Of a stretch of DNA of 5,727 bases, positions 1 through 5,727 are shown one piece after another; positions within the stretch are counted from its first letter, which is position 1, and every line of letters starts with the position of its first letter. The translations under genes and the position numbers were made by a program. The notes beneath the pieces are model-generated. The model had not been told where the DNA came from. It was given only the letters and a program-made list of their open reading frames with translations, and did no database searches. The stretch covers positions 1 to 5,727 of IMG/VR virus record IMGVR_UViG_3300013947_000018, one strand, 5' to 3'. Source of the DNA: a virus.

Positions 1-78
1 ACGGAATCAGTTCGCCGGAGTCGAATGTGGTTAAAATGGTCTGGTCTCGCTTGAATGTGCTACGGGACATGTGTTGCT
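1..78. repeat. Terminal redundancy, copy 1 of a 78-nt exact direct repeat (partner 5650-5727). It is the signature of a circular genome linearised with overlap.
   Basis: By direct comparison, acggaatcagttcgccggagtcgaatgtggttaaaatggtctggtctcgcttgaatgtgctacgggacatgtgttgct occurs at 1-78 and again at 5650-5727 with no mismatch. The repeat lies inside the VP1 coding sequence, so it is an assembly or permutation overlap rather than a biological LTR. Confidence 0.95.
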
Positions 79-118
79 GTGGTACGTTTAAGAAGTGTCG
101 TTCATTGTTTCGATTCAT
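1..118 (-). CDS. VP1: 5' end of the major capsid protein VP1 gene, seen across the circular junction. The proposed true start is the ATG at 118..116.
   Basis: The minus strand from 118 reads in frame ATG AAT CGA AAC AAT GAA CGA CAC TTC TTA AAC GTA CCA CAG CAA CAC ATG AGC..., that is MNRNNERHFLNVPQQH followed by MSRSTFKRDQ. This adds 16 codons upstream of the track's start at 70 (=5719). The ATG at 118..116 overlaps the TGA at 117..115 of the upstream ORF (ATGA coupling). A GAAGAGG Shine-Dalgarno sits 7 nt upstream. The ATG at 70 has no SD (CCACAGCAACACATG). From memory, the HF.NVP....RS.F pattern resembles gokushovirus VP1 N-termini. Confidence 0.7.
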   Translation of the reverse strand, partial: MNRNNERHFLNVPQQHMSRSTFKRDQTILTTFDSGELIP

Positions 119-540
119 TCTTTTGCCTCTTCTTTCGTCACTTTGTCATTTGCTTGGCTCTGATCGGCGTCTCTTTTATTGGCCTCTTTCGTCATTTTGC
201 TTAAATTTTGAAGCTCCATTGCTTTTGCCTGTGCGGTTGCAATCATTTTGTGGTATTCGTGAATGTTGGTCGGCCAATTGGTGATATCGATTTCTTCTCC
301 CGTCTGCGTGCCGGCGCTTAATGCTGTAGCAAATTCCGGGTCAAAGCTTGCTTTTCTGACGATGCTTTTAATGTCGCATTCGTCTGCATAGCTTTCAATT
401 TCGGCTTGGATGTCGATTGGTGTGGTTTCCTGTAAATAATCTTCGTTTTTTTCGTTTTTGCTCCAAACGTATTGTTTACGTTCGGTTTTGCCTGATTCAG
501 AAAAGAAGGGCTTTCGCCCTTCCTCATAGGTTTTATTCAT
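115..540 (-). CDS. Internal scaffolding protein, VP3-like, 141 aa from the ATG at 540. The track's 177-aa version starts at a TTG at 648.
   Basis: The ATG at 540..538 is preceded by GGGAGGG with an 8-nt spacer and overlaps the upstream ORF's stop (533..535) by 8 nt. The product MNKTYEEGRK... is acidic and predicted helical. Its motif ADECDIKSIVRKA, followed by an EYH...A.AKA helix, resembles the gokushovirus VP3 (Chlamydia-phage scaffold family) signature D-E-C-D-I-N-x-I as I recall it. The gene sits immediately upstream of VP1. Confidence 0.55.
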   Translation of the reverse strand: MNKTYEEGRKPFFSESGKTERKQYVWSKNEKNEDYLQETTPIDIQAEIESYADECDIKSIVRKASFDPEFATALSAGTQTGEEIDITNWPTNIHEYHKMIATAQAKAMELQNLSKMTKEANKRDADQSQANDKVTKEEAKE

Positions 541-775
541 GTGCTTTGCCCTCCCATACCTTCTCCGGTTCAATGCTGGTGAATTTGCCGGTTTCATCAT
601 CAAAGTCCGCGATGTGATAGCCGGTGTAATCCTGCGGACACTGGCCAATCATGGTTTTTTCGTCTTTTTCCATAATTTCCATCATGCGCCGGAACGTGTT
701 GTTATTTTTATCTTCGCTTACTCGAATGTAGCACTTTGCCTGACGGTCGTAGATGCCATAATACGGATGATTCAT
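533..775 (-). CDS. Small non-structural protein, gokushovirus VP5/ORF5-like, 80 aa.
   Basis: The ATG at 775 is preceded by AAAAGGAGGAAAAACA (a strong SD). The segment PQDYTGYHIADFDDETGKF matches the P-E-D-Y-x-L-x-x-I-G-x-F-D-x-x-T-G pattern I associate with ORF5/VP5 of Chlamydia and Bdellovibrio microviruses. This is recalled, not searched. Confidence 0.5.
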   Translation of the reverse strand: MNHPYYGIYDRQAKCYIRVSEDKNNNTFRRMMEIMEKDEKTMIGQCPQDYTGYHIADFDDETGKFTSIEPEKVWEGKAHE

Positions 776-789
776 TGTTTTTCCTCCTT

Positions 790-912
790 TTACAGTCTGA
801 TGCCACCGCGCATAGGCTTCTGGGTCAGGTTGATTGTTTTGGTCTTGCGTGCAGTTGCGTTGAATATTTTCTTATCTTTTGCCGGATTTGGTTTACTCCG
901 ATGTCGTCCCAT
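790..912 (-). CDS. Unlisted 40-aa, highly basic ORF. Candidate DNA-binding/packaging protein, analogous to phiX174 J or gokushovirus ORF8/VP8.
   Basis: Hand translation of the minus strand gives MGRHRSKPNPAKDKKIFNATARKTKTINLTQKPMRGGIRL* (7 K, 5 R, 1 H, 1 D). The ATG at 912..910 is preceded by GAAGGGAG with a 7-nt spacer. The ORF overlaps the 3' end of the 77-aa ORF by 20 nt. Its TAA (792..790) runs straight into the SD of the next gene. It falls below the length cut-off of the supplied ORF track. Confidence 0.55.
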   Translation of the reverse strand: MGRHRSKPNPAKDKKIFNATARKTKTINLTQKPMRGGIRL

Positions 913-1126
913 CTTTATACTCCCTTCGGATTAGTTCAAGCTCGATACTGTTTGCAAATCTTTTTGCCGCCCAAATTTGATCGACCATTTTTTTTGCGTC
1001 ATCGATGTTGCTTATTTTTCGCAGTAGCTTGAAATCTGCATTTATTTCTTTGTATTTGCATTGTAGTATGTCCATTAGTGATTCTTCGGTCTGGTCTCTG
1101 ACGTTCCATGTTTTGAATTTGTTCAT
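893..1126 (-). CDS. Hypothetical protein, 77 aa, no recognisable family.
   Basis: The ATG at 1126 is preceded by GACAAGGAGTAAAAC (AAGGAG SD). The gene is co-oriented and tightly packed with its neighbours. The product is charged, predicted helical, and has no transmembrane segment. Confidence 0.55.
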   Translation of the reverse strand: MNKFKTWNVRDQTEESLMDILQCKYKEINADFKLLRKISNIDDAKKMVDQIWAAKRFANSIELELIRREYKDGTTSE

Positions 1127-1129
1127 GTT

Positions 1130-1234
1130 TTACTCCTTGTCGTGCAGTGCGTGATAGATTTCGTCAAGCTTTTCTAAAATATCCATCATGAGTTTAATTG
1201 CTTGTTTGACATCTTTGATGCTAATAAGCGCCAT
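1130..1234 (-). CDS. Possible 34-aa micro-ORF (MALISIKDVKQAIKLMMDILEKLDEIYHALHDKE).
   Basis: The ATG at 1234..1232 lies 3 nt after the peptidase stop and is preceded by AAAGGGGGTATAAAAA. Its TAA (1132..1130) lies 3 nt before the next ATG, and the next gene's SD is embedded in its last codons. It exactly fills an otherwise non-coding gap. Evidence is positional only. Confidence 0.35.
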   Translation of the reverse strand: MALISIKDVKQAIKLMMDILEKLDEIYHALHDKE

Positions 1235-1237
1235 TTT

Positions 1238-1627
1238 TTATACCCCCTTTCTATACTTTACTTCTCGGACGTCTACGTGGACAAAATTGCTGTAACGGAT
1301 AACCCCGCCGTAGTTTTCCATGAGTTCGTCCGCGTATTTTGCAATTAGGCCTGTGCTGACTCCCTTGATTCGGATATCTGCGGCCATGCCTTTGCAATGA
1401 TAACTATTTCCGCTTCCACCTACTGTGCTATTCCAGCTTGGCGTTCTGTAGCCGCTGTTGATGATTACAGGTTTGCTGAAGTGTTCGCGGATTTGTTCCA
1501 GGATTGCGATTAGATCGGTACTCACCAATAATTCGTCGCTTCCGTCTTTGGAGGCCATTTCTTTTGCGTTGAAGTGTTCACTTACATTTCCGAAACTTCT
1601 GTTGATGCAATAAATGAGTGTTGCCAT
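1238..1627 (-). CDS. Zinc D,D- or L,D-peptidase of the M15/LAS superfamily (Peptidase_M15_3 / VanY-like). Putative peptidoglycan hydrolase (endolysin), 129 aa from the ATG at 1627.
   Basis: The metal-binding signature S-x-H-x-x-G-x-A-x-D is present as SYHCKGMAAD (1405..1376). The distal ligand motif is present as FVHVDVR, and a preceding SGYRTPSWN motif is also there. I prefer the ATG at 1627 because GAAGAGGTGG lies 6 nt upstream and the sigma70 promoter lies about 80 nt upstream. The track's start at 1816 has no SD, lies inside the iteron array, and is upstream of that promoter. Confidence 0.85.
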   Translation of the reverse strand: MATLIYCINRSFGNVSEHFNAKEMASKDGSDELLVSTDLIAILEQIREHFSKPVIINSGYRTPSWNSTVGGSGNSYHCKGMAADIRIKGVSTGLIAKYADELMENYGGVIRYSNFVHVDVREVKYRKGV

Positions 1628-1706
1628 GTTTACCACCTCTTCAATTGTCAATGTTTTCGCTTTCACTGATGAAATGAGCTGTCCAGCCAAGCTCCTTGCA
1701 CTTTCT

Positions 1707-1735
1707 ATTTTAATGTTTACCTGCGTCGAAGTCAA
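1707..1735 (-). promoter_or_regulatory. Sigma70-type promoter driving the whole minus-strand gene block.
   Basis: The minus strand reads AAAAAAAACC TTGACT TCGACGCAGGTAAACAT TAAAAT AGAAAG. The -35 TTGACT is at 1735..1730, the spacer is 17 nt, and the -10 TAAAAT is at 1712..1707. An A-tract (UP-like) lies just upstream. It is the only such match I found in the non-coding region, though my scan was not exhaustive. Confidence 0.6.
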
Positions 1736-1803
1736 GGTTTTTTTTGCGTATGCGAAAAAAATTTTGAGTTCGGCACAGGTTGCCCGCCGCAGGCGAGTTT
1801 TCA

Positions 1804-1834
1804 ACACTTTCAACATTTCAACAAGTTTTCAACA
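1804..1834. repeat. 31-nt direct repeat, copy A (acactttcaacatttcaacaagttttcaaca).
   Basis: It matches 1868-1898 at 30/31 positions (c to t at position 26). The period is 64 nt. Confidence 0.9.
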
Positions 1835-1840
1835 TAAATA

Positions 1841-1860
1841 TGCACAAAGGCTTTTGTGCA
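1841..1860. other. Perfect hairpin/palindrome TGCACAAA-GGCT-TTTGTGCA, centred between the two 31-nt repeats.
   Basis: The 8-bp stem is 1841-1848 paired with 1853-1860, and the 4-nt loop is 1849-1852. All pairs are Watson-Crick. Confidence 0.8.
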
Positions 1861-1867
1861 ATTTGCT

Positions 1868-1898
1868 ACACTTTCAACATTTCAACAAGTTTTTAACA
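1868..1898. repeat. 31-nt direct repeat, copy B (acactttcaacatttcaacaagtttttaaca).
   Basis: 30/31 identity to 1804-1834. Confidence 0.9.
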
Positions 1899-2010
1899 AA
1901 ACTTTCAACATGAAAATTCTTTAGAATTTTACGCTTTAACGTTCATTTTTAGTGGTTTTCAACTTTTTCACATACACTACTACTACGACTACAACAAGTT
2001 AGAAAAATAT

Positions 2011-2057
2011 TGCGCGCGCGCGCACGTGCGCGCTTCGTGCGCGTGTGCGCGTGCGCT
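2011..2057. repeat. Alternating purine-pyrimidine (CG/TG)n tract, Z-DNA-prone, that can fold into a long hairpin.
   Basis: 2011-2033 (tgcgcgcgcgcgcacgtgcgcgc) is 23 nt of perfect R/Y alternation. 2036-2056 (cgtgcgcgtgtgcgcgtgcgc) is 21 nt of the same. Only tt separates them. 2018-2033 is a 16-nt perfect palindrome (gcgcgcacgtgcgcgc). 2014-2033 can pair with 2037-2056. The tract sits in an otherwise AT-rich spacer and is flanked on both sides by AAATAT. Confidence 0.9.
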
Positions 2058-2065
2058 CTAAATAT

Positions 2066-2103
2066 AGAAAAAAGCCCAGTACTTACTTGATAGGTACTGG
2101 GCT
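2066..2103 (-). terminator. Rho-independent terminator ending the VP1-VP2-VP4 transcript.
   Basis: The minus strand reads AGCCCAGTAC-CTATCAAGTAA-GTACTGGGCT followed by TTTTTC. The 10-bp perfect stem is 2073-2082 paired with 2094-2103, and the loop is 11 nt. The hairpin begins 12 nt after the VP4 stop codon (2118..2116). Confidence 0.8.
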
Positions 2104-2115
2104 AGGTGACACCGA

Positions 2116-3135
2116 TTAGAGAATTCCACGTTTTTTTGATGATTTTTTAATTACTCGTTCTTTAGTCTTTAGTTCGTTCCAGTAATCATGGTTTTCATAT
2201 TTTAATCGGCTTTCTTCGATTAGTTTTCTTTGCCTTTCGCGTTTGATTTCCCACAGTCTTTGTGGGTTTTCCTGTTCCATCATTTTTTCGTAGTATCTTG
2301 GTATCTGTGCTCTTTTTCCGTTGCTACACTGTATATAGCCTTTATTCCAGATTTCTTCTTTGTGTTTTTGGTAGTATTCATCTCCAAGCCCCGGTTTTAG
2401 GCTCATGCATGCAAATGGCTTTGGTTGTCCCAATTCGTAATATACATTTGCTTTTTCACCGTTAAACTCGTACATTTTTTTGGTTACATATCCCGCTACA
2501 TACCTGTATGTTTCCGGTACTGCCTGTGCAATTTGAATATTGCCCATGCCCCATAGATTAGACATCCATTTACTTGTGAAATATCCGTTGTGTCTGGTTT
2601 TGTAGAGATGTTTTAGGTCTGTTGGTTTCCAACCATATAAGATCATGTGATAGTGTGGTCTTGCTGTTTGTTCTCCGTACTCTCCTGCACAGAAATAACG
2701 TAATTTTCCCTTGCTGGCTTTCCTGAGGCGTTTTAGGAATTTTTGAATGTCTGTATACAGTAGAATTTGAACCGCGTCAGGCGCTTTGCTAGAGCCATTC
2801 CAGACGTATTGCGCTTTTCGCACTATTTCGCCTGTTTTAAGTATCATTCCCGGCACGTGTTCATCATCGTATGTTAGAGTGATAAACCATACTTCATCCG
2901 GTGTGTAGTTCCGTGCTTCTAGTTCTATTCTTGTTGTCCAATCTTCCCGCTGTCTGATTCTGCATCCGATGCATTGCCCACACGGAATTAGCATTACTCT
3001 TTGATTGTACATTACATCTTCATATTTTAGCTGTTTTCCGGATAATTCAGAAAAGCGGGCAAGTGTATACACCCGCCCGCTGATTTCTTTGTTTTCCGGG
3101 TTGTACAGCCTGATTAAAGGCTTGTAACAACTCAT
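2116..3135 (-). CDS. VP4: Replication initiation protein VP4: HUH rolling-circle endonuclease, phiX174 gpA family, 339 aa.
   Basis: Microvirus Rep motifs are present. These are PCGQCIGCR (Cys cluster), FITLTYDD (motif 1), PHYHMILYG (HUH motif, with H161 and H163 at 2655..2647) and YRYVAGYVTKK (paired catalytic tyrosines Y-x-x-x-Y, 2508..2476; compare phiX174 YVAKYVNK). The start overlaps the VP2 stop as ATGA (3135..3132). Confidence 0.95.
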   Translation of the reverse strand: MSCYKPLIRLYNPENKEISGRVYTLARFSELSGKQLKYEDVMYNQRVMLIPCGQCIGCRIRQREDWTTRIELEARNYTPDEVWFITLTYDDEHVPGMILKTGEIVRKAQYVWNGSSKAPDAVQILLYTDIQKFLKRLRKASKGKLRYFCAGEYGEQTARPHYHMILYGWKPTDLKHLYKTRHNGYFTSKWMSNLWGMGNIQIAQAVPETYRYVAGYVTKKMYEFNGEKANVYYELGQPKPFACMSLKPGLGDEYYQKHKEEIWNKGYIQCSNGKRAQIPRYYEKMMEQENPQRLWEIKRERQRKLIEESRLKYENHDYWNELKTKERVIKKSSKKRGIL

Positions 3136-4013
3136 TTTCCGTATTTCCCCCTAAGTTTGATTCCTGCTTTCATTCCTTCATTCAAGGCGAGTGATGTTGG
3201 TAAGCTTATTCCCGTTTTTCCTGATAAGTTTGCCGCTTTTTGCGTTGTCTCCATGCCTTTTTTGATTCCACCCTTTACGGCTCCACCGATGTCTTTGCCG
3301 ATTTCGCTTAGTGCTTCGGATAGTCCTTTTGCTGACATGTGTGTTTCACTTTGCATTTTATTCCAGCTTTGTGCCGCGTTGTACCAGTCTGATTCGCTCC
3401 AACTTTGTGCGCTGTATGAATTTGGAACAAATCCGCTTGCTCTACTTACTCCTAGTGCACTACTCGATGTTAGCCCCATACTTGCACCGCTGATTGTGCC
3501 GGCGCTCCCGCCCGGTGTGCTTGCTCCGCCGTTTGCGAATGCTAGAATTGGATTAAGTCCGGCCGCTTTCATGTCTTCTACGGCTCTTTGATAGCTCGTG
3601 TTTGACATTTTTTCCTGCCATTCTCGATTTGCTAGCGCTTCCGCACTGTTGTAGTTCATTGCCACACTATTTTCGATGTGATTATATATGCCTTGCATGA
3701 GTGCTCCAAGCGTATTGTATCCCATTTGCATTAGTGTTGCTCTCATGTTGTTTTTTACTTGGTTTTGTCCTTCCGTGTTTTGGTAATTGTACGCATTGTT
3801 TAGCCATTCTTCGATTTGTTTATCGTTTGTTCCGCTTGTGCTCCCGCTTCTGCTTGATCCACCGCCCTGCTGTGTACTTCCACCTGAGCTTTGCGAACTT
3901 CCTTCTTGTCCCCAGTTGCCGAACGCTTGCCCAAGGCTTCCGATTGCACTTCCTACGGTTCCTACGGTGCTTGCGATTGCTCCAATTGTCGCTAGCGTTT
4001 CTGTGATTGCCAT
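3132..4013 (-). CDS. VP2: Minor capsid / DNA pilot protein VP2, 293 aa.
   Basis: The conserved core NREWQEKMSNTSYQRAVEDMKAAGLNPILAF is the hallmark microvirus VP2 block (T-x-Y-Q-R ... D-M-K-x-A-G-L-N-P). The N-terminus is hydrophobic and glycine-striped, followed by a Gly/Ser/Gln low-complexity linker. The gene lies directly after VP1. Confidence 0.9.
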   Translation of the reverse strand: MAITETLATIGAIASTVGTVGSAIGSLGQAFGNWGQEGSSQSSGGSTQQGGGSSRSGSTSGTNDKQIEEWLNNAYNYQNTEGQNQVKNNMRATLMQMGYNTLGALMQGIYNHIENSVAMNYNSAEALANREWQEKMSNTSYQRAVEDMKAAGLNPILAFANGGASTPGGSAGTISGASMGLTSSSALGVSRASGFVPNSYSAQSWSESDWYNAAQSWNKMQSETHMSAKGLSEALSEIGKDIGGAVKGGIKKGMETTQKAANLSGKTGISLPTSLALNEGMKAGIKLRGKYGK

Positions 4014-4047
4014 AATAATATAGCCCCGTTTCCGGGGCTTCCTCCTT
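4014..4047 (-). promoter_or_regulatory. VP1-VP2 intercistronic element: an AAGGAGG Shine-Dalgarno separated from the VP2 ATG by a stable GAAA-tetraloop hairpin.
   Basis: The minus strand reads TAA AAGA AAGGAGG A AGCCCCG-GAAA-CGGGGCT ATATTATT ATG. The SD is at 4047..4041. The 7-bp G/C-rich stem is 4039..4033 paired with 4028..4022. An 8-nt tail runs to the ATG at 4013. Confidence 0.7.
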
Positions 4048-4051
4048 TCTT

Positions 4052-5719
4052 TTAGATTTTGTCGAGACCCGGCACGCTGTAAAGTGGCATTACTCGCGTT
4101 GTTTTGTTGCTGATTTGGATCCCGCCAAAGAATTGCGGTTCATCCTGTACGATTAGCGTTCTTGCAATTTCGGTTTTGCCTTCGCTCATCCATTCCTGTG
4201 ACAGTGTCGGCACGGTCGAATAGTTGTCTCCATAGTGCCAGAAGTCTAGTGTCCCTTCTGCATTGCTTCGCATTTTTCCGCTGATTCGGTTCGGCTTCAT
4301 GCGGTAATCTGCCCATGCTTCTTGATAACCAAATGTTTCCTCGTCAGTCGTATTACCTGTGAGCATGATCTCTTTCTTCTTAACAGGCTGTTCGCCCAGA
4401 TTAGCAAACTGTGGCACATAGTAGTCCAGTCTGTCTCTACGGCTCCACATGCGTTCCAGTCCCTGCTGATAGCTCCGATTATGACGTACACACATTACGC
4501 CGATGATCCATCCATGTTCTTCGAAGCTCTTCGTGAAACTGCTTTCGTTGATGGGTGTTACTGACATTGCACCAGTTTCGCCAATAGGTGTATTGGTTTC
4601 TGTGTTCGCCGCACTAGTCTGTACAATCTGATTCATATTTACATGGTAGCGACCGCCTCCCAGATATTCCGGAATCTGTACAGTTTTATCGCTGATTTCG
4701 GTACCCCAGATTGCCCGAATTTGTTCACGGTACCGACTGCCACCGCGTGCTAGTGCTTCATAGTAGTGCTGTACTGCGATTGCCTGCCGTAGCTCATTGA
4801 TTGTCACCGCGTTTACACTGCTGAGGTCTGTTGCTAGATGTCCACTGATAGCGGTTCCTGCTTTGTTTAGATAATTGACTCGATTCCATCCGTCCAAACT
4901 ATTTACATACCATGTCTGAAGTGTTCCATCACCGCTTAAATTAGGTTTATTTGCGCCGATCCAATATTGGTTATTTTCAAGTGAGCCGTCTTCATTCTCA
5001 TAGATTACGTTTGCGTTTCCCGTCATTGGGATATTAACCTCCGGTCCTCGCTGAGGATACGGCAGACAGCTCGTGAAATAGTCGTGGAATTTGTTGACAG
5101 GCAGACAGCGACCGCCGGTGATTGCGTTCGTTAGAATGTCGTCCATGGATGAGTATTTGCTGTCTGTGTAGTCTACATTTGTGTCGCTTTTAATCCAGGT
5201 TGCTTCATTTTCTACGTTCTGATCTCTGAAAAATTCATTCCAGATCATAACGTATGCTCTGACTGGCAGCGCGTTTACTTCAAAAGTACTGGTGCTGTTT
5301 TTTTCGCCTAGGATGTGCGTCGGTACGCCCATGTAGTCCAATATGCTTCCCGTTCTCGGGTTATCTTCATCGTCGACGGGTTCTGCATAAACGGCATTAG
5401 GGGCGATTTTTGTAGGCTGTCGGATTGTGATTGTTGGTACTTTATATTCTCTTTCTGGCATCCACGGTGTTCCTTCTACTTCTCCCATGAACTGCTTCCA
5501 GTGTTCCCACAAGATGCGGTTAGGCGCATAGAAGTAATAGATGTCAATAAAACTGTCATCCATTACCGGGTATTTCGGTGTAGTCATTCGGATGATCGCG
5601 CTTGTGTTTACTCGGAATGTGTCATTGGGAAGTACTTCATCAACGTAGAACGGAATCAGTTCGCCGGAGTCGAATGTGGTTAAAATGGTCTGGTCTCGCT
5701 TGAATGTGCTACGGGACAT
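4052..5719 (-). CDS. VP1: Major capsid protein VP1 (Microviridae F-protein family). 555 aa in the window, about 571 aa if started at the wrap-around ATG (window position 118).
   Basis: The N-terminal block RSTFKRDQ..TTFDSGELIPFYVDEVLPNDTF...MTTPKYPVMDDSFIDIYYFYAPNRILWEHW matches the canonical microvirus capsid signature (RS-F ... G-x-L-I-P ... E-V-L-P-G-D-T ... F-F-V-P-x-R-x-x-W). The size is typical of gokushovirus VP1. The reading frame stays open to the window end (5727) and continues at 79-118. Confidence 0.95.
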   Translation of the reverse strand: MSRSTFKRDQTILTTFDSGELIPFYVDEVLPNDTFRVNTSAIIRMTTPKYPVMDDSFIDIYYFYAPNRILWEHWKQFMGEVEGTPWMPEREYKVPTITIRQPTKIAPNAVYAEPVDDEDNPRTGSILDYMGVPTHILGEKNSTSTFEVNALPVRAYVMIWNEFFRDQNVENEATWIKSDTNVDYTDSKYSSMDDILTNAITGGRCLPVNKFHDYFTSCLPYPQRGPEVNIPMTGNANVIYENEDGSLENNQYWIGANKPNLSGDGTLQTWYVNSLDGWNRVNYLNKAGTAISGHLATDLSSVNAVTINELRQAIAVQHYYEALARGGSRYREQIRAIWGTEISDKTVQIPEYLGGGRYHVNMNQIVQTSAANTETNTPIGETGAMSVTPINESSFTKSFEEHGWIIGVMCVRHNRSYQQGLERMWSRRDRLDYYVPQFANLGEQPVKKKEIMLTGNTTDEETFGYQEAWADYRMKPNRISGKMRSNAEGTLDFWHYGDNYSTVPTLSQEWMSEGKTEIARTLIVQDEPQFFGGIQISNKTTRVMPLYSVPGLDKI

Positions 5720-5727
5720 GTGTTGCT
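5650..5727. repeat. Terminal redundancy, copy 2 (identical to 1-78). The unit genome length is 5,649 nt.
   Basis: Exact 78/78 identity with the window start. Confidence 0.95.

What the first reader, a model, noticed from the sequence alone, without database searches (positions are those of the whole stretch)
1238..1627. A microvirus carrying an M15/LAS zinc peptidase, as the first gene after the promoter and with no visible holin
Classical Microviridae lyse with a small MraY-inhibiting 'amurin' (phiX174 E), and a lysis function is generally unassigned in gokushoviruses. Here a full S-x-H-x-x-G-x-A-x-D ... H-x-D metallopeptidase is encoded. This fold is shared by VanX/VanY, Listeria phage Ply500 and the phage T5 endolysin. 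I see no signal peptide on it. None of the co-oriented small ORFs (34, 77 or 40 aa) has a transmembrane segment. It is therefore unclear how the enzyme reaches the murein. Options include dependence on another membrane lesion, a role at entry rather than exit, or virion association. As far as I recall, M15-type peptidases have been noted in some metagenomic microviruses but not functionally characterised.
Basis: partly seen in the sequence, partly recalled or inferred. Interest (0 to 1): 0.7.

Follow-up and report, generated by a model that had tools for sequence, protein, structure and literature searches.

The report
Gut gokushovirus cell-wall peptidase, no holin
This small single-stranded DNA phage from the gut carries an intact zinc cell-wall peptidase taken from tailed phages, a feature of gut gokushoviruses published in 2012, and how the enzyme crosses the membrane to reach the wall is still unknown.

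Summary
Window 1627-1238 (- strand) encodes a 129-aa Peptidase_M15_3 protein (Pfam E 3.7e-23; PHROG 894 'endolysin' E 7.5e-36). The zinc-site residues H77, D84, H117 and D119 are invariant in 51 homologues. The AlphaFold model (pLDDT 94) matches LAS/hedgehog-fold peptidases.

The protein has no signal peptide. No ORF on the coding strand of this genome has a transmembrane segment, and neither do ORFs in about 90 genomes of the same clade. The same scan finds holin-like ORFs beside homologous peptidases in Clostridia prophages and a Faecalibacterium phage.

The gene follows an intrinsic terminator and a sigma-70-like promoter. It is translationally coupled to a conserved 34-aa ORF.

This is not new. 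Roux et al. 2012 described M15_3 peptidases in human-gut Gokushovirinae and proposed an endolysin role. GenBank gokushoviruses already carry 'peptidase M15' annotations, and more than 650 homologues exist.

Best reading: a horizontally acquired, cytoplasmically made endolysin that depends on a still unidentified membrane lesion. It is a new member of a known kind. The missing holin is a real but modest open question.

The parts
1238..1627 (-). Peptidase CDS. It encodes 129 aa forming a single Peptidase_M15_3 (MEROPS M15A-like, LAS fold) domain, with no signal peptide and no cell-wall-binding domain.
   Evidence: Pfam E 3.7e-23. PHROG 894 endolysin E 7.5e-36. AF2 pLDDT 94. Foldseek hits 1lbu, VanY, Ply500, LysECD7, ChiX and T5 Lys. 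BFVD viral M15A peptidases reach TM up to 0.95.
1376..1405 (-). Codons S75-D84 (SYHCKGMAAD). They hold the first two predicted zinc ligands, H77 and D84.
   Evidence: S75, Y76, H77, K79, G80, M81, A82, A83 and D84 are invariant in 51 sequences, and C78 is nearly invariant. The segment aligns to SRHMYGHAAD of the Streptomyces albus Zn DD-peptidase 1lbu.
1271..1279 (-). Codons H117-V-D119. H117 is the predicted third zinc ligand and D119 is a candidate catalytic residue.
   Evidence: H117 and D119 are invariant in 51 sequences. Their assigned roles are inferred from LAS-family knowledge and were not tested.
1633..1639 (-). Shine-Dalgarno sequence GAGGTGG, 5 nt upstream of the ATG at 1627.
   Evidence: Read directly from the sequence. 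Most of the 44 relatives have a purine-rich SD-like sequence at the same place.
1707..1735 (-). Sigma-70-like promoter TTGACT-17-TAAAAT, about 80 nt upstream of the peptidase ATG.
   Evidence: It is the best match in the window at 10 of 12 positions. Of 44 relatives, 22 have TTGACA/TTGAAA-16..18-TAtAAT in the 260 nt upstream of the peptidase, 17 of them within about 110 nt, often with a TG-extended -10. It is a consensus match only. The whole-window count of such sites does not exceed that of shuffles.
2067..2103 (-). Intrinsic terminator after VP4. A 10-bp GC-rich stem is followed by U6. It closes the VP1-VP2-VP4 unit upstream of the peptidase.
   Evidence: dG -18.6 kcal/mol, z -4.4, 0 of 200 shuffles fold as well. 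Inverted repeat I6. The hairpin is conserved: its translation 'HLAQYLSSK' recurs in relatives.
1628..2115 (.). Main non-coding region between VP4 and the peptidase. It holds the terminator, GC-rich palindromes, TGTTGAAA repeat clusters, a long hairpin and the promoter.
   Evidence: The ORF extension through 1628-1816 is not conserved as protein.
1130..1234 (-). Conserved 34-aa ORF, translationally coupled to the peptidase. Its SD lies in the last peptidase codons and only 3 nt separate the stop from its ATG. It is acidic and forms an amphipathic helix. Function unknown.
   Evidence: tblastn matches at 53-93% identity in 38 of 41 relatives and in 84 of 90 peptidase-bearing clade genomes. pI 5.5 and muH 0.65. 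No Pfam, PHROG or NCBIfam hit. Called as a gene in ENA contigs.
893..1126 (-). Conserved 77-aa soluble ORF of unknown function, downstream of the 34-aa ORF.
   Evidence: Found in 38 of 41 relatives. No family hit. No hydrophobic segment.
3912..4010 (-). VP2 (DNA pilot protein) residues 2-34, a Gly/Ala/Thr-rich, weakly hydrophobic N-terminal segment. It is the only membrane-active candidate on the coding strand.
   Evidence: It is the top KD19 stretch on the - strand, at 1.69. VP2 matches PHROG 8742 'pilot protein for DNA ejection', E 1.1e-101. A role in lysis is inference only.

Best explanation
The gene encodes a catalytically intact, single-domain zinc peptidoglycan peptidase of the M15_3 / LAS fold. 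An ancestor of this gut gokushovirus clade acquired it horizontally from the lysis module of a tailed (pro)phage, most likely one infecting Clostridia. The gene has since been kept in essentially every member of the clade.

It is transcribed as the first cistron after the VP4 terminator, from a sigma-70-type promoter, and translated from a strong Shine-Dalgarno sequence. The protein accumulates as a soluble cytoplasmic enzyme. At the end of infection it cleaves peptide stems or cross-links of the murein and so releases progeny. In other words, it is an endolysin.

The enzyme has no signal peptide or SAR domain, and the genome encodes no holin-like protein. Its access to the wall must therefore depend on a membrane lesion made by something not yet recognised as a lysis factor. 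That is presumably the ancestral, still unknown gokushovirus lysis function. The only hydrophobic candidate in the genome is the N-terminal segment of the pilot protein VP2.

**Shown:** family, fold, conserved active site, absence of export signal and of TM ORFs, gene context, near-universal retention in the clade.

**Inferred:** lysis role, timing, route of access, bond cleaved, host.
For: **Family and fold.** Supported.

**Purifying selection on the active site.** H77, D84, H117 and D119 are invariant across 51 homologues of 59-98% identity.

**Homologues act as endolysins in tailed phages and sit beside holin-like ORFs.** In Faecalibacterium phage FP_Toutatis the endolysin is followed by a 131-aa ORF with 2 TM segments. 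Clostridia prophage loci L063-L066, L077 and L082 show the same arrangement.

**Nearest cellular homologues.** They are almost all Clostridia, at 44-53% identity. This agrees with Roux 2012.

**Retention in the clade.**
- 47 of 49 VP1-recruited genomes with VP1 at least 59% identical carry the peptidase.
- The other two are a 4241-nt partial contig and a contig that begins exactly at the next gene's ATG.

**No TM ORF.**
- None in the window.
- 50 of 51 further clade genomes have none.
- In the 39 complete-size peptidase-recruited genomes, only two spurious ORF classes appeared.

**Contrast with a sister clade.** A clade with VP1 about 44% identical lacks the peptidase. Instead it has small TM ORFs in the VP2-VP4 gap. 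This fits the peptidase being this clade's lysis solution.

**Expression signals.** Promoter, terminator and SD are supported.

**Published view.** The same interpretation is given in PMC3394797 and PMC11499846.
Against: - No lysis, zymogram or muropeptide data exist for any gokushovirus M15 peptidase.
- A cytoplasmic endolysin without a holin is normally harmless, so the key step of membrane passage has no identified agent.
- The hydropathy scan is crude. It could miss an unconventional membrane-active protein.
- M15A domains also occur in virion-associated lysins of tailed phages, including Gp5-like and 900-1200-aa tail proteins. The fold alone therefore does not separate an exit role from an entry role.
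- Peptidase-less gokushoviruses lyse their hosts by an unknown route. The enzyme may therefore be accessory rather than the primary lysis effector.
Confidence: 0.6

Rival explanations
1. The peptidase is a virion-associated entry enzyme, or serves both entry and exit as phage phi6 P5 does. A few copies would be packaged or attached to the capsid and would locally open the murein so that the VP2 pilot tube can deliver the ssDNA.
For: - M15A domains occur in tail or virion lysins of tailed phages (Gp5 OB-fold proteins, a 1191-aa 'cell wall hydrolase').
- The Ebor microvirus peptidoglycan hydrolase Gp7 was detected in trace amounts in virions.
- The absence of a holin would then not be a puzzle, because the enzyme would act from outside.
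- dsRNA phages use one lytic protein for both steps (review PMC10707117).
Against: - The closest tailed-phage homologues are small endolysins in lysis cassettes, not structural proteins.
- The protein has no domain or extension that could dock it to a T=1 capsid or to VP2.
- The gene sits outside the VP1-VP2 structural unit, behind its own promoter.
- Cultured gokushoviruses infect without such an enzyme (my own knowledge).
Confidence: 0.12
2. The peptidase is an enzymatic 'amurin' that works from inside the cell. It would hydrolyse cytoplasmic or inner-leaflet murein precursors (UDP-MurNAc-peptides, lipid I/II) in the manner of VanX or VanY. That would starve wall synthesis, so growing cells lyse without any holin. 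Functionally this parallels phiX174 E, but acts by catalysis.
For: - It explains the complete lack of export signal and TM partner in about 90 genomes.
- It also explains why the Clostridia-type C-terminal wall-binding domain is absent. Prophage homologues are 216-279 aa against 129 aa here.
- The LAS clan contains enzymes that act on precursors, VanX and VanY among them (one search lists VanY and VanXYg among the fold matches).
- Microviruses classically lyse by blocking precursor synthesis (citing Bernhardt 2000).
Against: - There is no direct evidence.
- The nearest relatives are ordinary endolysins that sit with holins. The single-domain 139-aa FP_Toutatis endolysin shows that small size alone is not diagnostic.
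- Related small M15 endolysins are routinely over-produced in E. coli cytoplasm without lysis (my own knowledge).
- Sequence similarity lies with M15A / MepK-type enzymes that act on mature murein.
Confidence: 0.08
3. The gene has no role in lysis. It would be a remnant, or a moron-like gene that remodels the host wall (for example, for superinfection exclusion or host fitness), while lysis is carried out entirely by an unknown gokushovirus factor.
For: - Peptidase-less gokushovirus clades exist.
- Two very different alleles, 59-69% and 44-52% identical to the window protein, occupy the same locus on equally related backbones. This shows the module is exchangeable.
Against: - Retention is near-universal in a 5.6-kb genome under strong size constraint.
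- The catalytic residues are invariant.
- The gene sits behind a strong promoter.
- The enzyme cannot remodel the wall without export, so the same access problem applies.
Confidence: 0.06

Closest known systems
M15_3 peptidases of human-gut Gokushovirinae and Alpavirinae (Roux et al. 2012, PMC3394797), and the GenBank 'peptidase M15' CDSs of Human gut gokushovirus KX513877, KX513868 and KX513876 and of Microviridae sp. MG945xxx
   Same: - Same Pfam family.
- Same about-128-aa single-domain architecture.
- Same locus between VP4 and VP5.
- Same gut source.
- Same Clostridia/Faecalibacterium affinity of the nearest cellular homologues.
   Different: - This genome is only 74-79% identical in nucleotide sequence over at most 48% of its length to any GenBank phage record.
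- Its peptidase is at most 66% identical to those in the GenBank phage records searched, and 78% identical to an NR 'Microviridae sp.' peptidase.
- KX513877 carries the other allele, 45% identical, on a similar backbone.
Single-domain M15 endolysins of tailed phages, such as Faecalibacterium phages FP_Toutatis, FP_oengus and Lelie, Yersinia phage phiR1-37 g084, and Pectobacterium phage PP1
   Same: - 43-48% identity over the whole domain.
- Same fold and zinc motif.
- About 130-140 aa with no wall-binding domain.
   Different: Those genes lie in lysis cassettes beside TM holin-like ORFs. The microvirus has none.
Streptomyces albus G zinc D-Ala-D-Ala carboxypeptidase (PDB 1lbu, MEROPS M15A) and the wider LAS / hedgehog-fold clan (VanY, VanX, Ply500, T5 Lys, LysECD7, ChiX)
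   Same: - Best sequence hit among solved structures (E 2e-5 and 1e-6).
- Best structural hit among solved structures (Foldseek E 5e-4).
- The H-x6-D zinc motif aligns.
   Different: - TM-scores are only about 0.5 and identity is 10-24%.
- The downstream motif here is H-x-D. My recollection of other LAS enzymes is H-x-H, or E/D-x-x-H.
- The bond specificity is unknown.
Peptidoglycan hydrolase Gp7 of the microvirus Ebor ('Tainavirinae'), PMC11980548
   Same: - It is a microvirus-encoded murein hydrolase acquired from tailed phages.
- It is the only one with biochemical proof (zymogram).
   Different: - By the paper's HHpred match (6SSC) it is a different enzyme family, not described there as a peptidase, and it belongs to a different subfamily infecting an alphaproteobacterial host.
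- Ebor also encodes a 45-aa predicted membrane protein, Gp1. This clade has no such protein.
phiX174 protein E and other single-gene lysis 'amurins'
   Same: Both belong to a tiny ssDNA phage that must lyse its host with minimal coding capacity and without a holin-endolysin pair.
   Different: E is a small TM protein that inhibits MraY and is encoded in an overlapping frame. Here the effector is a soluble hydrolase in its own reading frame, and no TM ORF exists.

Membership tests
Pfam Peptidase_M15_3 (PF08291) / MEROPS M15A-like | Profile match above the curated gathering score, over the full domain | tested here: met
   82.2 bits against a cut-off of 23.2, E 3.7e-23, profile positions 8-108 of 108.
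LAS / hedgehog-DD-peptidase fold zinc peptidases | Zinc-ligand motif H-x(3-6)-D plus a downstream His | tested here: met
   H77-x6-D84 and H117 (with D119) are invariant in 51 sequences. The first motif aligns to the SRH...AAD motif of 1lbu.
LAS / hedgehog-DD-peptidase fold zinc peptidases | Three-dimensional fold | tested here: met
   AF2 model pLDDT 94, pTM 0.89. The named top PDB hits are LAS-fold proteins: 1lbu, hedgehog N-domains, VanY, Ply500, LysECD7, ChiX, LysB4 and T5 Lys. TM-scores are modest, about 0.4-0.55.
LAS / hedgehog-DD-peptidase fold zinc peptidases | Zinc binding and peptidase activity on murein | not testable with these tools
   This needs purified protein, metal analysis, a zymogram and muropeptide LC-MS.
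Canonical phage endolysin of a holin-endolysin system | Adjacent or co-encoded holin (a small protein with at least one TM segment) | tested here: not met
   No coding-strand ORF of at least 25 aa reaches KD19 of 1.5 in the window. The clade shows the same at the 1.5 and 1.6 thresholds used. The scan does detect holin-like neighbours in tailed-phage homologues.
Secreted or SAR endolysin | N-terminal signal peptide or signal-anchor-release domain | tested here: not met
   The family N-terminus MKxIxxIxAxxG has no hydrophobic core. Residues 5-9 are a core beta strand. KD19 maximum near the N-terminus is 1.04. No dedicated signal-peptide predictor was available.
Peptidoglycan L,D-endopeptidase MepK (NCBIfam NF053624, equivalog) | Score above the curated equivalog cut-off | tested here: not met
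   49.9 bits against a cut-off of 185. The protein is related but not an equivalog, so its bond specificity is open.
Single-gene lysis protein / amurin (phiX174 E type) | Small membrane-anchored protein, often in an overlapping frame | tested here: not met
   The only overlapping-frame candidate is the +1 frame of VP1 at 4491-4297. It is weakly hydrophobic and is broken by stop codons in most of 40 relatives.
Gokushovirinae (Microviridae) genome | VP1 (Phage_F), VP2 pilot, VP4 Rep, VP3 Chlamydia-phage-type scaffold, VP5 and an ORF8-like basic protein on one strand of a circular genome of about 5-6 kb | tested here: met
   - Phage_F E 2.2e-130, REP_ORF2-G2P, Chlamy_scaf and Phage_ORF5.
- PHROG pilot protein E 1e-101 and phrog_10695.
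- A 78-nt terminal overlap gives a 5649-nt circle.
- The nearest records are Gokushovirinae.
Virion-associated peptidoglycan hydrolase | Physical presence in the virion, or fusion to a structural protein | not testable with these tools
   No fusion: the protein is a free-standing 129-aa product. Virion proteomics would be needed.

The most novel reading that the evidence does not exclude
The clade may have evolved a truly holin-independent enzymatic lysis. There are two possible versions. In one, the soluble LAS peptidase destroys murein precursors on the cytoplasmic side, acting as a catalytic 'amurin'. In the other, it crosses the membrane through a channel formed by the DNA-pilot protein VP2, whose Gly/Ala-rich N-terminus is the only hydrophobic element in the genome. 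Either version would be a lysis strategy not described for any phage.
Probability: 0.12. Interest if true: 0.75.

Novelty: new member of a known kind. Interest (0 to 1): 0.3.

Why it matters
How gokushoviruses lyse their hosts is a long-standing gap. They lack phiX174's E gene, and no lysis gene has been assigned in the cultured members. The gut clade to which this window belongs always carries a conserved murein peptidase but no protein that could let it through the membrane. That makes it a convenient system in which to look for the missing membrane-lesion factor, or for a holin-independent route.

The affinity to Clostridia, the strong Shine-Dalgarno sequences and the extended -10 promoters also hint that these abundant gut microviruses infect Bacillota. 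That would widen the known host range of Microviridae.

The enzyme itself is ordinary, and its presence in gut gokushoviruses has been in the literature since 2012.

Tried and rejected
1. **The 192-aa ORF from ATG 1816 as an N-terminal targeting extension.** Rejected. It is not conserved in relatives, and the promoter lies inside it.

2. **A hidden holin in the +1 frame of VP1** (4491-4297, 64 aa). It looked recurrent in the TM scan. Rejected: the frame is interrupted by stops at varying places in most relatives, and it is weakly hydrophobic here.

3. **A recurrent 50-52-aa 'TM' ORF (...HLAQYLSSKVLGIIILIA) upstream of the peptidase in relatives.** Rejected. It is the translation of the conserved VP4 terminator hairpin plus its T-rich tail. 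In the window the frame stops right after the hairpin.

4. **L041 as a microvirus with holins.** Rejected. It is a 5.7-kb fragment of a tailed phage, with a 340-aa multidomain lysin beside a 3-TM holin.

5. **L138 and L165 as natural peptidase-less clade members.** Withdrawn. L138 holds the last 39 codons of the peptidase at its contig end. L165 starts exactly at the ATG of the next gene. Both are probably broken linear contigs.

6. **The 34-aa and 77-aa ORFs as obligatory export partners.** Not supported. Both are soluble, and the 34-aa ORF is acidic. tblastn did not detect the 34-aa ORF in L001, L002 and L031. It did not detect the 77-aa ORF in L031, L036 and L037. All of these loci carry the peptidase. 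tblastn is insensitive for such short ORFs.

7. **Host assignment from MAG bins.** L051 is binned as 'Bacteroides' and L052 as 'Prevotella'. Both are whole microvirus contigs placed in a bin, so they are not evidence of host.

8. **Antisense (+ strand) hydrophobic ORFs.** These are attributed to the T-richness of that strand. They were not pursued.

9. **Literature search for functional work on gokushovirus M15 peptidases or a gokushovirus lysis gene.** Nothing found.
Full report
**What the window is**

The 5727-nt window is a complete circular genome of 5649 nt, read with a 78-nt terminal overlap. All genes lie on the - strand. In order they are:

- VP1 major capsid (Phage_F, E 2.2e-130)
- VP2 pilot protein (PHROG 8742, E 1e-101)
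- VP4 replication initiator (REP_ORF2-G2P; PHROG 942, E 5e-107)
- a 488-nt non-coding region
- the peptidase
- ORFs of 34 and 77 aa
- a 40-aa basic ORF8-like protein (phrog_10695)
- VP5 (Phage_ORF5)
- VP3 (Chlamy_scaf)

. This is a typical gokushovirus. The nearest GenBank phage records are gut Gokushovirinae and Microviridae sp. from humans and pigs. They reach only 74-79% nucleotide identity over at most 48% of the genome. Two ENA metagenome contigs of 5.7 kb encode exactly the same peptidase, with the same gene calls.

**Check of the observation**

The ORF at 1627-1238 (- strand) gives 129 aa.

- It matches Pfam Peptidase_M15_3 over the whole profile (82.2 bits, cut-off 23.2, E 3.7e-23). 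It also matches Peptidase_M15_2 and PHROG 894 'endolysin' (E 7.5e-36).
- The only solved structure found by sequence is the Streptomyces albus zinc DD-peptidase 1lbu. It aligns through the SxHxxGxAAD motif.
- In an alignment of 51 homologues that are 59-98% identical to the window protein, S75, Y76, H77, K79, G80, M81, A82, A83, D84, H117 and D119 are invariant.
- An AlphaFold2 model is confident (pLDDT 94, pTM 0.89).
- Foldseek against the PDB returns LAS/hedgehog-fold proteins as its named top hits: 1lbu, hedgehog N-domains, VanY, Ply500, LysECD7, ChiX, LysB4 and T5 Lys. Scores are modest, with TM about 0.4-0.55.
- Foldseek against BFVD returns viral M15A peptidases with TM up to 0.95, including several 'Microvirus mar' peptidases.
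- NCBIfam gives only a sub-threshold similarity to the L,D-endopeptidase MepK (49.9 against 185 bits). The bond cleaved cannot be named.

**Start codon and export signals**

The mechanical ORF list offers a 192-aa version starting at 1816. It is not real:

- M1 of the 129-aa form is conserved in at least 90% of homologues, and the occasional longer gene calls have unrelated extensions.
- The extension has no tblastn match in 41 related genomes.
- A GAGGTGG Shine-Dalgarno sequence precedes ATG 1627.
- The best promoter match lies inside the extension.

The true N-terminus has no hydrophobic core. Residues 5-9 form a strand of the folded domain. I found no signal peptide or SAR domain, although no dedicated predictor was available.

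**Search for a holin**

A 19-residue Kyte-Doolittle scan of every stop-to-stop segment on the coding strand finds only one stretch at or above 1.6, the Gly/Ala/Thr-rich N-terminus of VP2. The next best values are 1.12, 1.04 and 0.95.

I extended the scan to 42 microvirus-size contigs recruited from IMG/VR through the peptidase, and to 51 further clade genomes recruited through VP1 or by exact protein match.

Only two recurrent 'hydrophobic ORFs' appeared, and both are artefacts:
- One is the translation of the conserved terminator hairpin after VP4.
- The other is a +1-frame ORF inside VP1, which is broken by stop codons in most relatives.

In 50 of the 51 further genomes, nothing reaches 1.6.

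As a positive control, the same scan finds TM ORFs directly beside homologous peptidases in Clostridia prophages and in Faecalibacterium phage FP_Toutatis. The 'no visible holin' statement is therefore robust for the whole clade, within the limits of a hydropathy method.

**Context and expression**

- VP4 is followed by a strong hairpin and U6 (dG -18.6 kcal/mol, z -4.4).
- The best sigma-70-like site in the window (TTGACT-17-TAAAAT, 1735-1707, - strand) lies about 80 nt upstream of the peptidase ATG.
- 22 of 44 relatives have near-consensus TTGACA-17/18-TATAAT sites in the 260 nt upstream of the peptidase. In 17 of them the site lies within about 110 nt, and many have a TG-extended -10.
- Most relatives have a purine-rich Shine-Dalgarno-like sequence at this position. 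That argues against a Bacteroidota host. This last point rests on my own knowledge of ribosome-binding-site usage.

The peptidase stop is 3 nt from the ATG of the 34-aa ORF, whose SD lies within the last peptidase codons. The cassette peptidase / 34 aa / 77 aa / ORF8 / VP5 / VP3 is conserved in about 38 of 41 relatives.

The two small ORFs are soluble, and the 34-aa one is an acidic amphipathic helix. They match no family. Some peptidase-bearing genomes show no detectable copy of one or the other. I do not regard them as demonstrated partners.

**Distribution and origin**

- More than 650 homologues (E at most 1e-5) exist in the protein collection. The best 120 are nearly all 127-130 aa, and most whose longest contig exceeds 4 kb lie on contigs of 5-6 kb.
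- tblastn hits 626 phage records, among them many Microviridae annotated 'peptidase' or 'peptidase M15'.
- Among 64 new genomes recruited by VP1 alone, 49 have VP1 at least 59% identical. Of those, 47 carry the peptidase. The two exceptions are a partial contig and a contig that starts exactly at the next gene.
- Clades with VP1 at most 44% identical lack the peptidase. One of them has small TM ORFs in the VP2-VP4 gap instead.
- Two alleles, 59-69% and 44-52% identical to the window protein, occupy the same locus on equally related backbones. An allele 68% identical sits in a backbone whose VP1 is only 39% identical. The module is therefore exchanged among microviruses.
- In bacterial genomes, the nearest homologues on large contigs are almost all Clostridia, at 44-53% identity. 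They are either secreted multidomain wall hydrolases or 216-279-aa prophage endolysins with holin neighbours.

**Comparison with the literature**

- Roux et al. 2012 (PMC3394797) reported M15_3 peptidases in 5 human-gut Gokushovirinae and 6 Alpavirinae. They showed repeated horizontal acquisition and found Faecalibacterium/Clostridiales affinity for the gokushovirus copies. They noted holin neighbours in the prophage homologues, proposed an endolysin role, and speculated on Gram-positive hosts.
- M15 peptidases are also described in cultured marine Occultatumvirinae (PMC11499846).
- The first biochemical proof of a peptidoglycan hydrolase in an ssDNA phage concerns a different enzyme, Ebor Gp7. 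That phage also has a small membrane protein (PMC11980548).
- I found no functional study of a gokushovirus M15 peptidase and no identified gokushovirus lysis gene.

**Interpretation**

The most likely reading (about 0.6) is a horizontally acquired, cytoplasmically synthesised endolysin. It is fixed in this gut clade, and its access to the murein depends on an unrecognised membrane lesion. That lesion is presumably whatever lyses peptidase-less gokushoviruses. VP2's N-terminal segment is the only hydrophobic candidate in the genome.

The rivals are:
- a virion-associated entry enzyme or a dual-role enzyme (about 0.12)
- a catalytic amurin acting on precursors from inside the cell (about 0.08)
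- a non-lytic function (about 0.06)

None can be excluded without experiments.

**Verdict**

The feature is a new member of a published kind rather than a discovery. The lasting value is that the absence of any holin-like ORF is now documented across about 90 genomes of the clade. Interest is 0.3.

Noticed in passing
window 1798-1846 and 1862-1910 (motif as read on the + strand), with a weaker third copy near 1944-1972: There are two 49-nt direct repeats, 64 nt apart. Each is built of three to four TGTTGAAA units when read on the coding strand. The 15-mer TTCAACATTTCAACA recurs in the same VP4-to-peptidase intergenic region of 41 fetched loci, in the same orientation relative to the genes. A translated trace of the motif also appears in L051, whose lineage has VP1 about 39% identical. 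These could be iterons for VP4 or a host factor, or promoter elements.
   Followed up: partly
window 2007-2063: This stretch is GC-rich with alternating purines and pyrimidines (GCGCGCGCGCACGTGCGCGC...GCGCGTGTGCGCGTGCGC). It forms nested palindromes just downstream of the VP4 terminator, inside an otherwise AT-rich intergenic region. It may be a replication-origin or Z-DNA-prone element.
   Followed up: no
window 1719-1780: A long imperfect hairpin has 29-nt arms (dG -25.7 kcal/mol, z -3.4). One arm contains the -35 hexamer of the putative peptidase promoter. The hairpin might regulate the promoter, or act in the single-stranded viral DNA, for example in complementary-strand synthesis.
   Followed up: partly
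window 4014-4051 (- strand): Between VP1 and VP2 the Shine-Dalgarno sequence AAGGAGG is separated from the VP2 ATG by an 18-nt GC hairpin (AGCCCCGGAAACGGGGCU, dG -15.2) plus 8 nt. The hairpin may act both as an attenuating terminator and as a device that brings the SD close to the start codon.
   Followed up: partly
loci L131-L187 compared with L001-L039, plus L031, L051 and L049: Two peptidase alleles occupy the same locus on backbones equally related to the window. They are about 59-69% and about 44-52% identical to the window protein. The backbones have VP1 59-80% and VP4 71-84% identical. An allele 68% identical to the window protein sits in a lineage whose VP1 is only 39% identical. This implies exchange of the peptidase module among microviruses. 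Roux 2012 did not detect any transfer between microviruses.
   Followed up: partly
loci L177-L185, for example L177 4581-4688, L180 4767-4919 and L179 4844-4969: A sister gokushovirus clade with VP1 about 44% identical lacks the peptidase. It has small ORFs of 35-50 aa with one strong TM segment (MKLWKLLVLVFFAWFLFGNGWAMMLGLIAVLLGGA) in their own space between VP2 and VP4. These are candidate single-gene lysis proteins. That clade is T-rich, so some hydrophobic ORFs there arise by chance.
   Followed up: partly
window 1-118 and 5650-5727; window 115-648: The gene boundaries probably differ from the mechanical ORF list.
- VP1 likely starts 16 codons upstream (MNRNNERHF..., giving 571 aa). It overlaps the VP3 stop in ATGA, as called in the ENA contigs, and L052 shares the same N-terminus.
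- VP3 likely starts at ATG 540 (141 aa), not at TTG 648. The PHROG match begins at residue 37.
   Followed up: partly
window 1614-1913 (+ strand) and 539-934 (+ strand): Long antisense ORFs of 99 and 131 aa carry hydrophobic segments. They are most likely a by-product of the T-rich non-coding strand. Roux 2012 did report a complementary-strand ORF next to the peptidase in one gut microvirus.
   Followed up: no
loci L051 (in a 'Bacteroides sp. CAG:545' bin) and L052 (in an 'uncultured Prevotella' bin): Whole 5.7-5.8-kb gokushovirus genomes appear as separate contigs inside Bacteroidota MAG bins. Given the strong Shine-Dalgarno sequences of these phages, the placement is probably a binning artefact. 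It should not be taken as evidence of host.
   Followed up: partly

Follow-up and report, generated by a model that had tools for sequence, protein, structure and literature searches.

Rolling-circle origins in related systems

By the usual description, Microviridae package the coding strand. In phiX174, the origin is a linear 30-bp site in gene A, situated on this coding (viral) strand and devoid of a hairpin. It is annotated as rep_origin at position 4306 (cleavage at 4305/4306) in CAACTTG/ATATTAATAAC, where the sequence reads CAACTTGATA (a slash marks the cleavage position throughout). CRESS-DNA virus origins are built differently: a stem-loop carries a conserved nonanucleotide, and adjacent iterons abut the stem, keep a fixed orientation, and co-vary with the Rep. 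The double-strand origin of the rolling-circle plasmid pMV158 is bipartite: a nic hairpin is combined with a distal 'bind' element of three 11-nt direct repeats, and the two are tens of bases apart (PMC1851628). Our literature search found no experimentally defined gokushovirus origin, no paper that describes the hairpin reported below or gives a function to hairpins with an ACTTGAT loop, and nothing relevant on the ACTTGAT motif or on Z-DNA in Microviridae.

The locus analyzed here resembles each of these systems in part. It shares with phiX174 the core ACTTG/AT(A), a Rep with the HUH and YVAxYVxKK motifs, and a candidate origin that adjoins or lies in the rep gene, but here an intergenic hairpin of 10–13 bp presents the motif in its loop, and the motif reads on the non-coding strand. 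As in CRESS-DNA viruses, a putative nick motif for an HUH Rep is found in a hairpin loop with direct repeats nearby, although the nick motif differs and the repeats neither hold their orientation nor follow the Rep. The spacing between hairpin and repeats, tens of bases, is that described for pMV158; here, however, there are nine repeats of 7–8 nt, variable in orientation and side, that remain unchanged as the Rep diverges. The classical gokushoviruses display the same element, a strong hairpin with the loop (T)ACTTGAT, but with ACTTG on the coding strand.

A non-coding control region between VP4 and the peptidase

The window, meaning the whole stretch of DNA analyzed (IMGVR_UViG_3300013947_000018, 5,727 nt), is a circular gokushovirus genome of 5,649 nt with a terminal redundancy of 78 nt. 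Every gene lies on the minus strand: VP1 (4052–5719), VP2 (3132–4013), VP4/Rep (2116–3135), ORF5 (533–775), VP3 (115–648), and an M15 peptidase/endolysin (1238–1627) of the short form, with 129 residues. VP4 is an HUH rolling-circle Rep (Pfam PF23343). Exactly 488 nt (1628–2115) separate the VP4 stop from the peptidase ATG that is supported by a Shine–Dalgarno (SD) sequence.

An earlier note, made from this sequence alone, had described the block as non-coding, unusually large, and crowded with replication and transcription signals. The non-coding assignment is confirmed, and the remaining gaps and overlaps in the genome are small, as the note had said. The block is indeed exceptional inside its own genome, but blocks of this size are the rule in the clade: in 56 relatives, the corresponding gap measures 409–991 nt. 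All of the sub-elements listed in the note are found on the coding strand where it had placed them, and eight of the eleven perfect hairpins of the genome with a stem of at least 7 bp fall within 1738–2103. The AT palindrome (1930–1913, coding strand), although present in the window, is unconserved in relatives.

We rejected hidden coding, a known RNA family, and an attachment site as explanations of the block. The open reading frames of both strands match no Pfam or PHROG family, and the frames of the cassette described below are not kept open. A long peptidase N-terminus reaching across 1628–1816 would have shrunk the non-coding stretch, but only 8 of the 104 distinct relatives have 60 or more open codons in this 63-codon extension, which is unconserved. 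An Rfam search of the window at E values up to 1 returned nothing except a sub-threshold match inside VP4, and the same search of five relatives gave zero matches. A dif-like attachment site or prophage junction was discarded because no integrated relative turned up when 185,579 reference genomes were scanned with the Rep; scanning for the cassette motif led to L190, a free genome that had been mis-binned, and to a chance match (L191) that carries neither microvirus genes nor repeats.

The block is a real control region, common to hundreds of gut microviruses. The explanation that we favor as a whole, and consider probable, is that it is the main cis-acting control region of the genome and consists of separable modules, namely a hairpin origin, an accessory cassette, a spacer, and a promoter. 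The general idea of the earlier note, that origin and transcription signals are packed together here, thus survives in an origin-like element and a conserved promoter, whereas its assignment of functions to some of the individual elements does not.

Hairpin H1 as a candidate rolling-circle origin

The longest perfect hairpin of the genome, H1 (2073–2103), lies directly downstream of VP4 and reads AGCCCAGTAC-TTACTTGATAG-GTACTGGGCT on the plus strand. Its 11-nt loop, TTACTTGATAG (2083–2093; complement CTATCAAGTAA), holds the only ACTTGAT of the window, and its DNA fold has a z-score of −5.25, about −5 whichever strand is folded. On the plus strand, H1 is followed by the 3′ flank AGGTGACACC (2104–2113), in which TGACAC is nearly invariant among relatives; Chp2 has CTAGGTGA at the same place. 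The H1 loop equals the phiX174 Rep cleavage sequence in its core, ACTTG/AT, and VP4 has the motifs expected of a matching enzyme: the HUH motif PHYHMILY and the catalytic YVAGYVTKK correspond to LHFHAV and YVAKYVNKK in phiX174 protein A. By this analogy, the VP4 nick site is predicted at ACTTG/AT, between G2089 and A2090.

Comparison with relatives shows which parts of H1 are held constant. The hairpin, with ACTTG reading on the non-coding strand, is present at 185 of 189 superclade loci. Three lineages that carry it after VP4 have wholly different stems around a constant loop core, CTTGAT, and a fourth has a homologous hairpin with the loop variant CTTGTCTAT. Eight of the sixteen H1 pairs changed on both sides, a covariation score reached by 0 of 500 shuffles, with the caveat that these counts, like the wobble counts given below, are phylogenetically non-independent. 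In the alignment, 89% of cells are paired, versus 23–50% in slid controls. A lineage whose VP4 is only 35–38% identical (three genomes examined) places a homologous hairpin immediately 5′ of the VP4 ATG.

The element extends beyond the superclade. In Chp2 (2904–2941), SpV4 (512–544), and phiMH2K (3296–3335), the strongest hairpin shows TACTTG in its loop, and in ~58 of 80 diverse metagenomic gokushoviruses a hairpin with a perfect stem, 8 bp or longer, displays (T)ACTTGAT(GT) in its loop. By sequence comparison, H1 is homologous to the hairpins of Chp2, SpV4, and phiMH2K, and it is the best origin candidate in this genome. In the mechanism we propose, H1 would be extruded or melted in the supercoiled replicative form, which would offer ACTTG/AT in the loop to VP4. 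As an HUH Rep with a Y-x3-Y motif, VP4 would cleave there in the way that protein A of phiX174 cleaves CAACTTG/ATA, and the flanking TGACAC probably aids recognition.

A different role in replication has to be weighed. H1 might be a complementary-strand origin, that is, a single-stranded hairpin for host primase, primosome, or RNA polymerase and not a Rep nick site. Intergenic hairpins of microviruses have been proposed for such a role by analogy with phiX174 and G4 (PMC9865509), and the excess of G·T over A·C in the stem (see below) implies that the hairpin matters when single-stranded. The loop is nevertheless kept by phages of Chlamydia, Spiroplasma, Bdellovibrio, and gut bacteria, which fits a phage Rep better than divergent host factors, and it equals a cleavage sequence that is known experimentally for the phiX174 Rep. 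We therefore regard a complementary-strand origin as unlikely. It would also put H1 on the packaged strand, so the polarity inference made below is unchanged under it.

The earlier note had read H1 as the terminator hairpin of VP4. On that layout, the origin would be the GTTGAAA repeat array with its central hairpin, to which the Rep would bind in the manner of CRESS viruses or iteron plasmids. A run of five T residues (2072–2068, minus strand) directly follows H1 on the coding strand, and together with the GC-containing stem it gives H1 the appearance of a Rho-independent terminator. The rest of the evidence points away from this function. Unlike a terminator, H1 has an 11-nt loop that is invariant among unrelated stems. 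The T-run is unconserved: at least five T in the 8 nt after the hairpin occur in 46% of close relatives (the run is missing in the other 54%), in 65% of the group at 46–53% identity, and in 0% of the distant group. That distant lineage carries the hairpin 5′ of the VP4 ATG and not at the end of a transcription unit, a position that would be senseless for a terminator, and in Chp2, SpV4, and phiMH2K the same hairpin is elsewhere in the genome. The repeats fare no better as the origin, as detailed with the cassette below, and this combination of roles is very unlikely. H1 and its T-run may still end the VP4 transcript by intrinsic termination in this particular genome, as a secondary role at most.

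Inverted polarity of the hairpin

If H1 is the origin, its orientation becomes significant. ACTTG is on the coding strand in Chp2, SpV4, phiMH2K, and the ~58 of 80 diverse gokushoviruses, whereas it is on the non-coding strand in the superclade of this genome and, as a separate case, in L238 and L241, which makes only two independent inverted lineages in all. The earlier note had assumed the coding strand to be the functional one, but the nick motif reads on the opposite strand. With that motif on the plus strand of the window, the strand that is displaced and packaged would be the complement of the mRNAs.

Two compositional features agree with the inverted polarity. The first is a mirrored skew at synonymous sites: fourfold-degenerate positions on the coding strand here have A at 0.51 and T at 0.13, while T reaches 0.59 in phiX174, 0.51 in Chp2, and 0.65 in SpV4, and none of 58 genomes with a forward hairpin attains the skew of any inverted lineage. 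The NNT bias of single-stranded DNA phages has been ascribed to C-to-T pressure on the single strand (PMC3278643). The second is the wobble asymmetry of the stem, where G·T prevails over A·C on the ACTTG strand by 18:1 here and by 9:1 in forward genomes. Skew does not predict the polarity of the hairpin cleanly. It fails for phiMH2K, L256, L291, and L311, which have a forward hairpin yet an A-rich coding strand, and for this reason we count it as supporting evidence only.

We also considered a conventional forward origin at another position of the genome and rejected it: the coding strand is without CTTGAT, and the sole remaining candidate, the hairpin internal to VP4 (3054–3081), is poorly kept, with ACTTG retained in just 23 of 99 relatives.

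Alternating purine-pyrimidine tracts

Between H1 and the cassette, the block contains two tracts of alternating CG/CA (2056–2036 and 2033–2011), 21 and 23 nt long and separated by AA. Such tracts are known in relatives in 95 distinct versions, mostly as two tracts. They can fold into a very stable hairpin (−26.8 kcal/mol), but RY-preserving shuffles fold equally well (mean z of +0.17), so we rejected a specific hairpin as the conserved feature. What the tracts do conserve is purine-pyrimidine alternation and not specific pairing: the fraction of alternating steps is 0.75, compared with 0.50 in control windows (88 relatives).

Sequences of the type d(CG)n/d(CA)n are Z-DNA-forming. The strictly alternating, uninterrupted runs of 21 and 23 nt are longer than the ~12–14 bp of CG/CA-rich alternation that is the minimum for a Z-DNA-forming tract, and the tracts are predicted to be prone to Z-DNA as well as to hairpin formation. 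They are optional in the clade and would act as an optional spacer.

A portable accessory cassette

A conserved cassette of ~200 nt (1798–2000, minus strand) occupies the center of the block. It opens with AACTTGTTGTAG (2000–1989), TCGTAGTAGTAG (1988–1977), and TGTGAAAAA (1972–1964), the first two overlapping a GTAG-periodic stretch (1996–1977, coding strand), and continues with eight copies of GTTGAAA and one of GTTAAAA (1963–1799, coding strand). These repeats are spaced 8–12 nt apart and form two clusters 64 nt from each other, with a central hairpin at 1860–1841 inside the array. About one GTTGAAA is expected in the whole window; the eight copies, all on one strand, were matched by 0 of 200 shuffles. 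Directly after the cassette lies a small GC hairpin, CGCC-TGC-GGCG (1785–1795, minus strand), that takes the form CGCC-NNN-GGCG in relatives.

The cassette was detected in at least 119 viral contigs, and its conservation profile was drawn from 141 distinct copies. Its constant neighbor is H1, ~70 nt away here, and not a promoter. It occurs in three configurations, which differ in its orientation and in whether it lies upstream of VP4 or downstream. L238, L241, and the classical gokushoviruses lack it, and all of these have the hairpin. Genomes with forward and inverted cassettes share the same skew, the cassette being inverted in ~25 of 148 distinct genomes with fourfold-site composition unchanged, and we rejected cassette orientation as the setter of the packaged strand.

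These properties bear on the earlier description of an iteron array with its hairpin. The repeats are real, flank a hairpin, and lie, as several direct repeats, near the candidate origin. However, the same GTTGAAA repeats accompany VP4/Rep proteins that are 35–100% identical, without co-varying with them, and the array flips its orientation and changes side. Neither orientation nor spacing is fixed, the central hairpin is unconserved, and the repeats have no conserved secondary structure. The array is therefore not a classical Rep-specific iteron origin. Since both orientations and both sides of the Rep are used, the cassette probably acts on double-stranded DNA. With AACTTGTTGTAG, GTAGTAGTAG, and the nine GTTGAAA-type repeats, it would serve as an accessory protein-binding array, whose binder could be the Rep or a host factor.

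An array of DnaA boxes was rejected for lack of significant enrichment. The consensus TTWTNCACA has a single match (TGTGAAAAA, 1964–1972), where 0.76 are expected by chance; the GTTGAAA repeats are one mismatch from it, and perfect boxes occur only in the unrelated L238 and L241.

The cassette carries an ACTTG of its own, in AACTTGTTGTA, that resembles the loops of phiMH2K and SpV4 and might be cleaved in addition to H1 or in its place. Taken further, the cassette motif TAACTTG/TTGTAG (TAACTTGTTGTAG) might be the true Rep cleavage site, in a linear origin like that of phiX174, with H1 serving another role. AACTTG is the phiX174 core, and ACTTGTTGTA within the cassette is exactly the phiMH2K loop and identical to the SpV4 loop at 9 of 10 positions; the motif is on the coding strand here, which would keep the conventional polarity. 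It is, however, outside a hairpin, whereas every other gokushovirus examined has ACTTG in a loop. The inversions of the cassette without any change of skew, and the genomes that lack it while keeping the hairpin, also speak against this reading, which seems to us distinctly improbable. The idea that the cassette is a gene, for a small protein or small RNA with its own signals, would explain the flips, as independence from the orientation of neighbors is typical of autonomous genes, but it is hardly credible given stop-free stretches that, whichever frame of the window is read, do not exceed 41 of 71 codons, copies that are open throughout in only 16% of cases, the lack of Pfam, PHROG, and Rfam matches, a repeat spacing of 8–12 nt that is unfit for coding, and the absence of a conserved fold in the repeats. 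Cleavage at the H1 loop, with the cassette as an accessory element, remains our preferred reading.

Promoter and leader of the peptidase

A/T tracts (~1765–1736, coding strand) overlap a long imperfect hairpin (1719–1780, minus strand), an inverted repeat with 29-nt arms that are 79% complementary and a fold of −13.4 kcal/mol (z of −3.8). The lower stem differs in relatives while complementarity is kept. The 3′ arm includes the −35 hexamer of a sigma-70-type promoter, TTGACT-17-TAAAAT (1735–1707, minus strand), which at 10 of 12 positions is the best match in the window. Promoters of at least 10/12 are found upstream of the peptidase in 55 of 104 relatives, versus a mean best of 7.5 in shuffled sequences, and an extended TG is present in 38 of 104.

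The promoter is followed by a putative leader of ~70 nt (1628–1700, minus strand) with the SD sequence GAGGTGG (1639–1633), shorter in most relatives. The short peptidase start is well supported: 97 of 104 relatives have an SD-backed ATG at the homologous place, and the Pfam match to PF08291 (E of 9e-23) covers residues downstream of Met64 of the long open reading frame; the protein also matches the endolysin family phrog_894 (E of 7.5e-36). Both the promoter and the short start proposed in the earlier note are thus conserved across relatives. From its position, the promoter is predicted to serve the peptidase and the downstream genes, and the hairpin, promoter, and leader together would start transcription of the peptidase (lysis) and of the genes that follow.

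Implications for gokushovirus biology

Gokushoviruses are among the most abundant single-stranded DNA phages in gut and environmental viromes, and the hairpin with the ACTTGAT loop gives a specific origin candidate for the whole subfamily. The cassette and the optional, Z-DNA-prone tract show non-coding modules being shuffled between lineages whose Reps are only 35% identical.

The orientation of the hairpin leads to a proposal that we put forward tentatively, at somewhat less than even confidence. In the superclade, and independently in L238 and L241, the rolling-circle origin hairpin is inverted relative to all genes, so that the encapsidated strand would be complementary to the mRNAs and these phages would be 'negative-sense' microviruses; a secondary part of the proposal is a portable cassette of ~200 nt that works in either orientation. 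A virus group that may package DNA complementary to its messages puts to the test the idea that it is the coding strand which microviruses package. Its polarity matters for strand-specific virome libraries, for studies of mutational skew and codon usage in single-stranded DNA phages, and for the design of replicons or synthetic genomes of uncultured gut microviruses.

Genome organization and the intergenic block

The window is a complete circular genome, made of a 5,649-nt unit and an exact 78-nt terminal redundancy (1–78 / 5650–5727) that is an assembly signature of circularity and no biological repeat. Every recognisable gene lies on the minus strand: capsid VP1 (4052–5719; Pfam Phage_F, E 2e-130), VP2 (3132–4013, assigned by position), Rep VP4 (2116–3135; PF23343), M15 peptidase (1238–1627; PF08291), ORF5 (533–775; Pfam Phage_ORF5), and scaffold VP3 (115–648; Pfam Chlamy_scaf). 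The virus is a gut-type gokushovirus, and its closest annotated records are Microviridae from pig and human faeces with ~75–80% nucleotide identity over parts of the genome. Fourfold-degenerate coding-strand positions show a pronounced excess of A and deficit of T in the window and all 188 related loci (A 0.39–0.53, T about 0.12), mirroring phiX174, Chp2, and SpV4. A 40-aa ORF at 790–912 (minus strand) is probably a real small gene because it matches phrog_10695 (function unknown; E 2e-9).

Two further hairpins were found on the minus strand outside the intergenic block. The 38-nt VP1-VP2 gap holds a terminator-like hairpin, AGCCCCG-GAAA-CGGGGCT (4022–4039), with a weak T-run (ATATTATTAT). Within VP4 (3048–3086, codons ~17–29, ~55 nt past the start), a 12-bp hairpin, AGCGGGCGGGTG-TATA-CACTTGCCCGCT, is followed by TTTTCT and corresponds to a sub-threshold Rfam match at 3018–3085. 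It is kept in 99 distinct relatives, where compensatory changes preserve the pairing even when an amino acid is replaced as a result (Ala by Ser or by Val). The hairpin resembles a terminator or attenuator within the gene that would hold down Rep expression. A complete distant-lineage relative (L190; CAVKUS010000079.1, 5,739 nt) was assigned to a MAG named Bacteroides sp. CAG:545, which either points weakly to the host or reflects a binning error. Gokushovirus Rep also occurs in contigs far exceeding one genome unit (L266, 30.5 kb; L006, L025, and L033, 8.8–10.9 kb), which may be concatemers, chimeras, or integrated copies.

The block between the VP4 stop (2116–2118) and the SD-supported peptidase ATG (1627) measures exactly 488 nt (1628–2115). 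The earlier note called it unusually large, which holds within this genome but not for the clade, where the homologous gap is 409–991 nt (56 relatives). The block is non-coding. A long peptidase N-terminus would need a 63-codon upstream extension, and just 8 of 104 distinct relatives keep that frame open over 60 codons or more. An SD-supported ATG at the position equivalent to 1627 is present in 97 of the 104, and no Pfam or PHROG family matches block ORFs on either strand; coding across 1628–1816 is thus not indicated. The peptidase Pfam domain falls entirely inside the short form, and an Rfam search of the block gave no match. Eight of the genome's 11 perfect hairpins with a stem of at least 7 bp fall in 1738–2103, and ~60 GenBank microvirus records match 1793–2139, mostly at 60–90% identity.

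Comparison with the 188 related loci splits the block into modules, each evolving differently. On the coding strand, these are the hairpin H1 (2103–2073), CG/CA tracts (2056–2011), a ~200-nt repeat cassette (2000–1798), a small GC hairpin (1795–1785), a long imperfect hairpin (1780–1719), a promoter (1735–1707), and a leader with its SD. All sub-elements listed in the earlier note are present in the window, and its reading is borne out in part: origin and promoter do appear to sit here, but it gave the parts the wrong roles, and the polarity comes as a surprise. The functions discussed below are read from sequence comparison.

A probable origin hairpin downstream of VP4

H1 appears to be the origin-type hairpin of gokushoviruses, more than the VP4 terminator it was first taken for: its loop is fixed while the stems differ, and just 46% of close relatives have a T-run behind it. 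Three lineages carry the hairpin directly after VP4 (VP4 75–100%, 52–53%, and 46–49% identical to that of the window), with entirely different stems (AGCCCAGTACC, CACTCAGCCAAGTA, AGTGGGCCTAATCC) around a common loop core that reads CTATCAAG on the coding strand (CTTGATAG on its complement). The homologous hairpin of a fourth lineage (VP4 35–38%) is built on stems GGCCCAAG or CCGGCACAAG, its loop complement is CTTGTCTAT, and GGTGTCAAC precedes it. Three genomes of this lineage were examined, and all place the hairpin immediately upstream of the VP4 ATG, where a terminator would make no sense. Overall, the hairpin was found in 185 of 189 loci with a nearly invariant 3' flank, TGACAC. In a 25-sequence alignment, 8 of 16 pairs show changes on both sides, and pairing is kept in 89% of cells versus 23–50% with a slid partner; none of 500 shuffles reached the covariation score.

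The plus strand of H1 reads AGCCCAGTAC-TTACTTGATAG-GTACTGGGCT-AGGTGACACC. In the phiX174 record, the viral-strand origin is placed at 4306, inside CAACTTG/ATATTAATAAC, and the H1 loop therefore includes the phiX cleavage sequence ACTTG/ATA. Protein A of phiX174 and VP4 share the catalytic signature (YVAKYVNKK versus YVAGYVTKK), and both have the HUH motif. Chp2, SpV4, and phiMH2K, all classical gokushoviruses, each carry TACTTG in the loop of their genome's strongest perfect hairpin (TCTACTTGAT, ATTACTTGTTATA, GGACCCTACTTGTTGTAA); in Chp2 this hairpin is followed by CTAGGTGA, a flank identical to that of H1. Of 80 diverse gokushoviruses (Rep 38–89% identical to Chp2), 58 have the loop (T)ACTTGAT(GT) on a perfect hairpin stem of 8 bp or more. 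The phages that share the loop infect Chlamydia, Spiroplasma, Bdellovibrio, and gut bacteria, a spread of hosts more in keeping with recognition by their conserved Rep than by host factors. Conserved hairpins of uncertain function have been reported in other microvirus clades (PMC9865509); our literature search found no description of an ACTTGAT-loop gokushovirus hairpin.

A portable repeat cassette

The earlier note listed a triplet-periodic stretch and an iteron array; both exist but are not separate elements, since they belong to one conserved unit. A profile of 141 distinct copies gives TAACTTGTTGTAG-TCGTAGTAGTAG, then ATGTGRAAAAGTTGAAAAC, and then two sets of four repeats separated by a variable spacer. 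GTTGAAA occurs eight times on a single strand (1799–1963), a number reached by none of 200 shuffles, with about one copy expected per whole window; at least 119 viral contigs contain a 24-nt pattern, AACTTGTTGTAGNNGTAGTAGTAG. Neither the AT palindrome nor the hairpin at the centre of the array, both present in the window, is conserved among relatives.

The cassette lies after VP4 in forward orientation in 123 distinct genomes, at the same place but inverted, with both flanks unchanged, in five, and inverted in 20 of a distant lineage, three of which were mapped and have it between VP2 and VP4. It is always within about 60–230 nt of H1 and does not adjoin the promoter. Because its orientation varies without effect on strand skew, the cassette is unlikely to act in a strand-specific way, for instance as a nick site or single-strand origin. 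Nor do the repeats behave as classical iterons: they do not co-vary with Rep, and the same cassette sequence accompanies VP4 proteins of 35–100% identity. The repeats are one mismatch off a relaxed DnaA-box consensus, and the sole exact match in the window (TGTGAAAAA, 1964–1972) is not significant. The simplest reading is a putative protein-binding array on the double-stranded replicative form.

Alternating GC tracts and the promoter side

The GC tracts comprise two strict purine-pyrimidine alternating runs of 21 and 23 nt in the window, with 95 distinct versions in relatives, where CG, CA, and TG steps swap freely. Anchored independently on the cassette, the 60 nt upstream contain 75% alternating steps versus 50% in control windows. 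Folding is no better than in alternation-keeping shuffles (mean z +0.17), so alternation and GC-richness are kept and no particular pairing is. With a predicted folding energy of -26.8 kcal/mol in the window, the tracts are both Z-DNA-prone and a very stable hairpin, properties inseparable in silico. They are optional, missing in many genomes of the 46–49% and 35–38% VP4 lineages, and lie on either side of the cassette among relatives.

The promoter proposed earlier, TTGACT-17-TAAAAT (1735–1707), is indeed the best sigma-70 match in the window. Matches of at least 10/12 occur upstream of the peptidase in 55 of 104 relatives (shuffled mean best 7.5), the commonest -35 being TTGACA, and TG precedes the -10 in 38. 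Between cassette and promoter, the two hairpins of the window (fold z -3.8 for the long one) include a lower stem of the long hairpin that varies in sequence among relatives with complementarity kept. In about half of the loci (for example L005 ~4010–4095, L049, and L156 3266–3350), these hairpins are replaced by an unrelated conserved ~85-nt element absent from the window. This element, ACGCGCACAGCGCTAAAAAGGAATGGATTAGCCGAGTTCCGC...GGCGCTAAAGCGCC, has fixed polarity, lies between cassette and promoter or, in the distant lineage, directly after VP4, and gave no match in an Rfam search.

Inverted polarity and the packaged strand

ACTTG reads on the coding strand of Chp2, SpV4, phiMH2K, and all 58 forward genomes but on the non-coding strand throughout the superclade of the window; CTTGAT occurs nowhere on the window coding strand. 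Among the 80 diverse genomes, only two, L238 and L241, are inverted. They form a separate lineage (~4.5 kb, VP4 ~34% identical, without the cassette), so the inversion probably arose at least twice. This unrelated small gokushovirus lineage also carries perfect DnaA boxes (TGTGGATAA) in the non-coding region adjoining the inverted ACTTGAT hairpin (L241 ~4620–4643 and 60–76, two in tandem; L238 ~1590), which hints at recruitment of a host initiator.

In phiX174, rolling-circle replication displaces and packages the strand that was nicked. With H1 as the nick site, the packaged strand would be complementary to the mRNAs; a complementary-strand origin at H1 would likewise need to be on the packaged strand. 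We put the chance that viruses of the window superclade and L238/L241 encapsidate the mRNA-complementary strand at slightly less than even.

Two indirect indicators, fourfold composition and wobble asymmetry, agree with antisense packaging. A T bias at fourfold sites has been reported for ssDNA phages and ascribed to C-to-T pressure acting on single-stranded DNA (PMC3278643). On the coding strand, T reaches 0.59 in phiX174, 0.51 in Chp2, and 0.65 in SpV4; the window (A 0.51, T 0.13) and L238/L241 (A 0.43–0.48, T 0.06–0.08) are their mirror image. By raw counts that ignore kinship, the highest AT skew of the 58 forward genomes (+0.47) is below the means of the inverted lineages (+0.54 to +0.73), of which only two independent ones are known; phiMH2K and three further genomes (L256, L291, L311) nonetheless combine a forward hairpin with an A-rich coding strand. 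Stem wobbles on the ACTTG strand, again ignoring kinship, are G·T rather than A·C by 18:1 in the superclade and 9:1 in forward genomes, an excess expected if this strand is the one folding, or mutating, as single-stranded DNA.

The arrangement is of a known kind, an HUH-Rep nick hairpin plus accessory repeats. What appears to be new in the variant carried by the window is a polarity inverted with respect to the genes, a portable cassette that would work whichever way it faces, and a Z-DNA-prone spacer that is optional.

Follow-up and report, generated by a model that had tools for sequence, protein, structure and literature searches.

What kind of signal is formed by the short direct repeats in the non-coding region of a gut gokushovirus genome, and which protein would read them? 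Rolling-circle replication that is driven by Rep and starts at a short origin has its textbook example in the Microviridae, which are among the most abundant gut phages and whose gut clades are uncultured. The window, that is, the whole 5,727-nt stretch of DNA analysed here, is a circular gokushovirus genome of 5649 nt unit length, cut inside VP1 and carrying a 78-nt terminal direct repeat (1-78 = 5650-5727). We report that the repeats are the putative box clusters of a 215-nt module (2011->1797, minus strand) and no stand-alone iteron array, and that the module is probably an oriC-like element bound by host DnaA.

The repeat units and their genome setting

Every gene of the window lies on the minus strand, and the gene content recognized with Pfam and PHROGs consists only of VP1, VP2, VP3, VP4, VP5, an M15 peptidase and small ORFs (Table 1). 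VP4 is by these matches predicted to be a bona fide Rep. Neither dnaA nor dnaN is encoded in the 5.65-kb genome, and the Pfam and PHROG searches found no iteron-binding initiator of the RepA/Pi/TrfA type in it. The nearest matches in the database are gokushoviruses from the gut of pigs and humans, with 74-80% nucleotide identity over parts of the genome, and three GenBank relatives have the same repeats in the same VP4-to-peptidase spacer.

The initial annotation had counted eight exact copies of a 7-mer and one degenerate copy upstream of a promoter. The array is real, but exact TTCAACA occurs seven times, one fewer than proposed (+ strand, at 1800, 1809, 1817, 1828, 1873, 1881 and 1904). Chance would give 1.23 copies in the whole window and none of 200 shuffles reached seven, in keeping with the claim that composition does not account for the array. 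The 6-mer TTCAAC occurs eight times within 1800-1963, on the + strand only; in terms of the coding (minus) strand the unit is an 8-mer, TGTTGAAA. The genome has nine matches to TGT[T/G][G/A]AAA (TGTKRAAA), which all fall within 1799-1972 on the minus strand, and none outside this stretch on either strand; 1000 dinucleotide shuffles gave a mean total of 0.91 and a largest cluster of two within 180 nt. Start-to-start spacings are 12, 11, 8 and 11, 8, 9 in the window, and 8, 9, 11 or 12 across relatives. The units are thus as closely set as had been noticed, but they span 8-12 nt instead of 8-11 nt and follow no strict helical repeat, since a spacing of 10 was never seen.

The promoter, too, is present as described: a sigma-70-like TTGACT-17-TAAAAT site lies 63 nt downstream of the last unit of the array, and relatives have a near-consensus TTGACA-17-TATAAT at this position as well as strong ribosome-binding sites. 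A GC-rich segment between module and promoter (ACGCGCACAGCGC ... GCCGAGCTCCGC ... GGCGCTAAAGCGC) is conserved in many relatives (e.g. L005, L010 and L107) and much reduced in the window (1770-1797); an Rfam search of the window region, this segment included, matched no RNA element.

Table 1. Features of the window; descending coordinates follow the minus strand, and functional names of module parts are putative.
Feature	Position	Strand	Remarks
VP1	4052-5719	minus	
VP2	3132-4013	minus	
VP4/Rep	2116-3135	minus	Pfam REP_ORF2-G2P, PHROG 942
Non-coding region	1628-2115		490 nt
Hairpin with conserved loop TATCAAGTA	2073-2103	minus	just after the VP4 stop
GC-rich (GCGCAC)n palindrome	2011-2057	minus	alternating purine-pyrimidine; flanks the module as a neighbour
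AT-rich tract AATATTTTTCTAA	2011->1999	minus	12/13 A+T; candidate DNA-unwinding element beyond the trios
AACTTGTTG	2000->1992	minus	phage-specific conserved motif adjoining the trios
DnaA-trios TAG TCG TAG TAG TAG	1991->1977	minus	3'-GAT-5' type
Spacer TGTA	1976->1973	minus	4 nt, trios to proximal box
Proximal box 1 TGTGAAAAA	1972->1964	minus	fits classical TGTGNAWAA
Proximal box 2 (A)GTTGAAAA	1964->1956	minus	
Distal cluster D1: TGTTGAAAG, TGTTAAAAA, TGTTGAAA, TGTTGAAAG	1910->1871	minus	
Hairpin TGCACAAA-AGCC-TTTGTGCA	1860->1841	minus	perfect, 8 bp; between D1 and D2
Distal cluster D2: TGTTGAAAA, TGTTGAAA, TGTTGAAAG, TGTTGAAAA	1834->1798	minus	
Degenerate copy TTTAACA	1892-1898	+	
Degenerate copy TTTTTCACA	1964-1972	+	
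Promoter-like TTGACT-17-TAAAAT	1735->1707	minus	sigma-70-like; would serve peptidase/VP5/VP3/VP1 genes; neighbour of the module, not part of it
M15 peptidase/endolysin	1238-1627	minus	
Small ORFs, then VP5 and VP3 scaffold	533-775 (VP5)	minus	

A trio-plus-box module and its counterparts in bacterial origins

The array as reported earlier is the box part of a larger unit that reaches about 45 nt past its coordinates and reads, in order, AT-rich tract, TAG DnaA-trios, 4-nt spacer, a tandem pair of boxes and, more distally, two clusters with four boxes each. These elements recur in relatives. The 25 nt at the position of the AT-rich tract average 75% A+T compared with 54% for the genomes (154 relatives), 149 of 150 relatives have an uninterrupted run of three or four TAG, 127 of 150 have a spacer of exactly 4 nt, and the clade consensus of the tandem proximal boxes is GTGGAAAAGTTGAAAA. 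Of 66 genomes that had been chosen independently of the motif AACTTGTTGTAG, 57 contain it. A hairpin is found between the distal clusters of relatives as well, and the (GCGCAC)n palindrome, which would form a strong hairpin as single-stranded DNA, flanks the module in most relatives though not in all.

This layout is that of the basal unwinding system (BUS) of bacterial chromosome origins, which comprises at least three DnaA-trios (3'-NAN-5', commonly 3'-GAT-5') and, no more than 16 bp from them and across a gap of about 4 bp, a DnaA-box, usually as a tandem pair (PMC8287927; for the consensus elements see also PMC10721633). The origin of Bacillus subtilis requires in addition a distal group of boxes that raises the local concentration of DnaA (PMC6669920). 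In the window, three consecutive trios (TAG TAG TAG, 1985->1977) and a further TAG (1991->1989) are followed by the TGTA spacer and directly by TGTGAAAAA; this box and (A)GTTGAAAA form a tandem pair that points at the trios with the polarity found in host dnaA-dnaN origins, and the AT-rich candidate unwinding element lies on the far side of the trios (2011->1999). In order and polarity the module resembles the B. subtilis BUS (incC: DnaA-boxes 6/7, DnaA-trios, AT-rich element and distal boxes 1-3), and the two share TAG (3'-GAT-5') trios, a spacer of about 4 bp, tandem boxes and distal clusters 45-130 bp away. The module differs from it in residing in a 5.65-kb ssDNA phage, in its box variant TGTTGAAA, in having almost all boxes in one direction, in the AACTTGTTG motif that adjoins the trios and in being inverted or relocated in some genomes. 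Nor does it have the chromosomal position beside dnaA and dnaN; since the genome encodes only phage genes, the module would be a copy or mimic and no chromosomal oriC. The initial annotation had taken the units for clustered protein-binding sites in an origin-like region whose architecture departs from the single 30-nt origin of the phiX type, and each of these points holds.

The "iterons" look like putative DnaA boxes of the variant TGT[T/G]GAAA(A), that is, TTTTC[A/C]ACA. The commonest 9-mers of the arrays are TGTTGAAAA (439), TGTTGAAAG (298) and TGTGGAAAA (139). The putative box TGTTGAAAA differs from the canonical box TGTGGATAA at two positions, and we know of no experiment in which any DnaA was shown bound to TGTTGAAAA. 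The canonical TGTGGATAA itself occurs in 26 related arrays, at the place homologous to the second unit of D1, which is TGTTAAAAA in the window and TGTTGAAAA in others, and 174 phage units in all fit the classical TGTGNAWAA. The putative phage boxes show in this way a natural substitution series that reaches the canonical DnaA box.

The putative phage boxes match the repeat that fills dnaA-dnaN origins of Oscillospiraceae and Ruminococcus, groups that may include the host of this phage. A bacterial scan with one genome per species, in which three units 8-12 nt apart were sought, gave at least 120 loci. Many among the matches listed were perfect tandem or coding repeats, and none of the bacterial matches listed encoded VP1, VP4 or the peptidase, the marks of a prophage copy. 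Among the matches listed, several MAG loci have TGTTGAAAA and TGTGGAAAA irregularly arrayed over both strands, and in at least four gut Oscillospiraceae, Ruminococcus or Clostridiales MAGs (L190, L239, L207 and L212) the array fills the dnaA-dnaN gap, which is the origin site in Firmicutes. The identity of both genes in these four was confirmed by Pfam (Bac_DnaA and Bac_DnaA_C with E <= 1e-65; three beta-clamp domains). Their intergenic regions hold 19, 22, 29 and 4 boxes compared with 1-4 in the rest of each locus, with orientations of 14:5, 18:4, 25:4 and 3:1, and the boxes are the commonest 8-mers there. The MAG origins were found through the motif itself, and the independent evidence in them is their location, the trios and the mixed orientation of the boxes.

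On the dnaN side, the MAG origins begin with an AT-rich stretch, (TAG)3-5, GGGG or GGTA and the tandem pair TGTTGAAAC-TGTTGAAAAC; for the phages the consensus reads AT-rich-AACTTGTTG-TAG-NNG-TAGTAGTAG-RGGN-GTGGAAAA-GTTGAAAA. Common to both are the boxes TGTTGAAAA and TGTGGAAAA, the (TAG)n-GGGG-box-box start and the 8-12 bp spacing. The MAG origins are larger (19-29 boxes in 740-1290 bp), have about 20% of their boxes reversed and lack AACTTGTTG, which is absent from host dnaA-dnaN origins and flips along with the phage module.

The DnaA proteins of the four MAGs are changed, relative to E. coli and B. subtilis, at the equivalents of E. coli P423 (V/N), T435 (S) and H439 (Y), which we take to be base-contacting residues in the E. 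coli domain IV-DNA structure. DnaA of L190, L239 and L212 reads GGRDHSTIVY where E. coli and B. subtilis have GGRDHTTV(L/I)H, with V or N for the Pro of SLPxIG. If these contacts hold, the changes would fit a shifted box preference for the divergent box TTTTCAACA. The TAG-trio layout with tandem TGTTGAAA was also observed in a Mesoaciditoga MAG (L281) and an Anaerolineae MAG (L182), with no dnaA in the 8-kb locus of either; this may reflect a box variant that extends beyond Oscillospirales, or else wrong binning of the two contigs. Clostridiales hosts have been predicted for gut gokushoviruses from CRISPR spacers (PMC10159846), and a Clostridiales host for the present phage would fit those predictions, the promoters and ribosome-binding sites of its relatives and its M15 endolysin.

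Conservation, orientation and locus of the module

An exact 18-mer of the array (ACTTGTTGAAATGTTGAA) matched 65 viral contigs, 61 of them of microvirus size with 2-11 copies of TGTTGAA around the match (mostly 5-11); the four large contigs were rejected as carriers, their matches being chance ones inside genes. With a second scan, anchored outside the array on CTTGTTGTAGNNGTAGTAGTAG, the set grew to 155 loci, and every microvirus in it has 2-12 TGTTGAA just downstream of the anchor. About 150 related gokushovirus genomes have the module, with 35-83% identity to the window in VP4 and 37-69% in VP1. This constancy points to a module under strong purifying selection.

The conservation also bears on whether the array has a function at all. 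A 49-nt direct repeat common to both distal clusters (1798-1846 and 1862-1910, 84% identity) and two ORFs that cross the array (99 aa on the + strand and 192 aa on the minus strand) would suit repeats that have no function and stem from recent slippage or duplication, or else ones that code for a repetitive peptide. We regard this explanation as having a negligible chance of being correct. Search of related microviruses for the 7-mer, as the initial annotation had proposed, found the array kept in about 150 genomes, with VP4 identity as low as 35%, where it might have been absent from close relatives, and because of this conservation functionless slippage, the alternative offered there, is excluded. 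Coding repeats were rejected as well: the ORFs have no Pfam or PHROG match, and spacings of 8, 9, 11 and 12 nt break the reading frame. The arrays themselves appear to turn over through duplication, with box number staying high. Additional tandem copies of a cluster plus flanking sequence were observed in two relatives (L049 and L140).

The base composition of the unit is similarly constrained. In 154 unique arrays (51 kb), the variable base of TGTNGAA is T in 1058 units, G in 157, A in 3 and C in none, compared with T 21, G 54, A 44 and C 31 in the remaining 803 kb of the same 154 genomes. Within the phage arrays 493 units point one way and 3 the other, a stricter orientation than in host origins. 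On the coding strand outside the module, TGTTGAA was seen 21 times in 803 kb where about 49 would be expected for a random 7-mer; stray boxes may be avoided.

These counts address another host protein as ligand, either Spo0A, whose 0A box TGTCGAA is known from phage phi29, or a response regulator of the OmpR type, which binds direct repeats. Such a ligand would be favoured by the single mismatch between TGTTGAA and the 0A box, by Clostridia being the likely hosts and by the 8-12 bp distance of the direct repeats, which suits response regulators. However, the C of the 0A box is found in none of the 1218 TGTNGAA units of the 154 arrays and in none of the four MAG origins, and 0A boxes were rejected on these grounds; moreover, the layout of trios, spacer and tandem boxes is specific to DnaA. 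Repeats of the Bacillus PhoP type or of other response regulators were likewise set aside, as the main unit TGTTGAA does not match the PhoP repeat TGT(T/A/G)AA. Binding by a regulator of either kind thus seems very improbable.

The module is a feature of a clade and not of the family. The classical gokushoviruses phiMH2K, Chp2 and SpV4 have neither trios nor box arrays, so the family can dispense with the module. A scan for the canonical TAGTAGTAG-N3-6-TGTGGATAA module found no microvirus-sized genome with arrays. Canonical trio-plus-box modules were observed in several large IMG/VR contigs (L286/L295/L306, L294, L299, L304, L305 and L310), in which an AT-rich stretch, TAGTAGTAG, GGGG and one or two TGTGGATAA are followed by more boxes, and dnaA and dnaN are absent from the fetched locus. 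These may be oriC-like unwinding modules of other phages or mobile elements, or included host DNA.

Among the related genomes the module occupies three arrangements. In 120, whose VP4 has 46-83% identity to that of the window, it lies just after VP4 and runs in the sense of the genes; in 3 close relatives (VP4 about 80%) it is inverted in place between the same GC-rich flanking elements; and in 27 distant genomes (VP4 35-41%) it is inverted and lies just upstream of VP4. GC-rich tracts were noted on either side of the module in the three in-place inversions. In the 30 of 150 genomes with an inverted module the internal anatomy is unchanged and the relation to the promoter is lost. The module retains about 70% nucleotide identity between the window and the distant L118, though their VP4 proteins are only 37% identical in amino acids. 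Comparison of these arrangements shows a module that apparently works independently of orientation and position. As either orientation and two loci work, it would act on duplex DNA and would be no packaged-strand or RNA signal, and since it flips and relocates it has no fixed polarity to a Rep nick and no tie to the promoter.

It is on this point that the repeats depart from Rep iterons, which VP4, as an HUH rolling-circle initiator, would bind cooperatively in the manner of pMV158 RepB or of geminivirus/CRESS Rep. In the pMV158 and geminivirus/CRESS systems an HUH origin as a rule has direct repeats nearby, and the array shares with the pMV158 bind locus and with geminivirus/CRESS iterons that it consists of direct repeats in non-coding DNA beside the gene of an HUH Rep, here a VP4 that is itself predicted to be a bona fide Rep. 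Unlike rolling-circle iterons, the repeats match host DnaA boxes, some units being the canonical box, and they do not co-vary with their own Rep, since the 8-mer stays constant while VP4 ranges from 83% down to 35% identity. Nor do they keep a fixed position and polarity to the nick: 30 of 150 modules are flipped with respect to the viral strand, which is the one Rep has to nick, and 27 of these 30 sit at another locus. The same unit and the same trio-box layout occur, moreover, in bacterial dnaA-dnaN origins without VP4. VP4 is therefore an unlikely ligand, contrary to what had first been suggested, and there is very little probability that the array consists of Rep iterons. As for the other suggestion made at the outset, a host factor that controls the adjacent promoter, a host factor is indeed likely and promoter control is not, 30 of 150 modules being inverted in place or upstream of VP4.

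Candidate roles of the module and neighbouring origin signals

We infer that DnaA binding and unwinding take place at the module and that the opened duplex serves a step of the phage cycle. The incoming single strand would first be converted to the double-stranded replicative form, whose proximal and distal boxes host DnaA-ATP would then fill, the distal boxes raising the local concentration of DnaA. A DnaA filament would grow onto the TAG trio strand and melt the AT-rich tract, and the opened tract could be the entry for host helicase loading and priming, and possibly for the viral Rep machinery, so that the replicative form is replicated. For characterised microviruses, no need for DnaA is known.

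A host DnaA-binding module could also act without firing. Copies of the replicative form might titrate DnaA from the host origin, or DnaA occupancy might couple phage gene expression to the replication state of the host. Box clusters with a titrating or regulatory role are known from bacteria (datA and the Bacillus DnaA-box clusters), and the phage array stands 63 nt upstream of a promoter in the most frequent arrangement of the module. A pure decoy, however, needs no trios, no fixed 4-nt spacer and no AT-rich tract, all of which are conserved, and the promoter relation is lost in 30 of 150 genomes. On balance we hold a decoy or sensor to be unlikely. If the module binds DnaA, the chance that it fires as an origin, as opposed to titrating or regulating, seems to us somewhat better than even. 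It is a more tentative proposal, and one that we would not call likely, that this gut gokushovirus clade has acquired a working cellular-type origin, at which host DnaA opens the replicative form so that it is replicated like a minichromosome, Rep-driven rolling-circle replication being supplemented or partly replaced.

Host DnaA is recruited by known mobile replicons. The origins of pSC101, F, RK2, R6K and P1 (oriR) recruit it through boxes beside an AT-rich region, and the phage module would share with these plasmid and plasmid-prophage origins the recruitment of host DnaA by a mobile replicon. They need a plasmid-encoded iteron-binding Rep, and no trios have been described in them, whereas the module looks self-complete and comes without such a Rep. 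DnaA boxes in origins of this kind and the unwinding system of chromosomes are thus already known. Searches of the literature on Microviridae and gokushoviruses together with iterons, DnaA, DnaA boxes or DnaA-trios returned no relevant report, and searches for the 9-mers themselves returned primers only; a complete trio-plus-box module in an ssDNA microvirus is, in the searchable literature, unreported.

A conserved and self-contained module built from DnaA boxes together with DnaA-trios would mean that these phages plug into the initiation system of their hosts. A working origin could, in addition, let them persist in Clostridia like plasmids, with no need to integrate. In Oscillospirales, TTTTCAACA would come to light as a divergent DnaA box, and the module would provide a sequence-based host marker; the box variant indicates Oscillospiraceae and Ruminococcaceae, which gives a handle on host range. 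With about 215 bp it may represent a natural minimal origin for bacteria without genetic tools. It further suggests that mobile elements are able to capture the chromosomal unwinding module, and similar canonical modules are found in larger viral contigs.

Within the Microviridae, a parallel is offered by phiX174 and G4, with the 30-nt gene A origin, a primosome assembly site and a DnaA-box hairpin, called the A site, that serves the ABC primosome and shows DnaA to be able to start priming on single-stranded templates. The present phage would resemble them as a microvirus that relies on host initiation and priming proteins. The module differs from their signals in that it is not a single 30-nt origin, in that its boxes are direct repeats without a hairpin stem and in that its orientation independence suggests action on duplex DNA.

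A strand-specific origin signal may lie elsewhere in the non-coding region. The motif AACTTGTTG was considered as a Rep nick site, like the phiX174 core CAACTTG↓A, and was rejected, as in 30 genomes it flips along with the module, which would put it on the wrong strand. A better candidate, whether for Rep or for complementary-strand synthesis, is the hairpin just after the VP4 stop, which keeps its coding-strand sense in all three arrangements of the module. Its stems vary among genomes and remain complementary (AGCCCAG/CTGGGCT, AGGCCAG/CTGGCCT and GGGCCTAATCC/GGATTAGGCCC), and the distant clade has ATAGACAAG as its loop. For the loop TATCAAGTA the complement is ACTTGATA, which presumably equals 8 nt of the phiX174 origin core. 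In SpV4 (L316), the coding strand carries AACTTGATA at 1640-1648, which we take to match the phiX174 origin core and which is possibly the nick site of that gokushovirus.

Follow-up and report, generated by a model that had tools for sequence, protein, structure and literature searches.

A bacterial origin-like array of putative DnaA boxes and DnaA-trios in the intergenic region of a gut gokushovirus

The window analyzed here, the complete 5,727-nucleotide stretch of DNA, represents a circular gut gokushovirus in which every gene lies on the minus strand. The region of interest is a ∼215-bp module (1798–2011) located between the genes for VP4, a rolling-circle replication initiator, and the peptidase in the 5,649-nt phage genome (Table 1). 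Just past the box end of the module lies a sigma-70-type promoter that serves the downstream peptidase/structural genes and is followed by a Shine-Dalgarno sequence and an ATG at 1626. When the whole window was scanned against Rfam (E ≤ 1), the intergenic region gave no match; the sole match, Termite-leu (E = 0.71), lies inside VP4 and is a chance match.

Table 1. Features of the VP4–peptidase intergenic region and its surroundings (window coordinates)
Feature	Position	Strand	Remarks
Sigma-70-type promoter, TTGACT-17-TAAAAT	1707–1735	-	best promoter match in the window (10/12)
Distal DnaA-box-like cluster 1	1798–1834	+	holds the first 31-nt repeat; four same-orientation units: TTTTCAACA 1798–1806, CTTTCAACA 1807–1815, ATTTCAACA 1815–1823, TTTTCAACA 1826–1834
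Distal DnaA-box-like cluster 2	1871–1910	+	holds the second 31-nt repeat; units: CTTTCAACA 1871–1879, ATTTCAACA 1879–1887, TTTTTAACA 1890–1898, CTTTCAACA 1902–1910
Small palindrome, AAAATTCT-TT-AGAATTTT	1913–1930		in the second spacer; variable among aligned relatives
Tandem proximal boxes	1956–1972	+	TTTTCAAC 1956–1963, TTTTTCACA 1964–1972
Spacer, TACA (4 nt)	1973–1976	+	from proximal box to first trio; 13 nt from the upstream box
DnaA-trio array	1977–1991	-	plus strand CTA CTA CTA CGA CTA; minus strand 3'-GAT GAT GAT GCT GAT-5'
Invariant CAACAAGTTA, then AT-rich AACAAGTTAGAAAAATATT	1992–2011		putative first-melting region
GC-rich 21-bp hairpin, 3-nt loop	2012–2056	+	stable on the plus strand only, via G.T pairs
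Stem-loop, AGCCCAGTAC-TTACTTGATAG-GTACTGGGCT	2073–2103	+	preferred candidate for nicking by VP4 (HUH); z = -5.25
VP4, HUH rolling-circle replication initiator	2116–3135	-	Pfam REP_ORF2-G2P, E = 1.9e-17; motifs HYHMILY and YVAGYVTKK in the translation

The first part of the module is built from short direct repeats. Two 31-nt repeats bracketing a hairpin had been reported at this site, and both are real, non-random features. The copies acactttcaacatttcaacaagttttcaaca (1804–1834) and acactttcaacatttcaacaagtttttaaca (1868–1898) agree at 30 of 31 positions with a period of 64 nt, and the hairpin between them consists of TGCACAAA (1841–1848), the loop GGCT (1849–1852), and TTTGTGCA (1853–1860). The true length of the repeat is 49 nt at 84% identity (1798–1846 versus 1862–1910), and a third, weaker copy is found near 1944–1963. 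Its building block is the 8-mer TTTCAACA, which occurs seven times within 1799–1910, always on the plus strand (0.28 copies expected; seven were reached in none of 200 dinucleotide shuffles). The repeats form two clusters of TTT(T)CAACA units and belong to a longer array, overlooked in the original prediction, of ten units that extend to position 1972 and end in a (CTA)n tract. All ten are direct repeats, with none on the reverse strand. The unit TTTTCAACA is a DnaA-box variant with two mismatches to TTATCCACA, inside the published limit, and the most plausible prediction for the repeated units is that an initiator binds them. An open reading frame on the plus strand (1614–1913) was rejected as coding, because relatives show indels of 1, 2, and 12 nt and conservation tracks the 8-mers, not the frame.

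The eight distal units are followed by the tandem pair TTTTCAAC-TTTTTCACA, 4 nt, CTACTACTACGACTAC, and AT-rich DNA. This layout resembles that of the basal unwinding system (BUS) of bacterial oriC, exemplified by B. subtilis (incC), which comprises a DnaA-box pair, DnaA-trios, and AT-rich DNA (PMC8287927, PMC6669920, PMC10201434). According to the published rule, a box with at most two mismatches to TTATCCACA or to a species-specific box lies next to the trios, optionally preceded by a second box in tandem and in the same orientation with at most four mismatches. The spacer between box and trios measures 0–16 bp, typically ∼4 bp (13 bp from the upstream box), and at least three trios of the type 3'-NAN-5', preferentially GAT, lie on the strand whose 5' tail points away from the boxes (PMC8287927, PMC6669920, PMC10201434).

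In the window, the proximal box TTTTTCACA (1964–1972) has two mismatches, and most relatives carry TTTTCCACA with only one. The second box, TTTTCAAC(T) at 1956–1964, directly abuts TTTTTCACA in the same orientation. The spacer has the typical length, as it does in the modules of 53 of 60 relatives. Read 3' to 5' going away from the boxes, the minus strand presents three GAT trios and then further trio-like triplets; the fourth triplet of the whole run is GCT and not NAN. The plus strand of the same segment is also a TnnT repeat of the DnaD-recognition type. We checked the polarity of the trios against 51 dnaA-linked origins (among the matches listed in the genome scan below) and against the sequence of B. 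subtilis, where the strand opposite the trios reads 5'-CTACTATTACTTCTACTA-3', in agreement with the module. Beyond the trios, an AT-rich stretch of ∼19 nt (1993–2011, 84% A+T; 12–25 nt in relatives) leads into the GC hairpin. The segment 1964–1991 is the sole site in the genome that satisfies the BUS search rule with GAT-type trios, and none of 300 shuffles yields one; the rule likewise holds for the modules of 54 of 60 relatives.

The module shares with the B. subtilis BUS a same-orientation tandem pair, a gap of ∼4 nt, at least three GAT trios opposite a CTACTA... (TnnT) strand, and additional distal boxes upstream. However, it resides in a 5.6-kb ssDNA phage genome, between VP4 and the peptidase gene and not in a dnaA/dnaN neighborhood, and it adjoins an HUH-type stem-loop. 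AT-rich DNA lies past the trios in both, but in the module this stretch is short and clamped by the GC hairpin, and its trios are followed by the invariant CAACAAGTTA, a phage-specific element without a counterpart in bacterial origins. The module is thus BUS-like in form, not a chromosomal oriC.

At least 96 contigs of microviruses carry the module, some of them from a clade with only ∼46% identity in VP1/VP4. Its locus is shared by more than 100 independent contigs, which come from several studies and from human, pig, and monkey, GenBank genomes among them. Across 58 distinct relatives, mean pairwise identity amounts to 94.7% for the boxes, 92.8% for the trios, and 73.5% for the spacers (74% for the central one); judging from these values, selection falls on the boxes and trios, not on the spacers. 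In five of 83 relatives (L006, L027, L040, L052, and L078), the module is inverted relative to VP4, and the orientation of the stem-loop behind VP4 is unchanged. Such tolerance of either orientation with respect to the genes is what one would expect if the element acts on duplex DNA. The inverted copies group in a single sequence clade that has a spacer palindrome of its own, indicating that the inversion was an ancestral event and not a switch. An invertible (phase-variable) promoter was rejected for the same reason, the only flanking repeats being quasi-palindromic GC tracts.

The same pattern is found in bacterial origins. We scanned 185,579 species genomes for TTWTNCACA-NNNN-CTACTACTAC and obtained at least 120 matches. 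Among the matches listed, 51 have an open reading frame with a dnaA signature that ends 100–400 bp upstream on the same strand, and Pfam confirmed dnaA...dnaN flanks in two of the dnaA-linked matches. Among gut and rumen Clostridia, the dominant box of bona fide dnaA-dnaN origins is TTTTCAACA. The origin of Ruminococcus sp. RGIG7051 (L152) carries 17 copies of TTTCAACA, followed by TTTTCCACA-gccc-CTACTACTACTACTA. The origin of a Eubacteriales MAG from the Hadza human gut (L196) carries eight copies, ctttcaacTTTTCCACAgacaCTACTAC..., and, past the AT stretch, a run of GC; it has an 18-mer in common with the window. CTACTACTACGACTAC is identical in the origin of Lachnospira multipara (L131), and the 8+9 geometry of the tandem boxes also occurs in the dnaA-linked origins L092, L115, L136, L141, and L196. 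AT-rich DNA sits at the equivalent position in the bacterial origins.

The origins of Ruminococcus, the Hadza MAG, and L. multipara resemble the phage module in the repetition of TTTTCAACA/CTTTCAACA in one orientation, the proximal TTTTCCACA, the 4-nt gap, CTACTACTAC..., and the AT-rich DNA, whereas they are longer (400–500 bp) and have some of their boxes inverted. Overall DNA identity between phage modules and Clostridia origins is just ∼65–67% and driven by the repeats, so that capture and convergence are indistinguishable. When the matches were searched for hosts via prophages, none of those listed (at least 120) encoded VP1 or VP4, and the PLSDB plasmid collection contained no similarity to the module.

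These origins bear on two other explanations of the array. Since two positions of TTTCAACA depart from the canonical box, the units might bind another host or phage protein, for instance a sporulation or nucleoid-associated regulator, and resemble DnaA boxes and trios incidentally. This is improbable, as the same units fill the dnaA-dnaN origins of Ruminococcus and Eubacteriales in the same order relative to TTTTCCACA and the CTA trios, and the chance that the full arrangement is incidental is negligible. Most relatives have the spacer palindrome TTCGTCA-TTT-TGACGAA, which fits the 0A-box consensus of Spo0A (TGNCGAA), and other regulators may therefore act at the module too. The ∼200 nt of similarity to the Ruminococcus origin could also mark a functionless, recently captured fragment of a host origin or an assembly chimera. 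We consider this exceedingly improbable for a module that keeps its locus across so many independent contigs, studies, and hosts, occurs in two deeply diverged clades, and is under purifying selection at its boxes and trios.

The original prediction had interpreted 1804–1898 as the viral-strand origin of VP4, with the repeats as Rep-binding elements and the nick site in or next to the loop of the hairpin. What stands is a replication-origin-like region whose units are plausibly initiator sites; the iterons and the VP4 hairpin do not. The likeness to origins of the CRESS-DNA and geminivirus type consists of direct repeats near an intergenic stem-loop that adjoins an HUH Rep gene. Those origins pair their iterons with an adjacent stem-loop that carries a conserved nonanucleotide, whereas the repeats of the window correspond to DnaA boxes of the host, not to iterons specific to a Rep, and the hairpin between them is unconserved with a loop of 4 nt. 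As single-stranded DNA, this hairpin reaches -8.4 kcal/mol (z = -3.25; one of 200 shuffles is as stable), with near-equal stability on both strands. Stems of at least 5 bp are present in the central spacer of 57% of relatives versus 18% of shuffles, and ∼40% of distinct spacers have none.

The palindrome of the window, however, recurs in just three of 117 module-bearing contigs. It is missing or replaced in relatives of otherwise conserved synteny, an outcome named beforehand as refuting the prediction. Covariation of its stem, suggested as a check, is not seen, as the other relatives carry different small palindromes (the majority) or none. The loop lacks a conserved motif; where the stem is shared, in a handful of contigs, it reads TGGT or GGAT. 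Moreover, TTTTCAACA units are common to bacterial dnaA-dnaN origins and to clades with ∼46% identical VP4, which argues against Rep-specific iterons, and the inversion of the module relative to VP4 is difficult to square with an origin that is specific to the viral strand. That the repeats are VP4 iterons and the hairpin carries or adjoins the nick site is thus highly doubtful, even though there is a superficial likeness to CRESS-DNA and RCR-plasmid origins in the layout, the hairpin is more stable than shuffles, and spacer palindromes are enriched. By comparison among relatives, hairpin 1841–1860 is a lineage-specific palindrome in a variable inter-cluster spacer, not a nick site.

A conserved stem-loop ∼230 nt away, at 2073–2103, is a better candidate target for VP4. 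Its loop TTACTTGATAG contains a CTTGATA motif of the phiX174/pC194 type. The nick site is CAACTTG^ATATTAAT in the phiX174 viral-strand origin and CTTG^ATA in RCR plasmids of the pC194 family. VP4 belongs to the same HUH/two-tyrosine type (YVAGYVTKK), and its putative target ACTTGATA lies in the loop, where it is predicted to be single-stranded. The phiX174 motif is located inside gene A and without a hairpin, whereas the motif of the window is found in a hairpin loop outside the Rep gene; it is absent from 1804–1898 and lies on the strand antisense to the genes.

The loop is invariant among relatives, and C-G pairs of the stem are replaced by A-T pairs in a compensatory manner. In a second clade, CTTGATAGG is retained on an unrelated stem of 14–15 bp; altogether, 93 of 96 microvirus contigs keep CTTGAT(AGG) unchanged, on two unrelated stems. 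Chp2 likewise possesses a 14-bp stem with the loop TCTACTTGAT and the 3' flank GCTAGGTGA, as in the window. In phiMH2K and SpV4 we observed no clear CTTGAT stem-loop; phiMH2K has merely a 5-bp stem with ACTTGAGT on the antisense strand. The searchable literature on gokushovirus origins and stem-loops offered generic statements only and no mapped origin. A plain intrinsic terminator does not suffice to explain 2073–2103, because a T-run is present in the window only and the loop is invariant across relatives. In nearly all relatives, the stem-loop lies 62–264 nt downstream of the module on the same strand. On this pattern of conservation, 2073–2103 is more likely than hairpin 1841–1860 to contain the nick site of VP4, with a cut predicted by analogy between G2089 and A2090 on the plus strand.

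In known microviruses, the packaged strand has the sense of the mRNA, but the CTTGATA motif is antisense to all genes. Either the lineage packages the antisense strand, or the assignment of the nick site to 2073–2103 is wrong. Three features suggest that the packaged strand of these phages is complementary to their mRNAs: the direction of the CTTGATA loop, the G.T asymmetry of the GC hairpin, and the A-richness of the coding strand. The GC hairpin folds with -26.8 kcal/mol on the plus strand (z = -3.24) versus -20.6 kcal/mol on the minus strand (z = -0.57), and the same strand is favored in 36 of 43 distinct relatives (p = 2.4e-7). Possibly, it acts as a clamp that limits the bubble and/or as a single-strand (complementary-strand) initiation signal. 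Enterobacterial gokushoviruses are known to use an XerCD/dif-type integration site. Such a site was considered unlikely for the GCGC-rich tract, which folds as a long strand-asymmetric hairpin with no evident 28-bp dif-like core.

ssDNA phages require a priming signal for the complementary strand, and intergenic hairpins are the usual suspects (PMC9865509). We regard it as very unlikely that the module itself is this complementary-strand (minus) origin, acting in the single-stranded genome. Its ten direct repeats, none of them reversed, would provide no duplex boxes in ssDNA, its conservation lies in the sequence of the units and not in pairing, and it is found in either orientation, as would not be expected of a single-strand signal. 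The strand-asymmetric GC hairpin is a better candidate for that role.

Taken together, the module probably copies the unwinding architecture of a bacterial origin, so that host DnaA would drive replication of the replicative form; we favor this reading with moderate confidence. The short AT-rich stretch ahead of a very stable GC hairpin, the GCT at the fourth trio, and the CAACAAGTTA that bacterial origins lack count against it. The site of action would be the double-stranded replicative form, where host DnaA-ATP would fill the boxes and DnaA would oligomerize from the proximal pair onto the trio strand, the minus strand of the window. The trios and the AT-rich DNA would then melt, with the GC hairpin bounding the melted stretch, and entry of the host helicase-loading machinery would start DnaA-driven (theta-type) replication. 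Melting may also expose the CTTGATA stem-loop as ssDNA, allowing VP4 to nick it and to initiate rolling-circle synthesis. This hand-over to VP4 is weakened by the inverted clade, in which the module need not face the CTTGATA hairpin.

DnaA-box clusters can also titrate DnaA, as at the datA locus of E. coli, a DnaA sink, or regulate promoters, and the box cluster of the module could serve either function equally well. DnaA might accordingly bind without firing an origin. The replicative form would then be a sink whose high copy number perturbs host initiation, or DnaA would regulate the promoter at 1735–1707, the strongest of the window, with ten boxes 60–260 bp upstream of it, and tie late-gene expression to the growth state of the host. 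This is a rather unlikely account, because neither titration nor transcriptional control needs a precisely spaced tandem pair, a 4-nt gap, GAT trios, or AT-rich DNA, although conservation is highest in these elements, and the boxes shift away from the promoter in the inverted clade.

To our knowledge, the microviruses studied so far (phiX174) replicate without DnaA, and our literature searches found no work that links Microviridae or gokushoviruses to DnaA, DnaA boxes, or oriC. Theta origins of P1 (oriR), pSC101, F, and RK2 employ DnaA boxes as auxiliaries and depend on their own iteron-binding Rep; we know of no box-trio unwinding module in them. The likeness is that a mobile element recruits host DnaA via boxes in its origin. 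In contrast to these replicons, the phage encodes no theta-type initiator, and its module looks self-sufficient for DnaA. We tentatively raise the possibility, itself somewhat doubtful, that a gokushovirus lineage acquired or mimics a complete host origin core and uses DnaA-fired theta replication for Rep-independent amplification or plasmid-like persistence before handing over to VP4.

Microviruses serve as the textbook example of replication driven by an HUH nickase that the phage encodes, and among the ssDNA phages of the gut, gokushoviruses dominate. Should the module work as proposed, it would represent a new route by which a minimal phage taps into the replication control of its host and a mechanism for the long-term persistence of uncultured gokushoviruses. 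It would also provide a sequence-based host predictor, in which the box dialect of the phage is matched to the oriC of the host; the dialect TTTTCAACA would indicate Clostridia hosts of the Ruminococcus/Eubacteriales type. As a natural and portable element of ∼215 bp, the module would furthermore be a test case for the DnaA-box/trio model of unwinding. The search for the VP4 nick site is redirected to the conserved stem-loop 2073–2103, and the orientation of its motif raises negative-sense microviruses as a testable possibility.

The exact terminal redundancy of 78 nt (positions 1–78 equal 5650–5727) indicates that the window represents a circular (permuted) genome of 5,649 nt, whose long ORFs all lie on the minus strand. 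The nearest database genomes are gut gokushoviruses of pigs, humans, and monkeys (74–80% DNA identity). The M15 peptidase is likely a lysis enzyme; its mechanical ORF call reaches position 1816, crossing the promoter and the first box cluster, and the plausible start is the ATG at 1626, which has GAAGAGGTGG ahead of it. The sole long noncoding stretch (1627–2115) extends from the VP4 stop to the peptidase start. Within the 5′ part of the VP4 gene, an imperfect palindrome (AGCGGGCAAGTGTATACACCCGCCCGCT, 3054–3081) overlaps a weak, sub-threshold Rfam match to Termite-leu (E = 0.71), which is probably a chance hit.

Genes and noncoding elements of the window
Feature	Position	Strand	Remarks
VP1, major capsid protein		−	Phage_F, E = 2e-130
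VP2		−	long ORF
VP4, HUH initiator		−	REP_ORF2-G2P; motifs HYHMILY and YVAGYVTKK
VP5		−	long ORF
VP3-like scaffold protein		−	long ORF
M15 peptidase	1238–1626	−	Peptidase_M15_3, E = 9e-23
Four units	1798–1834		followed by a variable spacer
Four units	1871–1910		followed by a second variable spacer
Tandem pair TTTTCAAC + TTTTTCACA	1956–1972		second unit is TTTTCCACA in most relatives
Trio region			four variable bases after the tandem pair, then near-invariant CTACTACTACnnCTACAACAAGTTA, then AT-rich DNA
GC hairpin, alternating GC/GT tract, 21 bp	2012–2056	+	−26.8 kcal/mol, z = −3.24
Stem-loop AGCCCAGTAC-TTACTTGATAG-GTACTGGGCT	2073–2103 (flank to 2114)	+	directly after VP4 stop; z = −5.25

The noncoding stretch holds the 31-nt direct repeats (1804–1834 and 1868–1898) and the enclosed hairpin (1841–1860) in which the original prediction saw a candidate viral-strand origin recognized by VP4. 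Their coordinates and sequences are exact on direct reading. The repeat is longer than proposed (49 nt, 84% identity, 1798–1846 versus 1862–1910) and is composed of the 8-mer TTTCAACA, which occurs seven times between 1799 and 1910, on the plus strand only (0.28 copies expected; count reached in none of 200 shuffles). The bracketed palindrome folds with −8.4 kcal/mol (z = −3.25) on either strand.

Although this stretch is noncoding, similarity to it is found in 53 GenBank records of gokushoviruses. Across 83 relatives, which were obtained via VP4 (∼80% identical at the protein level), a discrete block (approximately window 1793–2001) is kept at ∼80% identity. Alignment of 60 copies of this module from relatives reveals ten units in the same orientation. 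Mean pairwise identity amounts to 94.7% in the box columns and 92.8% in the CTA tract plus CAACAAGTTA; all other columns of the module average 73.5%, and the central spacer containing the hairpin averages 74.0%. This concentration of selection on boxes and trios, together with the presence of the module in more than 100 independent contigs, makes junk or a chimera barely conceivable. The element CAACAAGTTA (1992–2001), right after the trios, is near-invariant across the phage modules and absent from bacterial origins; its complement, TAACTTGTTG, has (T)AACTTG in common with the CTTGATA loop downstream.

The module follows the search rule for the bacterial basal unwinding system (BUS), which comprises a DnaA box with at most two mismatches to TTATCCACA, an optional tandem second box (at most four mismatches), a spacer of 0–16 bp (the typical 4-bp gap corresponds to 13 bp from the upstream box), and at least three trios 3′-NAN-5′, preferably GAT, on the strand whose 5′ tail points away from the boxes (PMC8287927). 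TTTTTCACA (1964–1972) has two mismatches to the box consensus and is abutted upstream by TTTTCAAC. After the 4-nt spacer TACA, the plus strand reads CTA CTA CTA CGA CTA, which places the trio array 3′-GAT GAT GAT GCT GAT-5′ on the minus strand. This site is unique in the genome, none of 300 shuffles yields one, and the modules of 54 of the 60 relatives satisfy the rule. The unit TTTTCAACA also shows only two mismatches to the box consensus. The polarity is identical to that of the Bacillus subtilis origin, and the sequence opposite the trios (5′-CTACTATTACTTCTACTA-3′ in B. subtilis; PMC10201434) is nearly identical, so that TnnT repeats, as in the recognition element of DnaD, are present on the phage strand as well. 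Titration of DnaA, or DnaA-dependent control of the promoter at 1735–1707, would account for the boxes but leaves the conserved trio geometry unexplained, and we consider either role unlikely. That a different DNA-binding protein occupies the units is considerably less probable still.

When one genome of each bacterial species was scanned for exact occurrences of TTWTNCACA-NNNN-CTACTACTAC, at least 120 stretches matched. Among the matches listed, whose taxon frequencies are not representative, at least 51 (37 + 14) have a DnaA-signature ORF ending 100–400 bp upstream on the same strand, an adjacency expected by chance in well below 1%. In both loci examined by Pfam, dnaA (Bac_DnaA, Bac_DnaA_C) lies upstream and dnaN downstream. 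Typical origins found read GTTATCCACATTATCCACAggacCTACTACTACTACTAaaaatat, and several share the 8+9 tandem geometry of the phage.

The box dialect of the phage also occurs in three Clostridial origins. A rumen Ruminococcus origin carries 17 copies of TTTCAACA ahead of TTTTCCACA-gccc-CTACTACTACTACTA and aligns with the modules of relatives (E = 3e-13). The origin of a Eubacteriales MAG from the Hadza human gut features 8 copies, ctttcaacTTTTCCACAgacaCTACTAC..., 20 nt of AT-rich DNA, and then GGCGCGCGCG, and has the 18-mer TTTCAACAAGTTTTCAAC in common with the window, whereas that of Lachnospira multipara contains the exact CTACTACTACGACTAC of the window. The repeated unit is therefore a variant of the DnaA box that plausible host taxa actually employ at their dnaA-linked origins. 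As the likeness is dominated by short repeats, it fits capture by the phage as well as convergence. Approximately 20 nonmicrovirus “viral” contigs (L210/L239/L299, L234, L261, L279, L290, L312, and other larger IMG/VR contigs) exhibit canonical tandem TTATCCACA boxes, CTA trios, and AT-rich DNA, with no DnaA-signature ORF within the fetched stretches. These contigs could represent bacterial origins wrongly called as viral, or else further mobile elements whose origins resemble a BUS.

The bracketed hairpin itself is poorly conserved. Among 117 module-bearing contigs, TGCACAAA-nnnn-TTTGTGCA is found only in the window, L246, and L248, with a close variant in L284; by the standard set in the original prediction itself, its absence from otherwise syntenic relatives speaks against that prediction. 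At the homologous spot (window 1835–1870), most contigs carry TTCGTCA-TTT-TGACGAA, and one subgroup carries TTGTTAAACTTTATCACAACAGAGT without a stable stem; a stem of at least 5 bp is present in only 57% of distinct spacers (18% of shuffles). The repeats, proposed as Rep-binding elements, have unchanged units in a second clade whose VP1 and VP4 are only ∼46% identical. Moreover, the module is inverted between the same flanks in five relatives (L006, L027, L040, L052, and L078), in all of which the stem-loop behind VP4 keeps its orientation. Such inversion is unexpected for an element tied to one strand but possible for one acting on duplex DNA. An origin with VP4-binding iterons is therefore very improbable. 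A single-strand priming signal, against which it speaks that all units are direct repeats and that the module works in both orientations, is just as improbable. The five inverted copies have the same GC-rich flanks and represent one clade with its own spacer palindrome, CGTCATAATGACG. Each arm of TTCGTCA-TTT-TGACGAA fits TGNCGAA, the 0A-box consensus of Spo0A, a hint that the host may form spores and that control of the module may be linked to sporulation.

Judged by its sequence, the stem-loop at 2073–2103 is likely the VP4 nick site and a better candidate than the hairpin at 1841–1860. The 45-nt piece containing it is 93–100% identical across relatives, compared with ∼78% for VP4 coding DNA. 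The loop TTACTTGATAG, which contains CTTGATA, does not vary, and one C-G pair of the stem is exchanged for A-T in a compensatory manner; a terminator-like T-run follows in the window only. The divergent clade has a completely different stem (GTGGGCCTAATCCT/AGGATTAGGCCCAC), yet its loop retains CTTGAT at the end, with AGG directly behind it. Chlamydia phage Chp2 possesses a 14-bp stem, the loop TCTACTTGAT, and the same 3′ flank as the window, GCTAGGTGA. Nicking in phiX174 (CAACTTG^ATATTAAT) and pC194-family plasmids, whose initiators have the same tyrosine motif as VP4, follows the consensus CTTGATA. The putative nick position and packaged strand are assigned by analogy to phiX174. In 92 contigs, the first trio is followed on the same strand, 62–264 nt farther downstream (median 154, window 109), by the stem-loop, and in 17 contigs just ∼25 nt of AT-rich DNA separate it from the trios. 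In L028 (IMGVR_UViG_3300045988_086966, 8,781 nt), microvirus similarity ends ∼10 nt past this stem-loop and gives way to unrelated, coding-looking DNA; either the assembly is chimeric or recombination took place at the putative nick site.

Of 96 microvirus contigs, 93 have CTTGAT on the gene-antisense strand, whereas Chp2 carries it on the sense strand. The GC tract reaches only −20.6 kcal/mol (z = −0.57) on the gene-sense strand, G·T pairs providing the stability of the plus strand, which is favored in 36 of 43 distinct relatives (p = 2.4e-7). This hairpin is a candidate single-strand (complementary-strand) initiation signal and/or clamp on the unwinding bubble. A is unusually frequent on the gene-sense strand (39.5% A and 15.1% T at third codon positions), a composition similar to that of phiMH2K, whereas third positions of Chp2 and SpV4 are T-rich on the sense strand. 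Taken together, the CTTGAT strand, the GC-hairpin asymmetry, and the A-rich coding strand suggest that the strand packaged in this lineage may be the complement of its mRNAs.

The conserved array matches a DnaA-box/trio unwinding module in sequence, spacing, and polarity, resembles real bacterial origins, and has a constant CTTGATA stem-loop neighbor. From these sequence features, we consider it somewhat probable that the array is a functional, DnaA-engaged, origin-like element; any particular downstream role would be less certain. A full-text literature search returned no paper joining Microviridae or gokushoviruses with DnaA, DnaA boxes, or oriC, nor any in which a gokushovirus origin had been mapped. 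Judged by titles and abstracts, the listed papers that mention DnaA-trios together with phage include none on a phage-borne module. The element type is known from bacteria but appears to be new as a conserved module of an ssDNA phage. On the dsDNA replicative form, host DnaA-ATP would fill the boxes and, starting at the tandem pair, extend along the trio strand (window minus); 1977–2011 would melt, and the GC hairpin would set a limit to the bubble. The helicase would then be placed by host loaders, in Firmicutes DnaD on the CTACTAC strand followed by DnaB/DnaI-DnaC. A helicase moving 5′→3′ on the plus strand would pass the CTTGATA hairpin and expose ssDNA for VP4, a hand-over that, given the inverted clade, cannot be obligatory. 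DnaA-driven opening could amplify or maintain the replicative form without VP4.

Follow-up and report, generated by a model that had tools for sequence, protein, structure and literature searches.

The window analysed here (the whole stretch of 5727 nt) is a complete circular genome of 5649 nt with a 78-nt terminal redundancy. It is the genome of a gut gokushovirus, whose closest GenBank records are human and pig gut gokushoviruses with ~75% nucleotide identity, and its GC content is 44%. All recognisable genes were found on the minus strand of the window. These are the genes of the VP1 capsid protein (4052-5719), of the VP4 replication initiator, a HUH Rep (2116-3135; Pfam PF23343, E = 1.9e-17), and of an M15 peptidase, VP5 and the VP3 scaffold protein, together with a presumed VP2 ORF (3132-4013), which has no Pfam match and is annotated as VP2 in related records. 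A sigma-70-like promoter (TTGACT-17-TAAAAT) for the peptidase-VP5-VP3 genes was located on the minus strand at 1707-1735, outside the tract element described below. Together with the Shine-Dalgarno sequence and the M15 peptidase, this promoter makes a Firmicute the probable host.

At 2011-2057 the plus strand carries a tract of 20 G, 17 C, 9 T and a single A, in which purines and pyrimidines alternate strictly over 23 nt (2011-2033) and again over 21 nt (2036-2056), with TT between the two runs; the next-longest alternating run in the 5727-nt window has 12 nt. A preliminary description of this DNA had reported a 47-nt alternating CG/TG tract here, containing a 16-nt perfect palindrome (GCGCGCACGTGCGCGC, 2018-2033), flanked by AAATAT and able to fold by pairing of 2014-2033 with 2037-2056. 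All of this was found again: AAATAT is present at 2005-2010 and 2060-2065, and the fold has 16 Watson-Crick and four G-T pairs, each exactly where it had been placed. The AAATAT flanks are not conserved among the relatives.

In the minimum-energy fold the register is slid by 2 nt from that one. The 5′ arm (2012-2032) pairs with the 3′ arm (2036-2056), with which it covaries, in 21 pairs, 17 Watson-Crick and 4 G-T, and the loop CTT (2033-2035) is the out-of-phase break between the alternating runs. The hairpin had been expected to be stronger on the plus strand, and the DNA fold energies agree, being -26.8 kcal/mol (z -3.3) on the plus and -20.6 kcal/mol (z -0.75) on the minus strand; the asymmetry of G-T against C-A pairs holds across at least 54 variants. 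As RNA, the tract gave -44.7 kcal/mol for the plus and -32.2 kcal/mol for the minus (gene-sense) strand.

In the window the stem is followed, at 1 nt on its 3′ side, by a CTA triplet (2058-2060), which the differing 3′ flanks of the relatives do not keep. No RS_B or CS-6 motif was found in 2005-2063. The promoter scan showed nothing on the plus strand at the tract, whose stem consists of CG/TG steps only and holds no -35/-10 mimic, and the Rfam scan gave no match in the tract region, the sole match in the window being sub-threshold and elsewhere. A scan of GTDB genomes with VP4 for a prophage context or an attachment-site role found nothing.

On its other side the tract adjoins a conserved box, CACTACTACTACGACTACAACAAGTTAG (CTAC/AAGTT), at 1976-2003 on the plus strand, which is kept in nearly all relatives and is part of a module found inverted in some of them. 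The iteron cluster of this module (1799-1910, plus strand) has seven exact copies of TTTCAACA inside a 64-nt duplication. The repeats TTTCAACA/TTTTCCACA were considered as DnaA boxes and rejected: TTWTNCACA with at most one mismatch had 17 matches against 13.8 expected, which is not significant.

The module of box and iterons, 206-260 nt long, was found inverted in five relatives, its bounds being the tract and ACGCGCACAGCGC, and the breakpoints of module recombination fall in the tract region. The inverted modules are ~90% alike among themselves (81-93%) and 75-80% like the modules of their nearest VP4 relatives; therefore one old inversion that was spread by recombination is more likely. A dynamic inversion switch of the iteron module was rejected on the same grounds. 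The inverted modules form one lineage that was moved between backbones by recombination.

Conservation and covariation of the alternating tract

The comparison covered 85 related loci, which include 80 IMG/VR relatives with 78-81% amino-acid identity in VP4 as well as GenBank relatives. The two-part tract was found at the same place in 75 of the 85, in 54 distinct sequence versions. The GenBank relatives KX513877, MG945430, MG945233 and MG945162 each have a two-part alternating tract of different sequence at this place, and at least 10 distant gokushoviruses with only 34-38% VP1 identity also carry it. The loci without the tract are mostly contigs that stop before or inside it; one locus (L079) has no tract at all and an inverted module, and in another (L038) the tract is truncated. 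The tract is absent from most gokushoviruses, including all cultured reference gokushoviruses checked, so it cannot be the universal minus origin of the family.

The alternating runs of the relatives measure 18-28 nt, and the arm lengths change in 2-nt steps. All 54 variants have a centre of 0-8 nt that does not alternate and is out of phase, with loops such as CTT, TTT, CTAT, CTA, TCTA and similar ones. The flanks are variable, and both sides have received other hairpin cassettes, so that the tract behaves as an autonomous module. Only CG, TG/CA and rare TA steps occur, and there is no transversion at the ~44 positions across the 54 variants.

Comparison of the two arms in the best register across the 54 variants gave 801 C-G pairs, 93 A-T pairs, 205 C-A oppositions on the gene-sense strand (G-T on the other strand) and 17 G-T oppositions on the gene-sense strand (A-C on the other). 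Where the gene-sense strand has T, the opposite base is A in 93 of 110 cases (85%), against an expected 27%. The shuffles used for comparison keep both the alternation and the composition within each arm, and, the compared sequences being related, all figures based on them overstate independence. With this limit, 894 Watson-Crick pairs were observed against 798 +/- 8 after shuffling (0/300 shuffles reached the observed number). True mismatches on the T-rich (plus) strand numbered 17 against 52 +/- 4.5, which is a 3-fold depletion, whereas the mismatches of the gene-sense strand are not depleted (205 against ~203), and ~18% of its cells are C-A.

A second alignment (A2), with 44 distinct sequences and 16 pairs and with the distant lineages included, gave 99.6% standard pairs on the T-rich strand, G-T being counted, against 96.8% after shuffling (0/500); with the register slid, standard pairs were 90.7% at -2 and 94.8% at +2. 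Changes on both sides were found at six pairs, in 35 cells against 6.4 +/- 3.0 in the shuffles (0/500), a count that is subject to the same relatedness. Across the variants the mean DNA fold energy is -24.8 kcal/mol for the T-rich and -19.2 kcal/mol for the gene-sense strand, and the z values against alternation-preserving shuffles are -1.34 and -0.02, respectively.

Judged from this covariation against alternation-preserving shuffles, the arms are under selection to pair. The analysis supports the tract being a genuine hairpin whose stable form is that of the window plus strand. The non-Watson-Crick pairs that are tolerated are those that are G-T on this strand. Pairing alone leaves the absence of transversions unexplained, and the neighbouring nick hairpin does have compensated transversions. 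Either the alternation itself is constrained as well, or the pattern is frozen, G-T intermediates being open to transitions only. Much of the excess of C-A over G-T could come from nothing more than a strong mutation bias from G to A on the coding strand, and the nick hairpin shows the same kind of mismatch.

The neighbouring candidate nick hairpin and strand polarity

A second hairpin was identified on the plus strand at 2073-2103, with the stem AGCCCAGTAC/GTACTGGGCT and the loop TTACTTGATAG. The order on this strand is AGCCCAGTAC-TTACTTGATAG-GTACTGGGCT-AGG-TGACACC. The loop is invariant in 49 variants, and the stem varies with compensation. The conserved TGACACC box (2107-2113) lies 14-15 nt 3′ of CTTGAT. 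The preliminary description had placed the tract directly downstream of a terminator; the position was right, with 16 nt between the two, but this neighbour is better read as a replication nick hairpin than as a terminator. It is probably the nick site of the Rep protein VP4, and the nick is predicted at CTTG/ATA, between 2089 and 2090. The sequence ACTTGATA matches the phiX174 origin, CAACTTG/ATATT. The core CTTGATA, which is present in the nick-hairpin loop of the window, is also contained in the origin of pC194 (PMC7072734).

The same design, a 10-16 bp stem, a loop with CTTGAT and TGACAC(C) 14-15 nt later, was found once each in EC6098, in Chp2, in several GenBank microviruses and in the distant tract-bearing genomes. 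Two collection scans with exact motifs yielded at least 121 gokushovirus-like genomes with the motif in a hairpin. Among the matches listed, the nick hairpin is on the coding strand in 104 of the 121 (sense-type, as in EC6098 and Chp2) and on the non-coding strand in 17 (antisense-type, as in the window clade). Relaxed motif searches showed no nick hairpin in two tract-bearing lineages (L113 and L147), in phiMH2K or in PQ007319.

The conserved CTAC box CTACTACTACGACTACAACAAGTT was also considered as a nick site, by its likeness to TACTACG/AC of pMV158 and AACTTG of phiX. It was rejected because its G varies, five relatives have the entire module in inverted orientation, and the 2073-2103 hairpin is a far better candidate. 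A CTACTAC match in MH572493, from a motif comparison of six distant genomes that was uninformative, lies inside a gene and was likewise discarded.

Wherever the nick motif was located, the tract precedes the predicted nick, on its 5′ side, along the strand that bears it. The distance is 33 nt in the window, 21-198 nt in 73 members of the clade and 1013-1143 nt in eight GC-rich distant genomes. In every tract-bearing genome with a located motif, it is on the nick-motif strand that the tract is TG-rich and tolerant of wobble. This holds also for L351 and L365, two genomes of the sense type: their tract, 8-24 nt away from the nick, is carried by the coding strand, and its polarity still follows the nick strand. 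Among the matches listed, the tract was present in 10 of the 17 antisense-type and in 2 of the 104 sense-type genomes. In all lineages with VP4 located except L113 and L147, which have it upstream of VP4, the tract is found at the VP4 3′ end or shortly beyond it. In the GC-rich distant group it lies inside the VP4 3′ end and encodes the C-terminal tail T(R/H)ARAR(N/S)A(H/R)(A/T)(H/R)A, so that protein-level constraint is mixed in there.

If the 2073-2103 hairpin is the VP4 nick site, it follows that the nicked, displaced and packaged strand would be the window plus strand, which is antisense to the genes. The window clade thus probably packages the antisense strand. The base composition was examined with respect to this. 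At four-fold sites of the window genes the coding strand has 0.44-0.62 A and 0.075-0.16 T, an AT skew of +0.44 to +0.78, while EC6098 has 0.40-0.47 T at such sites, and the skew of EC6098 and four other microviruses is -0.5 to -0.9. The preference of ssDNA phages for NNT codons, with T-richness, is the published norm (PMC3278643). Positive AT skew was found in 17 of 17 antisense-type and 28 of 104 sense-type genomes among the matches listed, as well as in the cultured phiMH2K. Because the coding strand is A-rich in phiMH2K and in these sense-type genomes as well, we rejected composition as a proof of the packaged strand; the skew supports the proposed polarity without proving it.

Possible functions of the tract

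Our tentative reading, to which we would give not quite an even chance, is that the tract is a hairpin of the nicked, viral strand that serves as a single-strand replication signal, most likely as the complementary-strand (minus) origin. The conserved hairpin, with a 20-24 bp stem of alternating CG/TG steps and a 3-8 nt loop, forms on the strand of the predicted nick site, which in the window is the T-rich plus strand, antisense to all genes. Because it lies 33 nt 5′ of the predicted nick, it would be among the last sequences displaced during rolling-circle replication, and it would be present in the packaged single strand. There it may provide a duplex stub resistant to SSB, at which the host priming machinery (PriA/primase or RNA polymerase) would start the conversion of viral ssDNA to the double strand. 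Such a role would be akin to that of the hairpins of the G4 oric, the phiX174 n' site, the Ff minus origin and the sso of rolling-circle plasmids. The sequence comparison itself shows the conservation, the covariation of the arms, the polarity and the place of the tract with respect to the nick motif, and from it we infer CTTGATA as the nick site, the plus strand as the viral one and the role in priming.

The profile of the tract is that of a complementary-strand origin, because it is strand-specific, orientation-specific, modular, occasionally dispensable and placed upstream of the nick on what would be the displaced strand. While the preliminary description had listed a complementary-strand origin or priming hairpin among the possible functions, and this fits the evidence best, it had called the minus strand simply coding and had missed that the function only works with the plus strand as the nicked, viral one.

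The single-strand origins (sso) of rolling-circle plasmids are imperfect palindromes, specific in strand and orientation, just upstream of the nick. The types ssoA, ssoU, ssoT and ssoW are non-essential, cassette-like and exchanged by recombination, and the tract behaves in the same way, being dispensable in rare genomes (absent from L079, truncated in L038), modular and situated at a recombination boundary. Like ssoA, it would fold strand-specifically on the displaced strand upstream of the nick, given that CTTG/ATA is the nick, as we infer. Unlike the tract, an sso has 130-200 nt with RS_B and CS-6 (TAGCGT/A); the tract is a simple hairpin of 46 nt with CTT, TTT or CTAT loops.

The intergenic region of the Ff phages (M13/f1) holds a packaging hairpin, the minus-origin hairpins B and C and the plus-origin nick hairpin D. 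As in the window, viral-strand hairpins are clustered there in the space that separates the last gene from the following operon; one strand-specific hairpin directly precedes the nick hairpin on its 5′ side, and repeats that bind the initiator or a host factor lie on the far side. However, the Ff minus-origin hairpins mimic -35/-10 elements for RNA polymerase, whereas the stem in the window is pure CG/TG. Moreover, Ff is filamentous with an unrelated Rep (gpII), and the element in the window seems to be on the antisense strand.

The phages G4 and phiX174 belong to the same virus family. The oric hairpins of G4 recruit primase and the n'/PAS hairpin of phiX174 recruits PriA; these hairpins of the packaged strand resist SSB and recruit host priming, as is proposed for the tract. 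In a G4-type origin the hairpin is followed, at a short distance that is fixed, by the triplet at which primase starts, CTG, or CTA in Firmicutes; the window has its CTA 1 nt from the stem, and the relatives do not conserve it. Unlike the tract, the G4 site has three hairpins and a fixed CTG, and both the G4 and phiX174 sites lie far from the plus origin; there is no sequence similarity, and none of them is an alternating CG tract. By analogy, the tract may work like the known minus origins and sso without being a member of either, their defining motifs being absent.

Several other explanations were weighed against this one. That the tract could be an artefact of assembly or amplification, a chimeric join or a low-complexity misassembly, had been raised by the ends of two contigs inside it (L013 and L030) and by one chimera (L029), which switches exactly at the tract into a tailed-phage portal/Mu-F region. 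It is refuted by the diverged versions with compensatory changes that occur in many IMG/VR datasets and, independently, in GenBank records of human and pig faecal origin, and we consider it next to impossible, even though the tract does provoke assembly breaks. It is also improbable that the tract has no dedicated function and is an expandable CG microsatellite or palindrome, persisting by slippage and gene conversion and merely promoting recombination or inversion. The 2-nt steps in arm length (18-28 nt), its place at recombination breakpoints, on the edge of the module inverted in five relatives, and its loss in L079 and truncation in L038 would agree with this. Yet a neutral GC tract should decay fast in a genome of 44% GC under strong A/T pressure, whereas this one is kept in 75 of 85 loci and in distant lineages, with changes that compensate one another and with true mismatches depleted 3-fold on one of its strands.

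A function of the duplex is unlikely, if less so. The two blocks could act as a Z-DNA element in the double-stranded RF, flipped to left-handed DNA by negative supercoiling with ~8 superhelical turns absorbed, and tune origin melting, transcription or recombination. The tract follows the composition rule of d(CG)n/d(TG)n Z-DNA tracts, with strict alternation, no step other than CG, TG/CA and rare TA, no transversion in 54 variants and runs (23 and 21 nt) that exceed 12 bp; it lies beside the origin and iterons, ~280 nt upstream of the promoter. By a rough thermodynamic estimate, B-to-Z transition in a 5.6-kb circle would be favourable from sigma ~-0.045 and unfavourable at -0.03. The potential for Z-DNA pointed out in the preliminary description is real, but it leaves the covariation, the polarity and the centre unexplained: Z-DNA needs neither complementarity of the blocks nor strand polarity, both of which are strongly present, CA and TG are the same duplex step, so that TG on one strand would not be selected, and the out-of-phase break conserved in all variants, by which the tract is not a single in-phase block, penalises one continuous Z tract. 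That the duplex is prone to Z-DNA may be a further property of the tract, or may simply follow from an evolution restricted to G-T intermediates. The cruciform switch also suggested there appears energetically unfavourable on a rough estimate, two hairpins costing ~38 kcal/mol against the duplex and the relief being -31.6 at sigma -0.06. Recognition by the VP4 HUH protein, with the hairpin helping Rep to find the nick or to terminate at it on ssDNA, is improbable, although the tract shares the strand of the predicted nick and always precedes it on the 5′ side, is linked genetically to VP4 throughout the lineages, and in the window, L351 and L365 comes within 8-33 nt of the nick. In contrast to HUH recognition hairpins (oriT IR or IS608-like), its spacing to the cleavage site is not fixed, being 21-198 nt in the clade, with unrelated hairpin cassettes between, and ~1 kb in the distant genomes; the tract is also missing from L079 and from most gokushoviruses that have this nick hairpin. 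Even less probable is an element of the gene-sense transcript, a 3′ stem-loop that would back up VP4 termination or protect the mRNA 3′ end. The place at or just past the VP4 3′ end speaks for it, as do the AATATTTTTC that comes next on the coding strand in the window, the detection of the tract by the terminator scan and the gene-sense RNA fold, which is still -32.2 kcal/mol. But the gene-sense strand is poorly paired (18% C-A, not depleted against shuffles), the U-rich tail is missing in most relatives and in the distant lineages, the polarity in L351 and L365 follows the nick strand, and in L113 and L147 the tract is upstream of VP4. An intrinsic terminator would have a GC-rich hairpin on the sense transcript and a U run after it; here the run follows in the window only and the sense hairpin carries ~18% C-A mismatches, and the termination barrier that had been proposed is unlikely for these two reasons.

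Implications for the Microviridae

Returning to the complementary-strand origin, a wider reading, which we consider somewhat less likely than not, is that the window clade and ~14% of the gokushoviruses sampled are negative-sense Microviridae, in which the tract would be a complementary-strand origin of the viral strand that has arisen, or been retained, mainly in antisense lineages. Searches of the open literature brought up neither a gokushovirus origin nor this tract nor a negative-sense microvirus. Among the ssDNA phages, gokushoviruses dominate in animal guts and in many waters, and their cis-acting replication signals are essentially uncharted. Our analysis supplies two such elements, a candidate Rep nick hairpin across the subfamily and an accessory GC hairpin on the same strand. 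For practical purposes, the tract breaks assemblies and seeds chimeras, and the nick hairpin gives microvirus genome annotation a rational zero point and a convention for the strand. The evidence, which is from sequences only, suggests that in some lineages the genes have the opposite orientation with respect to the origin. If this is true, the textbook statement that the Microviridae have an mRNA-sense virion strand would fail for part of the family, and replication and transcription would run head-on in the antisense-type phages.

Stability and coding context of the tract

Comparison of the window with related and distant gokushovirus loci and contigs (L-numbers) indicated that the two-part alternating (CG/TG)n hairpin tract (window 2011-2057, just past the 3′ end of VP4) is a hotspot of assembly breaks and chimeras. 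The 8.8 kb L029 contig passes from microvirus sequence into a tailed-phage portal/Mu-F region from ~4125, exactly at the expected start of the tract, and the ends of contigs L013 and L030 fall inside the tract. Only 6 nt of one tract arm remain in L038 (~3312-3340), and the tract is wholly absent from L079 (2161-2215), whose VP4 is 96.7% identical to that of L057. Either the tract is dispensable, or these two genomes are defective or misassembled.

In GC-rich distant gokushoviruses, the two-part tract lies within the VP4 reading frame (L104 4465-4502; L148 2283-2318; also L195, L140, L197, L209, L320, and L325), where it encodes the C-terminal tail T(R/H)ARAR(N/S)A(H/R)(A/T)(H/R)A. DNA hairpin and VP4 tail are thus dual-coded in these genomes.

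Modules, repeats and promoter elements near the tract

A module with a CTAC/AAGTT box and TTTCAACA iterons occupies window 1796-2001, bounded by the tract and ACGCGCACAGCGC. Its orientation relative to VP4 is flipped in five relatives (L007 2181-2386, L028 1541-1746, L041 4221-4424, L053 2271-2476, and L079 ~2213-2424). The inverted modules are ~90% alike among themselves (81-93%) and appear to have been spread among relatives by recombination. The iterons are on the plus strand of the window at 1799-1910 and 1957-1972; a 64-nt tandem duplication holds seven exact TTTCAACA copies, and the palindrome TGCACAAAGGCTTTTGTGCA (1841-1860) separates copies. Related iterons, GGTTGCCCAC and GTGGAAAAC, come after the tract in distant gokushoviruses. 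The match of TTTCAACA-type iterons to DnaA boxes was not significant.

Hairpin modules accumulate in the tract/CTAC-box region (L003 4960-5016; L004, L048, L069, L082, and L086). A cassette GTACGGAGAACGTTCTACCCCTTCCCCTATTCGCTACGCTTCAAGGGG... is inserted between tract and CTAC box in some relatives, and others have a GGCGCT...AGCGCC hairpin cassette. In many relatives a second alternating inverted repeat, the 14-nt TGCACGTATGTGCA, recurs in the VP5/VP3 region, ~1.4 kb beyond the tract in the coding-strand direction (e.g., L007 3742-3755; L010 5563-5576); no exact copy was noted within the window.

Ahead of the M15 peptidase gene, on the minus strand, we identified a putative sigma-70-type promoter (TTGACT-17-TAAAAT, 1707-1735) and a strong GAGGTG Shine-Dalgarno site near 1630, which would fit a Firmicute-like host. 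Gokushovirus M15 peptidases have been tied to Faecalibacterium (Roux et al. 2012).

Strand polarity

At four-fold degenerate sites, the window genes (VP1, VP2, VP4, peptidase, and VP3; minus strand) are A-rich and T-poor (A 0.37-0.62, T 0.075-0.16), whereas EC6098, Chp2, SpV4, and most microviruses are the mirror image, T-rich. A-rich four-fold sites also occur in phiMH2K and some sense-type genomes (probable nick hairpin on the coding strand), so A-richness is not a reliable marker of antisense packaging.

The supposed VP4 terminator of the preliminary description is better regarded as a probable nick hairpin. On the plus strand at 2073-2113, it carries the invariant loop TTACTTGATAG, containing a phiX174/pC194-type CTTG|ATA motif, followed by a TGACACC box. 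Our motif survey showed that this design is common to gokushoviruses; among the matches listed, 104 of 121 genomes have it on the coding strand, and the other 17 have it, like the window, on the non-coding strand. Since its nick-type hairpin is on the non-coding strand, the window clade probably packages the antisense strand.
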